From: Nitrososphaerota archaeon | GTDB lineage: Archaea; Thermoproteota; Nitrososphaeria_A; Caldarchaeales; Calditenuaceae | Length of the DNA: 64,000 nt | Reading direction: 5' to 3' | Assembly (NCBI GenBank): GCA_041641295.1 | Contig: JBEPYO010000001.1 | Coordinates: 1,486,300 to 1,550,299 of the forward strand | Shown: in pieces, positions 1 through 64,000 of the stretch | How positions within the stretch are numbered: the stretch's first letter is position 1 | How the letters are laid out: the number at the start of each line of letters is the position of its first letter | Position numbers and translations under genes: made by a program | Notes under the pieces: generated by a model | Database searches by the model: none | What the model was told of the DNA's origin: nothing | What the model saw: only the letters and a program-made list of their open reading frames with translations

Positions 1-1
1 C

Positions 2-196
2 GCAGCGTCTGTAGCAACTAATATGGCTGCCAACTACTTGGAGCTTAGGAGGGTGCGCGTAAAATACGCCCCCCTCTATGCGCCTCTCACCGTTTTGGCC
101 AACTGGGTCTTGGTTACAGCCCTAATCGAGGCCTACCTCTCATTCAGGTCTGGGCGTTTGGGGCTGACTTGGCGTGGGAGGAGGATCGAGGCTTAA
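2..196 (+). CDS. 3' end of a membrane protein, possibly a GT2-family glycosyltransferase (partial, runs off window start)
   Basis: Open frame from position 2 reads AASVATNMAANYLELRRVRVKYAPLYAPLTVLANWVLVTALIEAYLSFRSGRLGLTWRGRRIEA, stop TAA 194-196; hydrophobic helix followed by W-R-G-R resembles the C-terminus of membrane GT2 enzymes. Confidence 0.45.
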   Translation, partial: AASVATNMAANYLELRRVRVKYAPLYAPLTVLANWVLVTALIEAYLSFRSGRLGLTWRGRRIEA

Positions 197-199
197 AGT

Positions 200-1348
200 C
201 TATTTAGCGAGATATACTATGCTCTCCCGGGCTGCACCTATTCTGTGAACCCTACCACTGGTTGCAACCCTCTTACCGACTACGCGTATCTTCTCGACCC
301 TAAACCCCACCCTCTCAGCCAGATCTGCTAAAATGTAGTCAGACTCCACCACCCTGTCAGGATACACGCCACCCGCAACCACGACAGCAGCCTTCCCACC
401 ACTCTTCAACACCCTCCACATCTCCCCCAGAGAATCAAACATATCCGAGAAGTATAGCTTGGCGGAGTCGGGCAGGTCCTCGAGCCCGGGTATAGTCCTC
501 GGCACCTCTCTACCCACAAGACCGATATACGACCTCACTAGGTCATGCACTCTCTTCCCGAAGAATACCTCCAGCTCAACCTCATACACCTTAGTGTATT
601 CTATCTTGTTGAGGTATGGTGGTGAGGTTATAATGGCGTCCACAGACTCGTCCTCTATTTCTTCGAGCCTCCTAGCGTCGCCTTGCAGTATTATGGCCGG
701 CCCACTCTTGAACCTCACCCTCTTCACATCCTCAATCATCGACTGGGCAACCTTCCGAAATACGGGCCTGAGCGGCGGGGCAGGCCGCTTAACAAACCTC
801 AAGACCGACCCATCCCTATAGATGTAGGAGGCCTTTACCGCCGCATTCATTAAAGCGAGCATTAGAAAGACTTTCGCGTCCCCCGAGCAGACCTCCTCTA
901 TCACCTCCTTCAGGCTGAAGAGTTCCTCAAGCGTTCTCTTAGGGAACGCCTTCCTGACTGTGGGGCTCAGGCCATCTGGGAGGGGTGATTGGCGGGGAGC
1001 TGCTGAGAGGCATCTGTCGAGCGCGTCCCTCAACTCTACTGGGTCGTAGATCCGCGTCTTCGCTAGGGAGACGAAGACGGCCAGCGGTGAGGCATCAACA
1101 CCTACTCCCATAAAACCCTTCTCCATGCATGTTAGAGGCGTGGTCCCAGAACCAGTGAACGGGTCAAGGACAACAGCACCCTCCGGAACCCCCATCTCCT
1201 CTAGCAGCATCAGTACTAGGTCGCGGGAGAACCCCTCCTTGAAATAGAACCACCTGTGAATGGGTATATTCTTATTCGGCTTAAAAGTTGCTAGGCTCCA
1301 GAGATCGTATCTCTCCTCGACGGTATAGCTGCCCTCAAACACTCCCAA
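200..1348 (-). CDS. Orphan amino-DNA methyltransferase (N4-C/N6-A type)
   Basis: SAM-binding motif DPFTGSGTT precedes catalytic TSPPY (alpha order); HRWFYFKEGFS N-terminal signature. Confidence 0.85.
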   Translation of the reverse strand: MGVFEGSYTVEERYDLWSLATFKPNKNIPIHRWFYFKEGFSRDLVLMLLEEMGVPEGAVVLDPFTGSGTTPLTCMEKGFMGVGVDASPLAVFVSLAKTRIYDPVELRDALDRCLSAAPRQSPLPDGLSPTVRKAFPKRTLEELFSLKEVIEEVCSGDAKVFLMLALMNAAVKASYIYRDGSVLRFVKRPAPPLRPVFRKVAQSMIEDVKRVRFKSGPAIILQGDARRLEEIEDESVDAIITSPPYLNKIEYTKVYEVELEVFFGKRVHDLVRSYIGLVGREVPRTIPGLEDLPDSAKLYFSDMFDSLGEMWRVLKSGGKAAVVVAGGVYPDRVVESDYILADLAERVGFRVEKIRVVGKRVATSGRVHRIGAARESIVYLAK

Positions 1349-1445
1349 CCAACATCCCGATAACCAGTCTAATAAACGCTTGGGCCCAGCTCCTGTCTCC
1401 TCAACCCCTCAACCCGTTCTGCATATGCGTTATGCGGCTGGATAC

Positions 1446-1453
1446 TTAAATAA
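1446..1453 (+). promoter_or_regulatory. Archaeal TATA box for the oxoacid:ferredoxin oxidoreductase operon
   Basis: TTAAATAA about 30 nt upstream of ATG 1483. Confidence 0.5.
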
Positions 1454-1482
1454 TGGCAGACCAAATATTGAATACGATTTAG

Positions 1483-3480
1483 ATGGGTAAGAACGGTAAC
1501 AAGAAGAAATTTACCCTCAGTTGGATGATTGGTGGGGCTCAAGGCTCGGGTGTGGACTCTTCTGCAAACCTCTTTGCATACTCCATCGCCTCTGCCGGCT
1601 ACTACGTCTTCGGAAAGAGGGAATACTACTCAAACATCAAGGGAGAGCACTCATACTTCAACGTAGTAGCGTCTGACTCGCCTGTAAGGAGCACCGTCGA
1701 CCACGTGCATATTCTCGCGAGCTTCGACGCCGAGACGGTGTTCAGGCACGCTTGGGAGGTTGAGGAGGGTGGAGGGATTATCTATGACGTTGCCCTTGAG
1801 AACGAGAGTCTCAGGAATATTCCAACCATCGAGGAGCGGCTGAAATCAGAGATTGCGGAGAGGCTCAAGAACGAGAACCTGGGTGAGACTCTTCGCGACG
1901 TTCTGACCGCGGCTAAGAGGAGGGGGGTGAGAATCTATCCGATACCATATATGGATCTTATCAAGAAAACGGGTGAGATAATTGGCGAGAAGCAGCTCAC
2001 ACTCTTGCTGAGGATGGTTAACACGATGGCCGTCGCCGCGTCCTTCGCGATTCTCAAGGCAGACATTAACCGCCTCCACCGGGGTCTGTCCTATGCGTTT
2101 AGGGCTAAGAAAGCCGTTGTAGACATGAACTTCACAGCCTGCAAGGTGGTCTACGACTATGTCCATAACAACTTCGCCGACGACTTCCCCCTAACCCTCC
2201 CAAACAGGAAGAACGGCGAAGACCTTATACTAGTCAATGGGACGACAATCGTTGGCATAGCCAAGATCGTGGCCGGGTGCAGGTTCCAGTCATACTACCC
2301 CATCACACCGGCCGCTGATGAAAGCGTATACCTTGAAGACAAGCAGGTCTTCAACCTGAACTCTGTATCCGATGGAGACGAGTACGAGTATCCGCACCTA
2401 GCAGAGAGCAGGCAGCTGTCCGATAAGGGGCACATCCTTGTATTCCAGTCGGAGGACGAGCTGGCGGCTATAGACATGGCCATCGGCGCTAGCCTTGCCG
2501 GCGTTAGGGCCGCGACATCCACCTCTGGGCCCGGTTTCTCCCTCATGGCCGAGGGGCTGGGGTTCGCCGGGATGAACGAAATCCCAGTAGTAGTGACTGT
2601 ATTCCAGAGAGCTGGGCCGAGCACCGGCCTACCAACCCGCCACGAGCAGGGAGACCTACTCTTCACAATCTTCGCAGGGCATGGAGAGTTTCCGCGAATA
2701 GTAATGGCTTCGGGAGACATGACAGAGGCCTTCTACGACACAATCAAAGCCTTCAACTATGCCGAGAAGTTCCAGATCCCAGTGATCCACCTTCTCGACA
2801 AATCCCTAGCCAACTCGACACAAACCATACCGATCCCGACGGTTAACGAGGTGCTCTTGGACCGCGGCCTATTCATTAACGAACACTTGGACGGAAAGAC
2901 CTACAAGCGTTTCCAGTTTACTGAAGGCGGAATCTCCCCCAGAGTTCCACTCGGTACGCGCGGTGCGATATTCTGGAATACGGGCGACGAGCACGATGAG
3001 CTGGGCCATATCAGTGAGGACCCAATTATAAGAACTCGCATGATGGATAAGCGTATGGGCAAGCTAGAGCTCATAAAAGAGTCCATCCCAGCGAGCGACA
3101 AGATCGCCACTTACGGCGACCCCGACGCAAAGGACTGGATAATCAGCTGGGGCTCGACTAAGGGCCCGATACTTGACGCGCTTGAGATGCTCGAGGAGGA
3201 GGGCGTCGGCCCCATCGGCTTCCTACAGGTCAAGATTCTCCACCCATTCCCCGCCGAGCTCTGCTTGGAGACCCTCCAGTCCGCTAAAAGGATAATCGAT
3301 ATCGAGCAGAACTATAGCGGGCAGATGGGCAGGCTAATGGCTATGGAGACCGGTCTGCGGCCCACGAACCTGATCGTGAAGTATAACGGAAGACCATTCA
3401 CATCGACTGAGGTTAGGGACGCGGTCAAAGAGGTGTTGGCGAGAAACACTAAAAGAATAGTGATGAATAGAGGTGGGTAG
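1483..3480 (+). CDS. korA: 2-oxoacid:ferredoxin oxidoreductase alpha subunit (gamma-alpha fusion)
   Basis: GGAQGSG N-terminal gamma domain, YYPITPA, TSTSGPGFSLM, QRAGPSTGLPT motifs. Confidence 0.93.
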   Translation: MGKNGNKKKFTLSWMIGGAQGSGVDSSANLFAYSIASAGYYVFGKREYYSNIKGEHSYFNVVASDSPVRSTVDHVHILASFDAETVFRHAWEVEEGGGIIYDVALENESLRNIPTIEERLKSEIAERLKNENLGETLRDVLTAAKRRGVRIYPIPYMDLIKKTGEIIGEKQLTLLLRMVNTMAVAASFAILKADINRLHRGLSYAFRAKKAVVDMNFTACKVVYDYVHNNFADDFPLTLPNRKNGEDLILVNGTTIVGIAKIVAGCRFQSYYPITPAADESVYLEDKQVFNLNSVSDGDEYEYPHLAESRQLSDKGHILVFQSEDELAAIDMAIGASLAGVRAATSTSGPGFSLMAEGLGFAGMNEIPVVVTVFQRAGPSTGLPTRHEQGDLLFTIFAGHGEFPRIVMASGDMTEAFYDTIKAFNYAEKFQIPVIHLLDKSLANSTQTIPIPTVNEVLLDRGLFINEHLDGKTYKRFQFTEGGISPRVPLGTRGAIFWNTGDEHDELGHISEDPIIRTRMMDKRMGKLELIKESIPASDKIATYGDPDAKDWIISWGSTKGPILDALEMLEEEGVGPIGFLQVKILHPFPAELCLETLQSAKRIIDIEQNYSGQMGRLMAMETGLRPTNLIVKYNGRPFTSTEVRDAVKEVLARNTKRIVMNRGG

Positions 3481-5159
<1,679 letters not shown>

Positions 5160-5184
5160 GGGTGAAGTATGTCTCTGGCTATAT

Positions 5185-6633
5185 TTATCCGCTCACCCCT
5201 GAACCCTTTCGGATTCTCGAGGCGAGGCGCGGGCTCATAGCCGGCTCTAGGCTAAGGGCCAGTAGTATGAAGGTGATCGAGGTTAGAGCGATTAGGAGGC
5301 CCGGGGGGACTACCCACCACCAATAGCCCACGAAGATTGCACCCGTCCTAAAGGCCTGCTCGAGTATACCTCCCCAACTGGGGATCTGCGGGTCTCCCAG
5401 GCCTAGGAAGCTCAGCCCAGCCTCTGCAAGGATCGCCGAGGGGATGCTGAGTATCATCTGCCCTAAGACATAGGGGGCCACATTAGGCGCTATGTGTTTT
5501 GCTATGATCCTTAAGTTTCCTGCCCCTATTGACTTGGCTGCCTCTGTGAGTGGTGAGTTCCTGAGCTGAATGACCATCGACCTGACTAGGATTGCCAGGC
5601 CTGGCCAGCTAAACAGGGTCAGGAGGAGTATGATGAATAGGAGCCCCGGCCTGAAGGTGTAGGCTAGCAGGATGAGGATGGGTAGGAGGGGGATGTTGGC
5701 TACAACGTCCGCCGCCCTCTGGATTAGGTGGTCCGCCCTACCCCCTAGATAACCGCTCAGGAGGCCTAGCGAGGTGCCTATGAAGGTTGTAACGCCGGCT
5801 GCAAGCAGGCCTATGGAGAGCGAGACGGGGAACCCGAAGAGGAGGCCCTGAGCTAAGTCCCGTCCCAAGGTGTCTGTACCCATTAAACCATAGACAGTCC
5901 CCGCCAGAACAACCGCGGCCTCGTCCACGCTGTCTGTTGCGTCATGGCGATACAGCAGGAGCCTAAACACATACTCTCCCCAGAGGGGCTCAGTGCGGCC
6001 GTCGCCAGTGGGTCTTGAAAAGATATAGTCCTCAAGCCTCTGGGATACGTCCTCCTCTCTAATCTCCACTCCATAAGCCTCTGACAGCTTCTGGGCAACG
6101 GTTGTCTGAACACTCCTTGAGGATGCGGGGAAAATCCTCAACGGCTGATCAGCATACCTTGTGTAGGGTGGGGTTTCACCAGGCCTCGGGCCACTCGGGC
6201 TAAGTGTTGCAAGACTAATCTCTACCGCGTCCGGCCGTATGACAACCACCTCAACCACGGGTGGAGCGGACTGAAACCTTATCCCACTAATCCTCACTGC
6301 TATCCCACTGGGATGCTCCGGCGAGTCATACCGAAGCCTAGCCTCGTAGATGGCGAACGTCTCATCCGAGTAGACCAGTCTGTCGAGTCTGAGTATTGTG
6401 TGGGGGAAGCTAGTGCCTGAGGAAGCCCACTCTGGTGGTACTGCCTTGGGGTACTCGGCCCAGTAGGAGGGATTGTTCCAGATTTTGGGGCCGTAGTCCA
6501 GTGGATAGCTGGAGATGGTGTAGAGAGAGATGGCCGCCATAATTGAGAGGATTATTATTGATAGGCGGCCCTGCCAAGACTCTACAACGACCCTGAGGGG
6601 CGTGGGCATGTGGAGCCAACCAACCTCAAACAC
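5185..6633 (-). CDS. Peptide/nickel ABC transporter permease (OppC/DppC-like) with large extracytoplasmic insert
   Basis: LMGTDTLGRDL, EAA loop (EAAKSIGA), EAGLSFLGLGDP, SWG motifs. Confidence 0.9.
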   Translation of the reverse strand: MFEVGWLHMPTPLRVVVESWQGRLSIIILSIMAAISLYTISSYPLDYGPKIWNNPSYWAEYPKAVPPEWASSGTSFPHTILRLDRLVYSDETFAIYEARLRYDSPEHPSGIAVRISGIRFQSAPPVVEVVVIRPDAVEISLATLSPSGPRPGETPPYTRYADQPLRIFPASSRSVQTTVAQKLSEAYGVEIREEDVSQRLEDYIFSRPTGDGRTEPLWGEYVFRLLLYRHDATDSVDEAAVVLAGTVYGLMGTDTLGRDLAQGLLFGFPVSLSIGLLAAGVTTFIGTSLGLLSGYLGGRADHLIQRAADVVANIPLLPILILLAYTFRPGLLFIILLLTLFSWPGLAILVRSMVIQLRNSPLTEAAKSIGAGNLRIIAKHIAPNVAPYVLGQMILSIPSAILAEAGLSFLGLGDPQIPSWGGILEQAFRTGAIFVGYWWWVVPPGLLIALTSITFILLALSLEPAMSPRLASRIRKGSGVSG

Positions 6634-6644
6634 GTAGCCAAATA

Positions 6645-8225
6645 TTACTTCTTAGCAGGTGCCTCGACTCGCGAAGGGCCCACACTCCGAGCCCTACCGC
6701 CCCTGTACCACCTCCAGAAGTATATTCCAAAGATTGATAGCTGTATGAGAAATACAGTAATCAAGGCGAGCGTCTCGGCCGTATACCCTCTGATAACCAA
6801 GACAACACGCCCTACATCCCTGACATCCACGGTTGAGTAAACCCTACCGAATGGCGTCTCGGCCGAGAAGTTGTAAACCCCACCAGGTATCCTTAGGCTT
6901 AACCTGCCGCCGACCCCTCTAAATGAGCCGTTAACATAGATCTGTGAATCTTGTATGATGAATCCTGCCGCGTGCCTCACCTCGACCTCAACAAGCCTCC
7001 CATCCACGTAAATTGTCGCCGGCTTCCCCACCTCAAGTGTAAGGGGGCCGACAGACTCGCTCACATCAACCGAGTAAACCTTGAGAGAGGGTCTGACAGT
7101 TATGATAGGGGGGTATCCTCCCTCGATTATCGAGACAGTCTTCGGAATGATAACCGATTCAGACCCATTCCTCAGGGTGAGGTATCCAGGTAGGCTTATG
7201 GAATAGTCCTCAACCCAGAGTCCGAGGTATCTGTCATAAACCCTGACTCTATAGTCTGGAATGCGGATCACCAGCCGCTCGAATCTCCCCGTGGTGAGAT
7301 TTGCGGTTACCACCTCCAAGCCGTTGCGTATAAGATCGTTGAGGCCTATGGTTGTAGACGAGCTAACTGGCGGCGGCTCCTCAACCATGGGAGACACCGT
7401 CACCTCGAGACTCTGTTCAAACCTCCCACCCCCACGCCCAGTGTAAACGACGCTAACCACCAGTGTACCGTATCTAAGAGGTACAAGTCCATTCTCACCC
7501 ACCTCTCCCAGCGGTGGGATATACACTTCAATGAGGCGCATTGGTATGCCCGAGCCGGGGCCCTCGAACGTGTACTCCGCTACTACTGGCTCAGCCTTAT
7601 ACAGTATGTGTAGTTGCCCGGTATACCCGCTCAACTCTATTGATTCGTAGTGCCGGAGCGTTATCTTCACACCCAGCGCGTTGGGTGGGATTTGGAGATG
7701 TAGGGTGGAGTTTGGCCTGACGAATATTTTCTTGGTCTCATTTCTTTCCTCCTTTATCGCGAATCCTGAGAGGGTTGACCCAACTATCCTCGCCTCCAAG
7801 ACTTCTTGAGTGTTGGAGTCTGTCGGGATTGACCCAGCCGGCTGGAAATCTATCCACCCGAGGGCAGACTCCTCTAGGCTGAGCACTTCGATAGTAGCTC
7901 TCCCCCGGCCTATAACATTCAAGGCTGCGGTACCGACATCCTCGTCTCTAAATCTCCAGATCTCCACAGCCTCTCCCGCCCTTATGCGGAAGGCGTGCTC
8001 CTCCCCTCTGCTTGTCGTCAATATCACGGAGACATCCAGCCCTATAGCCTTCAACACCAGCCTCTCCCCCACCACAAACCTGTATCTAGCGCCGTCCAAG
8101 AAGGGTAGGAACTTCGCGCCTCCATAGCCGATTAGCAGAAACCCCTCCTCTTGAGGCTGGACTGTGGGTGGAAGCACCACAAGTATCGTCATCGCTAGCA
8201 CTATAGCGGCTACGCTCTTCCCCAT
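6645..8225 (-). CDS. Large secreted, C-terminally anchored hypothetical protein
   Basis: ORF track 6645..8492; more likely start ATG 8225 (MGKSVAAIVLAM signal peptide, purine-rich RBS) avoids long overlap with upstream gene; C-terminal TM plus basic tail. Confidence 0.65.
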   Translation of the reverse strand: MGKSVAAIVLAMTILVVLPPTVQPQEEGFLLIGYGGAKFLPFLDGARYRFVVGERLVLKAIGLDVSVILTTSRGEEHAFRIRAGEAVEIWRFRDEDVGTAALNVIGRGRATIEVLSLEESALGWIDFQPAGSIPTDSNTQEVLEARIVGSTLSGFAIKEERNETKKIFVRPNSTLHLQIPPNALGVKITLRHYESIELSGYTGQLHILYKAEPVVAEYTFEGPGSGIPMRLIEVYIPPLGEVGENGLVPLRYGTLVVSVVYTGRGGGRFEQSLEVTVSPMVEEPPPVSSSTTIGLNDLIRNGLEVVTANLTTGRFERLVIRIPDYRVRVYDRYLGLWVEDYSISLPGYLTLRNGSESVIIPKTVSIIEGGYPPIITVRPSLKVYSVDVSESVGPLTLEVGKPATIYVDGRLVEVEVRHAAGFIIQDSQIYVNGSFRGVGGRLSLRIPGGVYNFSAETPFGRVYSTVDVRDVGRVVLVIRGYTAETLALITVFLIQLSIFGIYFWRWYRGGRARSVGPSRVEAPAKK

Positions 8226-8935
8226 CCCCTCTTCACACCAGCCCTCAGCGTGGCGGCTATGGTCAGCGTCGCTGCAACAATTAGACCCAAGGCAACGGAG
8301 TCTGTGAATACTAGTGAGTAGAGGACTGTGAGGGCTACGGCTAGGCTGGCCGCTGTGGCTGAGTAGATGAAGACCTCCCCTTGCTCGCGAACCAGTGTGG
8401 AGCCATAGACCCTCCAAGAGTAGATGACTAGGGCGATGGATGATAGCGCGGCGAGGGCTGCGAAATACTGGGGTGGCTGAACCCTTTCCCACGCCTGCCT
8501 GTCAACGAACATGTTTACTAGGGCGAGGAACAGGTGGCTGCCCTCCCCCCTTGCCTGAGCAGCTACTGCCCAGATGAAGTAGGTGCTTGTCAGACTTGTG
8601 ACGTAGCTTAGCACAGAGGCTCTTGGGCTTGTGCTCTTGACAATGCCTATCATTGCTATGAATGGTATGCTTATCAAGTATCCCCCTGCTAGGTCTATGA
8701 GAAAGTACGGCCTCCTCTCAAGAACCAGAATCACTAAGCTTGTGATTGCTGGCAGATATATCAGTGGAATCACAATGTTTTGATACCTAGCCGGGAGATA
8801 GGTTGATAGGAGCGAGATGCAGCCCAGAATTACGAAGGGTGTCAGCATGATCTTGGCCAGATAGTCTATGCTCATTAGTAGGGGTGTTAGTAGGACAGCT
8901 GCCAGCAAGACCCTGTCAACTAGCCGAGACCCCAT
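8210..8935 (-). CDS. Polytopic membrane protein
   Basis: Several hydrophobic helices; short overlaps with both neighbours. Confidence 0.7.
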   Translation of the reverse strand: MGSRLVDRVLLAAVLLTPLLMSIDYLAKIMLTPFVILGCISLLSTYLPARYQNIVIPLIYLPAITSLVILVLERRPYFLIDLAGGYLISIPFIAMIGIVKSTSPRASVLSYVTSLTSTYFIWAVAAQARGEGSHLFLALVNMFVDRQAWERVQPPQYFAALAALSSIALVIYSWRVYGSTLVREQGEVFIYSATAASLAVALTVLYSLVFTDSVALGLIVAATLTIAATLRAGVKRGWGRA

Positions 8936-10236
8936 TCAACACCCCTCCGCATCGCCTCTTTAACCACGTCTATTGCATACCCTTTACCAATCTCGATGAC
9001 TGAGCCCGGCTCGGAGAACCTCGACAACCAATCATCCTTAAACTGTCTGTCAAGCTGAAGCAACCGGCTAACCTCGCCTTCAAGTCTCGAAACGTAACTG
9101 GCTACATCTGGGACGCATATAATGTATCTCGCACCAACCATCCTGCACGCGTTTATCATCGCTTCAACTATGCCTGTGTTTTGTGATGGCGGGTTGACCA
9201 CAAAGACAACCATGCTTGAACCAGTGAGTGTTCTTGAGAACTCCTCAACAACCTGTTCCTCCTCACGCCCCTGTGAGGGGAAAACCCTAGCTATGTACTG
9301 CTCTATCGCTATTCTGGAAAAAACGCGTCTGGGGGAGATCTTCTCGTCGAGGCTAAGCGACGGGTTTAACAGCCAGAACTGTACCGGGTTCCCCTCCTCC
9401 TCGGCTGTCTGGCAGAGCCGTCGTATCAGGATGGAGATATCGGTCAGGAGGGCTGCATTTTCTCCAGTGTTGATGGAGGAGGAGCAGTCAACGACTATGT
9501 GGAGGGTTACCTCCCCCTTCTTGACATACTTCTTGGCGACTAGCTCCTCCTCATCGACCTGCTGGGCGTACCTAATCCAGTGAATATCCCTTACTCTGTC
9601 TCCCAGCTCGTAGGGCTTGATGCCTGAGAACTCGTCGTCATAGCCCACTAGCCCCCGGTAGCCGAGACCCATCGGCGGCCTAATCCAAGGTGCGGGTAGC
9701 TTGGTGTATGCGGCTCCAACCAGTTGCTCGCCGACCGGGACAATAATGTCAGATGCCACCTCTAGCTCCCTAGCGTCATAGCAGAGTTTCAGCGGGTCGT
9801 GTATCAGCAAAATCACTTTTCTAAACCTTGCAAGACTGATAGATGGATCAACCTCGAGCGTGTATGATGATTCGAGACTTTCGCCCGCACCTATGATGCC
9901 TTCTGGGTTTGACGGTCGCTCCACAATTCGTGTACCGAATGGGGGTTTATCCACCACCCGCACGAATAAGCGTTGCTCGCTGTCAAACCACACGTGCAGC
10001 CTGACCTTCAAGAGTGTCTTATCGCCTACTCTCTGGGGCTCGACCGTCCGCTCTACTTTGAGGCCCTCGACGTCTAGGCTTCTGAGCCTTCTACTCGCCA
10101 GTAGGATGTATGTGGCGAAGAATGTCTGCAGAAAAAAGGAGGCTAGGAATAGGAAGGGCTGGTAGAGTAGTATTGAGACGAATAGTGTCCATCCGGAGAG
10201 GCTTATTAGCAGTAGCGCCGCCTCTCTTGTGAGCAT
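8920..10236 (-). CDS. DUF58 (vWA-like) MoxR partner protein
   Basis: EFSGIKPYELGDRVRDIHW and VVDCSSS motifs; adjacent to moxR. Confidence 0.85.
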   Translation of the reverse strand: MLTREAALLLISLSGWTLFVSILLYQPFLFLASFFLQTFFATYILLASRRLRSLDVEGLKVERTVEPQRVGDKTLLKVRLHVWFDSEQRLFVRVVDKPPFGTRIVERPSNPEGIIGAGESLESSYTLEVDPSISLARFRKVILLIHDPLKLCYDARELEVASDIIVPVGEQLVGAAYTKLPAPWIRPPMGLGYRGLVGYDDEFSGIKPYELGDRVRDIHWIRYAQQVDEEELVAKKYVKKGEVTLHIVVDCSSSINTGENAALLTDISILIRRLCQTAEEEGNPVQFWLLNPSLSLDEKISPRRVFSRIAIEQYIARVFPSQGREEEQVVEEFSRTLTGSSMVVFVVNPPSQNTGIVEAMINACRMVGARYIICVPDVASYVSRLEGEVSRLLQLDRQFKDDWLSRFSEPGSVIEIGKGYAIDVVKEAMRRGVEWGLG

Positions 10237-11189
10237 TACTTTGGTGCCTCCACCCTCTCAAGCACCTTCCTCGTAACCAGCATAGTTTCCTGCTCTCCCC
10301 TGCCCAGAGACGATGTCCTCCTCCTCAGAAGGATTCTGTGATTTAGTATGAGTGGAGCCACGTACTTAACATCGTCAGGTATAACATAGTCTCTCCCCTT
10401 TATCGCTGCGTATGCCTTAGACCCGTAGAGTAGAGCTGTCTCAGCCCGCGTGCTCGCGCCCATAACCACATCAGGCATACTCCTCGACTCCCTAACAATA
10501 TCCACGATGTATCCGAGTATGTCGTCGTCTATGTAGACATTCTTTACGGCCTGAATAGCCTCGAGAACTTTTTCAGAATCGGCCACAGGGCTGACGTTTA
10601 GATCCTCGCCATGCCTATTCTTAAGCCTGAGTATCTCGATCTCCTCGTCGCGCGTTGGATAGTTTACGAGGACGCGTATTAGGAATCTGTCAAGCTCTGC
10701 CTCAGGCAGCGGGTAGGTGCCCTCCAGCTCGATCGGGTTCTGCGTCGCTATAACCATGAATGGTCTTGGGAGGGGGTATGTCTTCCCCTCGACAGTGACT
10801 TGGAACTCCTGCATAGCCTCAAGCAGTGCCGACTGGGTCCTCGGTGCTCCACGGTTGATCTCATCTGCGAGAACTATGTTTGCGAAGATGGGGCCGGGCC
10901 TAAATAGGAATTCTCCTGTGCGCCGGTCGAATATCATTCCACCGACTATGTCGCTTGGTAGTAGGTCGTTGGTGAACTGGATTCTCTTGAATGAGAGTGT
11001 TAGGGTGTTGGCGAAGGCCTTCGCTAGATAGGTCTTTGCGAGTCCCGGCACACCCTCGATTAAGACATGCCCCTGCACTAGGAGGGAGATAAGCAGGGAG
11101 TCAATGGCGACATCCATCCCAACTATCGACTTGTGTATCTCTTCCCTCACCCTTTCAGCCAAGTCCTTGATCCAAGAGAGCTTCGACAA
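10236..11189 (-). CDS. moxR: MoxR-family AAA+ ATPase
   Basis: EGVPGLAKT, RIQFTNDLLPSD, LADEINR, ATQNPIELEGTYPLPEA. Confidence 0.95.
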   Translation of the reverse strand: MSKLSWIKDLAERVREEIHKSIVGMDVAIDSLLISLLVQGHVLIEGVPGLAKTYLAKAFANTLTLSFKRIQFTNDLLPSDIVGGMIFDRRTGEFLFRPGPIFANIVLADEINRGAPRTQSALLEAMQEFQVTVEGKTYPLPRPFMVIATQNPIELEGTYPLPEAELDRFLIRVLVNYPTRDEEIEILRLKNRHGEDLNVSPVADSEKVLEAIQAVKNVYIDDDILGYIVDIVRESRSMPDVVMGASTRAETALLYGSKAYAAIKGRDYVIPDDVKYVAPLILNHRILLRRRTSSLGRGEQETMLVTRKVLERVEAPK

Positions 11190-11204
11190 TCTCGTCTCAC
11201 CACC

Positions 11205-11540
11205 CTACGAGCTTATCAAACGACTCAGTATCCACCTGTATATGCTGGCTGGGATGAGCCTAGATAGCGGCCCTGTCAGGAGACTTCTCCAGACCTTGGC
11301 GCGAAAGCCTCCAATTAGCCTCAGGGCGATATACGCCTCCAACAGGGTTTCGGCAGCCTCTAAGGGCTTATCTCTCTTGACGCCTCTCAGGAAATCCCGC
11401 AGCTCTTCAATATAGTTCCTCGGGACGGCCTCAGACTCCTCCCTCTCCCTCCTGAGCAGGATGGCTGGGAGAATCAGGGATGCGAGCATGATGATTAGGA
11501 TTAGAAAGGGGTCTATAACCGATGTAATAAGAGTGGCCAT
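11205..11540 (-). CDS. Small membrane-anchored hypothetical protein
   Basis: N-terminal TM helix; directly upstream of and co-directional with moxR. Confidence 0.6.
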   Translation of the reverse strand: MATLITSVIDPFLILIIMLASLILPAILLRREREESEAVPRNYIEELRDFLRGVKRDKPLEAAETLLEAYIALRLIGGFRAKVWRSLLTGPLSRLIPASIYRWILSRLISS

Positions 11541-11597
11541 GAGTCTGATTACTTGGTGTAGGCGATTCCTATAAAAGTTTAACCGATCATGACAGGG

Positions 11598-12314
11598 TTA
11601 GGTTTTCATAAGCCTCCTAAGTAGAGGTATCTCATCAATCTTCCTCTCACTAAGTAGATGCCAGATGATACCCTTCGGCCTAGCAATTTTAGTATTGGTT
11701 GCAAGTACGCCATCCTCAGTTACTATATAGTCCACCGGGACGTCAAACTCCTCTACTGGAATCTCGCTGACGACTTGTAGGGGATGAACCGTCGTTGTAA
11801 TTGGCGTATCCTCTGAGACCCTGCCCAGCATCCTCAAGAGGGCGTACTCTATCTCAGAGTAGCCCTCACCCTTTCCCACGCGAGCACCACTCCGCGAGAC
11901 AGCCACAGAGCCAACCACTATAAAGTCGATTTTGTCGAGGCTCTCCGGCTCCACCTTCTCGCCAAAAGTGAACCCTCCCCTAATCGTGGATGCCTGCCTG
12001 TAGTTGCGCTCGGAGATTTTAGATGGCTCGAGAAGGAGGAATCCCTCGCGGAGACGTGGAGTAGGCATGACCAGCCTCTTCCCCAATCTCATGCATAGCT
12101 CTCTAACAGGGCGTTGGGGCGAGTCGGGGCTCACCTTCACGGTCCGCGCGGATCTGAACGAGTCGAGTTGGAGCAGCCTCTTGGCTGCCGCCTCAGCTCC
12201 TAGGAAATTTGGAATACGCCCATGGATGGGGAATGGTGGCAGCGCTACCTTCTCTCTGACGAGCAGGTCCCAGACGTGTTCGCGTATCTTCTGCTTCTGC
12301 TCGCTTAGGCTCAA
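11598..12314 (-). CDS. 5-formyltetrahydrofolate cyclo-ligase family (MTHFSD-like)
   Basis: GRIPNFLGA, PDSPQ, MPTPRL, GARVGKGEGYSEIEY, DVPVDYIVT. Confidence 0.9.
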   Translation of the reverse strand: MSLSEQKQKIREHVWDLLVREKVALPPFPIHGRIPNFLGAEAAAKRLLQLDSFRSARTVKVSPDSPQRPVRELCMRLGKRLVMPTPRLREGFLLLEPSKISERNYRQASTIRGGFTFGEKVEPESLDKIDFIVVGSVAVSRSGARVGKGEGYSEIEYALLRMLGRVSEDTPITTTVHPLQVVSEIPVEEFDVPVDYIVTEDGVLATNTKIARPKGIIWHLLSERKIDEIPLLRRLMKT

Positions 12315-14317
12315 CTCTTTTCAGCCGGTTTGAGGAGCTCCGAGATGTCCTTGACGCTTATACGGTCCTCCACACCTAAGACCCTCCTAGCGTCCTCGAG
12401 CATGGCTAGGCAGAAGGGGCACTCGGTAACCACTGTAGTCGCACCCGTCTCCAGCAGCTCCTCAAGTCTGTGCAGGTTTTCACGCTTAGCCCGCTTTATG
12501 TCGAGCCAGTAGTTACCGCCACCCGCTCCGCAACACATGGTCTGTCTGCCGCTCCTCCTCGGCTCCCTCAACTCAGAGCCACTAAGTGCCTCCCTCGGTT
12601 CAGCTACGAACCCATGCATCCTCGAGAAGATGCATGAGTCGTGTATGGTGAGGGGCCCTACCGCGGCCAGCTTAAATTTCCCCTCCTTCACAAGTCTGTG
12701 TAGCAGCTGTATGTGGCTCACTACTCTAAACTCCGCTCCTAAATCCCTGTACTGTCGAGAGAATATGTCGAAGCAGTGTGGGCAGTGGGTGATAACCTCC
12801 TTAACCCCCTTGGACTTCAGCAGGCTTATCACCTCCTCGGCCAGTTCTTGGTACCTCCCCTCCTCCCCCAACCTCCTCGCGGGATCACCATTACACACCT
12901 CCTCGCTAGTCATCACTGCAAACCTAACACCCGCCGAGACCATCAGCGACGCTATCTGCTTAACAACCTGCCTAGCCCTAGGGTCGTAAGCCCCCATGCA
13001 TCCAACCCAGTAGACCGTCTCAACCGACTCCTCATCCTCAACCCTCCTAACTCCCATCTGGGCAAGCTCCTCTAGGAGCTTCACCCTCTCACCCTGACCA
13101 AGCCCAAACGGGTTCCTAGCCCTAGCAAGGTTCGAAAGCGTCTCAACCCCCTTCCTAGTGACGCTCCCACGCAGAGCAAGCGCCCTCCTCAGCTCAACTA
13201 TAAGCTCCATAGGGCTTATGAGGACCGGGCAGGCATACTCACACGCCCCGCACGTGGTGCAGGCATAGACCTCGTCTAGTGTGAAGGTGTTGGAGTCGAA
13301 GAGGTCTTCACCCCTCCTCTTCCACCAAGCCCTCCTTAATTTCTGGACAATAATTCGAGGGGAGAGAGGTGTGCCTGCGATGAGGGCTGGGCAAACCTCG
13401 TCACAGCGTCCACAGTCTGTGCAGGCGTCGAGCTGTAGTATCTGGCGTGGCTTAAGGTCACTGATGCTGCTTATGCCTACGGGGGGTAGACTCGCCTCCA
13501 AGTCGAGCTTGCTCAGTATGAAGGGTGTCTCTAACAGGCCTGGGGCCTTGGCATGCTGTTTATTCACTGCCACGTTAAGCGAGGCCGCAAGTATGTGTAG
13601 CAGGTTGGTGAATGGCAGGGCTGCCACGCCTGCGAAGGAAGCCACCGCGTGTGTCCACCAGAGAGCTCTATACACCGTCACCAAGGCATCGCCTCCAACG
13701 TTCAGGCCGCCAATATAGGCCGCCAGCAACGCCCCTACTGGAGAGTAGATGCTCCAAGGCGGGCTCCGTAGATATATTCTGATTCCCTCAAGGATGAAGC
13801 CTGTCACGCCTATGAAGAGTAGTAGCCAGAGTATTGCCAGATACTCCCTCCTATAGCTGAGTCGGCTTGGCTTTGTGACTGTCCTCCTGAGTAGGGCGTA
13901 CACCAGACTCAGTATTAGGAGCAGGCCGAAGGCATCCAGTAGGACCTCGAAGACTAGGTAGAAGTCCCCTACTAGGAGACGCGTCTTGAGCGGCCGCAAA
14001 ATATCGTAGTCAACAAATACTAGGGTGGTGCCTATGAAGAGTGCCAAGATGCCGTAGGATATTAGAAAATGCATCACACCAGGCCTAATGTCGCGGAGGA
14101 TACGTCTCTGAGCCCACGCAAACTCTATAATCGACTTTATGAACCCGCTTGGGCTGCTCTTGAAGGCGCTCCAGATAAGCCTCAAATCATAGCTTCCCAG
14201 CCTCAAGTAGATGCCGTAGAGGAACACCGCGGCGAATGGTGCGAGGACAATATACATGATAATATCAGTCCCCTCAGGCATCAGGATGAGATTCTCTCTG
14301 GCGGGCACACTACTCAT
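12311..14317 (-). CDS. Membrane Fe-S oxidoreductase, FadF/HdrD-E-like
   Basis: N-terminal TM region, two CxxCxxCxxxCP motifs, CCG domains (CNG, CCGAGGG, CPFC). Confidence 0.88.
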   Translation of the reverse strand: MSSVPARENLILMPEGTDIIMYIVLAPFAAVFLYGIYLRLGSYDLRLIWSAFKSSPSGFIKSIIEFAWAQRRILRDIRPGVMHFLISYGILALFIGTTLVFVDYDILRPLKTRLLVGDFYLVFEVLLDAFGLLLILSLVYALLRRTVTKPSRLSYRREYLAILWLLLFIGVTGFILEGIRIYLRSPPWSIYSPVGALLAAYIGGLNVGGDALVTVYRALWWTHAVASFAGVAALPFTNLLHILAASLNVAVNKQHAKAPGLLETPFILSKLDLEASLPPVGISSISDLKPRQILQLDACTDCGRCDEVCPALIAGTPLSPRIIVQKLRRAWWKRRGEDLFDSNTFTLDEVYACTTCGACEYACPVLISPMELIVELRRALALRGSVTRKGVETLSNLARARNPFGLGQGERVKLLEELAQMGVRRVEDEESVETVYWVGCMGAYDPRARQVVKQIASLMVSAGVRFAVMTSEEVCNGDPARRLGEEGRYQELAEEVISLLKSKGVKEVITHCPHCFDIFSRQYRDLGAEFRVVSHIQLLHRLVKEGKFKLAAVGPLTIHDSCIFSRMHGFVAEPREALSGSELREPRRSGRQTMCCGAGGGNYWLDIKRAKRENLHRLEELLETGATTVVTECPFCLAMLEDARRVLGVEDRISVKDISELLKPAEKS

Positions 14318-14379
14318 AACTTACACCAAAGCTAGATTCCATAAGCACTAGTTATTAATTAGTTATCCACTCCACATCT

Positions 14380-14601
14380 GTGGCGATGGTGAGGTATCTG
14401 GTCGTCGTTTGTGCGAAGTGTGGCAGCTACAGGGTTGTAAGCGGTGTGCAGAAAACTTTCAGATGCTTTAGCTGCGGAACCGTGTCTGGTCTAAGGCAGG
14501 AGCTTGTAGTGGCCTATGCCAACACGGCCGAGGAGGCGAGGCAGAAGATCGCGCACCTGAAAATTTCTAGGGCGGCGAGGAGGGAGGAATCAAAGCCATG
14601 A
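14380..14601 (+). CDS. Small zinc-ribbon protein (DUF1922-like)
   Basis: CAKCG...CFSCG plus EEAR helix. Confidence 0.7.
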   Translation: MAMVRYLVVVCAKCGSYRVVSGVQKTFRCFSCGTVSGLRQELVVAYANTAEEARQKIAHLKISRAARREESKP

Positions 14602-15717
14602 ATGCAGCTCTATGACTTCCTCAGGCTCGCCGGCATAGTTTTTGAACCTAGCTGGGGTGAAAGTTTCGACTGAGACTGGCGCCTTTCCACTGGCTATATA
14701 CTCTACTAGGTCTTGGCTCAGCGCTGGACCCCGCATTATCCCGTAGCCATCAAGCCCGTCGATGATGAACAGGTTTGGATTGCTCGGAACCTGCCCCACT
14801 AGGGGGCGGCCATCTGGTGTGGAGCTGCATACACCAGTCCAACCTCCCGTCAGCCGGTAGTCCTCGGGGCGCTTCAGCCTATCCAGCAACTTCTGCCCAA
14901 GCTCATCGATGAACTCCCTCGCAGGATGTGGGGGACAATCTGAGGGTGACTTGAGCTTTACGGCAAACCCGTTACCCACTAGGAGCGAACTCAGCCCGAA
15001 CCGCCTCATATAGACGTGGTTCTCCTCAATAAACACGGGAACATCGCATACATTCCCCGCCACATTAAATGACAGTACTTGGCATGCGTAGACAAGCGTT
15101 GGCACCCGCCAGATCCCACTCTTAGCGAGGAGATCCCTATTCCACGCGCCAGCGGCTAGGACAGCTTGATCGAAAGAGAGCCCATCCCCTCTCAAGTGAA
15201 TGATTCTCTGATCCGCGTCTAGTCCTGTGATCTCCGTCCACTCGTAGATCTTGACACCAAGGCCGTCCAGCCTCTCTCTCAGGGAAGAGAAGAGGCCAGA
15301 CATCTCAACCACAATGTCATCGGGGGTATAGAGACCAACCTCATAGTCTTTAACCCTCATCCAGCCAACCCAGTCGGCCAGCTCTCCATTACTTAAGACC
15401 CTATACCTGACACCGGCACCATCCAATAGCTCCCTCGAGTATCTCGACATCCAGTAAGGCTCTATTGAGAGAAACCCTGTCCTCAGAACAGAGTCTGAAG
15501 CGACACTCCTGTAAATCTCTTGACTCCTCTTAGACAGCTGTATGTCGATGGGAAGTACTAGTTGTGTAGTGTGTATCCCCGCGCATTTTCCACTAGACCC
15601 GCTTCCCAGATGCCCAGCCTCAACGAGTGCAACCTTGAACCCCTTCTCGGCGGCAAAGTAGGCCGTGAAGGAGCCTACTACGCCGCCACCCACCACGACC
15701 AGTTCATAGTGCCTCAT
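14590..15717 (-). CDS. FAD-dependent oxidoreductase (DAO/sarcosine oxidase beta family)
   Basis: VVGGGVVG Rossmann motif, GSGSSG, LAAGAW, TPDGRPLVG. Confidence 0.88.
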   Translation of the reverse strand: MRHYELVVVGGGVVGSFTAYFAAEKGFKVALVEAGHLGSGSSGKCAGIHTTQLVLPIDIQLSKRSQEIYRSVASDSVLRTGFLSIEPYWMSRYSRELLDGAGVRYRVLSNGELADWVGWMRVKDYEVGLYTPDDIVVEMSGLFSSLRERLDGLGVKIYEWTEITGLDADQRIIHLRGDGLSFDQAVLAAGAWNRDLLAKSGIWRVPTLVYACQVLSFNVAGNVCDVPVFIEENHVYMRRFGLSSLLVGNGFAVKLKSPSDCPPHPAREFIDELGQKLLDRLKRPEDYRLTGGWTGVCSSTPDGRPLVGQVPSNPNLFIIDGLDGYGIMRGPALSQDLVEYIASGKAPVSVETFTPARFKNYAGEPEEVIELHSWL

Positions 15718-15977
15718 GCTGGTTCTATAGTATTAGCCTCGACATTATAAACTTCTCAACTTATAAAGGATATTATATTTCGCAGCCCCAGATTAGTATT
15801 TAAGGGCAGTTTATTATCAATTATTTGGTGATATAAACGTGTGTACTATATTTTTGATTTTGAGTTGCATAATTATAATTCTTTTCGTCTATTTGACCTC
15901 GTATTATTAGTCCAAGTTGTATCCGCCTGTGATTGGGTTAAATAGTGATTGTTGTTATTGTTGTATAGTAGCCGTTT

Positions 15978-17366
15978 TTAAGATTTTCTACCACTTTTCT
16001 CGAGGTATTTCTGGAGTATGCGGAGGAATTTTTCCGCCACTTCGACGCTGTTCCTGCCGGTTATTGTTATCATAGGCTCCTTCCCCCAGTCTCCCCGGTG
16101 AAATATTATGTCGGTCACTTTGCCGGCCGACTCGTAGGCTCTTGCAACCCCCCATCTAATGGTCATACCCTCGACATATTTGATCTCAGGCGGCTCTTGG
16201 CTTCTGTCGTATGAGCTGATGGAGAATCCGAGGTCGCGGGCGACTGCGAGGATCTCCTCAGAGTATTTGATGTTCATGGCGGCCCTCTTTGATGGGTCGT
16301 ACTGGGCTATCGTCAGGACTGTGTCGGCAACATGTCTGGAGCCACCCATCCAGGGATGCGAGGCGGCCTTCAGTCTGTTGAAAATCCGCGTAATCCTTCC
16401 TGGGACAGCCACCACCTCATCTCGGCTGGTAGCGCCTAGTGGGGCCTCTGCTATGTTTATTCCGGACTCGGGCGCCAGCTCTCCAGCCCCTTCAGCATCC
16501 TCGATTATCCTTACAGCCTCGCGAACATTTGTCAACGCATCTAGAAGACTAGCTCGCTTAGCCACATATGACATGGGGTTAACCGGCCCGGCACCCTGAC
16601 CTATTAGGAACCCTCCCTTAATCGCCTCATACACAAAGCTCTGAGCCTTCTTAACTGCCTCCGGTATTGTGGAGCCCTTCGCCAGCTCTGTGGCCACTGC
16701 AGACGCAAATACACAACCCGTACCATGCGTTGCTCTAGTGTCGAGTCTCGGAACCTCAAATCTATAGTATGAGCCCTCATAGTATAGTATATCAATGACT
16801 CTCTCGCCATGTAGGTGGCCGCCCTTCACAACGACAGCCGGTATCCCAAAATTATCCGCAAGCGTCTTAGCCACTAACTTCTGGTCCTCCTCCGTCATGA
16901 TTCTAATGCCGCTTAGGACTGTTGCCTCACTGGCGTTAGGTGTTATTACTGTGGAGATTGGGAGTAGGCTCTTCTTCAGCTCGTCCACGGCAGCGGATTG
17001 GAGGAGCTGGGCCCCACTCTTAGCAACCATCACTGGGTCAACGACCTTTGGCACGTCAAGCCCGCGCAGCTCCCGGCTTACCGCCCTAATTATCTCCGAG
17101 GTATGGAGCATCCCTGTCTTAACCGCGTCCACACCAATATCGCTTACACACACTCTTATCTGCTCGGCTATGAAATCGGGGTCGAGGTCAACTATCTTTG
17201 TGACCTCTTTAGTGTTTTGGGCAGTCAGGGATGTTATGGCTGACATTCCATGCCCTCCCAGAGCCGCTATGGTCTTGAGGTCTGCCTGAATCCCGGCCCC
17301 GCCCCCGGAATCGGAGCCAGCAACTGTGAGAACTCTGGGAACCCGCGAGACCATACTGTGTAACAT
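15978..17366 (-). CDS. thiDN: Bifunctional HMP/HMP-P kinase and thiamine-phosphate synthase (ThiD-ThiN)
   Basis: AGSDSGGGAGIQADLKT, HGTGC; C-terminal ThiN domain (AVPGRI, AAMNIKY, GDWGKEPMI). Confidence 0.93.
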   Translation of the reverse strand: MLHSMVSRVPRVLTVAGSDSGGGAGIQADLKTIAALGGHGMSAITSLTAQNTKEVTKIVDLDPDFIAEQIRVCVSDIGVDAVKTGMLHTSEIIRAVSRELRGLDVPKVVDPVMVAKSGAQLLQSAAVDELKKSLLPISTVITPNASEATVLSGIRIMTEEDQKLVAKTLADNFGIPAVVVKGGHLHGERVIDILYYEGSYYRFEVPRLDTRATHGTGCVFASAVATELAKGSTIPEAVKKAQSFVYEAIKGGFLIGQGAGPVNPMSYVAKRASLLDALTNVREAVRIIEDAEGAGELAPESGINIAEAPLGATSRDEVVAVPGRITRIFNRLKAASHPWMGGSRHVADTVLTIAQYDPSKRAAMNIKYSEEILAVARDLGFSISSYDRSQEPPEIKYVEGMTIRWGVARAYESAGKVTDIIFHRGDWGKEPMITITGRNSVEVAEKFLRILQKYLEKSGRKS

Positions 17367-17369
17367 ACT

Positions 17370-17921
17370 CTACCCCATTCTTATAACTATGTCAGATACC
17401 TGCAGCAGCTGTTCGACAAAACTCTTCTCCCTCACAGATATGCCAGTGCCCTTATCATCTGCGAGCCTAGAGCCGTAGTAGGCTGTGACCAGCCACGCCC
17501 TCGCGAGGGACATGGCAGAGAATAGCTGCGCCGGCTCTCCTGCGTGAATGTAGATGGTTACATCGTTTATAGCTAGGATAGGTGTGGGGTTCTTGCTGTA
17601 CTCCTCTAGGAGTGGCCTTATCGACTCTTCGTTTGCCTTAGCCAGCCTACTCACGTCCTCCGCGTCTCTTCCAATGAGCCTCGGGGGCCTTATCTCCCAG
17701 CTGGTCAGATACTTTACTCCGTCCGGCAGCTCACCGACCTCCACCAGCTTCCCCCCAACACCCCAGGAGAGGCCCGGCGCCATGTCGAGAACTGTCACCT
17801 CACCGCCTAAGCCGGCGTCTGAAAGCATCCACAAAAGCCTGTAGAGTAGTCTTGTCTTTCCAGTCCTAACCTCGCCGAAAATGGTGGTGTGGCTCTCAGC
17901 CAGTGTCTCGGGGGTAAGCAT
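17370..17921 (-). CDS. Uncharacterised P-loop NTPase-like protein
   Basis: Walker A-like GEVRTGKT and Walker B-like strands (VTVLD, LAIND); 3 nt from thiDN. Confidence 0.7.
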   Translation of the reverse strand: MLTPETLAESHTTIFGEVRTGKTRLLYRLLWMLSDAGLGGEVTVLDMAPGLSWGVGGKLVEVGELPDGVKYLTSWEIRPPRLIGRDAEDVSRLAKANEESIRPLLEEYSKNPTPILAINDVTIYIHAGEPAQLFSAMSLARAWLVTAYYGSRLADDKGTGISVREKSFVEQLLQVSDIVIRMG

Positions 17922-17941
17922 CTCCTCGGAGCATGCCTTTC

Positions 17942-18499
17942 CTACTCAAATAGTTGGGGCATGACCTTGTTGAGAGCTAGTAGGACTAGGTAGCCTGCGA
18001 TGGAGCCGGGTATTGAGCTGGCAGCCCATCCGGACCAGAAGATTAGGAGGGCTAACAGGTATTCGTTGCGGGCAAGTAGCGTTGTGATTCCTGGAGAGAG
18101 GGGGAAGAACTGTGGGAGGAAGGGTGAGAGCAGCAGCAGCGATACAGTGCCGCCTATCAGGACTGTCCCTATGGGCTCGGCGAAGGCGCAGAGAAACCTG
18201 GCCTTGGGGCTTGCAAATCGCCTTGTCAGCTTGTAGAAGAGGCCGACTAGTACGACGCCGGGGAGCCCTCCCGGATATGCAAAGAGTGTGCCCACACCCA
18301 GGCCTATCCTCAGCGAGCCTACAATCAGGGGGACGGCCAGGCCCCAGAGTGGCCCAACCATCACGCCGGCTAGAACATTCCCGAAATGCTGCATGGGCGC
18401 GGCCCGCGTCCCAAAGAATGGGAACCATATGTAGAGTGAAGATATTAGGGTGATGGCAGAGATTGCGACGACATAGGAGATTCTACGGGTTGTCTTCAA
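17942..18499 (-). CDS. thiW: Thiazole ECF transporter S-component ThiW
   Basis: PMQHFGNVLAGVMVGP, GTLFAYPGG, EPIGTVLIG, SSIPGS signatures. Confidence 0.88.
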   Translation of the reverse strand: MKTTRRISYVVAISAITLISSLYIWFPFFGTRAAPMQHFGNVLAGVMVGPLWGLAVPLIVGSLRIGLGVGTLFAYPGGLPGVVLVGLFYKLTRRFASPKARFLCAFAEPIGTVLIGGTVSLLLLSPFLPQFFPLSPGITTLLARNEYLLALLIFWSGWAASSIPGSIAGYLVLLALNKVMPQLFE

Positions 18500-18520
18500 G
18501 ACAGCCCAAACACCTCCGCG

Positions 18521-18913
18521 CTACTTTAAGCCCCAGCTAATCTTCTTTACAGGCTTCACCCTTATCAGGGCCACCTCTCCCTCATCCCACGGATCACGTC
18601 TCGCCCAGGCGAATTTCTTGAAGAAGGCTTCCGAAATCTGTTTAAACTCTTCGCCATGCGTAATTATCTCCGCCTCGCCGCGGATGAGGACGGCCTTGTT
18701 GGGCTGGTACTGGTCGACTAGGACTGCAACCCTCTTGTCATTCTTAATGTTTCTAACCTTAGCCGTGTCCAAGTCTGAGACAATGTAGAAGAACCCGTCC
18801 CTGAAAATGTAGCACACTGGCACTAGATGCGGTGATCCGTCCCTATCCAGTGTGGCTAGGCGGCATAGCTCATTCCTCTCGAGAAATCGAACCTCACTAT
18901 CCCTAAACCTCAA
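18521..18913 (-). CDS. Pyridoxamine-5'-phosphate oxidase-like (PPOX, possibly F420-dependent) protein
   Basis: RLATLDRDGSPHLVPV, KVRNIKNDKRVAVLVD, C-terminal ISWG. Confidence 0.85.
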   Translation of the reverse strand: MRFRDSEVRFLERNELCRLATLDRDGSPHLVPVCYIFRDGFFYIVSDLDTAKVRNIKNDKRVAVLVDQYQPNKAVLIRGEAEIITHGEEFKQISEAFFKKFAWARRDPWDEGEVALIRVKPVKKISWGLK

Positions 18914-19018
18914 GGCACGTCCCTACCATGTCTCACAGGTGGATATAACCGTTAGCCGGTTTGGAGAGCAATGGCAGACTTATATCACTCTGGCTATATT
19001 TGCTTCATAGTTCGGGAG

Positions 19019-20257
19019 ATGGAAGCAGCATCTAGATCGCCTTACAGGATTAGGGAAGACTTCCCCATTTTCTCCAAAATCAGGGGCCCCAGACCCCTAG
19101 TCTATCTGGATAACGCTGCCACAACCCAGAAGCCTAGGCGAGTGTTAAACGCCATGGTGCTATACTATGCCAATACTAACGCGAATGTCCATAGGGGCGT
19201 CTACGGCATCTCGATAGAAGCTACCGAGCTCTATGAGAGTGTGAGGAGGAAGATAGCAAACTTCGTGGATGCGAACAGCTGGCGCGAGGTCGTCTTTACC
19301 AGAAACACTACTGAGGCGATAAACCTGGTCGCCTACTCCTACGCACTACACAAGATCAAGAGAGGAGGCAAGATAGTCATCACTGAGATGGAGCATCACA
19401 GCAATATAGTCCCGTGGCAGCTCATCGCGAGAATAAAAGACCTCAGAATTGAGGCGATACCGATCACGATGGACGGCTACCTTGACCTAAGCTCCCTCGA
19501 CAAATTCCTGAAGGATGCAGACATGCTTGCCATAGTCCACGCATCAAACGTCCTCGGAACAATCAACCCCGTCAAAGAGATTACAAAGGCTGCAAAGGAG
19601 TACGGTGCAACAGTGCTAATTGACGCGGCCCAGAGCGTCCCCCACATGCCTGTCAGCTTCAGGGAGATTGGATGCGACTTCCTAGCCTTCTCAGGCCACA
19701 AGATGTTGGGGCCTATGGGAGTAGGCTGCCTAATAGCGCGTGAAGAAATGCTCGAGTCCATGGAGCCCTTCATGGGTGGTGGCGAGATGATCCGCGAAGT
19801 AACTCTGAGCGGCTCGAGCTGGAATGAGGTTCCTTGGAAATTCGAGGCAGGCACTCCTAGCGTAGGTGACGTAGTGGGTCTAGGGGCGGCCGTCGAATAT
19901 CTTCAGGAGATAGGACTCGAGTGGGTGAGGAAGCATGAGGAGGAGCTGACGGAGACAGCCCTCCAAGAGTTCTCCGAGATTCCACGGCTCAGAATCGTTG
20001 GGCCGGAGTCAGTGAAGGACCGCTGCGGCCTCGTCTCCTTCCTACTAAGCGATATCCACCCCCATGACCTGGCAGAGTACCTGGACAGGGAGTTCAATAT
20101 AGCCGTCAGGGCAGGGCACCACTGCGCCATGCCACTCCACACAAAGCTAGGCCTAACAGCAACCACGCGGGCCAGCTTCTACATCTACAACACGAAAGAG
20201 GAGGTCCAGCTCCTAGCAGAGGGCCTAAAGCAGGCCCTGAAACACTTCAAAGCCTAA
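19019..20257 (+). CDS. sufS: Cysteine desulfurase, SufS type
   Basis: YLDNAATTQKP, EHHSN, FSGHKMLGP (PLP Lys), RAGHHCA; start likely ATG 19019 rather than 18971. Confidence 0.93.
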   Translation: MEAASRSPYRIREDFPIFSKIRGPRPLVYLDNAATTQKPRRVLNAMVLYYANTNANVHRGVYGISIEATELYESVRRKIANFVDANSWREVVFTRNTTEAINLVAYSYALHKIKRGGKIVITEMEHHSNIVPWQLIARIKDLRIEAIPITMDGYLDLSSLDKFLKDADMLAIVHASNVLGTINPVKEITKAAKEYGATVLIDAAQSVPHMPVSFREIGCDFLAFSGHKMLGPMGVGCLIAREEMLESMEPFMGGGEMIREVTLSGSSWNEVPWKFEAGTPSVGDVVGLGAAVEYLQEIGLEWVRKHEEELTETALQEFSEIPRLRIVGPESVKDRCGLVSFLLSDIHPHDLAEYLDREFNIAVRAGHHCAMPLHTKLGLTATTRASFYIYNTKEEVQLLAEGLKQALKHFKA

Positions 20258-20757
20258 ATGTCTACAGTAAACATGGTCGTCGTGGAGTTCATGTTTATCT
20301 CCGTGAGAAGCCACAGCTTCCTGAAATAAGAGTTGAAGAAATCGCTTCGAGCATCCTCACTCACACCCACAATCACATCATATATGCCAAATATCTCGTA
20401 CGCCTCAGTAACATACTCGATTCCCTGCAGAAACCTGTCCCAGAGCCTCGGAGCCGCCGGCCTCCTAATCTTAATGAAAGTGTAGGCGCACTTCTTCTTA
20501 GGCTTGTCAAGCTGCCTCTCAAAGTTGAGCCCCGCCTCGTTAACGATTAGCGTATTCGTGTCGACTATGCCGTTCTGGTAAAGGGTGTCGAGAACCGAGT
20601 TTATCTGCTCCAGATTATTTACCCTCACCTTAGCGATGATGTCGGCCGTCCCGAATATGAGGTAGGCCTCTTCAACGAACTGGGCCCTCCTCGTAGCCTG
20701 GAGACACTCAATAAGCTCACTCCTCTTACCGACAGACCCCAGGATGAAAGCTTTCAC
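20254..20757 (-). CDS. Tandem Lrp/AsnC ligand-binding (RAM) domain protein without HTH
   Basis: Two repeats of EAYxIFGxxD. Confidence 0.75.
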   Translation of the reverse strand: MKAFILGSVGKRSELIECLQATRRAQFVEEAYLIFGTADIIAKVRVNNLEQINSVLDTLYQNGIVDTNTLIVNEAGLNFERQLDKPKKKCAYTFIKIRRPAAPRLWDRFLQGIEYVTEAYEIFGIYDVIVGVSEDARSDFFNSYFRKLWLLTEINMNSTTTMFTVDI

Positions 20758-20793
20758 GTTCTATAGAGGCGGCCGCGGATGCTTTTAAGCGTT

Positions 20794-21165
20794 TCAATCA
20801 CAGATATGGCAGGAATTAACGTCCAGCACGGGTTCAAGGGTTTTATGGGCGAGGCAGAGGACACGCTCCCTCCTAAGCCTCTCAAGCCCCTTCTGGATAA
20901 GCTCCCTAACAACCATATCGTCTTCACCACGAAGGATCGCACCGGCAATCTCCCCGGCCACCTCCTGCATAACCCCGTTCTCCAAAAGCTCCCGCATCTT
21001 ACCCCGCGCCATCCGCAAATAATTGCTAACAGCGGGCTGGGTTATCCCCAAGGCCTGGGCCACCCGCCTCTGCTGAAAGCCATGATCCCTAACAAGCAGT
21101 GTAACTACAGCGGCCCTCAGCAGGGGGAGCATCACCCTCGCCTCTATCTCGGATGGGAGCAGCAT
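20794..21165 (-). CDS. HTH transcriptional regulator (COG2522-like) with C-terminal Cys/His cluster
   Basis: MLLPSE...LP start, QRRVAQALGITQPAVSNYL HTH, CLAH...CHIC tail. Confidence 0.85.
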   Translation of the reverse strand: MLLPSEIEARVMLPLLRAAVVTLLVRDHGFQQRRVAQALGITQPAVSNYLRMARGKMRELLENGVMQEVAGEIAGAILRGEDDMVVRELIQKGLERLRRERVLCLAHKTLEPVLDVNSCHICD

Positions 21166-21228
21166 ATTCCCCAGACCCCTTTTTTTATACCCTGAAATCT
21201 TATCTTTAACGCCTGTATTTATGATTTG

Positions 21229-21247
21229 TCAAACTAAACTAGTTTGA
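21229..21247. promoter_or_regulatory. Palindromic operator candidate between divergent HTH gene and tes
   Basis: Perfect inverted repeat TCAAACTA-aac-TAGTTTGA. Confidence 0.55.
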
Positions 21248-21290
21248 GCACAATTCTACCTTTGTTACAGTGAATTTGGTCGGATAAGTC

Positions 21291-21298
21291 TTAAATAG
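21291..21298 (+). promoter_or_regulatory. TATA box for tes
   Basis: TTAAATAG about 30 nt upstream of ATG 21328. Confidence 0.5.
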
Positions 21299-21327
21299 GC
21301 CAGACATGCGAAGCGAGTTGAAGATAC

Positions 21328-23019
21328 ATGGCGACAATAATACAGGAGAAAACAAAAGAGGAGTCAAAGCCGGTAGAAAAGCTGGTCACCCGGACAAGAA
21401 GCATCTGCCCAGAGTGCTACCAGGTCCTCCCCGCAGACGTCCTAGAGATCAACGGCAAGATATACATCAAGAAGACCTGCCCCAAGCACGGGGAATTCGA
21501 CGAGCTATACTTCGGCGACGCCGAGATGTATTACAAGTTCGCGAGGTGGCTAAAGGACGGAAAAGGTACTGGAAACCCGGACGTAGAGGCGGCCCGCAGC
21601 GTCTGCCCCTACAACTGCGGCCTATGCAGCTCACACCTAAGCCACACAGGCCTAGCCAACCTAGTCATAACCAATAGATGCGACCTACACTGCTGGTACT
21701 GCTTCTTCTACGCCGAAAAGGCAGGCTACATCTACGAGCCCACACTCGACCAGATTAGAGAGATGGCCCTAAACCTCAGGGCCGAGAGACCAGTCCCCGG
21801 CAACAGCATCCAGATAACAGGCGGCGAGCCAACACTCAGAGACGACCTCCCCGAAATCATAAGAATCCTCAAAGAAGTAGGCGTAGACCACATCCAGCTC
21901 AACACAAACGGAATAAGACTCTCGCGCGACTTCGAGTACTTCAAGAAGATAAAAGAAGCCGGGGTCAGCAACCTCTACATGAGCTTCGACGGCGTCACGC
22001 CTAGGACAAACCCGAAGAACCACTGGGAAGTCCCAGGCGTCCTAGAAAACGCCAGAAAACTCGGCGTCGGAATAGTCCTAGTCCCAACAGTCATCAAGAG
22101 CGTAAACGACCACGAACTCGGCGACATCATCAGATTCGGATTCAAAAACATCGACGTCGTAAGAGCAGTCAACTTCCAGCCAGTCTCACTCACAGGCAGA
22201 ATGCCCAAGAAAGAGAGAGAAAAATACCGCATCACAATACCAGACTGCATCATCAGGATCGAGGAACAGACAAATGGTGAAATCCCGCGAGACGCATGGT
22301 TCCCAGTACCAGCCTGCACACCCCTAACAAACTTCATAGAAGCCCTAACACGCACACCAAAATACGAGCTAAGCATACACTTCGCATGCGGAGCCGGAAC
22401 CTACGTATTCAAAGACGGAGACAAAATGAAACCAATAACAGAATTCGTAGACGTAGAAGGTCTCATCAAATACCTACAGGAAAAAGCAGAAGAAATAGAA
22501 ATGGGCAGAAGCAGAGTCTGGGTAGGAATGAAAGTACTAGCAAACATATCAAAATACATCAGGAAAGAAAAAGAACCCGCGGGAATGAACCTCTCCAGAA
22601 TGCTATTCAACATCATAGTACGACACGACTACTCAAGCGTCGGAGAATGGCACAAAAAATCACTCTTCCTAGGAATGATGCACTTCATGGACCCCTATAA
22701 TCATGATGAAGAGAGGTTGAGGCGTTGTGACATCCACTATCTGACGCCGGATATGAGGATTGTGCCGTTCTGCTCCTTTAACGTTGTGCCCGCGTGGTAC
22801 AGGGACAGGATCCAGGCGGTCTACGGCATCTCGATCGAGGAATGGGAGAAGCGGACTGGGAGAAAGCTGGCAGATGACTTTTACAAGCGTAAGCTCCCGG
22901 CAAAGCAGGCGGCGGTGCCCACGGCCTCGACTAAGACCGCTGGCTTCGGAGGCCTAGAATCGGTTCCGGTTATCCAGGGCTGCTCAGGGAAAGAGGATAA
23001 CTGCTGCTGCGGCCAGTAG
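21328..23019 (+). CDS. tes: Tetraether lipid synthase (GDGT-MAS, MJ0619-like radical SAM)
   Basis: N-terminal CPEC...CPKHG, CPYNCGLCSSH, radical SAM CDLHCWYC, VNFQPVS, HFACG, MHFMD..RRCDIHY..PFC. Confidence 0.9.
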   Translation: MATIIQEKTKEESKPVEKLVTRTRSICPECYQVLPADVLEINGKIYIKKTCPKHGEFDELYFGDAEMYYKFARWLKDGKGTGNPDVEAARSVCPYNCGLCSSHLSHTGLANLVITNRCDLHCWYCFFYAEKAGYIYEPTLDQIREMALNLRAERPVPGNSIQITGGEPTLRDDLPEIIRILKEVGVDHIQLNTNGIRLSRDFEYFKKIKEAGVSNLYMSFDGVTPRTNPKNHWEVPGVLENARKLGVGIVLVPTVIKSVNDHELGDIIRFGFKNIDVVRAVNFQPVSLTGRMPKKEREKYRITIPDCIIRIEEQTNGEIPRDAWFPVPACTPLTNFIEALTRTPKYELSIHFACGAGTYVFKDGDKMKPITEFVDVEGLIKYLQEKAEEIEMGRSRVWVGMKVLANISKYIRKEKEPAGMNLSRMLFNIIVRHDYSSVGEWHKKSLFLGMMHFMDPYNHDEERLRRCDIHYLTPDMRIVPFCSFNVVPAWYRDRIQAVYGISIEEWEKRTGRKLADDFYKRKLPAKQAAVPTASTKTAGFGGLESVPVIQGCSGKEDNCCCGQ

Positions 23020-23173
23020 ACTGTACTTTTTCAAAATTTTTAGACTAGGTTAAGCAATTATGTATTTGACCGCATTTTTATTGCTATCACTCTATTATCT
23101 TTACGAACAAGGTGGTTAAAAGCTCCCAAGCCGAGAAGATTTAAATAATTTAGGCAACTACATCTGCTAACTA

Positions 23174-23965
23174 GTGGATATGCCAGAGGATAGGGATGAT
23201 GATAGGATTCTTAGAGTTTTGAAGAAACTGGAAGAAGCTAGGAGGTTGGGCTTGATAGATGAGGAGTTTTATAGGGAGAGGAGGAGAGCTCTGCTATCGA
23301 AGTATTTAGAACTCGCTGAGGAGGAGTTAGGTGGAGATGTGCAGAGGAGCCAGGAACATGGACGGGCTGGCGGGAATAGGAAATGGCTCATCGTATCTAT
23401 AATTGCAGGTCTATTCGCCGTTGGTATTGTGTCCGCATTGTTTGTTCCTACTTTAATAAGACCCCAAACCCACACTACCACGATTTTCGTACAGGAAGTA
23501 TTCACCAAGACAGTAACTAACACACTGATTTATCCTCAGCCATATCAATATACTCAACCTTACCAGTACCTACCAGCAGAAGGTGCAATAGAGAATATAA
23601 TCTATTCCGGATCAGTACATATTGATAGGCAGTGCCGAGTACACCAATTTCCAATAAATGCCAAGAAGGGTGATGTTATAAGGGTCTACTGGGAATCAAA
23701 TGATGATGCCACATATATCGCGATCGGGACTGATGCGGACTATGAGAAAAATGTTCGCGGCTCTTACTGTGAAACTATAATTTCTCTATGGATGTGGAGT
23801 TGGCCTGCAGCAAGCTATGGCTATTCAGGATCGTTAGAATTTACAGTTCCCTCCTCGGGATCTTGGTATGTCTATGTCGCTAACGGGAACTGGGGTTGCA
23901 TATTATCCAGCTGTCCAATAACTGTTACAAAACTTGAGATCAGACATGTACAGCGAGGAGTATAA
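23174..23965 (+). CDS. Single-pass membrane protein with SHOCT-like N-terminus and extracellular beta domain
   Basis: LKKLEEARRLGLIDEEFYRERRRALL, TM helix, Thr-rich linker, QPYQY duplication, four Cys in C-terminal domain. Confidence 0.7.
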   Translation: MDMPEDRDDDRILRVLKKLEEARRLGLIDEEFYRERRRALLSKYLELAEEELGGDVQRSQEHGRAGGNRKWLIVSIIAGLFAVGIVSALFVPTLIRPQTHTTTIFVQEVFTKTVTNTLIYPQPYQYTQPYQYLPAEGAIENIIYSGSVHIDRQCRVHQFPINAKKGDVIRVYWESNDDATYIAIGTDADYEKNVRGSYCETIISLWMWSWPAASYGYSGSLEFTVPSSGSWYVYVANGNWGCILSSCPITVTKLEIRHVQRGV

Positions 23966-24381
23966 ACACAATGTATTTCATCGCCTCAAGGAAGGCTAGC
24001 TGAAATAATGAAAACGTGAGTACACGCATATAGTCTTCATAATTGTTCACAAATCTTGCATTTTCCTTTTATCGGTAATCTATCTTTAAGTCTCTTAATT
24101 ATATGTGTATCCAATTCTACAAGTAGGTGATTTTCTTTTTGGGTAGTGTTTGATGCTGAGAATCAAATTCTTTAGGTGTAGAATTAAGCTCTTTGGAATT
24201 ATCAAATTAGTTATGTATTCTTTTGCAGACTTCATTTTATCTATTCTGCCCAATTAGTAGGAAACTTGTCGATAGGAATGTCACATTCCTTGGACAAGGA
24301 GGCAGGTAAAACTATACAGAAGAGCCTCACATCTTCGACTAGCGGAGTTATACTTGTTTCTAATAAAGGGGAAGTTAATTG

Positions 24382-27300
24382 CTAAGTCGTTAATAAGTTA
24401 TTGATTGATTTTTCGATACTATCAAACCAGTATTCCTTACGAAACCTTTCAGGGAGCTTATATACATCGTCTGTGTAAAGATTTAAGTGAACTCTAATAT
24501 TAAATCCGTACTCCTGAAACGTCTTAATAGAACCATCCTCATTTCTGAAAATTTTCTCATAACCATCAATTTTATAGCCGAATTCCGTGTGGGATGTTCC
24601 TTTCGGGTCTATGAAGAGTATGTAATAGTCCTCGCCTTTGCATAACCAAAATATGAAGTCTGGCTTAAATTTGCGAAGTGAATTCTGAGAACTGTCGTAA
24701 TATGGGATATATATCTCATCTAAGTATCCATCTATTTTGCTGAACATCCACCAATCAAATTCTTTTAATAAGTTACTCTCTTTCTTTGAGTAATCAATCA
24801 AATCTTTAATGAATTTGTGTTCGCTAGGTGTATTAATTATATGGGTTATCCACTCTATCTTTTCCTCTGTCGACAGAAGGGGTAGATAATAGTGTTCGGC
24901 TATGTAGTATATTCCCAATTTTTTCCCGTCTATAGTAAGAATTTCTTGTTCTGCGTATTTTTTCTCTAATTCATATTTCCTTCTATCATACTCTGTTTGA
25001 CTTATTTTACCATAAAGATTACTCAGCTCCTGTTCTACCACTTTCTTTTCTGGATATTTCCTCACTTTTTCCAATTTTTCTTTAAGTGCATTAAGTCTCA
25101 CCTCATCCAAATACACTCCAATCCTCTTGAAATGAACTATTTCTTCCTCAAGTATTTTAAATCTTTCCAAATCCTCTACACTGACGTTAATATGAGATAT
25201 CAGACGAGTAAGGAGTACTGAGGGGGGCAACAACTCACTATTCTCGACGAAATTAAATTTCTCATCATTCCAAATAAATTCTTTAAATCTTATGAGATCA
25301 TCAAAATTTAGACCAGGTTCTGAAAAGTGAAGCATAAGTAAAACTCTGTCATCACCGATCATTTCGATGTATCTTCTAAGCTGCATTAATGATTCTCTAT
25401 TTACACTGAATTTTGGGATTTTTTCTGTTGGTACTTTCCTTCTCCCACTGTAATATGGGATCAGCAAGATTACTTCTCCTGTTTTCGGGTTTTTATCCAA
25501 CGAGATTATTTCTCCCAGTCTCATTTTTTCCTCTTTTACTGATGTCATTATTTCTTGGATAATGTTCTTTTTCGTAGCGAAAATAAAAAGAGTTTCCAGA
25601 GGGATAAAGGTTTCTGGGCTGACATTATTGACCAACTCTTTAGCCTCTGGGTCCATCGAAATGCGTAAATAGTTTATCCTCTTTCTCTTGTTTTTCATAG
25701 GCTCTATTCGCGCGCCTCTTCCTATTGATTGTGTGATGAATTTTTTAGCGTCAGTCCCGACTCCTATGTTAATAAAAGTGATTACATTAGGTCTATTCGA
25801 GTCCCACCCTTCATAGAAAGCTCTAGACCCCATCAATATGTTTATGTCGGAGTCGTCTTTGTTTATACTTCTGAAGAAGCTCTCATTTTCCCATCTTTCT
25901 ATTATCTCATATCCTGAGAGAGTCGTTTTTAGCCAATTAGTTATGTCTCCTATTTTGACACTCGCAAAAGGTCTGTCGGATGTTTTTAACTTAAATGCTA
26001 ATTCCTGCCGATTTGATGGCAGTACCAAAACTTCTATGTTTCCGGGAGTTTGTGCGTTGAAAACTTCATATAAAACATCAGTATATGAAATTGTTTTTAA
26101 TTTCTCGGTATTAACTAATAGTCTTTCTGATCCATACACGTAGGGATTCTGTTTTTCAAACTCTTGGATAAGCTCTTCTTTTGCTTTCTCAAATGTCTCA
26201 TATTTTATCTTTCCCTCAGCTATTTTTTCAAGTTCTTTGAAGAACATTTCTAAGTCGGGCTCTTTACTTGGATCTTTATGGTTGACCGTATGTGTAAGTG
26301 TTAGCATCATTGGTATGTGATAAACATTCTTACCTGTTTTTGCTCTTATATCTTTGTATATTTTTTTAAGATATGTCAAGAGGATTAATGTTTTTAAGAC
26401 GATTTTCTGTTTCTCAGTGCTCGGGTAATCTTCCTTATCTCTGAATGCTTCAAATTCTTGTTCTGATATGTATATATTCTTTCCATAACCCTTTCCTACA
26501 TATTGCGCAAGGTTAATGTTATATACAGTCGTGTATATGTCTATCTCGTCTGTAAACGTCGCTGAAAAGTTGAAAAGGAAGCCGTTTCTCGACATAATCG
26601 AGTAGAATGCTTGTCTCTTAGATTCTTCTTTGCCGCCTTTATGTGCTTCATCAAGTAAGATATACCATCTTCCAATATTCTCATAATTTCTAAAGTCTAT
26701 ATATTTCTCTGTCTCTTCGTCCCATATTAAATCTGACCTGTAGATGAAGACATCTATGGTATTCTCTCCCCTTGGCAAGATCCCACCGTACTTTACTTTA
26801 CTAAAATCTTTCAAGTTCCAAAGCCTGATCTTCAAGTTATTGTATTCATTGTATTCATCTATGTATTCCTTCATTTTCTCAACTAGATCTTCTCGACATG
26901 TCAAAACTAAGATATCGCAAGGAGGAATTTCTCTTCTTTTCATTAAATAATACAGAATCTCAATCAGTTTTACGATGACTAAGGTCTTTCCAGATCCAGT
27001 TGCCATCCAAAAGGACATTCTGTTGATGAGATTTCGATAAGATATTTGCTCTCCTTCGCTTTCAAAATATTCGGATAAGAGCTTGTAAATCGTTTTTTGT
27101 TTTGACTTTCTAATGGCTAAGTGGTGTGATTCTAGTCCTCGCCTTTCATATTCTGCGAAAAGTAATGTTTTTCTCTTTTCGTTAGTTTCTAAGGGCTCCC
27201 CCTCTTTATAGTCTTCCGCGCTTTGATAATAGAAGTAGAGAATCTTGATAGCGTTTTTTAATGCCTCCTCTTGGTAGTCGTAGAGATTCTTGGTCTTGGA

Positions 27301-27420
27301 GAATGAGGTGAAGTTGTTAAATGTTGACCATGAAGGTGGAAGAGAATTGAAATCAATACTATCAGCAATATTTTGGAGTATTACTTTGACTGGCGTGTAT
27401 CCCGACATTCTCACCACCAT
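24382..27420 (-). CDS. res: Type III restriction enzyme Res subunit
   Basis: Walker A MATGSGKT, LLDEAHK, FSAT, EGWD, QSIGRGAR, C-terminal PD-(D/E)XK (KPDF...IDPKG). Confidence 0.92.
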   Translation of the reverse strand: MVVRMSGYTPVKVILQNIADSIDFNSLPPSWSTFNNFTSFSKTKNLYDYQEEALKNAIKILYFYYQSAEDYKEGEPLETNEKRKTLLFAEYERRGLESHHLAIRKSKQKTIYKLLSEYFESEGEQISYRNLINRMSFWMATGSGKTLVIVKLIEILYYLMKRREIPPCDILVLTCREDLVEKMKEYIDEYNEYNNLKIRLWNLKDFSKVKYGGILPRGENTIDVFIYRSDLIWDEETEKYIDFRNYENIGRWYILLDEAHKGGKEESKRQAFYSIMSRNGFLFNFSATFTDEIDIYTTVYNINLAQYVGKGYGKNIYISEQEFEAFRDKEDYPSTEKQKIVLKTLILLTYLKKIYKDIRAKTGKNVYHIPMMLTLTHTVNHKDPSKEPDLEMFFKELEKIAEGKIKYETFEKAKEELIQEFEKQNPYVYGSERLLVNTEKLKTISYTDVLYEVFNAQTPGNIEVLVLPSNRQELAFKLKTSDRPFASVKIGDITNWLKTTLSGYEIIERWENESFFRSINKDDSDINILMGSRAFYEGWDSNRPNVITFINIGVGTDAKKFITQSIGRGARIEPMKNKRKRINYLRISMDPEAKELVNNVSPETFIPLETLFIFATKKNIIQEIMTSVKEEKMRLGEIISLDKNPKTGEVILLIPYYSGRRKVPTEKIPKFSVNRESLMQLRRYIEMIGDDRVLLMLHFSEPGLNFDDLIRFKEFIWNDEKFNFVENSELLPPSVLLTRLISHINVSVEDLERFKILEEEIVHFKRIGVYLDEVRLNALKEKLEKVRKYPEKKVVEQELSNLYGKISQTEYDRRKYELEKKYAEQEILTIDGKKLGIYYIAEHYYLPLLSTEEKIEWITHIINTPSEHKFIKDLIDYSKKESNLLKEFDWWMFSKIDGYLDEIYIPYYDSSQNSLRKFKPDFIFWLCKGEDYYILFIDPKGTSHTEFGYKIDGYEKIFRNEDGSIKTFQEYGFNIRVHLNLYTDDVYKLPERFRKEYWFDSIEKSINNLLTT

Positions 27421-29907
27421 ATTAGGGGTTTAATCAATTTCCAGTCTAAATTCCCTAGGTCTATAACTTCCCCATCCTCAAACTCTACCTCTTTTCTTGT
27501 CAACCTTTTTATCCATTTCCCTTTTAGGTTTGATATGGTTTCAGCAATATCTATGTTTGGATAAAGTTTCGAGAGGTCAACTTTAACGGTTTTATTGTTG
27601 TAATCTATCTCTAATGCGCGTAGCATTTTTTCATCTTTTAGGAAAACATAGTGGGAATAAATTTCGCTAGAGGTCCAGTCAACGAAGGGGTGAGTATCCT
27701 TATAGACTGCTCTATCTAGCGTTTGCTCATATTGCTCCAATTCATAATACTTAAAGAAACCGCTACCCTCCCAATTGATATTTCTACTTATTCCTGACTT
27801 CTCTCCTGCCAGAACCTTCTTCATACGCGGTAGGACGATTGTCCAGAAATGTTCACCCATTTCGACACCAATCCATTTTCTCCTTAACTTATGGGCAACT
27901 GCTGTCGCAGTACCAGAACCTAAAAAGAAGTCCATAACTAAATCACCTTCTTTAGATGTAGCCTCAAACACACGTTGAATAAGTTGCTCAGCATTTCTTG
28001 TTGGAAAGTCTGGGTCTTGTGAGTAACTTTGTATATTCGTCCAATTAGAATCAACCTTTTTAGGTGGATTTTTTATTTCGGGAACAAAATCATTTTCTCC
28101 ACACTTAGGACATTTGTCCCACAAACCTTCATAATGCTCATATCCGCAGATTTTGCATCTAAACCTTATGAGCTTTTTAGATATATATTTATCTATTAAA
28201 TCTTGTTTAATCCCCCAATGTCTTCCTAATGGAGGATATAACTTTATACCGAAAACCTCTCTCCAGTTCCTATCCTGATTCCTAACTCCTGGATAATGGA
28301 CAAAAGGTTGCCAATCAGTTTCTCTCTCTTCATATAATTCGTAAAACAAACACTGTTCCTTATTTTTGGCATAGAAAAATAGGCTCTCTGTAGCGTCAAG
28401 AAATTTGCGCTTTGCTTCTTTTTGAATTCCAGACGTCTTTATCACTATTTCATTTTGGAAATTTTCTTCCCCAAAAATTTCGTTCATTAAAAGTCTAACG
28501 TACATGTTACCGTTATCATCGCATCTCACAAAAATGCTTCCTGTATCTTTTAAAATGTGCCTTGCTAGCTGCAATCTATTCTCAAGCATTGTTATCCATG
28601 TAGAATCCTTATATTTCACATGGTAGTAGTAGTCAGCGTCCTGCTCCTTATTAAATGGTGGATCTATGTAAATTGTCTGAACTTTTCCTCTGAATTTTGG
28701 TAAAATTGTATTTAATGCTTGCCAGTTTTCACTTTTAATCAACCAGCCATCTAAAACCTTATCAAGCTCGTTATTCTCAGAAATTTTTTCTATTAACTTC
28801 CATTTAAATTCATGATCAAAGTATTTAGTATCTATGGGTAGTTTTTTTCCACTCCTTTCCTTGAAGGCTATTTGTTTCGATAAGGTCTGAAATACCCCTA
28901 ATCTCAACTCCCAACAACTCTCTCCATTCTCGTAGCTGCTCTTCATTAGCTAAAACTTTAGGAATAACGTAGTTTTCCAAAAAATCTTCTCCACACAGTT
29001 CCTTTATTCTATCTAGTGTTATTACATATTCGCTATTTAGGACAAATTTGGGTTTCTCCCATATTTTTCGCAGTTCATCTTCAAACTGGGAAATGAAATC
29101 TATGATTTTAAACGCTATCGTCTTAAGCGCCTTCAACTCTTTCAATCTTTTCTCACTAAACTCGCTCTCTTCGTCCATTATGTAATGTCTAAGCCAAATC
29201 TCAAACTGCTCTTTTAAGAAAGCATTTGCATCTTTATTAATGAAGTAATCCACCTCGCTCTGTCTCTCAAATATTTTAAATGCCTTTTCAAGAACCTCTT
29301 CTGTGATTCTTCGGTCCTTTAATCTCCTTAAAATCTCTTCGATTTTGGTCTCCCTCCCTCTCTCAGAATAAATTACTTGGAAATGAATTGTCCCATCATC
29401 ACTTACGTCCTTCAATTCGTAGATTATTTTTCTCTTTTCATAAGCCTTTCTATGCTCCACCTCAGAAGCATCAAAGAAGAACTTAAAAGCATCGACTTCC
29501 ACACTCATACTCTTATAAATACGGTCAGTCTTAACATAGTAAAGGTCTCGAGTCTTCCAGAATAAAGCGACATCCTTATCTGTATAAACTCTAGCCCAAA
29601 CATTCTCCTGGAGAGGTGTGAAGACAAAATGAATTGAGCCACTCTCACTAAAGTATCGCTTAAAGAAATTATAGAGTTTATCAAAAAGCTCTTCCCTGAA
29701 CTCAGGAAATTCTTCAAGGGTTTCCTCAACCACTTTTCTGAGAATTGACAAGAAAGACCTAAAATACGAAGATTTAATCCTCATCAAGTTTATGAAGCCA
29801 GATTTCCCTTCTATGTTTGCACCGATAAAAATATTCTCCAAAATATTAAAGAACATTCTCTCTTTTTCACCCATCCCTCCAGAAGCGATCTCATCAACTT
29901 TACTCAT
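27411..29907 (-). pseudogene. mod: Type III modification methyltransferase Mod, frameshifted at an A7 tract (ORFs 28825..29922 and 27411..28946)
   Basis: N-terminal ORF (start ATG 29907 after GGAGGTG) ends EWKKTTHRY*; removing one A at 28842-28848 gives EWKKLPIDTKYF, joining the ORF with IYIDPPFN and DFFLGSGT (beta order). Confidence 0.88.
28842..28848 (-). repeat. A7 homopolymer at mod frameshift
   Basis: + strand gTTTTTTTcc; minus strand TGG AAA AAA A CTA. Confidence 0.9.
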
Positions 29908-30227
29908 TACCCACACCTCCAACTCTAATTCCGTTAAAATAGATTCCTAATTGCGCCACTCTTTCAGAAATACCTCGCTTTACATAATTTGGGAGAATTA
30001 TTACCTTAATTATAAGGCTCTTTATCAGCCTGCCTTTCCTTAATAACCTTGGCATACCATGTATTTGACCCTTCCCATTTGTCATGTTTATTACTAGTAT
30101 GCGCCTTTTGGGTTATATATTTTTGCTTTGGCAGAGGGATTTAGTTGCGAGAGGATGGTTTGAATGGTTGAGTTGCATGAAATGTTGTTTGGAGCTACTG
30201 TTTTCGGTGGATTATTGACGGCTAAGA

Positions 30228-30461
30228 TTGGGCTATTTCAATATAGGCGCTCAATTACCTATAGAAAGGCTTGGTGGCTCAACTCTCTATCACGACTTCT
30301 ATGTGAAGCTCCACTTGATGAACATCAGAGAGCAAACGGGCTCTGAAGAGGTGACGAGCATGATTGAACGGATAATTCAGAAGGAAGTAAGAGGAGAAAT
30401 GCTGACTGACGAAGAATATAGGCTTCTTACGGAATTTACAGACTATCTAAATTTCTTCTAG
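30228..30461 (+). CDS. Small hypothetical protein, possibly the 3' part of a frameshifted gene starting at 30164
   Basis: Protein-like helical C-terminus; overlapping upstream ORF 30164..30346. Confidence 0.4.
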   Translation: MGYFNIGAQLPIERLGGSTLYHDFYVKLHLMNIREQTGSEEVTSMIERIIQKEVRGEMLTDEEYRLLTEFTDYLNFF

Positions 30462-30487
30462 TTGATAAAATATTTGTATACGGTGCG

Positions 30488-30841
30488 TTGAAGATGAGGG
30501 ATATCCTTTCAAGGTTGGTGGCCGGCAAGGAGGCAAGGTATGTTGGGAGTGGTAGGGTCCGGGGGAAACTATATAATTTGGGTGAGTATCCTGGGGCCGT
30601 TGAGGACGATGTGGGCTTCGTATACGGTGACGTATATGAGATCTCAAACATGGATGAAGTTCTGCCGCGGTTAGATGAGTATGAAGGTTTTAATCGGGAC
30701 AAGCGCGAAGAAAGTCTATTCATAAGGAAGGTTATAGAAGTATTCATGGATGACGGAAGCACCTTAAAGGCATCCGTCTACATATACAATGGTAGGGTTA
30801 GAGAAGAGGACCTGATACCAGATGGCGTTTGGAAAGTGTGA
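30488..30841 (+). CDS. Gamma-glutamylcyclotransferase (AIG2/GGCT-like) protein
   Basis: GKLYNLGEYPG, VYGDVY, LDEYEG, final GxW; the N-terminal FVYGTL(K)-like stretch (tttgtatacggtgcgttgaag) lies just upstream of the called start, so the true start is uncertain. Confidence 0.8.
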   Translation: MKMRDILSRLVAGKEARYVGSGRVRGKLYNLGEYPGAVEDDVGFVYGDVYEISNMDEVLPRLDEYEGFNRDKREESLFIRKVIEVFMDDGSTLKASVYIYNGRVREEDLIPDGVWKV

Positions 30842-30975
30842 AGGTTCAGTTTAATCCCCTATTCCTTATATGCAGCGTATCAATAGGTAGTGGAAGGAGA
30901 TGGGTAGATAACCGAGATACTAGTTTTTCATGCATCCGAAACGCTTTTAAGCCATAATCGCTTAGCTCATCTGAG

Positions 30976-32030
30976 ATGATAAAATCTGAGATAAAGAGCT
31001 CTTTGTTGGAATTTGCGAGGCGGCTGCTTGACTCGCCTCAGTTTAGAGAGGAAGTTGAAAAAGATAGGAGGGTCTTGAGAGAGTTTATTGAGCGTTTCCC
31101 CTTCAGGAAGAATCCCTCACTTATAGACGAGTTAACTCCTGAAAAGTTGTATAATCCGGGAAAATCGCGCGAGTGGTTCTTCTATTTCTTTGAATTCTAT
31201 TTGAGACGCGTTGGAACTATAGCCATACATGGTGATAAACCGTGGCGCGAGGCGTGTAGTAAAATAGACATATTTAAACAACTGTTAAAACTAGTTGTTG
31301 ACGACTCTAAATCTATTCATGAAAGGATTGATGATGAGCGGTGGAGCCAGCTCAAAGGCTGGGGAGGTGACAAACATTGTGTCAAAAAAAGCTATTCGTC
31401 TATTATCCAGAAAAACTGCTACCCACTTTTAAGACCGAACTGTTAGAAAACCAACTTAATGGCCTTGGGCTGAGAGATAAAGCCGAAATTGAGGCGCAGA
31501 GAAGATTTAATGAGAAACTTGAAAACCTCACGGTGGGCAAAAAATTCGAGATATATAATGAAATATTGATCGACTCTGTCCAGAGTGTATTGACGCGCGA
31601 CTATGAATGGGATACTTGTGCTATTGCGAGGCTTCTGGGCGAGTTCATTCCATCACCTAGGCCGATAATAAGTCGTAAGTCGGTTGAAAGCCCCTCACCT
31701 TTATCTAAAGTTCCCATGCTTTATGAGCCCGTCAATGAGCTCGGTGTAGTTCTCCTATTTGGCATGTATCACAGAGAGCTAGGATTTCCATACATAATTA
31801 AGGTTCAGCAGTCTTTTCCAGATATGATTGCCCTTGACGAAGAGGGTGACTATTGCCGAATAGAGTTTGAGTATAAATCATCATCCTTCATACAGCACGG
31901 ACACGACCCCGACGGTTGCGACTACATTGTCTGCTGGATAGACGACCTAGACGACCAATCACCCCTAAAAGAGAAGACAATATCCTTACGAGAGGAGATA
32001 TTTGAAGGTCAAGAAAACGAGCCAGAGTAA
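30976..32030 (+). pseudogene. Restriction-like PD-(D/E)XK nuclease split by a frameshift at an A7 tract (ORFs 30976..31446 and 31377..32030)
   Basis: One extra base at 31384-31390 joins GGDKHCVKK to LFVYYPEKLLPTFKTE; C-terminal FPD...RIEFEYKS...HGHD..CDYIVCW nuclease-like domain. Confidence 0.75.
31384..31390 (+). repeat. A7 homopolymer at nuclease frameshift
   Basis: gtcAAAAAAAgcta. Confidence 0.9.
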
Positions 32031-32093
32031 TCATTCGTGGAATTATGAAGAGTAGGATGTCTGGATTGGTGGGTTCAAATTCCACCTCTGGCG
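32021..32093 (+). ncRNA. tRNA-like element or pseudo-tRNA (no credible anticodon arm)
   Basis: 73 nt; GCCAGAG pairs 7/7 with CTCTGGC, G73; T8; TCAT/ATGA D-like stem with GG in loop; T-stem GTGGG/TCCAC with TTCAAAT at positions 54-60. Confidence 0.6.
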
Positions 32094-32235
32094 TGCAATT
32101 TAGAAATCCAAAAATATTATAGTCCTTTGACGAACTTCTACAAAAAAATATAGGTAAGACTTACACAGTTTGGCTTACTTTCATAGGTGAGGAAGAAATA
32201 GGGGCTGTGCAGCTTACTTGAACGAATTATTACCT

Positions 32236-32706
32236 TCAGCTTTTCCGGATAAATGTTCCCTCTAGTATATATTCCACGTTATCGTTGAGCGTAGCTACCA
32301 ATTTAATAAAAACTTCTTTGTCACTTATCCATTTGATATCGATATTTTCTCTGAACTTTTTTCCTTCACGCTCGCTCTCATGAATAAGTTGTATGTGATT
32401 CTCCTCTACTAACTCTGCTATGTGATCATGTGTGGTGCCAAGATTATCTACTGAGAACCAGTGAAGCTTTCCGTCGAAGGGATCGTATCCTATGATGTTC
32501 CCTCCATCAAGTCTCATAACGCCCGGAATTTCTGCATTTTCCTCCATGTAAAGACCATTACCGTCAGCTATTTTCCGGAAATTCATAAAATACTTAAAAT
32601 TATAAGATTTGTCACCCATCTGCATGTGTGCTTTAGCTTCCCATTTACCTTCAAGCGTAAGAACTTTGTTTAGGATTTCAGGCAATATATCCATTGTTTC
32701 CCCCAT
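32236..32706 (-). CDS. DUF1579-like beta-barrel protein
   Basis: LEGKWE..., IGYDP..KLHWFSVDNLG pattern; likely start ATG 32706 rather than 32829. Confidence 0.65.
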   Translation of the reverse strand: MGETMDILPEILNKVLTLEGKWEAKAHMQMGDKSYNFKYFMNFRKIADGNGLYMEENAEIPGVMRLDGGNIIGYDPFDGKLHWFSVDNLGTTHDHIAELVEENHIQLIHESEREGKKFRENIDIKWISDKEVFIKLVATLNDNVEYILEGTFIRKS

Positions 32707-32913
32707 TAGTTTACTCTGTGGAATATAAGTTTGTTCTAGGGACGCTGATGGTGAGGGGGAGCCAGCCCTCATGCTATATAAAATACTCGCATTATTTAAA
32801 TATGGACTGAAATAATGGCATCGACGCAAATTCGCAGAGTTCTAAAGGAGGGTTTTTTGATATCTGTTGTGTAGCCCATAAACGATTATTTACCGCTGCT
32901 TCACACAGAAGAT

Positions 32914-33675
32914 ATGCATCGGTATTTACAGGTTTCGCGCGAGGGTTTAGTGACTTGGGTTGTCTTCAACAGGCCTGAGAAGCTTAATGCCTTAAACGGG
33001 GAGATGTGGAAAGAGCTTCATGAGGTCGTGTCGAGTTTAAGCTTGGACGGCTCAAGGGCTGTGGCGTTCACCGGTGTTGGGAGGGCTTTCTCAGCGGGTG
33101 ATGACGTATACGAAATGGCGTCTCTGGGGGACTTGGAGAGGTCTGTAGAGTTTTTTAGCAGGATTCAAAAGACATTGGAAGCCCTGCTGGAGTTGGAGAA
33201 GCCCGTCATAGCCGGTGTCAACGGCCTGGCTTACGGTGGTGGATGCGAGCTGTTGCTTTTGGCAGACGTGGTTGTTGCCTCCGAAGACGCCGTGTTTGCG
33301 CTGCCCGAGGCTAGGCTTGGGCTAATACCTCCCATAGCTCTCGCAGTAGGCGGGTATGTTCTCGGCTTGCGAAGAATCTCGAGGCTTGTCTTTACAGGTG
33401 AAGCCATAGATGCGCGTGAAGCCCTTTCGATAGGGCTGGTCGACTACGTGGTTCCCAAAGAGGCTGTGAGGGACAAGGTCGTCGAAGTAGCTGGAAAGAT
33501 ATCCCTCAACGGGCCTGGGGCTGTAAAATTCATGCGGAGGTGGCTTGCTAGGAGTAGGTCTCAGAACATCCGAGAAGCCTTGAGAGAGCTCTCCTCTATG
33601 GCCGTGTCCGACGAGGCCGTTGAAGGTATGAGGGCGTTTGTGGAGAAAAGAAAGCCTTCATGGGCATTGCAATAA
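32914..33675 (+). CDS. Enoyl-CoA hydratase/isomerase
   Basis: NRPEKLNAL, AFSAGDD, GGGCEL, PEARLGLIP, AFVEKRKP. Confidence 0.93.
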   Translation: MHRYLQVSREGLVTWVVFNRPEKLNALNGEMWKELHEVVSSLSLDGSRAVAFTGVGRAFSAGDDVYEMASLGDLERSVEFFSRIQKTLEALLELEKPVIAGVNGLAYGGGCELLLLADVVVASEDAVFALPEARLGLIPPIALAVGGYVLGLRRISRLVFTGEAIDAREALSIGLVDYVVPKEAVRDKVVEVAGKISLNGPGAVKFMRRWLARSRSQNIREALRELSSMAVSDEAVEGMRAFVEKRKPSWALQ

Positions 33676-33870
33676 TAAGCATGCCTGTTATGATGGTTGA
33701 GTTGTCGATTATTGCGAATTTGTGGAGTAATAAGTATTAGTTTTTGTCAAGCTTCATATCGACGCTGGCCTCCCATGTGCCTTTGATACTCTGATTGCAT
33801 AACCTAATGATAACCTTGAAGATTTTAGAAACTTATTGCTATCGTCTCAGTAATAGAATAGGTAAATGTG

Positions 33871-33889
33871 TTTGAAAAATGTTTTCAAA
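33871..33889. terminator. AT-rich inverted repeat between convergent genes, possible terminator
   Basis: TTTGAAAA-atg-TTTTCAAA just downstream of the VOC gene stop. Confidence 0.35.
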
Positions 33890-33897
33890 TATAGGGG

Positions 33898-34260
33898 TTA
33901 TCTCTTCACGGGGCTGCCTATCTCTATTACATTGCCTTCAGGGTCGGTGCAGTGTGCTGTACGCCAACCGTAGGGCTGGTCTACAGGTTTGTCTGTGAAC
34001 TTTACACCTTTTGCTTTCAACTGCTCATACTCTCTGTCTATATCATCGACGCTGAAGAACAGCTCGAAGCGATGATGCGGCTTTGCACCGCCTTCCCTAG
34101 CGGGATGCAACGCTAGAGTTGTACCTCCTGTCTCAAAAGAGCACCAGTCAAGGCCGTGATCCTCCTTGACCGGTAATCCAAGCTTATCTCGATAGAACTC
34201 TCGAGACTTGGCCATATCTTCTACCATGAGTGTTATATAGTCGAGCTTCATGAACAACAA
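33898..34260 (-). CDS. VOC/glyoxalase family protein
   Basis: FYRDKLGL, FSVDDID, PYGWRTA, DPEGNVIE. Confidence 0.9.
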   Translation of the reverse strand: MLFMKLDYITLMVEDMAKSREFYRDKLGLPVKEDHGLDWCSFETGGTTLALHPAREGGAKPHHRFELFFSVDDIDREYEQLKAKGVKFTDKPVDQPYGWRTAHCTDPEGNVIEIGSPVKR

Positions 34261-34319
34261 ACACCTCCTCGCTACTGACTACCGGCTGTTTATAAGAGTT
34301 ATGTCACAACAACCAGCGA

Positions 34320-34850
34320 TTGCATGTCGCCATTATTTTATACAGCTTCACACACATTGTCGCGATGAATGAGGCCGGTCAAATGGCCCGGCAGAGCACA
34401 GCCTTCAAGATTGGCTGGGTGCTTATGTTCGTAGCCTCGTTGGCAGCGATAGGTCTGGGGATCGTCATAGCTATTCCGACTCTAGACCCTGGTGCAGAAC
34501 CCTTCATGCAAGCTTCCCTGCAAAACGTAAGGATGCAAAATCCTAAAGTGGCTGATTGGGTCTGGCACGAGAATAAGGAGTCGATAATAGGTTTCATCCT
34601 GTTGGGTGTAGCTAGCGCCTCCATGACGTGGAACGCTGTGAGGAGGGGTGAGAGGTGGGCTTGGGCCACCGTGCTTCTCATAGCCGTCGGCTACGGCATA
34701 CTCTACATGGTTATACATATATCGATAGCATACCTCACTTACATACCTGCTGCAATAACGCTCACCGTACTGATCATCATCGGAGGAGCAATGACAGCCA
34801 AGACCGTCTTCAGACGGGAGCAGGAGAAGCAACTGCCAAAACCCTCATGA
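34320..34850 (+). CDS. Four-TM membrane protein (start probably downstream of 34320)
   Basis: Hydrophobic helices with RRGERWAW loop. Confidence 0.65.
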   Translation: MHVAIILYSFTHIVAMNEAGQMARQSTAFKIGWVLMFVASLAAIGLGIVIAIPTLDPGAEPFMQASLQNVRMQNPKVADWVWHENKESIIGFILLGVASASMTWNAVRRGERWAWATVLLIAVGYGILYMVIHISIAYLTYIPAAITLTVLIIIGGAMTAKTVFRREQEKQLPKPS

Positions 34851-34952
34851 CACTAGAGGAGACGGGCTCAACGGACCGATTGGTATGCCGGTACTCATCT
34901 TCGTCGTGATGGTTCGTCAACTTTTTATACATGGTGAAGCGTTGTCTCTTGG

Positions 34953-35858
34953 TTGTCTACTTCTAGGGCCGGTGATAAGGCAGTTATTCAGTGGGTTTTT
35001 ATAACCGTGTCAGACATCGGCAAGTCCCTGCAATTTTATACTAGGGTCTTGGGGCTCTCTGTTCTTTCATGGCTGGGTGAGAGGGCTGTGCTGGGGGTCA
35101 CAGGTGGTCCGCCGCTCCTGATACTAAGGGAGAAGAGGGGCGCTCTGCCTAAGCCAGAGGACAGGCGTGGACTCTACCACTTCGCTATCCGCATGCCCTC
35201 TAGGCTGGAGCTTGCTAGAGTGTTTTTGAGGCTTGCAGAGTATTGGGAGATTGATGGCGCCTCAGACCATCTGGTGAGTGAGGCACTCTACCTCCGGGAC
35301 CCCGACGGCCATGGTATTGAGGTCTATGCCGATAGGCCCTCCACAGGTTGGGGACGGGGGCATGGCGGGTTCATACGCATGGCTACGCTACCGCTCAACA
35401 TAGACTCGCTGCTAGGCGAGTTGAGGGGTGAGGGCAGGAAGGTAGCCCTTTCAGAGGACTGGAAGGCTCCACCAGGCACCAAAGTGGGTCACATACACTT
35501 ACACGTCTCGCGGCTTGAGAGGGCTGAGAAGTTTTACCATAGACTACTGGGCTTTGACATAACGTTTAGGCTGGGCGGCACAGCCATCTTCATGTCATAC
35601 GGAGGCTATCATCACCACATAGGTGCCAACACCTGGGCAGGCGTGGACGCGCCGCCACCCTCGGAAGAGCATGTAAAGCTGGAGAGCTTTGCCATAAACC
35701 TTGGCAGCTCTGACCGGCTCCGCGAAGTGAGGGCTCGGCTGGTGGAGAATGGTGTCGCCGTTAATGATGGGTTGGTGAACAGCCTAGAGGGCTTCGTCGG
35801 CTACACTGTGAGGGACTCTGACGACAATCTGGTGGAGCTGGTAGTACCACGAATATAG
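34953..35858 (+). CDS. CatE-like two-domain VOC protein (catechol 2,3-dioxygenase-like)
   Basis: GLYHFAI, GASDHLVSEALYLRDPDGHGIEVYADRP, GHIHLHV, YHHHIGANTW. Confidence 0.88.
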   Translation: MSTSRAGDKAVIQWVFITVSDIGKSLQFYTRVLGLSVLSWLGERAVLGVTGGPPLLILREKRGALPKPEDRRGLYHFAIRMPSRLELARVFLRLAEYWEIDGASDHLVSEALYLRDPDGHGIEVYADRPSTGWGRGHGGFIRMATLPLNIDSLLGELRGEGRKVALSEDWKAPPGTKVGHIHLHVSRLERAEKFYHRLLGFDITFRLGGTAIFMSYGGYHHHIGANTWAGVDAPPPSEEHVKLESFAINLGSSDRLREVRARLVENGVAVNDGLVNSLEGFVGYTVRDSDDNLVELVVPRI

Positions 35859-35933
35859 ATTTGTTCCGGGCGAAGACTCATGGGAAAAGTGTATGCGACT
35901 AAATCAGAGGATCCACTAGACGACGATTAGGGA

Positions 35934-36377
35934 TCACGATCTCTTACGTATTCCTGGTAGTTTTAGTGGTATGAATTTGAGTCCTAGACTCTTGGCGAGG
36001 CTCTGTATTGCATAGTCGTCAGTGACGACGTATACTTCTTCGAAGTTTTTTGCTAGGTCTAGGGCTGTTGCGAGTATCGACTCGTCTGTTTCTGATATTT
36101 CGTAGCCTTTCTTTCGGGCTATTTCCTTTGCGGCTGTTAGGGCTTCGGTGGAGGGTTGTATTGTTTTGATGATGCCTGCGGCCAGCATGGCTTCCAGCCG
36201 GGCTACCTGTATCTCTCCGTAAACCACCTCCTTGATGGCTAGGTCTGTGGTGTAGAGGTTTGCTCCTCCTCTGAAGCCCAGTATGAGGGCTGCAGTGTCT
36301 AGGACGTAGGCTCTCTTAGAGTCCGAGCCTCCTCCTGATCCTCTTTTCAAGGAGTGAGACCCCTGACGTCCTGACAA
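35934..36377 (-). CDS. Nob1-like PIN-domain ribonuclease
   Basis: YVLDTAALI, SETDESILATA, VTDDYAIQ; no C-terminal zinc ribbon. Confidence 0.8.
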   Translation of the reverse strand: MSGRQGSHSLKRGSGGGSDSKRAYVLDTAALILGFRGGANLYTTDLAIKEVVYGEIQVARLEAMLAAGIIKTIQPSTEALTAAKEIARKKGYEISETDESILATALDLAKNFEEVYVVTDDYAIQSLAKSLGLKFIPLKLPGIRKRS

Positions 36378-37110
36378 GTACGGTGCTGTAGCGGGACTTT
36401 GTAACCGTTATCTCGCCGCTTTCAAACTCGCGCCTGATTAGTCCGTCAATCACCACACAGAAGGGGCCTCTCTTCCCCCTCATGAATATCATCCTGTGGG
36501 CTGAGAAGACCATTGGCCTGATGTTGGTGATTGGGGCGACGGGTGTGGCGATTATTAGTTCCAGCTCTTCGTCTACGAGCGGTCCTCCTAGGGATGTGTT
36601 GTAGCCTGTGGATCCTACGGGTGTTGAGAAGACCATGCCGTCCGCGACTATGTTTTGGAGTCTGAGCCTCTCAACCTCTAGGTCAAACTCAACCACCTTG
36701 CCGGGCGAGGAGTTTGAGATGTATGCCTCGTTTACCACGTCTGATACGAGTTCGCCATCGATTGATATGTCAAGTCTCATGAACCTATCCAGCTTGTAGT
36801 TTCCCACGAGCAGGGACTTCACGGCGTGATCGGCCTCTGCCGGCGTGACGTCGGCGAGATAGCCCCCCCTCCCATAGGATATTGCGAGCACGGGGGTCTC
36901 GGGATCCTCAAGCGAGTGGATCGAGGAGAGTATAGTGCCGTCTCCCCCGAGTACTATTAGGAAGTCGCAGCTCAGGGGCCCCACCCCCTTCATACCCTCC
37001 GCCTCGTAGAGATCATATTCGCAGCCATGTTCTTGGAGTATTTTTCTTAGCTCGGCCGCCTTGCTCTCAGCCCCCACCTTGTCTCTTCTATACACTACTA
37101 TAACATACAA
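36316..37110 (-). CDS. nadK: NAD+ kinase
   Basis: LGGDGTIL, NE motif, DG...STPVGSTGYNTSLGGP. Confidence 0.92.
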   Translation of the reverse strand: MYVIVVYRRDKVGAESKAAELRKILQEHGCEYDLYEAEGMKGVGPLSCDFLIVLGGDGTILSSIHSLEDPETPVLAISYGRGGYLADVTPAEADHAVKSLLVGNYKLDRFMRLDISIDGELVSDVVNEAYISNSSPGKVVEFDLEVERLRLQNIVADGMVFSTPVGSTGYNTSLGGPLVDEELELIIATPVAPITNIRPMVFSAHRMIFMRGKRGPFCVVIDGLIRREFESGEITVTKSRYSTVLVRTSGVSLLEKRIRRRLGL

Positions 37111-37182
37111 CTCCTCCCCGCTATTGTTCTGCCGTCTGATAAAGCCATCGCCACCTTTTTCTCGGCACTAACCTGCGCTCAT

Positions 37183-38337
37183 TTAGGGTTCTCCAGCCAT
37201 GCCGGTCTTTTTGAGGAGTGTGTATGCGCCTGCGGGTGTTAGGGGGGCGTGGTGTAGTATGGTGTATCTCTCTGGGCGGAGGTTTTTGCACTCAAGCAGG
37301 GCTTTGACTGCAGCCTCTTCAGAGACCTCTATGTCTGCGATGCTTGTTGGTGCTCCTGCCCGCCTGAGGTATCCCCTCAGATCTTGGAACGTCAGCTCGA
37401 ATCCCTGTTGTGGTGGATAGTCGAAGTCCTCATACCTCGCAGCCATCAATATTGCGCCTATCCCCACCTGTTCGCCATGCAGTCCGACCCCCTCTCCCAC
37501 CATGTCGAGATAGTGGGAGAAGAGATGCTCCGCCCCTGAGCACGGCCTGGAAGACTCCGCGAGGGCCATAGCGAGCCCACACTTCACTGCCGCGGATGCG
37601 AGGGGTAGAACGTCTCTGCAACCCTCGTCGATGAATCTCCTAATGTCGAGAAGGGCGGATACGGTGAGGTTGAATGTTGTCTTGCAGAAGTATTCATCTT
37701 TGACGAGGTGGCCGAGAAGCCAGTCCCTCAGGGAGGTTGTCTTTGCGAGGATGTCGGCGCAGCCTGAGGAGATGAGTCTTTTGGGGGAGAGCTTAATCAA
37801 AGGCTCTGTTATCACCACCGTCTGAGGAGGCGTGGCCATTAGGCTGGTCCTCCTGGAGCCGAGCAGGATCGATGCAACTGGCGAAGCGATACCATCGTGA
37901 GAGATGGTTGTGGGTATGGAGATGAATGGTATGCCCAGCCTGTGGGCCGCATATTTGCAGACATCTATGACCGTGCCACCTCCGACAGCTACAGCCAGAG
38001 AACAGTTGGAGGCAGCCCTCTCGAGCTCCGAGACCGTCCCAATATCCGCCCTCTCCGCCTCAAACACTATCGAGTCATGGCCATGCTTGGTGAAATGTGC
38101 TTTAACGAGCTCGCCCGCAATTGTGCGCGTCCTCGGTCCAGTCACCACAACCGTTGGACCCCGCTGATCAAAACCTCCAGTAACTAGGTCTAGAAGCTCG
38201 CCAAGTGAGTCGCCAAAAAAGACTTGGCGCGTTGCGACCCTGTGTACTCTGCCGCAGCTACAGTCAAATTCCTCTCCGAGCCTAATCTCCGGGATAGTCA
38301 GCAAGGAGGATGGCATGTAGGAGCTAAAGCTTCTCAT
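37183..38337 (-). CDS. egsA: sn-glycerol-1-phosphate dehydrogenase
   Basis: GGGTVIDVCK, PTTISHDGIASP, SRPCSGAEHLFSH, LHGEQVG, RPERYTIL. Confidence 0.88.
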   Translation of the reverse strand: MRSFSSYMPSSLLTIPEIRLGEEFDCSCGRVHRVATRQVFFGDSLGELLDLVTGGFDQRGPTVVVTGPRTRTIAGELVKAHFTKHGHDSIVFEAERADIGTVSELERAASNCSLAVAVGGGTVIDVCKYAAHRLGIPFISIPTTISHDGIASPVASILLGSRRTSLMATPPQTVVITEPLIKLSPKRLISSGCADILAKTTSLRDWLLGHLVKDEYFCKTTFNLTVSALLDIRRFIDEGCRDVLPLASAAVKCGLAMALAESSRPCSGAEHLFSHYLDMVGEGVGLHGEQVGIGAILMAARYEDFDYPPQQGFELTFQDLRGYLRRAGAPTSIADIEVSEEAAVKALLECKNLRPERYTILHHAPLTPAGAYTLLKKTGMAGEP

Positions 38338-38435
38338 CTACGCGGCTTAAAAATCATAACTCTCGGCCTAACCCAACATGAGGGTTTGTATCACGACATG
38401 TTAATCATTTATATCCGCTCCGACACTCTAAACAT

Positions 38436-39401
38436 ATGTCCAGAAACACGGGTGAAGCTAAGCGTTTTTATCCGGCAGACTCCCTCAAATCTCCCCGCTT
38501 CACCGGCCCCTACACCTTTGCGAGACTACCACACACAAGGGATCTGGATGGGGTCGACACACTGTTTATAGGAGTCCCCTTTGACGGGGGTGTTGTTTTT
38601 AGGCCTGGTGCTAGGTTTGGTCCGGCGGCAGTTAGGCAGGCCTCGCTACTTCTACGCCTCTACAATCCATACCTCAGGGTTAAGCCCTTTGACGTCCTTA
38701 ACGTGGCAGATTATGGGGACATAAACATCGTGCCCAGCAGTGTAGAGTCTACGTATCAAGCCATCTCGCATGAGCTAGAAGCCGTCCACAGGAGGAGGAT
38801 AACGCCTGTAGTATGCGGCGGAGACCACTCGATCACCCTACCGCTGCTTAGGGAGGCGTCAAAGGCCTATGGGAAGCTGGCCCTCATCCACATTGACGCC
38901 CATCTAGACATGGTTGATCAACACTTCTCCCAGAAATACACCCATGGGACCGTCTTCAGAAGGGCATATGAAGAGGGCCTCATAGACCCGCACAGCTCGG
39001 TTCACGTGGGGATTAGGGGCAGCCTCTTCTCCGAGGACGAGATAAGCGAGACAGAGTCTCTCGGCTTCCAAGTCATAACCATGAGGTCAATCGAGGAGAT
39101 GGGCATAGAGGCTGTCTGCGACCAGATTAGGCGGAGGGTTGGCGGTGGAGTCGCGTACCTGTCATTCGACATAGACGCCTGCGACCCCTCATGCGCGCCC
39201 GGGACAGGCACACCAGAAATAGGCGGCCTCTCTTCTAGGGAGGCGCTAAGGCTCTTACACGGCCTCGCAGGCCTAGAGTTCGTGGGCTTCGACTTGGTTG
39301 AGGTATCCCCTCTATACGATCACGGAGAGATAACCGCATTCCTAGCCGCCAACATAATCTACGAGTTCCTATCCCTCAAAGCCTTAACAAAGAGTGGATA
39401 A
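38436..39401 (+). CDS. speB: Agmatinase (ureohydrolase)
   Basis: RPGARFGP, GGDHSIT, DAHLD, SFDIDACDP, APGTGTP. Confidence 0.9.
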   Translation: MSRNTGEAKRFYPADSLKSPRFTGPYTFARLPHTRDLDGVDTLFIGVPFDGGVVFRPGARFGPAAVRQASLLLRLYNPYLRVKPFDVLNVADYGDINIVPSSVESTYQAISHELEAVHRRRITPVVCGGDHSITLPLLREASKAYGKLALIHIDAHLDMVDQHFSQKYTHGTVFRRAYEEGLIDPHSSVHVGIRGSLFSEDEISETESLGFQVITMRSIEEMGIEAVCDQIRRRVGGGVAYLSFDIDACDPSCAPGTGTPEIGGLSSREALRLLHGLAGLEFVGFDLVEVSPLYDHGEITAFLAANIIYEFLSLKALTKSG

Positions 39402-39421
39402 AAAATTGTGGTGAGTGGGTG

Positions 39422-40909
39422 CTAATAGCTCAGTTTCAGGATGCTCTTCCACTCCTTCGTTAGCTCGGTTGTCGCAGTCACCTCGTCAACATTCCCCGCG
39501 ACATACTCTGTAATCCACTTGGCGATCGAATCCTCCAGCATCGGGTTCTCAGGCACATAGTTTCTGAACCCTGCCTTGAGCAGCGATTCTAGGAATACCT
39601 CCTTGAATATTCCAGGATACTTCGGGGCCAGGGACTCTATCACACTCTTCCTCCCAGGGAAGGAGGAGGCAACATTCCACTGCTTCACAGCAGACTCTGG
39701 CAGAACCAGGAACTGGGTGAACAGCCATGCTTCCCGTGGATTCTTCGAGTACCTGCTTACACCTATCTGCCAAGTACCGTCGATCGGGACTCCAGGCGCT
39801 GGGGAAACCCATATCTTACCCGCAGTCTCAGGATAGTTCTGAGCCCCCTTCTCGATGAAGTCTATGAAGGTAGAGGCCCATGAGCCAGCCCACATAGCTG
39901 CTTTTCCCCTACCCAAGAGCTCCATACACTCAGACCACTCAGTCTGCGTGGCGTTCGGGACATAGTTGCAGAGCTCCTTGAACAGCCTAGTGATCTTGAT
40001 TCCCATATCGGTTATCTCTGGGTCGAAGGCTATCCTGCCATCCTGTGTGAAGAGGTCACCCCACGGCTCAACCGGCTGACCAAGCTTAGCAATACCCTCA
40101 GGCGACCTCCTCCACTGGGCAAAGAGCCAGGCGTACTCCCAATGGATCGTGTGTGTCCTCATGGCCATAAATGCGTTTCCAGCTTCGACCGGTGAATCAG
40201 GGTTGTATCGCTTCGTGAAGAAACGTCCTATTGCTAATACGTCTTCAAGGGTCTTGGGGACGACTAGGCTTGTTGGAATCTTCTTGGGGTCGAGCCCTAG
40301 GTCCGGGGCCATTGACTGTAGGTCTGAGAGGTTCCTGTCAATCCACTTGCTGTACATGTCCTTTATCTTGGAGTCTTCCCACAGGTCTCTCCTGTAAAAC
40401 ATTGCCATCACGTTGGCCGTGATGACATATCCAATCCTCTTTCCTTCCCAATGCATATATCGCCGGTCGATGGTCTCTAGGAAGTCAGCATAATCCTCAC
40501 TCTTTAATATCTCCGCATCAGGGTAACGGGACCTGAGTTCTTCGATTGGGTAGAGGTGCGGGCCGAAAGCACCTGTGTAGATGCAGTCCCACATGTAGAC
40601 ATCGTACTCGCCCGCCCTAGTTGCGAAGTCGTGTAGCTGTCTATCCCTGCCCGTCTCCCAGTCAAAGAGGAGGAGCTCGACCTCAATATTCGGGTACTTT
40701 ATCTTAAAGTCCTCCTCTGCGACGGCCTTCATTCCGGGGGCTGAGTGTGCAATAGCGACGACTCTAATCTTCTTTTGAGTCGGCTGGAGTGAGCTCCATG
40801 CATAAAGGCCCGCGCCTGCAGCCACAGCAGCGATCGCGACGCCTATCCCAACCTTCGCCGCGGTGGAGATGGCTTCACGCCTGCTGATAAGCTCTTTTAG
40901 GTCGGCCAT
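39422..40909 (-). CDS. Sugar ABC transporter substrate-binding protein, Tat-exported
   Basis: SRREAIS twin-arginine motif plus TM helix; CUT1 SBP-like features; divergent from permeases. Confidence 0.82.
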   Translation of the reverse strand: MADLKELISRREAISTAAKVGIGVAIAAVAAGAGLYAWSSLQPTQKKIRVVAIAHSAPGMKAVAEEDFKIKYPNIEVELLLFDWETGRDRQLHDFATRAGEYDVYMWDCIYTGAFGPHLYPIEELRSRYPDAEILKSEDYADFLETIDRRYMHWEGKRIGYVITANVMAMFYRRDLWEDSKIKDMYSKWIDRNLSDLQSMAPDLGLDPKKIPTSLVVPKTLEDVLAIGRFFTKRYNPDSPVEAGNAFMAMRTHTIHWEYAWLFAQWRRSPEGIAKLGQPVEPWGDLFTQDGRIAFDPEITDMGIKITRLFKELCNYVPNATQTEWSECMELLGRGKAAMWAGSWASTFIDFIEKGAQNYPETAGKIWVSPAPGVPIDGTWQIGVSRYSKNPREAWLFTQFLVLPESAVKQWNVASSFPGRKSVIESLAPKYPGIFKEVFLESLLKAGFRNYVPENPMLEDSIAKWITEYVAGNVDEVTATTELTKEWKSILKLSY

Positions 40910-41017
40910 GGTTTTTCGGATGTAGTGGACTCTTATTGTGATATAAGCTTTTCCACAAGTCTTTTATGTGTAGTGGAGTTGACTTTTATATTCCACGCCA
41001 AGTTTTAAGTTGCTGAG

Positions 41018-41917
41018 TTGGGGAGCAGGGGTTCTGGTCTCCTATTCATAGCTCCGGCGACTGTTTACTTGGTGGCTTTAGTCATTTATCCGACAGTGTA
41101 TCTCTACTACATGATCTTCCACTCCCTCAATCCTCTTTTCGACGTTACGCCGAGGTTTGTGGGTCTTCAAAACATCTTCACGTTACTGCAGGACCCCGAT
41201 GCATCATACGCCATACTAGCTATGCTGCTGTTGACGGGGATCACGGTCCCTGTTCAACTTGCTCTCGGATCACTTTTAGCATTGCTATTCACCTCCCCAC
41301 ACCTGAGGGGTAGGCTGCTCCTCCGATCCATAATGCTAATACCGCTGAGCATACCAGCTGTGATAGTTGGTCTAAACTGGAAGATGATCTTCTTCACATA
41401 CGGGCCGCTGAACACCTTCCTCAGCTCAGTCGGGCTCGAGCCGCAGCCATGGCTTAGCGCGCCATTTGGCCACCCGTTCAACACATTCTTCGTCCTAGCA
41501 GTTCTAGACGTATGGCAATGGACCCCCTTTGTTGCCTTAGCTGTTGCTGCTGGCATAGAGAGTATACCACCCTACATACAGGAAGCTGCAGCGCTTGATG
41601 GTGCAACGCGTCTCCAAATGATCAGGCATATAGTTTTTCCACTTAGCAAAACTGTAATAATCATCGTGTTGTTGTTTAGGCTCATCGATTCTTTAAAGAT
41701 CTTCGACATAATCTACATGCTGACATTCGGCGGGCCTGGAAACATAACAACCACTCTGCCGTTCTACATCTATAAGGTTGGCTTCACTTTGACTGCAGCT
41801 AAGGCTGATATCGGATATGCCTCCCTTCTCGCAGTAATTCTTCTCCTGATAGCGACTTTCCTCGTCATGTTTGTTTTGACGCGGGTTCTGAACGTTAGAC
41901 GGGTGGTGTGGGAGTGA
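41018..41917 (+). CDS. Carbohydrate ABC permease (MalF-like)
   Basis: FVGLQN, DVWQWTPF, EAAALDGA, GGPG. Confidence 0.92.
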   Translation: MGSRGSGLLFIAPATVYLVALVIYPTVYLYYMIFHSLNPLFDVTPRFVGLQNIFTLLQDPDASYAILAMLLLTGITVPVQLALGSLLALLFTSPHLRGRLLLRSIMLIPLSIPAVIVGLNWKMIFFTYGPLNTFLSSVGLEPQPWLSAPFGHPFNTFFVLAVLDVWQWTPFVALAVAAGIESIPPYIQEAAALDGATRLQMIRHIVFPLSKTVIIIVLLFRLIDSLKIFDIIYMLTFGGPGNITTTLPFYIYKVGFTLTAAKADIGYASLLAVILLLIATFLVMFVLTRVLNVRRVVWE

Positions 41918-41920
41918 GGG

Positions 41921-42775
41921 GTGTTGGGATTGGATAGGAGGGTTTTAGGACTCGTCATCACGCTTGGCGCATGGAGCCTCGGAGCCATATACCTGCTCCC
42001 CTTCATATGGATGATAGGCACTTCTTTCAAGCCTATAGGCGAGTGGGGGCTGCCCACACTCCTACCCGAAAACCCCACAGGCCAGAACTACCTAGAGATC
42101 CTAGTCACTGGCGGTGTATATGGCGTTAGAGGACACTTCCCTCCGATATTGAGATATCTCCTAAACAGTGTCGTGGTCTCTGTAACTGTTGCAATCTTGA
42201 CAAGCCTCTTAGGCGCATTTACCGCCTATGGCATTCTCAGATACCGCGCGGGCGGCACATTCTTCGCCAACTGGATCCTAAGCCTCCGAATGATACCACC
42301 AGTCGTAATACTCTATCCCCTAGTCGTCCTAACGAAAACTATAGGGCTCTATAACACCCTTGGGGGACTAATATTCGTCTACCCGGTGATAACTCTGCCC
42401 ATAGTCACTTGGTTCATGATTGGTGCCTTCAAGAGTGTGCCGAGGGAGACTGAGGAGGCTGCGATGCTTGATGGCTGCACTCCATTCCAAGTCTTCATGA
42501 AGATCGCGCTTCCACAGGCCTCTATAGGGCTCGCTACCTCGGCGATATTCGCCTTCCTCTTCAGCTGGTCCGAGTTTCTGATTCCGCTCCTCCTAGCGCC
42601 CAGCGAGAGCGCCATGCCACTCACAGCATTCGCCGGCTACTTCTCAAACCAGTACGGAATCTTGTGGGGGCCGCTCTCAGCCGCAGCCGTGATAATCTCG
42701 CTACCCGTAATAGTGATAGCGATAATGATCCAGAAGTATCTGATCAGGGGACTTACGCTCGGCTTCATACGCTAA
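41921..42775 (+). CDS. Carbohydrate ABC permease (MalG-like)
   Basis: EEAAMLDGC, FSWSEFL, QKYLIRGLT. Confidence 0.92.
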   Translation: MLGLDRRVLGLVITLGAWSLGAIYLLPFIWMIGTSFKPIGEWGLPTLLPENPTGQNYLEILVTGGVYGVRGHFPPILRYLLNSVVVSVTVAILTSLLGAFTAYGILRYRAGGTFFANWILSLRMIPPVVILYPLVVLTKTIGLYNTLGGLIFVYPVITLPIVTWFMIGAFKSVPRETEEAAMLDGCTPFQVFMKIALPQASIGLATSAIFAFLFSWSEFLIPLLLAPSESAMPLTAFAGYFSNQYGILWGPLSAAAVIISLPVIVIAIMIQKYLIRGLTLGFIR

Positions 42776-42815
42776 CCGATAAAGGTTAATAGCTGCATCC
42801 ACCACTGTCTAATAT

Positions 42816-43256
42816 ATGACAGATACAAATATCCCCAGCGACGGCTTAACAGATGATGAAGTCAAGGAGATTCTCGTGAAGTCTAAGAGGATCGCCGTCG
42901 TGGGGATGTCGCGTGATCCCCAGAAGGCCGCCAACTTTGTTCCGAGATACCTGATCTCGAAGGGGTATATTGTTTTTCCAGTGAACCCGTCGGCCACTGA
43001 GATTCTGGGGCTGAAGTCCTACAGGAGCCTTTTAGAGCTTGATACGGTTGTTGATGTGGTTGATGTTTTTAGGCCGTCTGAGGAGGTGTTGGGTGTGGCG
43101 GAGCAGGCGCTCAAAATCAGGCCGAAGGTCTTCTGGATGCAGGAGGGAATCTACAACGAGGCGGCTGCCAAGCTCCTAGCGTCTAACGGGATAAAAGTTG
43201 TGTGGAACAGGTGCATGATGCGGGAGCACATGAGGCTCCTCGGCTCTGGGAGGTAG
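42816..43256 (+). CDS. CoA-binding protein (YccU-like)
   Basis: IAVVGMS, PVNP, VDVFRPS, WMQEGI, NRCMM. Confidence 0.9.
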   Translation: MTDTNIPSDGLTDDEVKEILVKSKRIAVVGMSRDPQKAANFVPRYLISKGYIVFPVNPSATEILGLKSYRSLLELDTVVDVVDVFRPSEEVLGVAEQALKIRPKVFWMQEGIYNEAAAKLLASNGIKVVWNRCMMREHMRLLGSGR

Positions 43257-43269
43257 GCGCTGACTCTCA

Positions 43270-44850
43270 CTATTTTTCCTTCACAACCGTCCGGGCCTGC
43301 TCTCTAAGGAAGTTTAGCAGATAGTGCGGCCCTCCGACGCCTCTACCTGTCGCGCCACTTGCCTTCCACCCTACAAACGTCTGGGCTCCTGGCCACGCGC
43401 CCGTTGTTGCGCCGCCGCGCCTGTTGGCATAGCAGACACCGAACTGGATCTCGTCAAAGAAGTACTTGACCTCCTCAGGGTCCTCTGAGAAGATGCCGGC
43501 TGTCAAGCCGTACTCCGTGTCGTTAGCCATCCTGAGCGCCTCTTGGAGTGTCTTGAAGGGTGAGACCAGGAGTATTGGGAGGAAGAGTTCGTCCCTCCAT
43601 AGGTGATGCCCTGCGGGCAGGTCGGCGATTATTGTGGGCTGTACATAGTAGCCGCGGTCGAATATTCCGCCGGACAGAACTTCGCCGCCAAACAATATCC
43701 TACCAGCCCTCCGAGCCTCCTCGACATATTTCTTGAAGTTCTCGACGGCCCGCTTATTGATTACAGGGCCCATGAACGTATCTTTCTCGCGGGGGTCTCC
43801 CACCTTCAGCCTGCTCGTCTCAGCGACAAGCCTATCGAGGAACTTATCGATTATGGACTCTTGGATGTAGAGTCTAGACGTCGCTGAACACTTCTGGCCG
43901 CCATAGCCGAACGCGGCCCTGATAACTCCTGTGACCGCCTTCTCTATATCCGCTTTCTCAGTTACGATTGTGGGGTTCTTACTCCCCATCTCCAGTACGA
44001 TTGGCTTTGGATATGGCTGGCTCGTGAGGAACTTTCTATAAAGCCTCATACCCACGTCCCTCGACCCCGTGAATGCTATGCCCGCCACCCTAGTGTTTGT
44101 CGTGACCTCCTCCTCAAACACGTCGCCCGGCCCTGTAACATAGTTGATGACGCCGGGCGGGACCCCAGCATCCCTGAAGACCTGATATAGGAGCAGACCC
44201 GCGAAAGGCGCCTCACTAGTGGGCTTGAAGACTACCGTGTTACCTGTTATTAGTGCACCCAAGATCATGCCGTTGGCGAGCATGAATGGGAAGTTGAAGG
44301 GAGAGATCACAACCCACGCACCGTACGGCTTAGCAACCATTCTACACTCCTCGCCCGGAGCCCCGGGCCCCATCTCCCTCTCATATCCGTTATTCTTCTC
44401 CATTATGTCTGCGTAGTAGCGTAGAGCGTCTATCGCCTCCCAGCATTCGGCAAGCGCCTCAAACCTATTCTTGCCGACCTCTAGGCATATGACGGCCGCT
44501 ATCTCGAACTTTCTCTCATCAATTATCTCAGCCGCCCTCCGTATAATAGCCACGCGCTCACGCCAGCTCCTCCTAGACCACTCGGCAAAAGCCTTGTCAG
44601 CGGCCTCAATCGCCCTAGCAACATGCTTCCGCTCGGCTTTCTGGAACTTTCCGATAAGAATTGAGGCGTCTATAGGGGACCTGTCCTCGAACTCGCCCGC
44701 CTCCGACCAGACCTCCTCTTCCCCGATATACATTGGGTGGCTCTTGCCAAGCATCTTATCTGTGACTTCCTTGAGAGCCTTCTCGAAGGCTGGGTGTATG
44801 CTAGGGTCGCTCATCAGTGTTACATATGTTATCTTGGCTCCGCTAGACAT
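43270..44850 (-). CDS. Aldehyde dehydrogenase, 1-pyrroline-5-carboxylate dehydrogenase-like
   Basis: ISPFNFP, FTGS, EMGSKN, GQKCSATSR, YGLTAG. Confidence 0.88.
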   Translation of the reverse strand: MSSGAKITYVTLMSDPSIHPAFEKALKEVTDKMLGKSHPMYIGEEEVWSEAGEFEDRSPIDASILIGKFQKAERKHVARAIEAADKAFAEWSRRSWRERVAIIRRAAEIIDERKFEIAAVICLEVGKNRFEALAECWEAIDALRYYADIMEKNNGYEREMGPGAPGEECRMVAKPYGAWVVISPFNFPFMLANGMILGALITGNTVVFKPTSEAPFAGLLLYQVFRDAGVPPGVINYVTGPGDVFEEEVTTNTRVAGIAFTGSRDVGMRLYRKFLTSQPYPKPIVLEMGSKNPTIVTEKADIEKAVTGVIRAAFGYGGQKCSATSRLYIQESIIDKFLDRLVAETSRLKVGDPREKDTFMGPVINKRAVENFKKYVEEARRAGRILFGGEVLSGGIFDRGYYVQPTIIADLPAGHHLWRDELFLPILLVSPFKTLQEALRMANDTEYGLTAGIFSEDPEEVKYFFDEIQFGVCYANRRGGATTGAWPGAQTFVGWKASGATGRGVGGPHYLLNFLREQARTVVKEK

Positions 44851-44950
44851 CGGAATACAGTGGAGTGGAGTCTCGTAAAAGGGTTACGGGTGCCCCTAAG
44901 ACCACACGCGGCGCTCTATCCTTATTAACCTGAAAGCTTCCTAAAACTCG

Positions 44951-46339
44951 ATGGCTCCTATCAAGCTTGCAGTCATAGGTGCTGGGAGCGCCGTCTGGTC
45001 TATCCGACTGATAGGCGATCTGTGCGTTACAAGGGATCTTTGGGGCTCTACAATAGTTTTGATGGATATTGACAAGAGGAGGCTCAGTGTAGTCTACGAG
45101 CTAGCTAAGAGGTATGCGCGGGAGACAGGTGCAGACTACAAGTTCATACATACAGACAACAGAGAGGAAGCGCTTAAGGATGCCGATTTCGTGATTAACG
45201 CAGCCCTTGCTGGAGGCCACCACAACTACGAGGTCCAGAGAAAAGTCGCTGAAGAACACGGTTACTACAGGGGCATCGATGCAGTAGACCATAACATGGT
45301 CTCGGACTACCACGTCTTCGGCGGCTATAACCAGTTCAAACTCTTCACAGACATTCTACTCGACATGGAGCGGCTCTGCCCAGACGCATGGCTCATCAAC
45401 ATAGCCAACCCACTATTAGAGCTCTGCACCCTCGGCACTAGAGTATCCAAGATAAAGATAGTGGGACTCTGCCACGGGCACCTGGGGTACAGGGAGCTGG
45501 CCTCGGTCTTGGGCCTTGACTATAGGCGCGTAACATTCGAGGCACCCGGCCTCAACCACTGCATCTGGCTGACAGACTTCAGGTATGAGGGGGAGAACGC
45601 ATACCCCTTGATTGACGAGTGGATAGAGAAGTACTCGGCCGAGTATTGGCGTAGCTGGCAGCCGGAGTTCTGGGAGACACAGATGTCTCCTGCAGCCGTT
45701 GACATGTACCGGAGATACGGGCTATTCCCTATAGGCGACACTACACGGAGCGGGGGATGGAAGTACCACTACAACCTCGAGACCAAGAAGAAATGGTATG
45801 GACATCTGGGGGGTTTTGACTCCGAACTGGGGTGGGAGGCCTACCTATCATACCTCCGCAAACGGCTTGAGAGGCTTGAGGAGATCGCCTCAGACCCCTC
45901 CAAATCTATCACAGAGGAAGTCCCACCAGTCCTCAGCGACGAGTCCGTAGTCCCAGTGATAAACTCGATACACAACGACAAAGAGGCGATTTACCAAGTG
46001 AATGTCCCTAACAATGGTGTAATACCAGGAATCCCCCATAACGTTGTAGTCGAGGTTCCAGCGGCCGTCTCTGCTAAGGGCGCTAGGCCGGTTCAGGTCA
46101 CACCTCTGCCTAAGAGGGTGATGGAGATGGTGATCAAGCTGAGGATATTCAGGATGGAGCTCGGGCTTGAGGCCTTCCTAACCGGTGACAGGGACGTGCT
46201 AATCGAGGAGCTGCTCAGCGACCCGCGGACGAAAAGCCTAGAGCAGGCCGAGAGGGTGCTGGACGCAATAATGAGTCTTGAATTTAACAGGGAGATGGCT
46301 GAGCACTACAGGAAGAGGGGAAAGGAGCTCGCACTTTAG
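44951..46339 (+). CDS. Glycoside hydrolase family 4 (NAD-dependent alpha-glucosidase/galactosidase)
   Basis: IGAGSA, ANP, GLCHGH, GLNHCIW, PIGDT. Confidence 0.9.
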   Translation: MAPIKLAVIGAGSAVWSIRLIGDLCVTRDLWGSTIVLMDIDKRRLSVVYELAKRYARETGADYKFIHTDNREEALKDADFVINAALAGGHHNYEVQRKVAEEHGYYRGIDAVDHNMVSDYHVFGGYNQFKLFTDILLDMERLCPDAWLINIANPLLELCTLGTRVSKIKIVGLCHGHLGYRELASVLGLDYRRVTFEAPGLNHCIWLTDFRYEGENAYPLIDEWIEKYSAEYWRSWQPEFWETQMSPAAVDMYRRYGLFPIGDTTRSGGWKYHYNLETKKKWYGHLGGFDSELGWEAYLSYLRKRLERLEEIASDPSKSITEEVPPVLSDESVVPVINSIHNDKEAIYQVNVPNNGVIPGIPHNVVVEVPAAVSAKGARPVQVTPLPKRVMEMVIKLRIFRMELGLEAFLTGDRDVLIEELLSDPRTKSLEQAERVLDAIMSLEFNREMAEHYRKRGKELAL

Positions 46340-46343
46340 ACTG

Positions 46344-46907
46344 CTACCACTCCATCGGCCTCCTTGAGAGTATCTCAGCACCGATGTGAGCTTTGTCTAT
46401 GTGTTTGGATAGCTCGTGCGGAGTTCTGAACCTGGCGCCGCAGTAGGGGCATGAGACAACATCCTTCTCGACCTCCGGCAGAATGGATGTCCTAGTTGTC
46501 AGCCCTCCCACAAGGGCCATCAGGGTCAATACTCCCAAGATCTTTTTACCCTCTACAACCACCAGCCTCCTAACCTGTCTAGAAGCCATCAGGGCAATCG
46601 CCTCACTCAGCTTAGCCTTCGGGCTAATCGTTATGAGTGGTGATGACATGATCTCCCTTATCTTGGTGTTGTTTGGGTCGCGCCCCTCAGCCACAACCCT
46701 GTAGAGGATATCCCGCTCAGTAACTATGCCTACAGGATAACCCTCGCGTGAGATCAAGACACTTGTATGTCCACGTGCCCTCATCTCAACAGCAACTTCT
46801 CTAACACTGGCCTCCTCACCCACCACGATAAAGTCTGTAGTCATGTACTTCTCGACTTGCTCGTTTAAAGCCTCCCAGTCGCGCACATGAGTCAATCCGA
46901 AATCCAT
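46344..46907 (-). CDS. CBS-pair protein with C-terminal C2H2 zinc finger
   Basis: GIVTERDIL, IMSSPLIT; CPYC-x12-H-x4-H. Confidence 0.85.
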   Translation of the reverse strand: MDFGLTHVRDWEALNEQVEKYMTTDFIVVGEEASVREVAVEMRARGHTSVLISREGYPVGIVTERDILYRVVAEGRDPNNTKIREIMSSPLITISPKAKLSEAIALMASRQVRRLVVVEGKKILGVLTLMALVGGLTTRTSILPEVEKDVVSCPYCGARFRTPHELSKHIDKAHIGAEILSRRPMEW

Positions 46908-46939
46908 TAATAAATATCTACATCATCCTCGGGGCGGTC

Positions 46940-47608
46940 GTGAAGAGAAGGGTGGCCCTAAGCTGGAGTGGCGGAAAAGACTCTGCGATGGCATTTTATA
47001 CTCTGGCAAATCAGGCAAACCTACACGTAGACACGCTTCTAACCACCTATAACGAGTCGAATAACAGGGCTAGTATGCATGGCGTTAGGCTTGAACTCAT
47101 AGAAAGGCAGGCCGAGAGGATGGGGGCTAGGCTCTTGAAGGTGCCCCTACCCCCGAATTGCAGCAATGAGATTTATTCGGAGAGGATGATGGAGGCCATC
47201 AGGGTCCTTGAAGCAGAGGGGATAAGGGAGATTGTCTTCGGCGACATCTTCCTAGAGGATGTGCGCCGATTCAGGGAAGAGAATCTTGCCAGAGTAAATT
47301 TCCGCGGCATCTTCCCGCTCTGGGGCAGAGATACTCGGGAGCTGGCGAGAGAGTTCCTTAGACTTGGATTTAAGGCAATCATATGTTGTGTTGACACCCA
47401 GCAAGCCCCCGCCGAGCTAATTGGCCTCGAGTATAGCTGGGAGCTATTAGAAAATATGCCCAGCGGAGTGGACCCCTGCGGCGAGAGGGGGGAGTTCCAC
47501 ACATTTGTATATGACGGGCCAATCTTCCGGGAGCCGATACGGGTTGAGAGGGGAGAGACGGTCCTGCGGGATAACAGGTTTCTTTTTCTTGACCTACTCC
47601 CCTACTAG
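46940..47608 (+). CDS. PP-loop ATP pyrophosphatase (Dph6/MJ0570-related)
   Basis: SWSGGKDS, MHGVR, FGDIFLED, DPCGERGEFHTFVYDGP. Confidence 0.88.
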   Translation: MKRRVALSWSGGKDSAMAFYTLANQANLHVDTLLTTYNESNNRASMHGVRLELIERQAERMGARLLKVPLPPNCSNEIYSERMMEAIRVLEAEGIREIVFGDIFLEDVRRFREENLARVNFRGIFPLWGRDTRELAREFLRLGFKAIICCVDTQQAPAELIGLEYSWELLENMPSGVDPCGERGEFHTFVYDGPIFREPIRVERGETVLRDNRFLFLDLLPY

Positions 47609-48178
47609 TTGGGATGGGTTTTGGACGTTGAGAGAATAAACTCGGTTCTGAAGGAGATAGAGCGCCGCGCCAGCAGTGGAAGATACTTCTTCCCAATAAT
47701 AGGGCCTGTGAAGGGAGAGCTCCTATACGCCTTCACACTCCTGGCACAGCCTCTACGAGTCCTAGAACTCGGAACAGGTATCGGATACTCGGCGCTACAG
47801 ATTGCGCGGGCGCTGAAGCCGGGGGCAAAGATCGTGACAGTCGATGCAGACGAGGAAAACGCGGATGAAGCACTGGACAACCTCAGGAGGGCGGGGGTAG
47901 AGGATTTGGTGACCGTTATTGTGGATGAGGCGGGGAGATACCTTCAGAATGACAAGTCTATCTACGACATGATCTTCATGGATATTGAGAAGTCGCGCTA
48001 CCTTGACTTGCTTGAAGACTGTATCTCGAGGCTCAGGCCAAATGGCATACTCGTCGCAGACAACGTGCTATGGCCGGAGCTACGGAGATTCCGTCAGGCC
48101 ATTATGACACATCCACAACTAGCCTCCGCAATAATTCACATTGAGGATGGCGTCTCACTGAGCGTAAAGAAGCTCTAA
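47609..48178 (+). CDS. Class I SAM-dependent O-methyltransferase
   Basis: VLELGTGIGYS, DMIFMD..K..Y, GILVADNVL. Confidence 0.88.
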   Translation: MGWVLDVERINSVLKEIERRASSGRYFFPIIGPVKGELLYAFTLLAQPLRVLELGTGIGYSALQIARALKPGAKIVTVDADEENADEALDNLRRAGVEDLVTVIVDEAGRYLQNDKSIYDMIFMDIEKSRYLDLLEDCISRLRPNGILVADNVLWPELRRFRQAIMTHPQLASAIIHIEDGVSLSVKKL

Positions 48179-49057
48179 AACAGACTCGATCATGACCACT
48201 AGGAATAGTATGGCTAGGTAGGGGCTGGTGAACTTGAATAGAGTCCAAGCGTTTCTTTGGCTTGGTCTTCGAAGAACCTTGAGCGAGAGTGCTAGTAGTG
48301 CGGTTCCCATTATTACTGCTGTGGCTAAGTAAGGCCCCTTCAAGAATCTACCGTCTAACACTGGCAACAAGATGGAGAAAGATACCAAAAGTATAACAGT
48401 CCCTGCTATACATCTAACGGCAACCCTCTCAGGCACGACTGTGGGGAGCATTGGTATCCCGGCCCGCATGTAGTCCTCTCTATACTTTAGGGCGAGGCTC
48501 CAGACATGGCTTGGAATCCAAAAGACCACAAGTAGGCCGAGGATTAACGCGGAGATGTCTATGAAACCGCTTGCGCTTGCATATCCGACTAAGACTGGTG
48601 CGGCGCCAGCGGGGCTTCCGAGCACAATGTTCCAAGCTGTCCTCCTCTTCGTCAGGACCACGTAGACCAAGACGTAGTCAAGTATTCCTAGTAGCATGGC
48701 TAGGAGGGCTGTGAGGTTGAGTAGGCTGGCTGATATCACTAGGGAAGCTGCTATAAGCGCGAGGCCGAATACCAGCGCCTTTTCAGGCGGCTGAATCAAG
48801 CCCCTCGGCAGGGGCCGCCTCCTAGTCCTCTCCATAACCGCGTCAATATCCCTCTCAAGATAGTTTGCCACACTCTCAGCTCCCGCAGACCCGCACACTA
48901 GAGCCAGGATAGAAGCAAGCAGTGTCACGGAGTTTGCAGATCCTCTCAAACCAGCCAGATACCCTGCTAGCCCTACGAAGACCAGGAGCCACCATACATT
49001 AGGCTTCGTGAGGCTAAAGTATGTATGGATTGTCTCTGTAATCGTCGTTGTCCTCAA
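48155..49057 (-). CDS. ctaB: Protoheme IX farnesyltransferase (heme o synthase)
   Basis: LTKP, ERDIDAVMERTRRRPLP, WIPSHVWSLA, DYMRAGIPMLP. Confidence 0.92.
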   Translation of the reverse strand: MRTTTITETIHTYFSLTKPNVWWLLVFVGLAGYLAGLRGSANSVTLLASILALVCGSAGAESVANYLERDIDAVMERTRRRPLPRGLIQPPEKALVFGLALIAASLVISASLLNLTALLAMLLGILDYVLVYVVLTKRRTAWNIVLGSPAGAAPVLVGYASASGFIDISALILGLLVVFWIPSHVWSLALKYREDYMRAGIPMLPTVVPERVAVRCIAGTVILLVSFSILLPVLDGRFLKGPYLATAVIMGTALLALSLKVLRRPSQRNAWTLFKFTSPYLAILFLVVMIESVLELLYAQ

Positions 49058-49145
49058 TGTTCGGGCACCATAGCAATCCAGTGCCGAGCCACTATTTATC
49101 TCGTCTCAAGAAACATTGAGTGTGGCTCGTCATAATCAAAGTTAA

Positions 49146-50339
49146 ATGCTACAGTGGGCGGCAGTTGTTTCGGAAGTGCGTCCTAGTCAGGTCTTGGCTG
49201 GTCAGACAGGGAGGCTCTGGGCATCCTTCCTCTGCTATACGATATCGACCTCCATGACAGGCCCCCTTATAGGGCTCTACGCCTATAGGCTCGGAGCCTC
49301 ACCAGGCGAGATAGGAGTGATATATGGGATAGCGGCGCTCACAACCTTCCTCACCAGACTACCCTTAGCCTCTCTACAGAGTAGGCTGGGTTCAAAATTT
49401 CTAATCAGGGCCGGAGTGATCACCAACTCCACCTCCCTTCTGCTCTATGCACTCTCGCCCTCTATTCCATTCATGTTTGTCGCTAGTGGGCTACGCGGTA
49501 TAGGCTTTGCGAGTTTTCACCCTCCGGCCCTGTCAGAGGCCGTTAGGCTGTCGGGTAATAACCAGCGGCTTGGATGGGTTATGACTGCCCCGCCACTAGG
49601 TATGACACTAGGCCCGCTCTTGTCCTCAACGCTACTGGCATTTCTTAGGGTTAGGCTTGAACCTAGCTTAGCCTATAGCGCCACGTTCATGGCTGGAGCG
49701 GCTCTGTCAGGGATAGCATTCTTCGCTCCTTCTGGTGGAGAAGACCCGCAAGGCAGGCGTCCTTTAGGGATGAGTGAACTTTCCAAGCTCATGAGCAGGG
49801 ACATGATGTTGCTCATCTCTTCTAGATTTTTGCTAAGTTATGTTGTCGGCGCAATCACGGCGATGCTTCCAATTTACTTGGTAGAGAGATCGATTATGTC
49901 AGAGCCAGAGGTGCCGCTACTATTCGCATGGGCCTCCATTTTTAATGTACTCGGCAGACCGCTCTCCTCACTACTAAAGTCTCCAACCCGCGGAATGATG
50001 GCCAGCTCCATCCTCATCACGGCGACGGGTATACTCTTCCTAGCCCCGGCCTTGCCGACAATATTCTCCGCCATGGCCCTCTACGGCCTCTCGCTCGGCC
50101 TCTTCATTCCCTCAAGCCTCCTTGCAGTCCAGTCGCTGACGGAGGGCGCCTCCCTAACTATGGGGATTGCTGTCTTGACACTGTCTATCGACTTGGGCTC
50201 GAGCGTGGGTAGCTTTGGCGCAGGTGTCTTGAGAGGGTGGGTCGAGACGGATTGGATTATCAGCCTCTCCGCGGTTGTGGCGGGTATGGGCTCCCTACTA
50301 CTCATGAGGCGGTTTATGCTGAAAGGGGCAGGGCGATAG
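49146..50339 (+). CDS. MFS transporter
   Basis: About 12 hydrophobic helices in two repeats; G.TLGP motif. Confidence 0.8.
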   Translation: MLQWAAVVSEVRPSQVLAGQTGRLWASFLCYTISTSMTGPLIGLYAYRLGASPGEIGVIYGIAALTTFLTRLPLASLQSRLGSKFLIRAGVITNSTSLLLYALSPSIPFMFVASGLRGIGFASFHPPALSEAVRLSGNNQRLGWVMTAPPLGMTLGPLLSSTLLAFLRVRLEPSLAYSATFMAGAALSGIAFFAPSGGEDPQGRRPLGMSELSKLMSRDMMLLISSRFLLSYVVGAITAMLPIYLVERSIMSEPEVPLLFAWASIFNVLGRPLSSLLKSPTRGMMASSILITATGILFLAPALPTIFSAMALYGLSLGLFIPSSLLAVQSLTEGASLTMGIAVLTLSIDLGSSVGSFGAGVLRGWVETDWIISLSAVVAGMGSLLLMRRFMLKGAGR

Positions 50340-50393
50340 TTTTGGAGCAAGACAAAGCTAAAAGCTAGCAGCCTCCAAGTCTAGCGTGAGCCC

Positions 50394-50654
50394 TTGGAGC
50401 CAGATGAGGTAATCTACCTTATACGCGTAGTGCTTGCCCTTCTTGTGGGCTTCGTCTCAGGAACCATGCCCATCTACTGGATCTACTCTGTCTTAATAGG
50501 AATAGGTGTTTACGCCCTCTCGATCCCGCTGGTTACGGCGCTATATAGTGGCACAGGCTTCATATCTAGGAGGACCGCTGTTACGTCGGGGATGGCTGCC
50601 TACGCCTTTATCTGGCTTATGACGTGGGTGCTTTTCTATAATCTATCAGTTTAA
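50394..50654 (+). CDS. Small three-TM protein, EMC6/Rab5ip-like
   Basis: IYLIRVVLALLVGFVSG and C-terminal GMAAYAFIWLMTWVLFYNL resemble EMC6. Confidence 0.6.
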   Translation: MEPDEVIYLIRVVLALLVGFVSGTMPIYWIYSVLIGIGVYALSIPLVTALYSGTGFISRRTAVTSGMAAYAFIWLMTWVLFYNLSV

Positions 50655-51037
50655 CTCTCTTCTTGCTGGTTCTCCGCCCTCAGCCTATGCGGCGTAGGGA
50701 GGCTCTTAATATTCTTCAATATGAAAGACCAAGCCTCGAAATAGTCGTCGGACTCTAGATTAAGTTGTTTGAGATGTTGCTCTAGGGCTTCTAGGGTCTC
50801 TTTCGCGCTCTTTTGAGGGTCAGGGTCCATAAAGACGCGGTAGATTAGTGAGTCTCTATCATCAAGTTGATACGCGCTAAGCAGGCCTCGCAGTGCGTGT
50901 ATGATGCGCCTCTCCTCGGGGGTCTTGAATTTCTTCTCCATCCTCTCCAAACTCCTCTCTGCCTCGGCGAACTTACCAGCCAAGAGAGAGTTCATGAAGT
51001 TTAGTATCCCCTTCCCCATGTGTTGTGTGCTGCCCAT
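50651..51037 (-). CDS. Helical hypothetical protein downstream of radA
   Basis: 7 nt from radA stop, GGTGAG RBS-like sequence. Confidence 0.7.
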   Translation of the reverse strand: MGSTQHMGKGILNFMNSLLAGKFAEAERSLERMEKKFKTPEERRIIHALRGLLSAYQLDDRDSLIYRVFMDPDPQKSAKETLEALEQHLKQLNLESDDYFEAWSFILKNIKSLPTPHRLRAENQQEES

Positions 51038-51044
51038 CTCTCAC

Positions 51045-52070
51045 CTACCTCGACTTAACCTCCGCTTCTTCAGCGTCCTCTATCCCGTTTTCAGTGATTT
51101 TTATAAGTACCTCGCCCTCCGGCAGGTGTGGGCTAGAGACGAGCCTCACAATTCTCACGTTTTTGCCGGCTGTCTTTCTTATGAAGATTCTCATGTGGCT
51201 CGTGTGGCCGACTATGTGCCCGCCGACGGGTGAGACTGCGTTGAATGAGAAGAACTCGTCGGGTCTTGCCATGACTTGGTTGGTTACGACTGCAGCGAGG
51301 TTGAATGCGCGGGAGAGTCTGAGGAGTCTGTGCATGTGCTTGTTCAGCTTCTGCTGCCTCTCTGCAAGCATCTCTCTCCCAATATACTCGCTCCTGAAGT
51401 GGGCTGTTAGTGAGTCAATGATCACAAGCTTGACATTATGCTCCTTGATTATTCTGTCTGCCTTCTCGAGCAGCAGTATCTGGTGGTCGGAGTTGTATGC
51501 CTCGGCGTAGATGATCTTCTCAGCAACGCTGTCGAAGTCCAGTCCTAGGTGCTTAGCCATCTGCTCTATCCTCTCAATCCTGAACGTGTTTTCAGTATCG
51601 ATGTAGAGTGCAGCCCCTTCGAGGCCGCCCCTCTCATAGGGCAGCTGGACGTTAACTGCTAGCTGGTGGCAGATCTGGCTTTTACCCGAGCCGAACTCTC
51701 CAAAGAACTCTGTGATGGCCTGGGTCTCAATCCCCCCACCCAGCAGACTATCCAGCGCCTTACTACCAGTTGTTAGGTGTCTTACATTGCTCTTAAGCGA
51801 TGCGAGCTCTTTTGCAGTAACCCAAGATATCTCGATCGACTTTCTCGCGAGGTCTATCAGCTCCAAAGCCCTCTTCTCACCTATACCTGCGGCCTCGAGC
51901 TCGGCGACTGTAGCCGTAGCAAGTGCCTCTATCGTGGAGCATCCAATCTCCCTCAGCCTCTCAACCGTTGCAGGACCTACACCTGGAAGCTCTGATATGT
52001 CGCTATACCTCCTCTCCCCCTCCCTCGCCCTCTCCTTCTGAGGCATCCCCAACTCTAGGCTGGGCTCCAA
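51045..52070 (-). CDS. radA: DNA repair and recombination protein RadA
   Basis: Hh[48 protein letters not shown]. Confidence 0.97.
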
Positions 52071-52125
52071 CTCTTATTAAACACTTAACACCCCTCCCCG
52101 TAAATCCCCACACCTGAACCTTTTC

Positions 52126-52407
52126 CTAGGTCGTCTCCTCGTGCATGCTGGGGTCGAGGAGTCGGAGACATTTGTCGAGGGCTATTATCCAGCGGAGGAA
52201 AGTGTTGAGCCCAGCCCTCAAGGCCACTAGGTCGTCAGCATCGAGGACTAAATCTAGGGCCCCGTTTTTGAGCTGGATAGAGGCTCTAATCCTTCTTGAG
52301 GGGAGAGAGGACAGCTCTGGCTCTATCGCCTTTAAAATAATCTCACCATAGGGTGTCTCGACTGTTATCCTGAGATTTGAGGAGTGCCCCGCGAGGACTC
52401 GTCCCAT
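52126..52407 (-). CDS. pcc1: KEOPS subunit Pcc1
   Basis: AIEPEL, ADDLVALRAGLNTFLRWI; likely start ATG 52407 after GGAGGAG. Confidence 0.82.
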   Translation of the reverse strand: MGRVLAGHSSNLRITVETPYGEIILKAIEPELSSLPSRRIRASIQLKNGALDLVLDADDLVALRAGLNTFLRWIIALDKCLRLLDPSMHEETT

Positions 52408-52483
52408 CTCCTCCCCCTTCCTTTTATCGAGAATTAATGTGTTAAAAGATATATATGAGGGATGGATAAGTTTACCTCTCGGA

Positions 52484-52720
52484 TTGCCGACCGCATACGT
52501 GTTAATCAACACAGAGATAGGGGCCGAAGAGGAGGTATTGAAGCAGTTGAGGCAGATGCCGCCCGTTAAAGAGGCTTACCTCGTGTACGGCGTCTATGAT
52601 ATCGTGGCCAAGGTGGAGGCAGAGTCGATGGACAAGCTCAAGGAAACTGTGTCCTGGAATATTAGAAGGCTCGAGAAGGTCAGGTCCACATTAACAATGC
52701 TCGTCATGTCGCCCGAGTGA
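52484..52720 (+). CDS. Stand-alone Lrp/AsnC ligand-binding domain protein
   Basis: AYVLINTEIG, VYGVYDIVAKV, VRSTLTM; likely start TTG 52484. Confidence 0.85.
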   Translation: MPTAYVLINTEIGAEEEVLKQLRQMPPVKEAYLVYGVYDIVAKVEAESMDKLKETVSWNIRRLEKVRSTLTMLVMSPE

Positions 52721-53986
52721 CCCTAGCTTCAGAGGCATGGTGAGGTGTCTCCGCGCCGAGACGCTGACCTCATACACCCCCTCGGATATCTTTCTCGCCA
52801 ACTCTGTGTAAACAGGCTTTAGCTCAGGCCTCTTAATCCCACACCTCTCACACCTGTAGCCCTTATCCCGCCCCATACTCTTCATACGACGGCCGCAGAC
52901 GTCGCAGGTGGGTGCGACCTTTGTCACTGCCTTCACCAGCTTGATTATCGCGAGCTTCTCCAGATTCATAGTTAATCCGTAGGGCTTCACCTTGAGAGCC
53001 CCATAGGCTAGAACCTCATCACCGGCCACCAGTCCCTGGACAACCCTCCTGAAACTTCCAGTAGGCTCATAGGCGGCGAGCGTGACCTCCCCAGTCCCGT
53101 CGCTGATTCTGATGAAGACATGTCCACCGGGTATGATGGTTGGCGGTGATGAGACTATTCCTCTCACGACGTATGATGTGTTCGGCTTCATGTCACGGAT
53201 TCTGGCTGGTATGTAGTGCAGGTCGCTCGCCTGATTCGTCTTGAAGATCATATAGAAGTCGACCGGCTCGTAGAACCTAACCATTCTCAAGCCCTGCTCC
53301 GCGTGCTGAGGGGTTATTGCGCGGACACCGGCCAAGACGGGGCATGGGGTGTGTGGAGTGATCCTGACCTCTCCCTTCTCATAGTCGTAGTTGTCGAAAG
53401 TGTATTGTGCGAGCGCCCTATCCATCTCTATTACGCTCTGCTCGTCGACGAGCCTCTCGCGCCCCCACATCTCGGGTACGCGATATGCGATGGCCTCGTA
53501 GGTCTTCAGAGAGTCTGGGTCCGCCCCTGCTGCAGCTGCCGCCCCAACGATGCCCCTACCCTCTTTCATCCGCACATAGCGGATACCCAGCGCATCGCAT
53601 CTCTGCACAACCTCCTCAGGCTCGACAATCTCCCGAACAGCCCTCCAATACAGCTCCCTCAACTGCTCAGCCTGCTCATCCCACACGTATACGATTCCCG
53701 GGTCTGTGCCCTCAGACTCGAGGTCCGCCCACCGCTCAACGGTGGAGTTCACTATCTCCTCAATACGGGGTAGGTCGCTTGGATCGGCTTCTATAGAGAG
53801 ACAGATTGCCGCGTTCCCGCGGGTCTTGTAGGGGCAGTTGGGGTTGAGCCTTATGAGCCATGGGAGGTCTCCAGTCCTATACCCGTTCCTCTCCAACTCC
53901 CTCAAGGCCTGCGCCGCGACATAGGTAGTGCACATGGTGCGCTTCGAGTCAGTATCGTCAATACCTATCCGCAGTATCCTCTCCAA
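52691..53986 (-). CDS. tiaS: tRNA(Ile2) 2-agmatinylcytidine synthetase
   Basis: IGIDDTDS, CTTY, LNPNCPYKTRGN, TNQASD, AYEPT, C-terminal zinc ribbon, RRHLT. Confidence 0.93.
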   Translation of the reverse strand: MERILRIGIDDTDSKRTMCTTYVAAQALRELERNGYRTGDLPWLIRLNPNCPYKTRGNAAICLSIEADPSDLPRIEEIVNSTVERWADLESEGTDPGIVYVWDEQAEQLRELYWRAVREIVEPEEVVQRCDALGIRYVRMKEGRGIVGAAAAAGADPDSLKTYEAIAYRVPEMWGRERLVDEQSVIEMDRALAQYTFDNYDYEKGEVRITPHTPCPVLAGVRAITPQHAEQGLRMVRFYEPVDFYMIFKTNQASDLHYIPARIRDMKPNTSYVVRGIVSSPPTIIPGGHVFIRISDGTGEVTLAAYEPTGSFRRVVQGLVAGDEVLAYGALKVKPYGLTMNLEKLAIIKLVKAVTKVAPTCDVCGRRMKSMGRDKGYRCERCGIKRPELKPVYTELARKISEGVYEVSVSARRHLTMPLKLGSLGRHDEHC

Positions 53987-54045
53987 CCTTCTCCTAAAGC
54001 AATCCTTAAGACATCGAGTCTATATGAGTATCTTCCCAGGAAGTC

Positions 54046-55143
54046 TTGAAGTACAGGGCTTTACTAGACATTTTTGAACCCTATGGCTGGGAGCCGTCTA
54101 CGGAGCAGATAGCCTCCAGCCTGGGAATCAAGCCGGGCAGGATTCTTCGACTAGACCTCAACACCTCCCCCACACCCCCTATCGCCTCGCTTAAGGCTGC
54201 CTCGAGAAAACTTCCTAAAACCAAGATCAATCTCTACCCTGATACCAGCTACTCCTCCTTGAGGCAGGCCATCTCGGACTACACCTCCCACGACCCTGAG
54301 GCCATAATTCCGACGAACGGGGCTGATGAGGCCATCGACATAGTGGCGAGAGTTTTTCTTGAGAAGGGGACCACGGCTCTAGCCTCAGCACCTACTTACA
54401 GCTACTTCAGAATAGCATCTGAGCTTCAGGGAGCCAAGTTCATCGGGGTCCCACGCCTAGAGAATCTACAAGACGACGTGGATGGAATCCTCTCACGCCT
54501 AGACGATACCACGGGTGTGGTATTCCTCTGCAGCCCCAATAATCCGACTGGCAATATAACCCCGACACGGGACGTCGAGAGGCTATGCTCTGAGACAGAG
54601 GCCTGCATAGTAGTAGACGAGGCCTACTACGAGTACTGTGGAGTCTCCGTACAACCACTCCTCCGAAAGTTCAGCAACCTCATAGTAATCAGGACGCTCT
54701 CAAAGGGGTTCGGCTTGGCTGGCGCAAGGATAGGATACATCCTCGCCTGCGAGGAGACCGTGAAGCTGGTCAACAAGGCCAGGCCGCCCAACAGCCTCGG
54801 CACAGTAAATATAGAGATTGCCCAACACGCCCTGACGCATCGGAGCTACATGTACAGGTCAGTCAAAAGCGTAGTCAGCGAGCGTGAAAGGATGCACCAC
54901 GTTTTATCACGCATGGACGGGTTGGAGGTCTACCCCTCACAAGCTAACTTCCTCCTCATCCGTTTCAGAGGGATAGACGCCAACCAAGTCTATAACGAGC
55001 TGTTGAAGCGCGGAATAGTTGTAAGAAACCTCTCCCAGAACCCACTCACGAAGAACTGTCTCAGGGTAACAGTAGGTCTAAGGAGCCAGAATAACAGATT
55101 TCTCAACGCCTTGAAGTCCATTATGACACTATTGAGGAGATAA
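54046..55143 (+). CDS. hisC: Histidinol-phosphate aminotransferase
   Basis: NGADEAI, CSPNNPTG, VDEAY, RTLSKGFGLAGARIGY, LRVTVG. Confidence 0.88.
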   Translation: MKYRALLDIFEPYGWEPSTEQIASSLGIKPGRILRLDLNTSPTPPIASLKAASRKLPKTKINLYPDTSYSSLRQAISDYTSHDPEAIIPTNGADEAIDIVARVFLEKGTTALASAPTYSYFRIASELQGAKFIGVPRLENLQDDVDGILSRLDDTTGVVFLCSPNNPTGNITPTRDVERLCSETEACIVVDEAYYEYCGVSVQPLLRKFSNLIVIRTLSKGFGLAGARIGYILACEETVKLVNKARPPNSLGTVNIEIAQHALTHRSYMYRSVKSVVSERERMHHVLSRMDGLEVYPSQANFLLIRFRGIDANQVYNELLKRGIVVRNLSQNPLTKNCLRVTVGLRSQNNRFLNALKSIMTLLRR

Positions 55144-56607
55144 TCTATTATATGCGTCGTGGAGCTCTGCTAGGAAGCGGCGGTGCCACGCCTCAAAGCC
55201 GCTCGGATCCTCTGGATACTTCTCGTATAGGGCTATCAGTCGCCTACTCTTTTCCGCTGTGAGCCTAAGCCCCTTCGCGAGTTCGGGGTCCTCCTTTATT
55301 CTTCTTCTCAACTCTCCATCGAGGAGGTATCGTGTCAGACTGGTGAGGAGTGGGAACCGGGGGTGCTCTCTCCTTTTAATGCTCTCTACATCCTCCTGCG
55401 ATAGGAAGTGCTTCATTCCGAAGCTAATCCTCTTATTTGTGAGTCCTTGGAGGTAGCGTCTAAGCACTTCAAAACTTGCCATCTGATAGCCACGCCTCCT
55501 CACGTATTCAACATTATATTTCCAGAGACCCTTTTGGCTGACGTCCCCAGACTCTATGGCCTCTACGAGGCAGCGCCCCAAAATAATGCTCGCCTCTAGG
55601 GCAGGTCCAATACCTCCCGCATCAATTGGCCTTGGCATCCAAGCGGCGTCCCCCACGATCGCGAAGCCATTTGCGACGAGGCAGTCGTTCTGACGCCTCA
55701 CAGGGACTTGCCAAATGTTGAATGTGTTGTTTGCGTCTAGGGGTGAGGAGGAGGGTCTCGGGTTCTTAACTGCGCGGTTCAGGCTCAGATACTTCTCTAT
55801 CAGGTCTTGGAGGCCCTCGTTGACCCCTAGGGCGGCGTTTCTCCTGTTGAGTAGGCGTCTCAGCACGCCGAGGCCTATGTTGGCCTTATTCTCTCCTTTT
55901 GGGAAGACCCAGGAGTAGCCGCCTGGCGCTAGGAACTGGTCCAAGTGTATGATGCAGTATCGGGGGTTGAACCATGTCTCGTCCTCCTCTCCATGCTCAA
56001 ACTCCACTATGTATCTGCCAGTGCCTATGATGTCGTTTTCCTTGTCTATCTCCCTCTCGATGAAGCTGGGGATGGGGAGGTTTGAGCGGAGCTTTGAGGC
56101 TGAACCGGACGCATCTACAACCACTTTAGCATAGAAACTCAACTCCTCCCCAGTGGCCAAGTCTTTACATTTAACACCCCGGACAAACCCGTCATCGGCT
56201 ATCAGTGTGTGGGCGTCTAGCCCGTGCCTCACCTCTACGCCAAACTTCTCAAGATACTCGAGCTGGCGGGCGGCCCAGACCCGTCTATTCAATATGTAGC
56301 CCTCACCGTCGAACAAGACCTTCGACTCGTGGTCGGGTGAGTAGACTAGGACGCCGTCAACCTTATGCTCGATCTCCGGGAAGTCGTAGGAGATTCCGAG
56401 ATTGCTACATGCGTAGTCTAGGCTTTTCTTGCTGACCGCATCTCCGCACGACCAGCCTGTCCGGGTCTTCTTACCAAACTCTTTAGAATCGTTTCTATCG
56501 ATTAGGAGTACCCTCAGCTGTCCCTTGGAGAAGCGCTCCACGGCCATAGCCGTGTGGGCGCCCGCGACGCCGCCCCCTACAACTATGACGTCGTAGACTC
56601 TGTCCAC
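55129..56607 (-). CDS. Geranylgeranyl reductase family FAD oxidoreductase
   Basis: VVGGGVAG, CGDAVS, APGGYSWVFPKG, VGDAA..P...GGI. Confidence 0.88.
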   Translation of the reverse strand: MDRVYDVIVVGGGVAGAHTAMAVERFSKGQLRVLLIDRNDSKEFGKKTRTGWSCGDAVSKKSLDYACSNLGISYDFPEIEHKVDGVLVYSPDHESKVLFDGEGYILNRRVWAARQLEYLEKFGVEVRHGLDAHTLIADDGFVRGVKCKDLATGEELSFYAKVVVDASGSASKLRSNLPIPSFIEREIDKENDIIGTGRYIVEFEHGEEDETWFNPRYCIIHLDQFLAPGGYSWVFPKGENKANIGLGVLRRLLNRRNAALGVNEGLQDLIEKYLSLNRAVKNPRPSSSPLDANNTFNIWQVPVRRQNDCLVANGFAIVGDAAWMPRPIDAGGIGPALEASIILGRCLVEAIESGDVSQKGLWKYNVEYVRRRGYQMASFEVLRRYLQGLTNKRISFGMKHFLSQEDVESIKRREHPRFPLLTSLTRYLLDGELRRRIKEDPELAKGLRLTAEKSRRLIALYEKYPEDPSGFEAWHRRFLAELHDAYNRLSPQ

Positions 56608-56675
56608 GCCTAATCCACCGGGTGAGCCCTTATTTAAAACGCTCTCCCCAATACTAACTGAATCGAGGTGGGATG

Positions 56676-57287
56676 CTACAGTCTTTTCATTCTCCCCCTG
56701 ATAACCCTCTCGGCCCGCTTGGCGTCTGAACTGTTGGCGACCCTGAAGAGGAGGTTCATTTTCTGGTCAAAGACCCTCAGGGCTCCAATGTATATGTAAA
56801 GGACGTTTTTCATGTGCCGGGATATCTCATCGATCTCCTCGCTACCAGTGGCGCTGCAGGCCTCCAGAAAAGGCGTCTTCCTATAGGCTGAGAAGTGGTA
56901 GTCAGCCCTCCCCGCAGCATCCCTCAATATTGCCGCAGAGAACTTTCTGCAAGACTCTAGGATGAATGTCGTGAATTCTTGGCTTATTAGGGGGGCGTCG
57001 CAGGGCAGTATAAGGAACCTGTCAGACTCCGAGAGGGGCATATAGGATTTCAGCGCACCCCCCAGCCCCCCACTGCTGATGTGTATCCTCGCCATATACT
57101 TCTCAGCAGTCTCAGAGTAAGCCTCTTTCCCAGCCTCATCCCTCACAGAGATCACCAGTTCATCCACCTCATCCGGGAGGGCTTCCAGTACATACTCGAT
57201 CATCGGCTTATCGAGGATTCGGTATAACCCCCTCTCTACCCCGCCTATTCCCGCGAAATCGGTCAATACAATTGCAGTGGAGGTCAA
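56676..57287 (-). CDS. MobA-like nucleotidyltransferase with degenerate N-terminal motif
   Basis: KPMIEYV and LPCDAPLI present; LAGG-x-S-x-R loop replaced. Confidence 0.7.
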   Translation of the reverse strand: MTSTAIVLTDFAGIGGVERGLYRILDKPMIEYVLEALPDEVDELVISVRDEAGKEAYSETAEKYMARIHISSGGLGGALKSYMPLSESDRFLILPCDAPLISQEFTTFILESCRKFSAAILRDAAGRADYHFSAYRKTPFLEACSATGSEEIDEISRHMKNVLYIYIGALRVFDQKMNLLFRVANSSDAKRAERVIRGRMKRL

Positions 57288-57432
57288 GGCCTTGACAACG
57301 AATTTAGTGGGTCTGCTCTAATTAACATTTTTAGGAACTAGGGGTGGATTTTCAGAGTAATGCGCATATATTCTCCCAGCAGAGGCCTCCACGAAACCTA
57401 AATACACTCCAGAGGGGTTTGCCACTTGATAC

Positions 57433-58050
57433 ATGTTGAAAAACCCCTTCAAGAGAGATGTTGGACACGGTCGAGGAATAGTCGCCTCTGATAGCAGATA
57501 CCTAGAGATAGTCACAGCCCTGAAGATTCAGTCTGAGAAGCTGAACAGGACGGCTCAGAGGCTAATGGCGAGGGGCAAGGAGCTTTTCGAACAGTGTGTA
57601 AGGGCTCAGCAGGAGGGAGACACGGGACGCGCCACAATCTATGCCAACGAGATAGCACAGCTTCGAAAGATGTCGAGGGTTGTCGTCAGAAGCCAGCTCT
57701 CGCTTGAAAAGGTCATACTAAGGCTTGAGACGGTTAAGGAGTTTGGCGACGTGATGCACGTTCTCGGACCCGCCACCGCCATCATAAAGCATGTACAGTC
57801 AGACTTGGCAGGTGTCGTGCCCGAGGTTGCGGAGAACCTGCGATATGTGGACGAGATGCTTGAGGGATTAATAATAGAGGCCGGCTCCGTTACAGGGTCC
57901 ATAACAAGCGTCTCCATAAGCGACGGCGAAGCCCAGAAGATACTCCAAGAAGCGGCAGAGATTGCTGCGCAGAGAATGAAGACAGCCTTCCCAGAGATCC
58001 CAGAGACCCTGAAGGTAAGCGAGGCGGGCTCCGAGACGAAGACAATCTGA
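57433..58050 (+). CDS. cdvB: ESCRT-III/Snf7 family protein (CdvB paralog)
   Basis: RATIYANEIAQLRK, QLSLEKVILRLETV..FGD, EAQKILQEA, FPEIP. Confidence 0.88.
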   Translation: MLKNPFKRDVGHGRGIVASDSRYLEIVTALKIQSEKLNRTAQRLMARGKELFEQCVRAQQEGDTGRATIYANEIAQLRKMSRVVVRSQLSLEKVILRLETVKEFGDVMHVLGPATAIIKHVQSDLAGVVPEVAENLRYVDEMLEGLIIEAGSVTGSITSVSISDGEAQKILQEAAEIAAQRMKTAFPEIPETLKVSEAGSETKTI

Positions 58051-58141
58051 TACAGCCGCAGCGTAAGACCCCGACTATATGTAGCACCATTTTTATCCCT
58101 TTTCAAAAACATTACCTAGAGTCCTAGCGCTAGCTGGGGGA

Positions 58142-58573
58142 GTGGTGTGGCGGATGTCTGAGGAGAGGCGAGCAGTAGCGGCTGCCAGCGCCCTAGTCGA
58201 GAAGGAGGGGACGGTTCTGTTGGTGAAGCGTGGAAGGATGCCTGCCCGCGGGAAATGGGCTCTGCCAGGCGGCGCAGTCCGGTGGGGAGAGCCGATTAGA
58301 GAAGCAGTTGTGAGAGAGGTCTTGGAGGAGACGGGTGTCCTGATAGAAGTGGGTCAGGTCTTAGACGTCGTTGACGTACTTTATAGAGAAGGTGGCGAGC
58401 TTCTATACCACTATGTAGTGGTCTGCTTTGCCGGCAAGTATCTTGGAGGAGATATAAGACCGGGAACAGACGCTGAGGATGCGAGATGGGTCCCGATACA
58501 CGAGCTAAAAAACTACGACATCACGCCTACCGCTTGGAAAGTAATGGCGCGGGTCCTCGGTATTAGACAATGA
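58142..58573 (+). CDS. Nudix hydrolase
   Basis: WALPGG...GE...AVVREVLEETG. Confidence 0.92.
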   Translation: MVWRMSEERRAVAAASALVEKEGTVLLVKRGRMPARGKWALPGGAVRWGEPIREAVVREVLEETGVLIEVGQVLDVVDVLYREGGELLYHYVVVCFAGKYLGGDIRPGTDAEDARWVPIHELKNYDITPTAWKVMARVLGIRQ

Positions 58574-59474
58574 ATAGTGGCTCAGAGTCCCTTATCACAC
58601 GCGGCTCAACACTCTTAAGCCCTACATAGTGTCTCGTCAATTCAAGTAGGGCATCATGTGTTGCCCCACCATAGAACCTGAGCCCCCTCACCCCCGCGTT
58701 TCTAAGCCTTTCATCAACCTCTACCCCCCTAAGCGACTCAAGCCCTCTCTTCCTCGAGCCATAGAGGAAACCCCATACAGAGGAGAATGATACGATGAAT
58801 GTAGCCAGCTCGGAGACATAGGTAAAGACCGTCTGCATTGTCTTCTTGATAGACTGGTATGCAAGCGGTGTGTGGGTGGGGGATGTGGCGTGGGTGGCTA
58901 CCACACCGTTCTCTGAGAGCTTTGAATTTAGTAGGGCATAGAACTCTGAGGTGTAGAGGAGGTAGGAAGGCCCCCGCTCGAGGGGGTCAGTAACATCAAC
59001 GATAAAGACATCTACACTACCCTCCAGCTTCTCAGCCACCCACCTCCTCCCATCCTCGAAAAACAGCTTAACACGCGGGTCATTGAATGCCCCGGAGGAA
59101 AGCTGGGGTAGATATTTCTGACAAAGCTCGACAACCTCTTTATCTAAATCTATTAAGAACACCTCCTCGACGGTTTGCCATCTGAGAACCTCCCTGAGGG
59201 TTGCCCCCTCTCCACCCCCTATTATGACCACGCGCCTAGGCTCTCCACATAGGCACATGGCAGGGTGGACCAGTGTCTCGTGGTAAATATGCTCGTCCAC
59301 GAGAGCTGACTGCATTTTTCCATCCAGTAGTAGGCATGTGCCGTAGGGTTCTGTCTCCAGAATCTCAAGCCTCTGATAATTGGTCCTACCCCTGTAAATC
59401 GGCCTAACAACTCTAAAAGACTCGACTACAGAATCAGAAATCCACTCTGCATACCAGTAGGCCAGCTCATCCAC
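58563..59474 (-). CDS. speE: Polyamine aminopropyltransferase (spermidine synthase family)
   Basis: LDGKMQS, YHETLVHP, IIGGGEGATLRE, DVTDP. Confidence 0.93.
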   Translation of the reverse strand: MDELAYWYAEWISDSVVESFRVVRPIYRGRTNYQRLEILETEPYGTCLLLDGKMQSALVDEHIYHETLVHPAMCLCGEPRRVVIIGGGEGATLREVLRWQTVEEVFLIDLDKEVVELCQKYLPQLSSGAFNDPRVKLFFEDGRRWVAEKLEGSVDVFIVDVTDPLERGPSYLLYTSEFYALLNSKLSENGVVATHATSPTHTPLAYQSIKKTMQTVFTYVSELATFIVSFSSVWGFLYGSRKRGLESLRGVEVDERLRNAGVRGLRFYGGATHDALLELTRHYVGLKSVEPRVIRDSEPLFIV

Positions 59475-59940
59475 CTCTAAGCTTCTCTTCCTGCGCCTGA
59501 AGATTCACTCGACTATTATTTCTGAAAACATTTAGGCCGCGTATTATCTCAAACGCCCCCACGTTAGCCGGCTCAATCTTCCCCACTATCAGCTCATAGG
59601 CCTTCCAGGGATCTACGCTCTCCCCGCAAGTATAGATGTCGAGCGCAGCGTAGCCGAGCTCTGGCCACGTATGTATCGAGATGTGGCTCTCCTTAATCAC
59701 TACTATCGCCGAAACACCTCCTCCGCCCCCAAACCTCTCGAAATACTTGCCTACTATAGTGGCGCCGCTGTAGATGGCTGCCTCGGTCAAAATTTCGTTC
59801 AGCAGATTCGCATCACTTAAAATACGTGGGTCACACCCAAATAGCTCTACGATTAGGTGTCTGCCAAGGCCCTTTGAATTGGATACGGGGTGTCCAGCCC
59901 GGCTCCCACCCCTCATCTCGGCAATATTTTCATTATACAA
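59467..59940 (-). CDS. speD: Pyruvoyl S-adenosylmethionine decarboxylase family proenzyme
   Basis: GRHLIVEL, ESHISIHTWPE, DIYTCG; overlaps speE. Confidence 0.87.
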   Translation of the reverse strand: MYNENIAEMRGGSRAGHPVSNSKGLGRHLIVELFGCDPRILSDANLLNEILTEAAIYSGATIVGKYFERFGGGGGVSAIVVIKESHISIHTWPELGYAALDIYTCGESVDPWKAYELIVGKIEPANVGAFEIIRGLNVFRNNSRVNLQAQEEKLRGG

Positions 59941-60017
59941 TCTAAATATTAAGTTTTATCGATTCTGAGTGGTTTGTGAGGTAAAGATTTTATGGTTGAT
60001 GGCTTCATATTAGTTAG

Positions 60018-62189
<2,172 letters not shown>

Positions 62190-62230
62190 GCTGGGCCTCA
62201 GGTTAAATAAGGGGCTCTGGAGTTGGATTT

Positions 62231-62893
62231 TTGATGGATTCGACCTCCACATGGATAGGCGTAGCAATGATTCTCCTAGGTGTAGCCGGCATATTCCTAA
62301 CCTATTCGGGAATCTCACACACCTTCGAACTTGGATTGCAGGCCCTATCAGCCCTGCTATTATTCATGGGGGTCATAATCTTTGCAGGCGGCCTCGCTAG
62401 GGGCGGGTTCCCAGACGTGAAGCCGGTACACATTGTGAGTATCGGCCTAGTGGTCTTCCTGTCCACGGCAGGTCTCACGGTCTCCGCCGTCACATATACG
62501 GGGCCCTTCAAGCTTCTAAAGGCTAAGGAGGAGTTCCGGGAATCACCCATCAAGGTCATAGTGAGTATCATTCCCGGGTCTTGGGACCCAAATCAGCCTG
62601 ATAATTTCGTGCCCAAGAACATACGGGTTGTAGTAGGCGTTAACCACACGGTGGTTTGGATCAATAAGGAGATCATCGATGTCTCCCATACTGTTACGCA
62701 TATTAACAGGTTGTTCGACTCGGGGCTTTTTGGGCCCGGTCAAAACTGGAGCTACTCCTTCCGCGACCCAGGCCTCTACCAGTACTTCTGTATTCCACAT
62801 CCTTGGATGAGAGGTTCTGTCGAGGTTGTCCGAGTCTCGGACGAGGAGGTCCAGCAGATCCTCTCCTCCCTCGGGATTGGTCCCCAGCAATGA
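62231..62893 (+). CDS. Membrane-anchored cupredoxin (plastocyanin-like)
   Basis: Three N-terminal TM helices; type-1 Cu ligands HTVT...C-IP-H-PW-M. Confidence 0.85.
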   Translation: MMDSTSTWIGVAMILLGVAGIFLTYSGISHTFELGLQALSALLLFMGVIIFAGGLARGGFPDVKPVHIVSIGLVVFLSTAGLTVSAVTYTGPFKLLKAKEEFRESPIKVIVSIIPGSWDPNQPDNFVPKNIRVVVGVNHTVVWINKEIIDVSHTVTHINRLFDSGLFGPGQNWSYSFRDPGLYQYFCIPHPWMRGSVEVVRVSDEEVQQILSSLGIGPQQ

Positions 62894-63558
62894 CCTCTGA
62901 GAAGTCTATAGCTATTCTTGGCGGGACGGCAGGGCTTGGAAAAGCCCTTGCTCTAAGGCTCGCACAAGCTGGGAAGAAGGTTATAATCGGATCACGGGAC
63001 GCTGAGAGAGCGGCAAAGGCTGCCGAGGATGTGAATAGGATCATAGGCGGAGTGTTCGCGGAGGGAGATCTGAATGAGGCGGCGGCAGCAAGAGTCGACC
63101 TCGTCTTCTTCGCCGTCCCCTTCCCCGGCCTATACCAGCTTGCCAAGAATGTGAAAAGTGTAATGAAGGAGGGGGCTATCGCTGTTTCCTGCATCGTTCC
63201 CCTAGAGTCTGACTTGGGCGGTGGGCCCGAGTATCTGGAGCCTTCCAGCGGATCGGCGGCTGAGGCCCTCCAGGCAATCCTAGGCGATAGGGTTAAGGTT
63301 GTGTCGGCGCTGACTTATGTTCCGGCCCATGCCTTGGAGGAGTTGGACAGTCCTGTGGACTGCGACGTGGTGGTTTGCGGCGAGAAGGAGGCCTCTAAGG
63401 AGGTCATGGAGGTCCTCTCACTGATTAAGGGTATTAGACCACTCTACGCAGGCGGACTGAAGTACTCTAGGATCACAGAGAGGCTGACAGTGCTGCTGAT
63501 AAGTCTGAACAGGCAGTACAAATCTGACAGGGCTGGAATAAGGTTTACATATATCTAA
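62890..63558 (+). CDS. npdG: F420H2:NADP+ oxidoreductase-like protein
   Basis: ILGGTAGLG, IIGSRDAERA, GSAAE, DVVVCG, LISLNRQYK...GIRFT; start ATG 62890 overlaps the upstream stop (ATGA). Confidence 0.85.
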   Translation: MTSEKSIAILGGTAGLGKALALRLAQAGKKVIIGSRDAERAAKAAEDVNRIIGGVFAEGDLNEAAAARVDLVFFAVPFPGLYQLAKNVKSVMKEGAIAVSCIVPLESDLGGGPEYLEPSSGSAAEALQAILGDRVKVVSALTYVPAHALEELDSPVDCDVVVCGEKEASKEVMEVLSLIKGIRPLYAGGLKYSRITERLTVLLISLNRQYKSDRAGIRFTYI

Positions 63559-63582
63559 AAGGCAGGCCGCGAGTATTGTAGG

Positions 63583-64000
63583 TTGAGAGAGGCAAGCCAG
63601 GCGATCTTCAGGGCATACGACATCCGTGGAAGATATCCTGCAGACTTGGACGAGACCGTAGCCTATCGCGTTGGCCTATCCTTTGCGAAGATGCTCGGCG
63701 GCGAAGGCAAGGTCTTGGTCGGGAGGGATGTCAGGCTCAGCGGCCCAGCCCTCTCACAAGCACTGACTGCAGGCCTCCTCGACGGAGGGCTCGAAGTCCG
63801 AGATGCAGGCATGGTCCCTACTCCTGTCCTATACCTCGGCGTCGTTGAATTGGGCTACAGTGGTGGAGTACAGGTGACTGCGAGCCACAACCCGCCCGAG
63901 TGGAATGGATTCAAGCTGGTGCTGGGTGATGGCGAGACTGTATCAGAAGTGCGCGGGATGAGCACACTCAAGAAAATATTCTTCGAGGAGGTTAAGGCAG
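63583..64000 (+). CDS. Phosphomannomutase/phosphoglucomutase (partial, runs off window end)
   Basis: TTG 63583 reads MREASQAIFRAYDIRG..., GRDVRLSG, PTP, TASHNPPEWNGFK. Confidence 0.9.
   Translation, partial: MREASQAIFRAYDIRGRYPADLDETVAYRVGLSFAKMLGGEGKVLVGRDVRLSGPALSQALTAGLLDGGLEVRDAGMVPTPVLYLGVVELGYSGGVQVTASHNPPEWNGFKLVLGDGETVSEVRGMSTLKKIFFEEVKA

Follow-up and report, generated by a model that had tools for sequence, protein, structure and literature searches.

A number of longer transcripts end in structures that resemble tRNAs, such as the mascRNA of MALAT1, the t-elements of plant mitochondria, and the TLS of viruses, and these tRNA-like 3' ends are processed by RNase P and RNase Z. The stack of the acceptor stem and T-arm (7+5 bp) is recognised by RNase P, RNase Z, and the CCA-adding enzyme. 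The 73-nt element studied here, which overlaps the stop codon of a nuclease-like gene in an archaeal genome, resembles these systems in that the longer transcript would have a tRNA-like acceptor/T-arm module as its 3' end. It differs from them because they are conserved and tRNA-shaped, whereas the element is a single copy, has no counterpart in 122 homologous loci, and is predicted to fold as a rod.

The closest comparison is with the partial tRNA genes of archaea. PMC9897764 describes such genes as composed of the T-arm and one acceptor strand, and as arising from the integration of elements followed by later rearrangement. According to the same source, rearrangements can leave the partial and the full copies of the tRNA far apart, and there are examples in which the sequence downstream makes programs or readers see a whole tRNA (PMC9897764). 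The element shares with the genes described there the T-arm, the single acceptor strand, and the location in an accessory, low-GC mosaic region. In contrast to them, it was found without a full parent copy, without a direct repeat of about 44 bp, and without an integrase; its best matches are the tRNA-Ser of other families (22/25), and its opposite acceptor strand is the end of a protein-coding gene.

Results

The element lies in a 64-kb window (C1:1486300-1550299, the whole stretch of DNA that was analysed) of a genome of 1.56 Mb, with 52.5% GC and 93.8% completeness. The DNA is archaeal, as many tRNA genes of this host bear introns, and the genome encodes the tetraether lipid synthase Tes. 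The features discussed below are listed in Table 1, with positions given in the window; smaller numbers refer to the tRNA-like numbering of the element itself.

Table 1. Features of the element and its surroundings, in window coordinates
Feature	Position	Strand	Remarks
Variable region relative to same-genus genomes	23005..35940 (about)		12.9 kb; in five same-genus genomes the conserved flanks end at about the first coordinate and resume at about the second
Low-GC type III restriction-modification block	24382..29922	-	Res 24382-27420; Mod split, 28825-29922 and 27411-28946
Nuclease-like gene, split	30976..32030	+	ORFs 30976-31446 and 31377-32030; compared with relatives of 340-350 aa, lacks one base at an A7 run (31384-31390)
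73-nt element	32021..32093	+	outer 7-bp stem, inner hairpin, T-arm-like hairpin, and G; from sequence, descriptor, and fold
GCCAGAG, 5' strand of the outer stem	32021..32027	+	last codons (gaG CCA GAG) of the nuclease-like gene; GCTTGAG in the copies of G007 and G004
TAA stop codon of the nuclease-like gene	32028..32030	+	within the 9-nt internal loop TAATCATTC (32028-32036)
Left arm of the inner hairpin, GTGGAATTATGAA	32037..32049	+	reverse complement of 32074-32085 with one base extra
Probable tRNA-gene 3' fragment	32060..32093	+	GGATTG, T-arm 32069-32085, 3' acceptor strand 32086-32092, discriminator-like G 32093
AT-rich spacer	32094..32235		matched neither by 40 relatives nor by the fetched loci
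Convergent DUF1579-like gene	32236..32829	-	in 3/76 genomes of the class, this one included

A preliminary description of this DNA had presented the 73 nt as a tRNA mimic, and the letters on which it rested were all confirmed. GCCAGAG is the exact reverse complement of the CTCTGGC at 32086-32092 (7/7 pairs), which is followed by a G in the place of the discriminator, and T8 is at 32028. The T-arm occupies positions 49-65 with canonical spacing, GTGGG-TTCAAAT-TCCAC (G49-T50-G51-G52-G53, then T54-T55-C56-A57-A58-A59-T60, then T61-C62-C63-A64-C65), and its stem has four Watson-Crick pairs and one G53-T61 pair. The overlap with the upstream gene is as described, the first 10 nt being its last codons and the TAA that closes the ORF 31377-32030, and the anticodon arm, which was said to pair barely, shows no pairing. 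The 4-bp D-like stem (T8-A25, A9-T24, A10-T23, T11-A22) and the GG of its loop (19-20) exist, but the stem is shifted by two positions relative to the canonical 10-13/22-25 and thereby consumes positions 8-9. The GGATTG at the start of the 3' fragment resembles the end of a class II variable arm. The element has one copy in the genome, which discards a repeated element or a MITE.

The 73-nt element is not a tRNA gene, and the whole cloverleaf is absent. ARAGORN identified no tRNA gene in the 64-kb window. Rfam gave no match for the element at the gathering score (29 bits for the tRNA model RF00005, which we took as the threshold of tRNA membership), and at E<=10 the interval 31900-32250 gave no tRNA match, only a meaningless miRNA family. 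Searched against the whole genome, RF00005 gave 47 matches at E<=10, of which 44 are above the cut-off and none is at the element. A real or an intron-bearing tRNA was thus ruled out by ARAGORN with and without introns, by Rfam at two thresholds, and by the genome-wide search. Split or 3'-half tRNAs were also set aside, since the element has both acceptor strands and exists in a single copy. The element shares with canonical archaeal tRNAs (RF00005) the 7-bp acceptor stem, the 5-bp T-stem with its GTTCAAAT loop at the canonical positions, T8, and the length of 73 nt including the discriminator. It differs from them in lacking the D-arm and the anticodon arm, for which a constrained fold gives only ad hoc small stems, and in falling below every detection threshold used. 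When positions 8-48 were compared with tRNA cores, 217/500 shuffled sequences scored as well or better with plain scoring, and 106/300 did so with a lenient scoring of G-to-A and C-to-T changes; these two tests rule out a tRNA origin of the middle part.

The likeness of the two ends to a tRNA was assessed with a descriptor that combined a TTCRA T-loop with a T-stem of 5 bp and a closing stem of 7 bp, at 28 allowed spacings. Its search in the 1.56-Mb genome resulted in 39 matches, of which 38 are inside tRNA genes (tRNA-Phe accounts for one of them in a second register) and the other is the element. Compared with the host tRNAs matched in this way, the stems of the element are richer in AT and G53-T61 stands where G53-C61 is expected. 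The same descriptor, with G-T pairs allowed, matched ten random genomes 0 to 3 times each (mean 1.2), and none of the ten when the closing stem had to be all Watson-Crick. Eight decoy loop motifs gave 14 matches in the real genome, one of them with an all-Watson-Crick stem. The 19 distinct T-arm 17-mers of the host, searched with at most one mismatch, were found outside tRNA genes in only two places of the genome, the element and a clear fragment of tRNA-Val, and the reversed 17-mers matched nowhere in it. Because of these results with descriptor, decoys, and reversed 17-mers, the acceptor/T-arm likeness is real and unlikely to be due to chance.

Comparison with individual tRNAs extends this likeness. 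The T-arm of the element is 17/18 identical to that of six host tRNAs (three tRNA-Pro and three tRNA-Leu), and the 25 nt from the T-stem through G73 have 22/25 identity to the 3' ends of tRNA-Ser of related archaeal families. A match within two mismatches is present in 51/75 other genomes of the order. Among 401 genomes searched in the phylum, with a pattern in which position 61 could be either C or T, two others (G077 and G178) have a tRNA that differs from the 3' end of the element by one mismatch. The acceptor stem of this tRNA is GCCGGAG/CTCCGGC, with a G as the next base, and the anticodon loop is CTGGAG; ARAGORN labels the tRNA as a tRNA-Thr with an intron, and we read it, from its anticodon loop, as tRNA-Ser(GGA) with an intron. 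A phage tRNA-Leu has 28/30 identity to the element, in a match that extends into GGATTG. In viral contigs, the 3' 22-mer (with Y at 61) matches two, both in ordinary tRNA-Leu genes, and the 21-mer of the middle matches none. Overall, these comparisons support a tRNA origin of the 3' 25-34 nt, which probably derive from the 3' end of a class II tRNA (Ser or Leu).

The 5' side of the element can be traced in the relatives of the nuclease-like gene. Two genomes of the same genus (G007 and G004) have copies with 83-85% DNA identity, at a different genomic place. The gene ends there in GAGCTTGAGTAATCATTC, compared with GAGCCAGAGTAATCATTC here and TCAGAGTAA in the locus L034. The homology to these two copies stops at 32036, 6 nt past the stop codon, and nothing tRNA-like follows it in them. 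The first 16 nt of the 73-mer, GCCAGAG included, therefore belong to the gene itself. The 73-mer is thus made of 16 nt of gene end, a further 32 nt, and the 25-34 tRNA-like nucleotides. In G007 and G004, the gene is about 240 nt from a pair of tRNA genes, tRNA-Leu(TAA)/tRNA-Cys, and there is no repeat of a tRNA end there.

A search downstream of the gene's homologues, which the preliminary description had proposed, gave no second instance. We fetched 132 homologous loci, of which 124 contain the C-terminal end and the stop codon, and 122 of these have at least 120 nt downstream; the motif of T-arm and closing stem is present in none of the 122, in an interval that begins 40 nt ahead of the stop and extends 200 nt past it, and the two closest copies diverge 6 nt after it, as mentioned. 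The loci of G007, G004 and L073, and L021, L034, L074, and L091 were also read by eye. There is no covariation to examine, because the element exists as one copy only. ARAGORN tRNAs occur within 600 nt downstream of the gene in only three loci (L022, L023, and a doubtful call in L034). A tie between the gene family and tRNA genes was ruled out, since the 12 tRNAs in 681 kb (10 of the 132 loci) are no denser than in the genome. The stop regions of the family are not predicted to be structured as a rule: their mean z is -0.15 and 7/122 are at z<=-2, against -2.15 for the local one.

The gene itself is frameshifted here, and its relatives encode 340-350 aa. Three DNA runs, from two studies that are possibly the source of this DNA, have no differences over 30900-32400; all that follows from this is that neither the frameshift nor the element is a peculiarity of a single assembly. 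Searches of the protein in Pfam, NCBIfam, PADLOC, and PDB sequences gave no match. In the AlphaFold model of a relative (P0002, pLDDT 90.4), residues 241-346 align to restriction-endonuclease-like folds, with Z scores that are middling (<8): 6.0 for NucS/EndoMS, 5.5 for AF1548, 5.2 for VRR-NUC, and 5.0 for FokI. They also align to Hjc and MspJI. Residues 1-226 align to the helical folds of 8-oxoguanine glycosylases, with an equally middling Z of 6.3. Foldseek against the PDB found nothing at E<=0.001, its best row of nuclease type being 2vld (probability 0.95, E 0.3), and D280, E294, and F295 are invariant in A1. With these structural predictions, the label of nuclease is reasonable but unproven; a PD-(D/E)xK nuclease, the candidate class, would combine such a fold with conserved acidic and lysine residues.

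The element had been placed at the edge of an island. It is inside the 12.9-kb variable region, not at its edge, but it does lie at a joint between two of its blocks. The distance between the flanks of this region is about 0.4 kb in G004 (by a translated match), 2.3 kb in G002, and 8.8 kb in G007. The GC content is 35% at 24-30 kb and 43-45% at 30-34 kb. The region is a mosaic, with the type III restriction-modification block (whose Mod is split near an A7 run, 28842-28848), a gene of the GGACT family, the nuclease-like gene, the element, the AT-rich spacer, and the DUF1579-like gene; it also has an enoyl-CoA hydratase block common to G005, G006, and G027. Downstream of the convergent gene, the spacer holds an A7, which reads as T7 on the minus strand. 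We also considered whether the DUF1579-like gene could point to a tRNA that once stood here; it gave no usable locus, the copy in G006 being cut by the end of the contig and that in G007 being 30% identical.

One of the two origins proposed for the element was a relic of an att site left by integration at a tRNA. The tRNA origin of the 3' 25-34 nt, with its 17/18 and 22/25 matches, agrees with this, and the fragment corresponds, as an att remnant should, to the 3' part of a tRNA (T-arm and 3' acceptor strand). The remainder does not. The proposed comparison with the host tRNA set and with the other boundary of the island returned neither a near-identical tRNA nor a direct repeat: no parent tRNA with a near-identical 3' part is present in this genome, where the best match is the 17/18 of the T-arm alone, and no direct repeat connects the element with any other part of 22800-36300. 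We searched the genome with the 3' and 5' 40-mers of all ARAGORN tRNAs, and this identified only the tRNA-Val fragment at C1:885839-885871. No integrase or recombinase with a recognisable family match was found among the 17 ORFs of the window scanned with Pfam or among the ORFs scanned with NCBIfam, all of at least 60 aa. None of the six loci that span or border the site in other genomes (G002, G003, G004, G005, and G007) has a tRNA at the unoccupied site. A classical att remnant was therefore rejected for want of a parent tRNA, a direct repeat, an empty-site tRNA, and, among the ORFs scanned, an integrase. The tRNA-Val fragment, the other orphan of the genome, has 32/33 identity to tRNA-Val and indicates what a host-derived fragment looks like here. 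Since the element has no such parent, it is at best old or foreign. The stretch between the tRNA-Val fragment and tRNA-Val(TAC) contains core genes (Cdc6 and the DNA polymerase small subunit), and therefore is not a simple element.

As an RNA, the element would fold mainly as a rod rather than as a cloverleaf. The minimum-energy fold, computed in silico for the unmodified RNA alone at 37 C, has -24.1 kcal/mol (z -2.45, with 3/200 shuffles as stable). It consists of the 7-bp outer stem, the 9-nt internal loop with the TAA, and GTGGAATT-A-TGAA paired with TTCAAATTCCAC. The predicted pair probabilities are 0.84-0.91 for the inner 12-bp hairpin and 0.05-0.06 for the T-stem, and forcing the acceptor and the T-arm gives -19.8 kcal/mol, 4.3 worse than the rod. 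The three differences from the tRNA-Ser-type 3' end are all C-to-T (61, 67, and 69), and each adds a Watson-Crick pair to the rod. Plain decay does not explain this trio, which could result from selection for the hairpin, from inverted duplication, or from luck. The pairing of GTGGG with TCCAC is not used in the rod, and therefore selection for the hairpin would not account for the pairing of the T-stem.

Discussion

The account that we favour, with about as much confidence as doubt, is that the element is an orphan 3' fragment of a tRNA gene at a mosaic joint, where pairing with the adjacent gene's final codons places it in an interrupted hairpin. The right-hand 25-34 nt would be the T-arm, the 3' acceptor strand, and the discriminator G from the 3' end of a tRNA gene, and they probably arrived in foreign DNA or remained from an old recombination at a tRNA. 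The native end of the gene, GCCAGAG, is complementary to the 3' strand of the fragment and so gives an apparent acceptor stem, and the 13 nt just past the stop are an inverted copy of the T-loop and of the 3' side of the T-stem. The 73 nt look like a whole tRNA because of these two complementarities, which together make an interrupted hairpin of about 19 bp around the stop codon. We infer that this hairpin is a scar without a dedicated function. The likeness in sequence, the lack of counterparts elsewhere, and the predicted fold are results; where the fragment came from and that it does nothing are our reading of them. Several observations stand against this account: the genome has no parent tRNA, no integrase among the ORFs scanned, and no direct repeat, and the empty site in relatives has no tRNA; a 7/7 Watson-Crick closure at the spacing of a tRNA is improbable as a coincidence (by our estimate about 0.08 per genome, for 28 spacings); three differences that all create pairs hint at selection for pairing or at inverted duplication; and the fold is more stable than shuffled sequences.

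A rather unlikely alternative, in our view, dispenses with tRNA ancestry and sees an AT-rich intergenic hairpin with an accidental T-arm-like motif. It gains from the roughly 1.2 matches per random genome of the loose descriptor, from an estimated 0.18 orphan T-arm look-alikes per genome in the 17-mer search, from the choice of tRNA-Ser for comparison after the fact, and from the failure of every tRNA model to score the element. Chance is harder to reconcile with a closure in Watson-Crick pairs only, seen in 0/10 random genomes and 1/14 decoy matches, with the silence of the reversed 17-mers, with a GTGGG/TCCAC pairing for which the rod has no use, and with a likeness to real tRNA-Ser ends that takes in the 3' strand and G73 as well. 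The opposite extreme, that all 73 nt descend from one decayed tRNA whose middle was scrambled or deleted and within which the gene came to end, would explain the perfect closing stem without coincidence as well as the exact length with T8, and GCCAGAGT is 7/8 identical to GCCGGAGT, the 5' end of the G077/G178 tRNA that we read as tRNA-Ser. We nevertheless find it distinctly improbable: the first 16 nt are common to gene copies with nothing tRNA-like after them, tRNA-Ser and tRNA-Leu have 85-88 nt and a long variable arm, the middle has no tRNA signal even under lenient scoring (106/300 shuffles as good), and neutral decay is unlikely to spare 31 nt while erasing 41 nt.

The second origin proposed in the preliminary description was a maintained tRNA-like structure by which RNase P or RNase Z would control the nuclease mRNA. 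In general terms, the hairpin or a minor tRNA-like conformer would act at the 3' end of this mRNA, and the action could be a cut by RNase P or RNase Z that removes the stop codon, or the protection of the 3' end. The perfect closing stem and the T-arm at tRNA geometry, a 7+5 bp stack suited to RNase P, RNase Z, and the CCA-adding enzyme, the stability of the fold (z -2.45), and the three C-to-T differences that all add pairs speak for such a function. It loses most of this ground because the motif is in 0/122 homologous loci and missing from copies as close as 83-85% identity, because the T-arm has a pair probability of about 0.05 and the tRNA-like fold is 4.3 kcal/mol worse than the rod, and because the gene is frameshifted here, with the same sequence in three assemblies. 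A regulatory role is thus unsupported, and we hold a functional RNA element to be improbable. A bolder version, in which the fragment and the end of the nuclease gene, taken as defence-type, were moulded by the three C-to-T changes into an RNA element that encloses the stop codon and tunes the expression of the nuclease, seems to us highly improbable. In that case RNase P or RNase Z might cut a minor tRNA-like conformer, or the rod might block decay from the 3' end, possibly in concert with slippage at the interrupting A7 run of the gene.

Read as an orphan fragment, the element adds one more piece of a tRNA gene to those in the variable regions of archaea and, as it stands, carries little biological weight. 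If RNA processing at the stop codon were true, it would be a case of archaeal mRNA control by a tRNA-like module derived from a recombination scar. The fragment also calls for caution, as an acceptor stem and a T-arm can imitate a tRNA when the adjoining sequence happens to pair.

Genomic context of the nuclease-like gene

In two genomes of the same genus (G007 and G004), the nuclease-like gene stands alone, without the restriction-modification block, and an intron-bearing tRNA-Leu(TAA) and a tRNA-Cys lie about 240 nt from it. The corresponding tRNA pair of the source genome (G000) is at C1:28390-28701, distant from its nuclease-like gene. Similarity between genomes reaches 83-85% for this gene, against 72-75% for the core DNA on either side. 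An inverted pair links the left edge of the AT-rich low-GC block to the middle of the 73-nt tRNA-like element, but this match is probably due to chance because 19 such pairs, itself included, occur in 13.5 kb.

Features identified in the window and in the genomes compared
Feature	Location	Strand	Details
Inverted match, 14 nt	window 24031-24044 and 32041-32054		13/14
A7 run at frame change, nuclease-like gene	window 31384-31390	+	
A7 run at or near frame change, type III Mod gene	window 28842-28848	-	
Nuclease-like gene copies	G007:C8:239694-241352 (loci L003, L011) and G004:C41 (locus L004)		
Orphan tRNA-Val 3'-end fragment, 33 nt	G000 C1:885839-885871 = L174:340-372	-	32/33 identity to tRNA-Val 3' end
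Weak match to RF00005 (Rfam tRNA model)	G000 C1:347244-347324	-	19.5 bits
Weak match to RF00005	G000 C1:248198-248260	-	17.3 bits

tRNA-related sequences elsewhere in the genome

The orphan tRNA-Val fragment adjoins a LAGLIDADG-like ORF. The 17 kb separating it from tRNA-Val(TAC) at 903285 contain core genes (Cdc6, DNA polymerase small subunit), which rules out a simple integrated element between the two. Neither the RF00005 search nor ARAGORN found a tRNA-Gln in this genome. At both weak RF00005 matches, ARAGORN makes odd tRNA calls when run in intron mode, and the two sites may represent tRNAs whose introns are unusual.

The nuclease-like family and the split genes

The nuclease-like family (the gene at window 30976-32030 and relatives P0002-P0042) has a typical protein length of about 340-350 aa and matches no Pfam family. 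In the structural model, the N-terminal helical domain resembles 8-oxoguanine or AGOG glycosylases (Z 6.3), and the C-terminal domain is predicted to be restriction-endonuclease-like. In more distant proteins, this C-terminal domain occurs together with EVE or 'homing endonuclease associated repeat' domains instead.

Relative to G007, the nuclease-like gene is one base short, and window 30900-32400 is identical in sequence in three assemblies. The low-GC block has two split genes, this one and the type III Mod gene, and in each the reading frame changes at an A7 run or close to one. These frame changes could reflect decay, phase variation, or slippage in transcription or translation.
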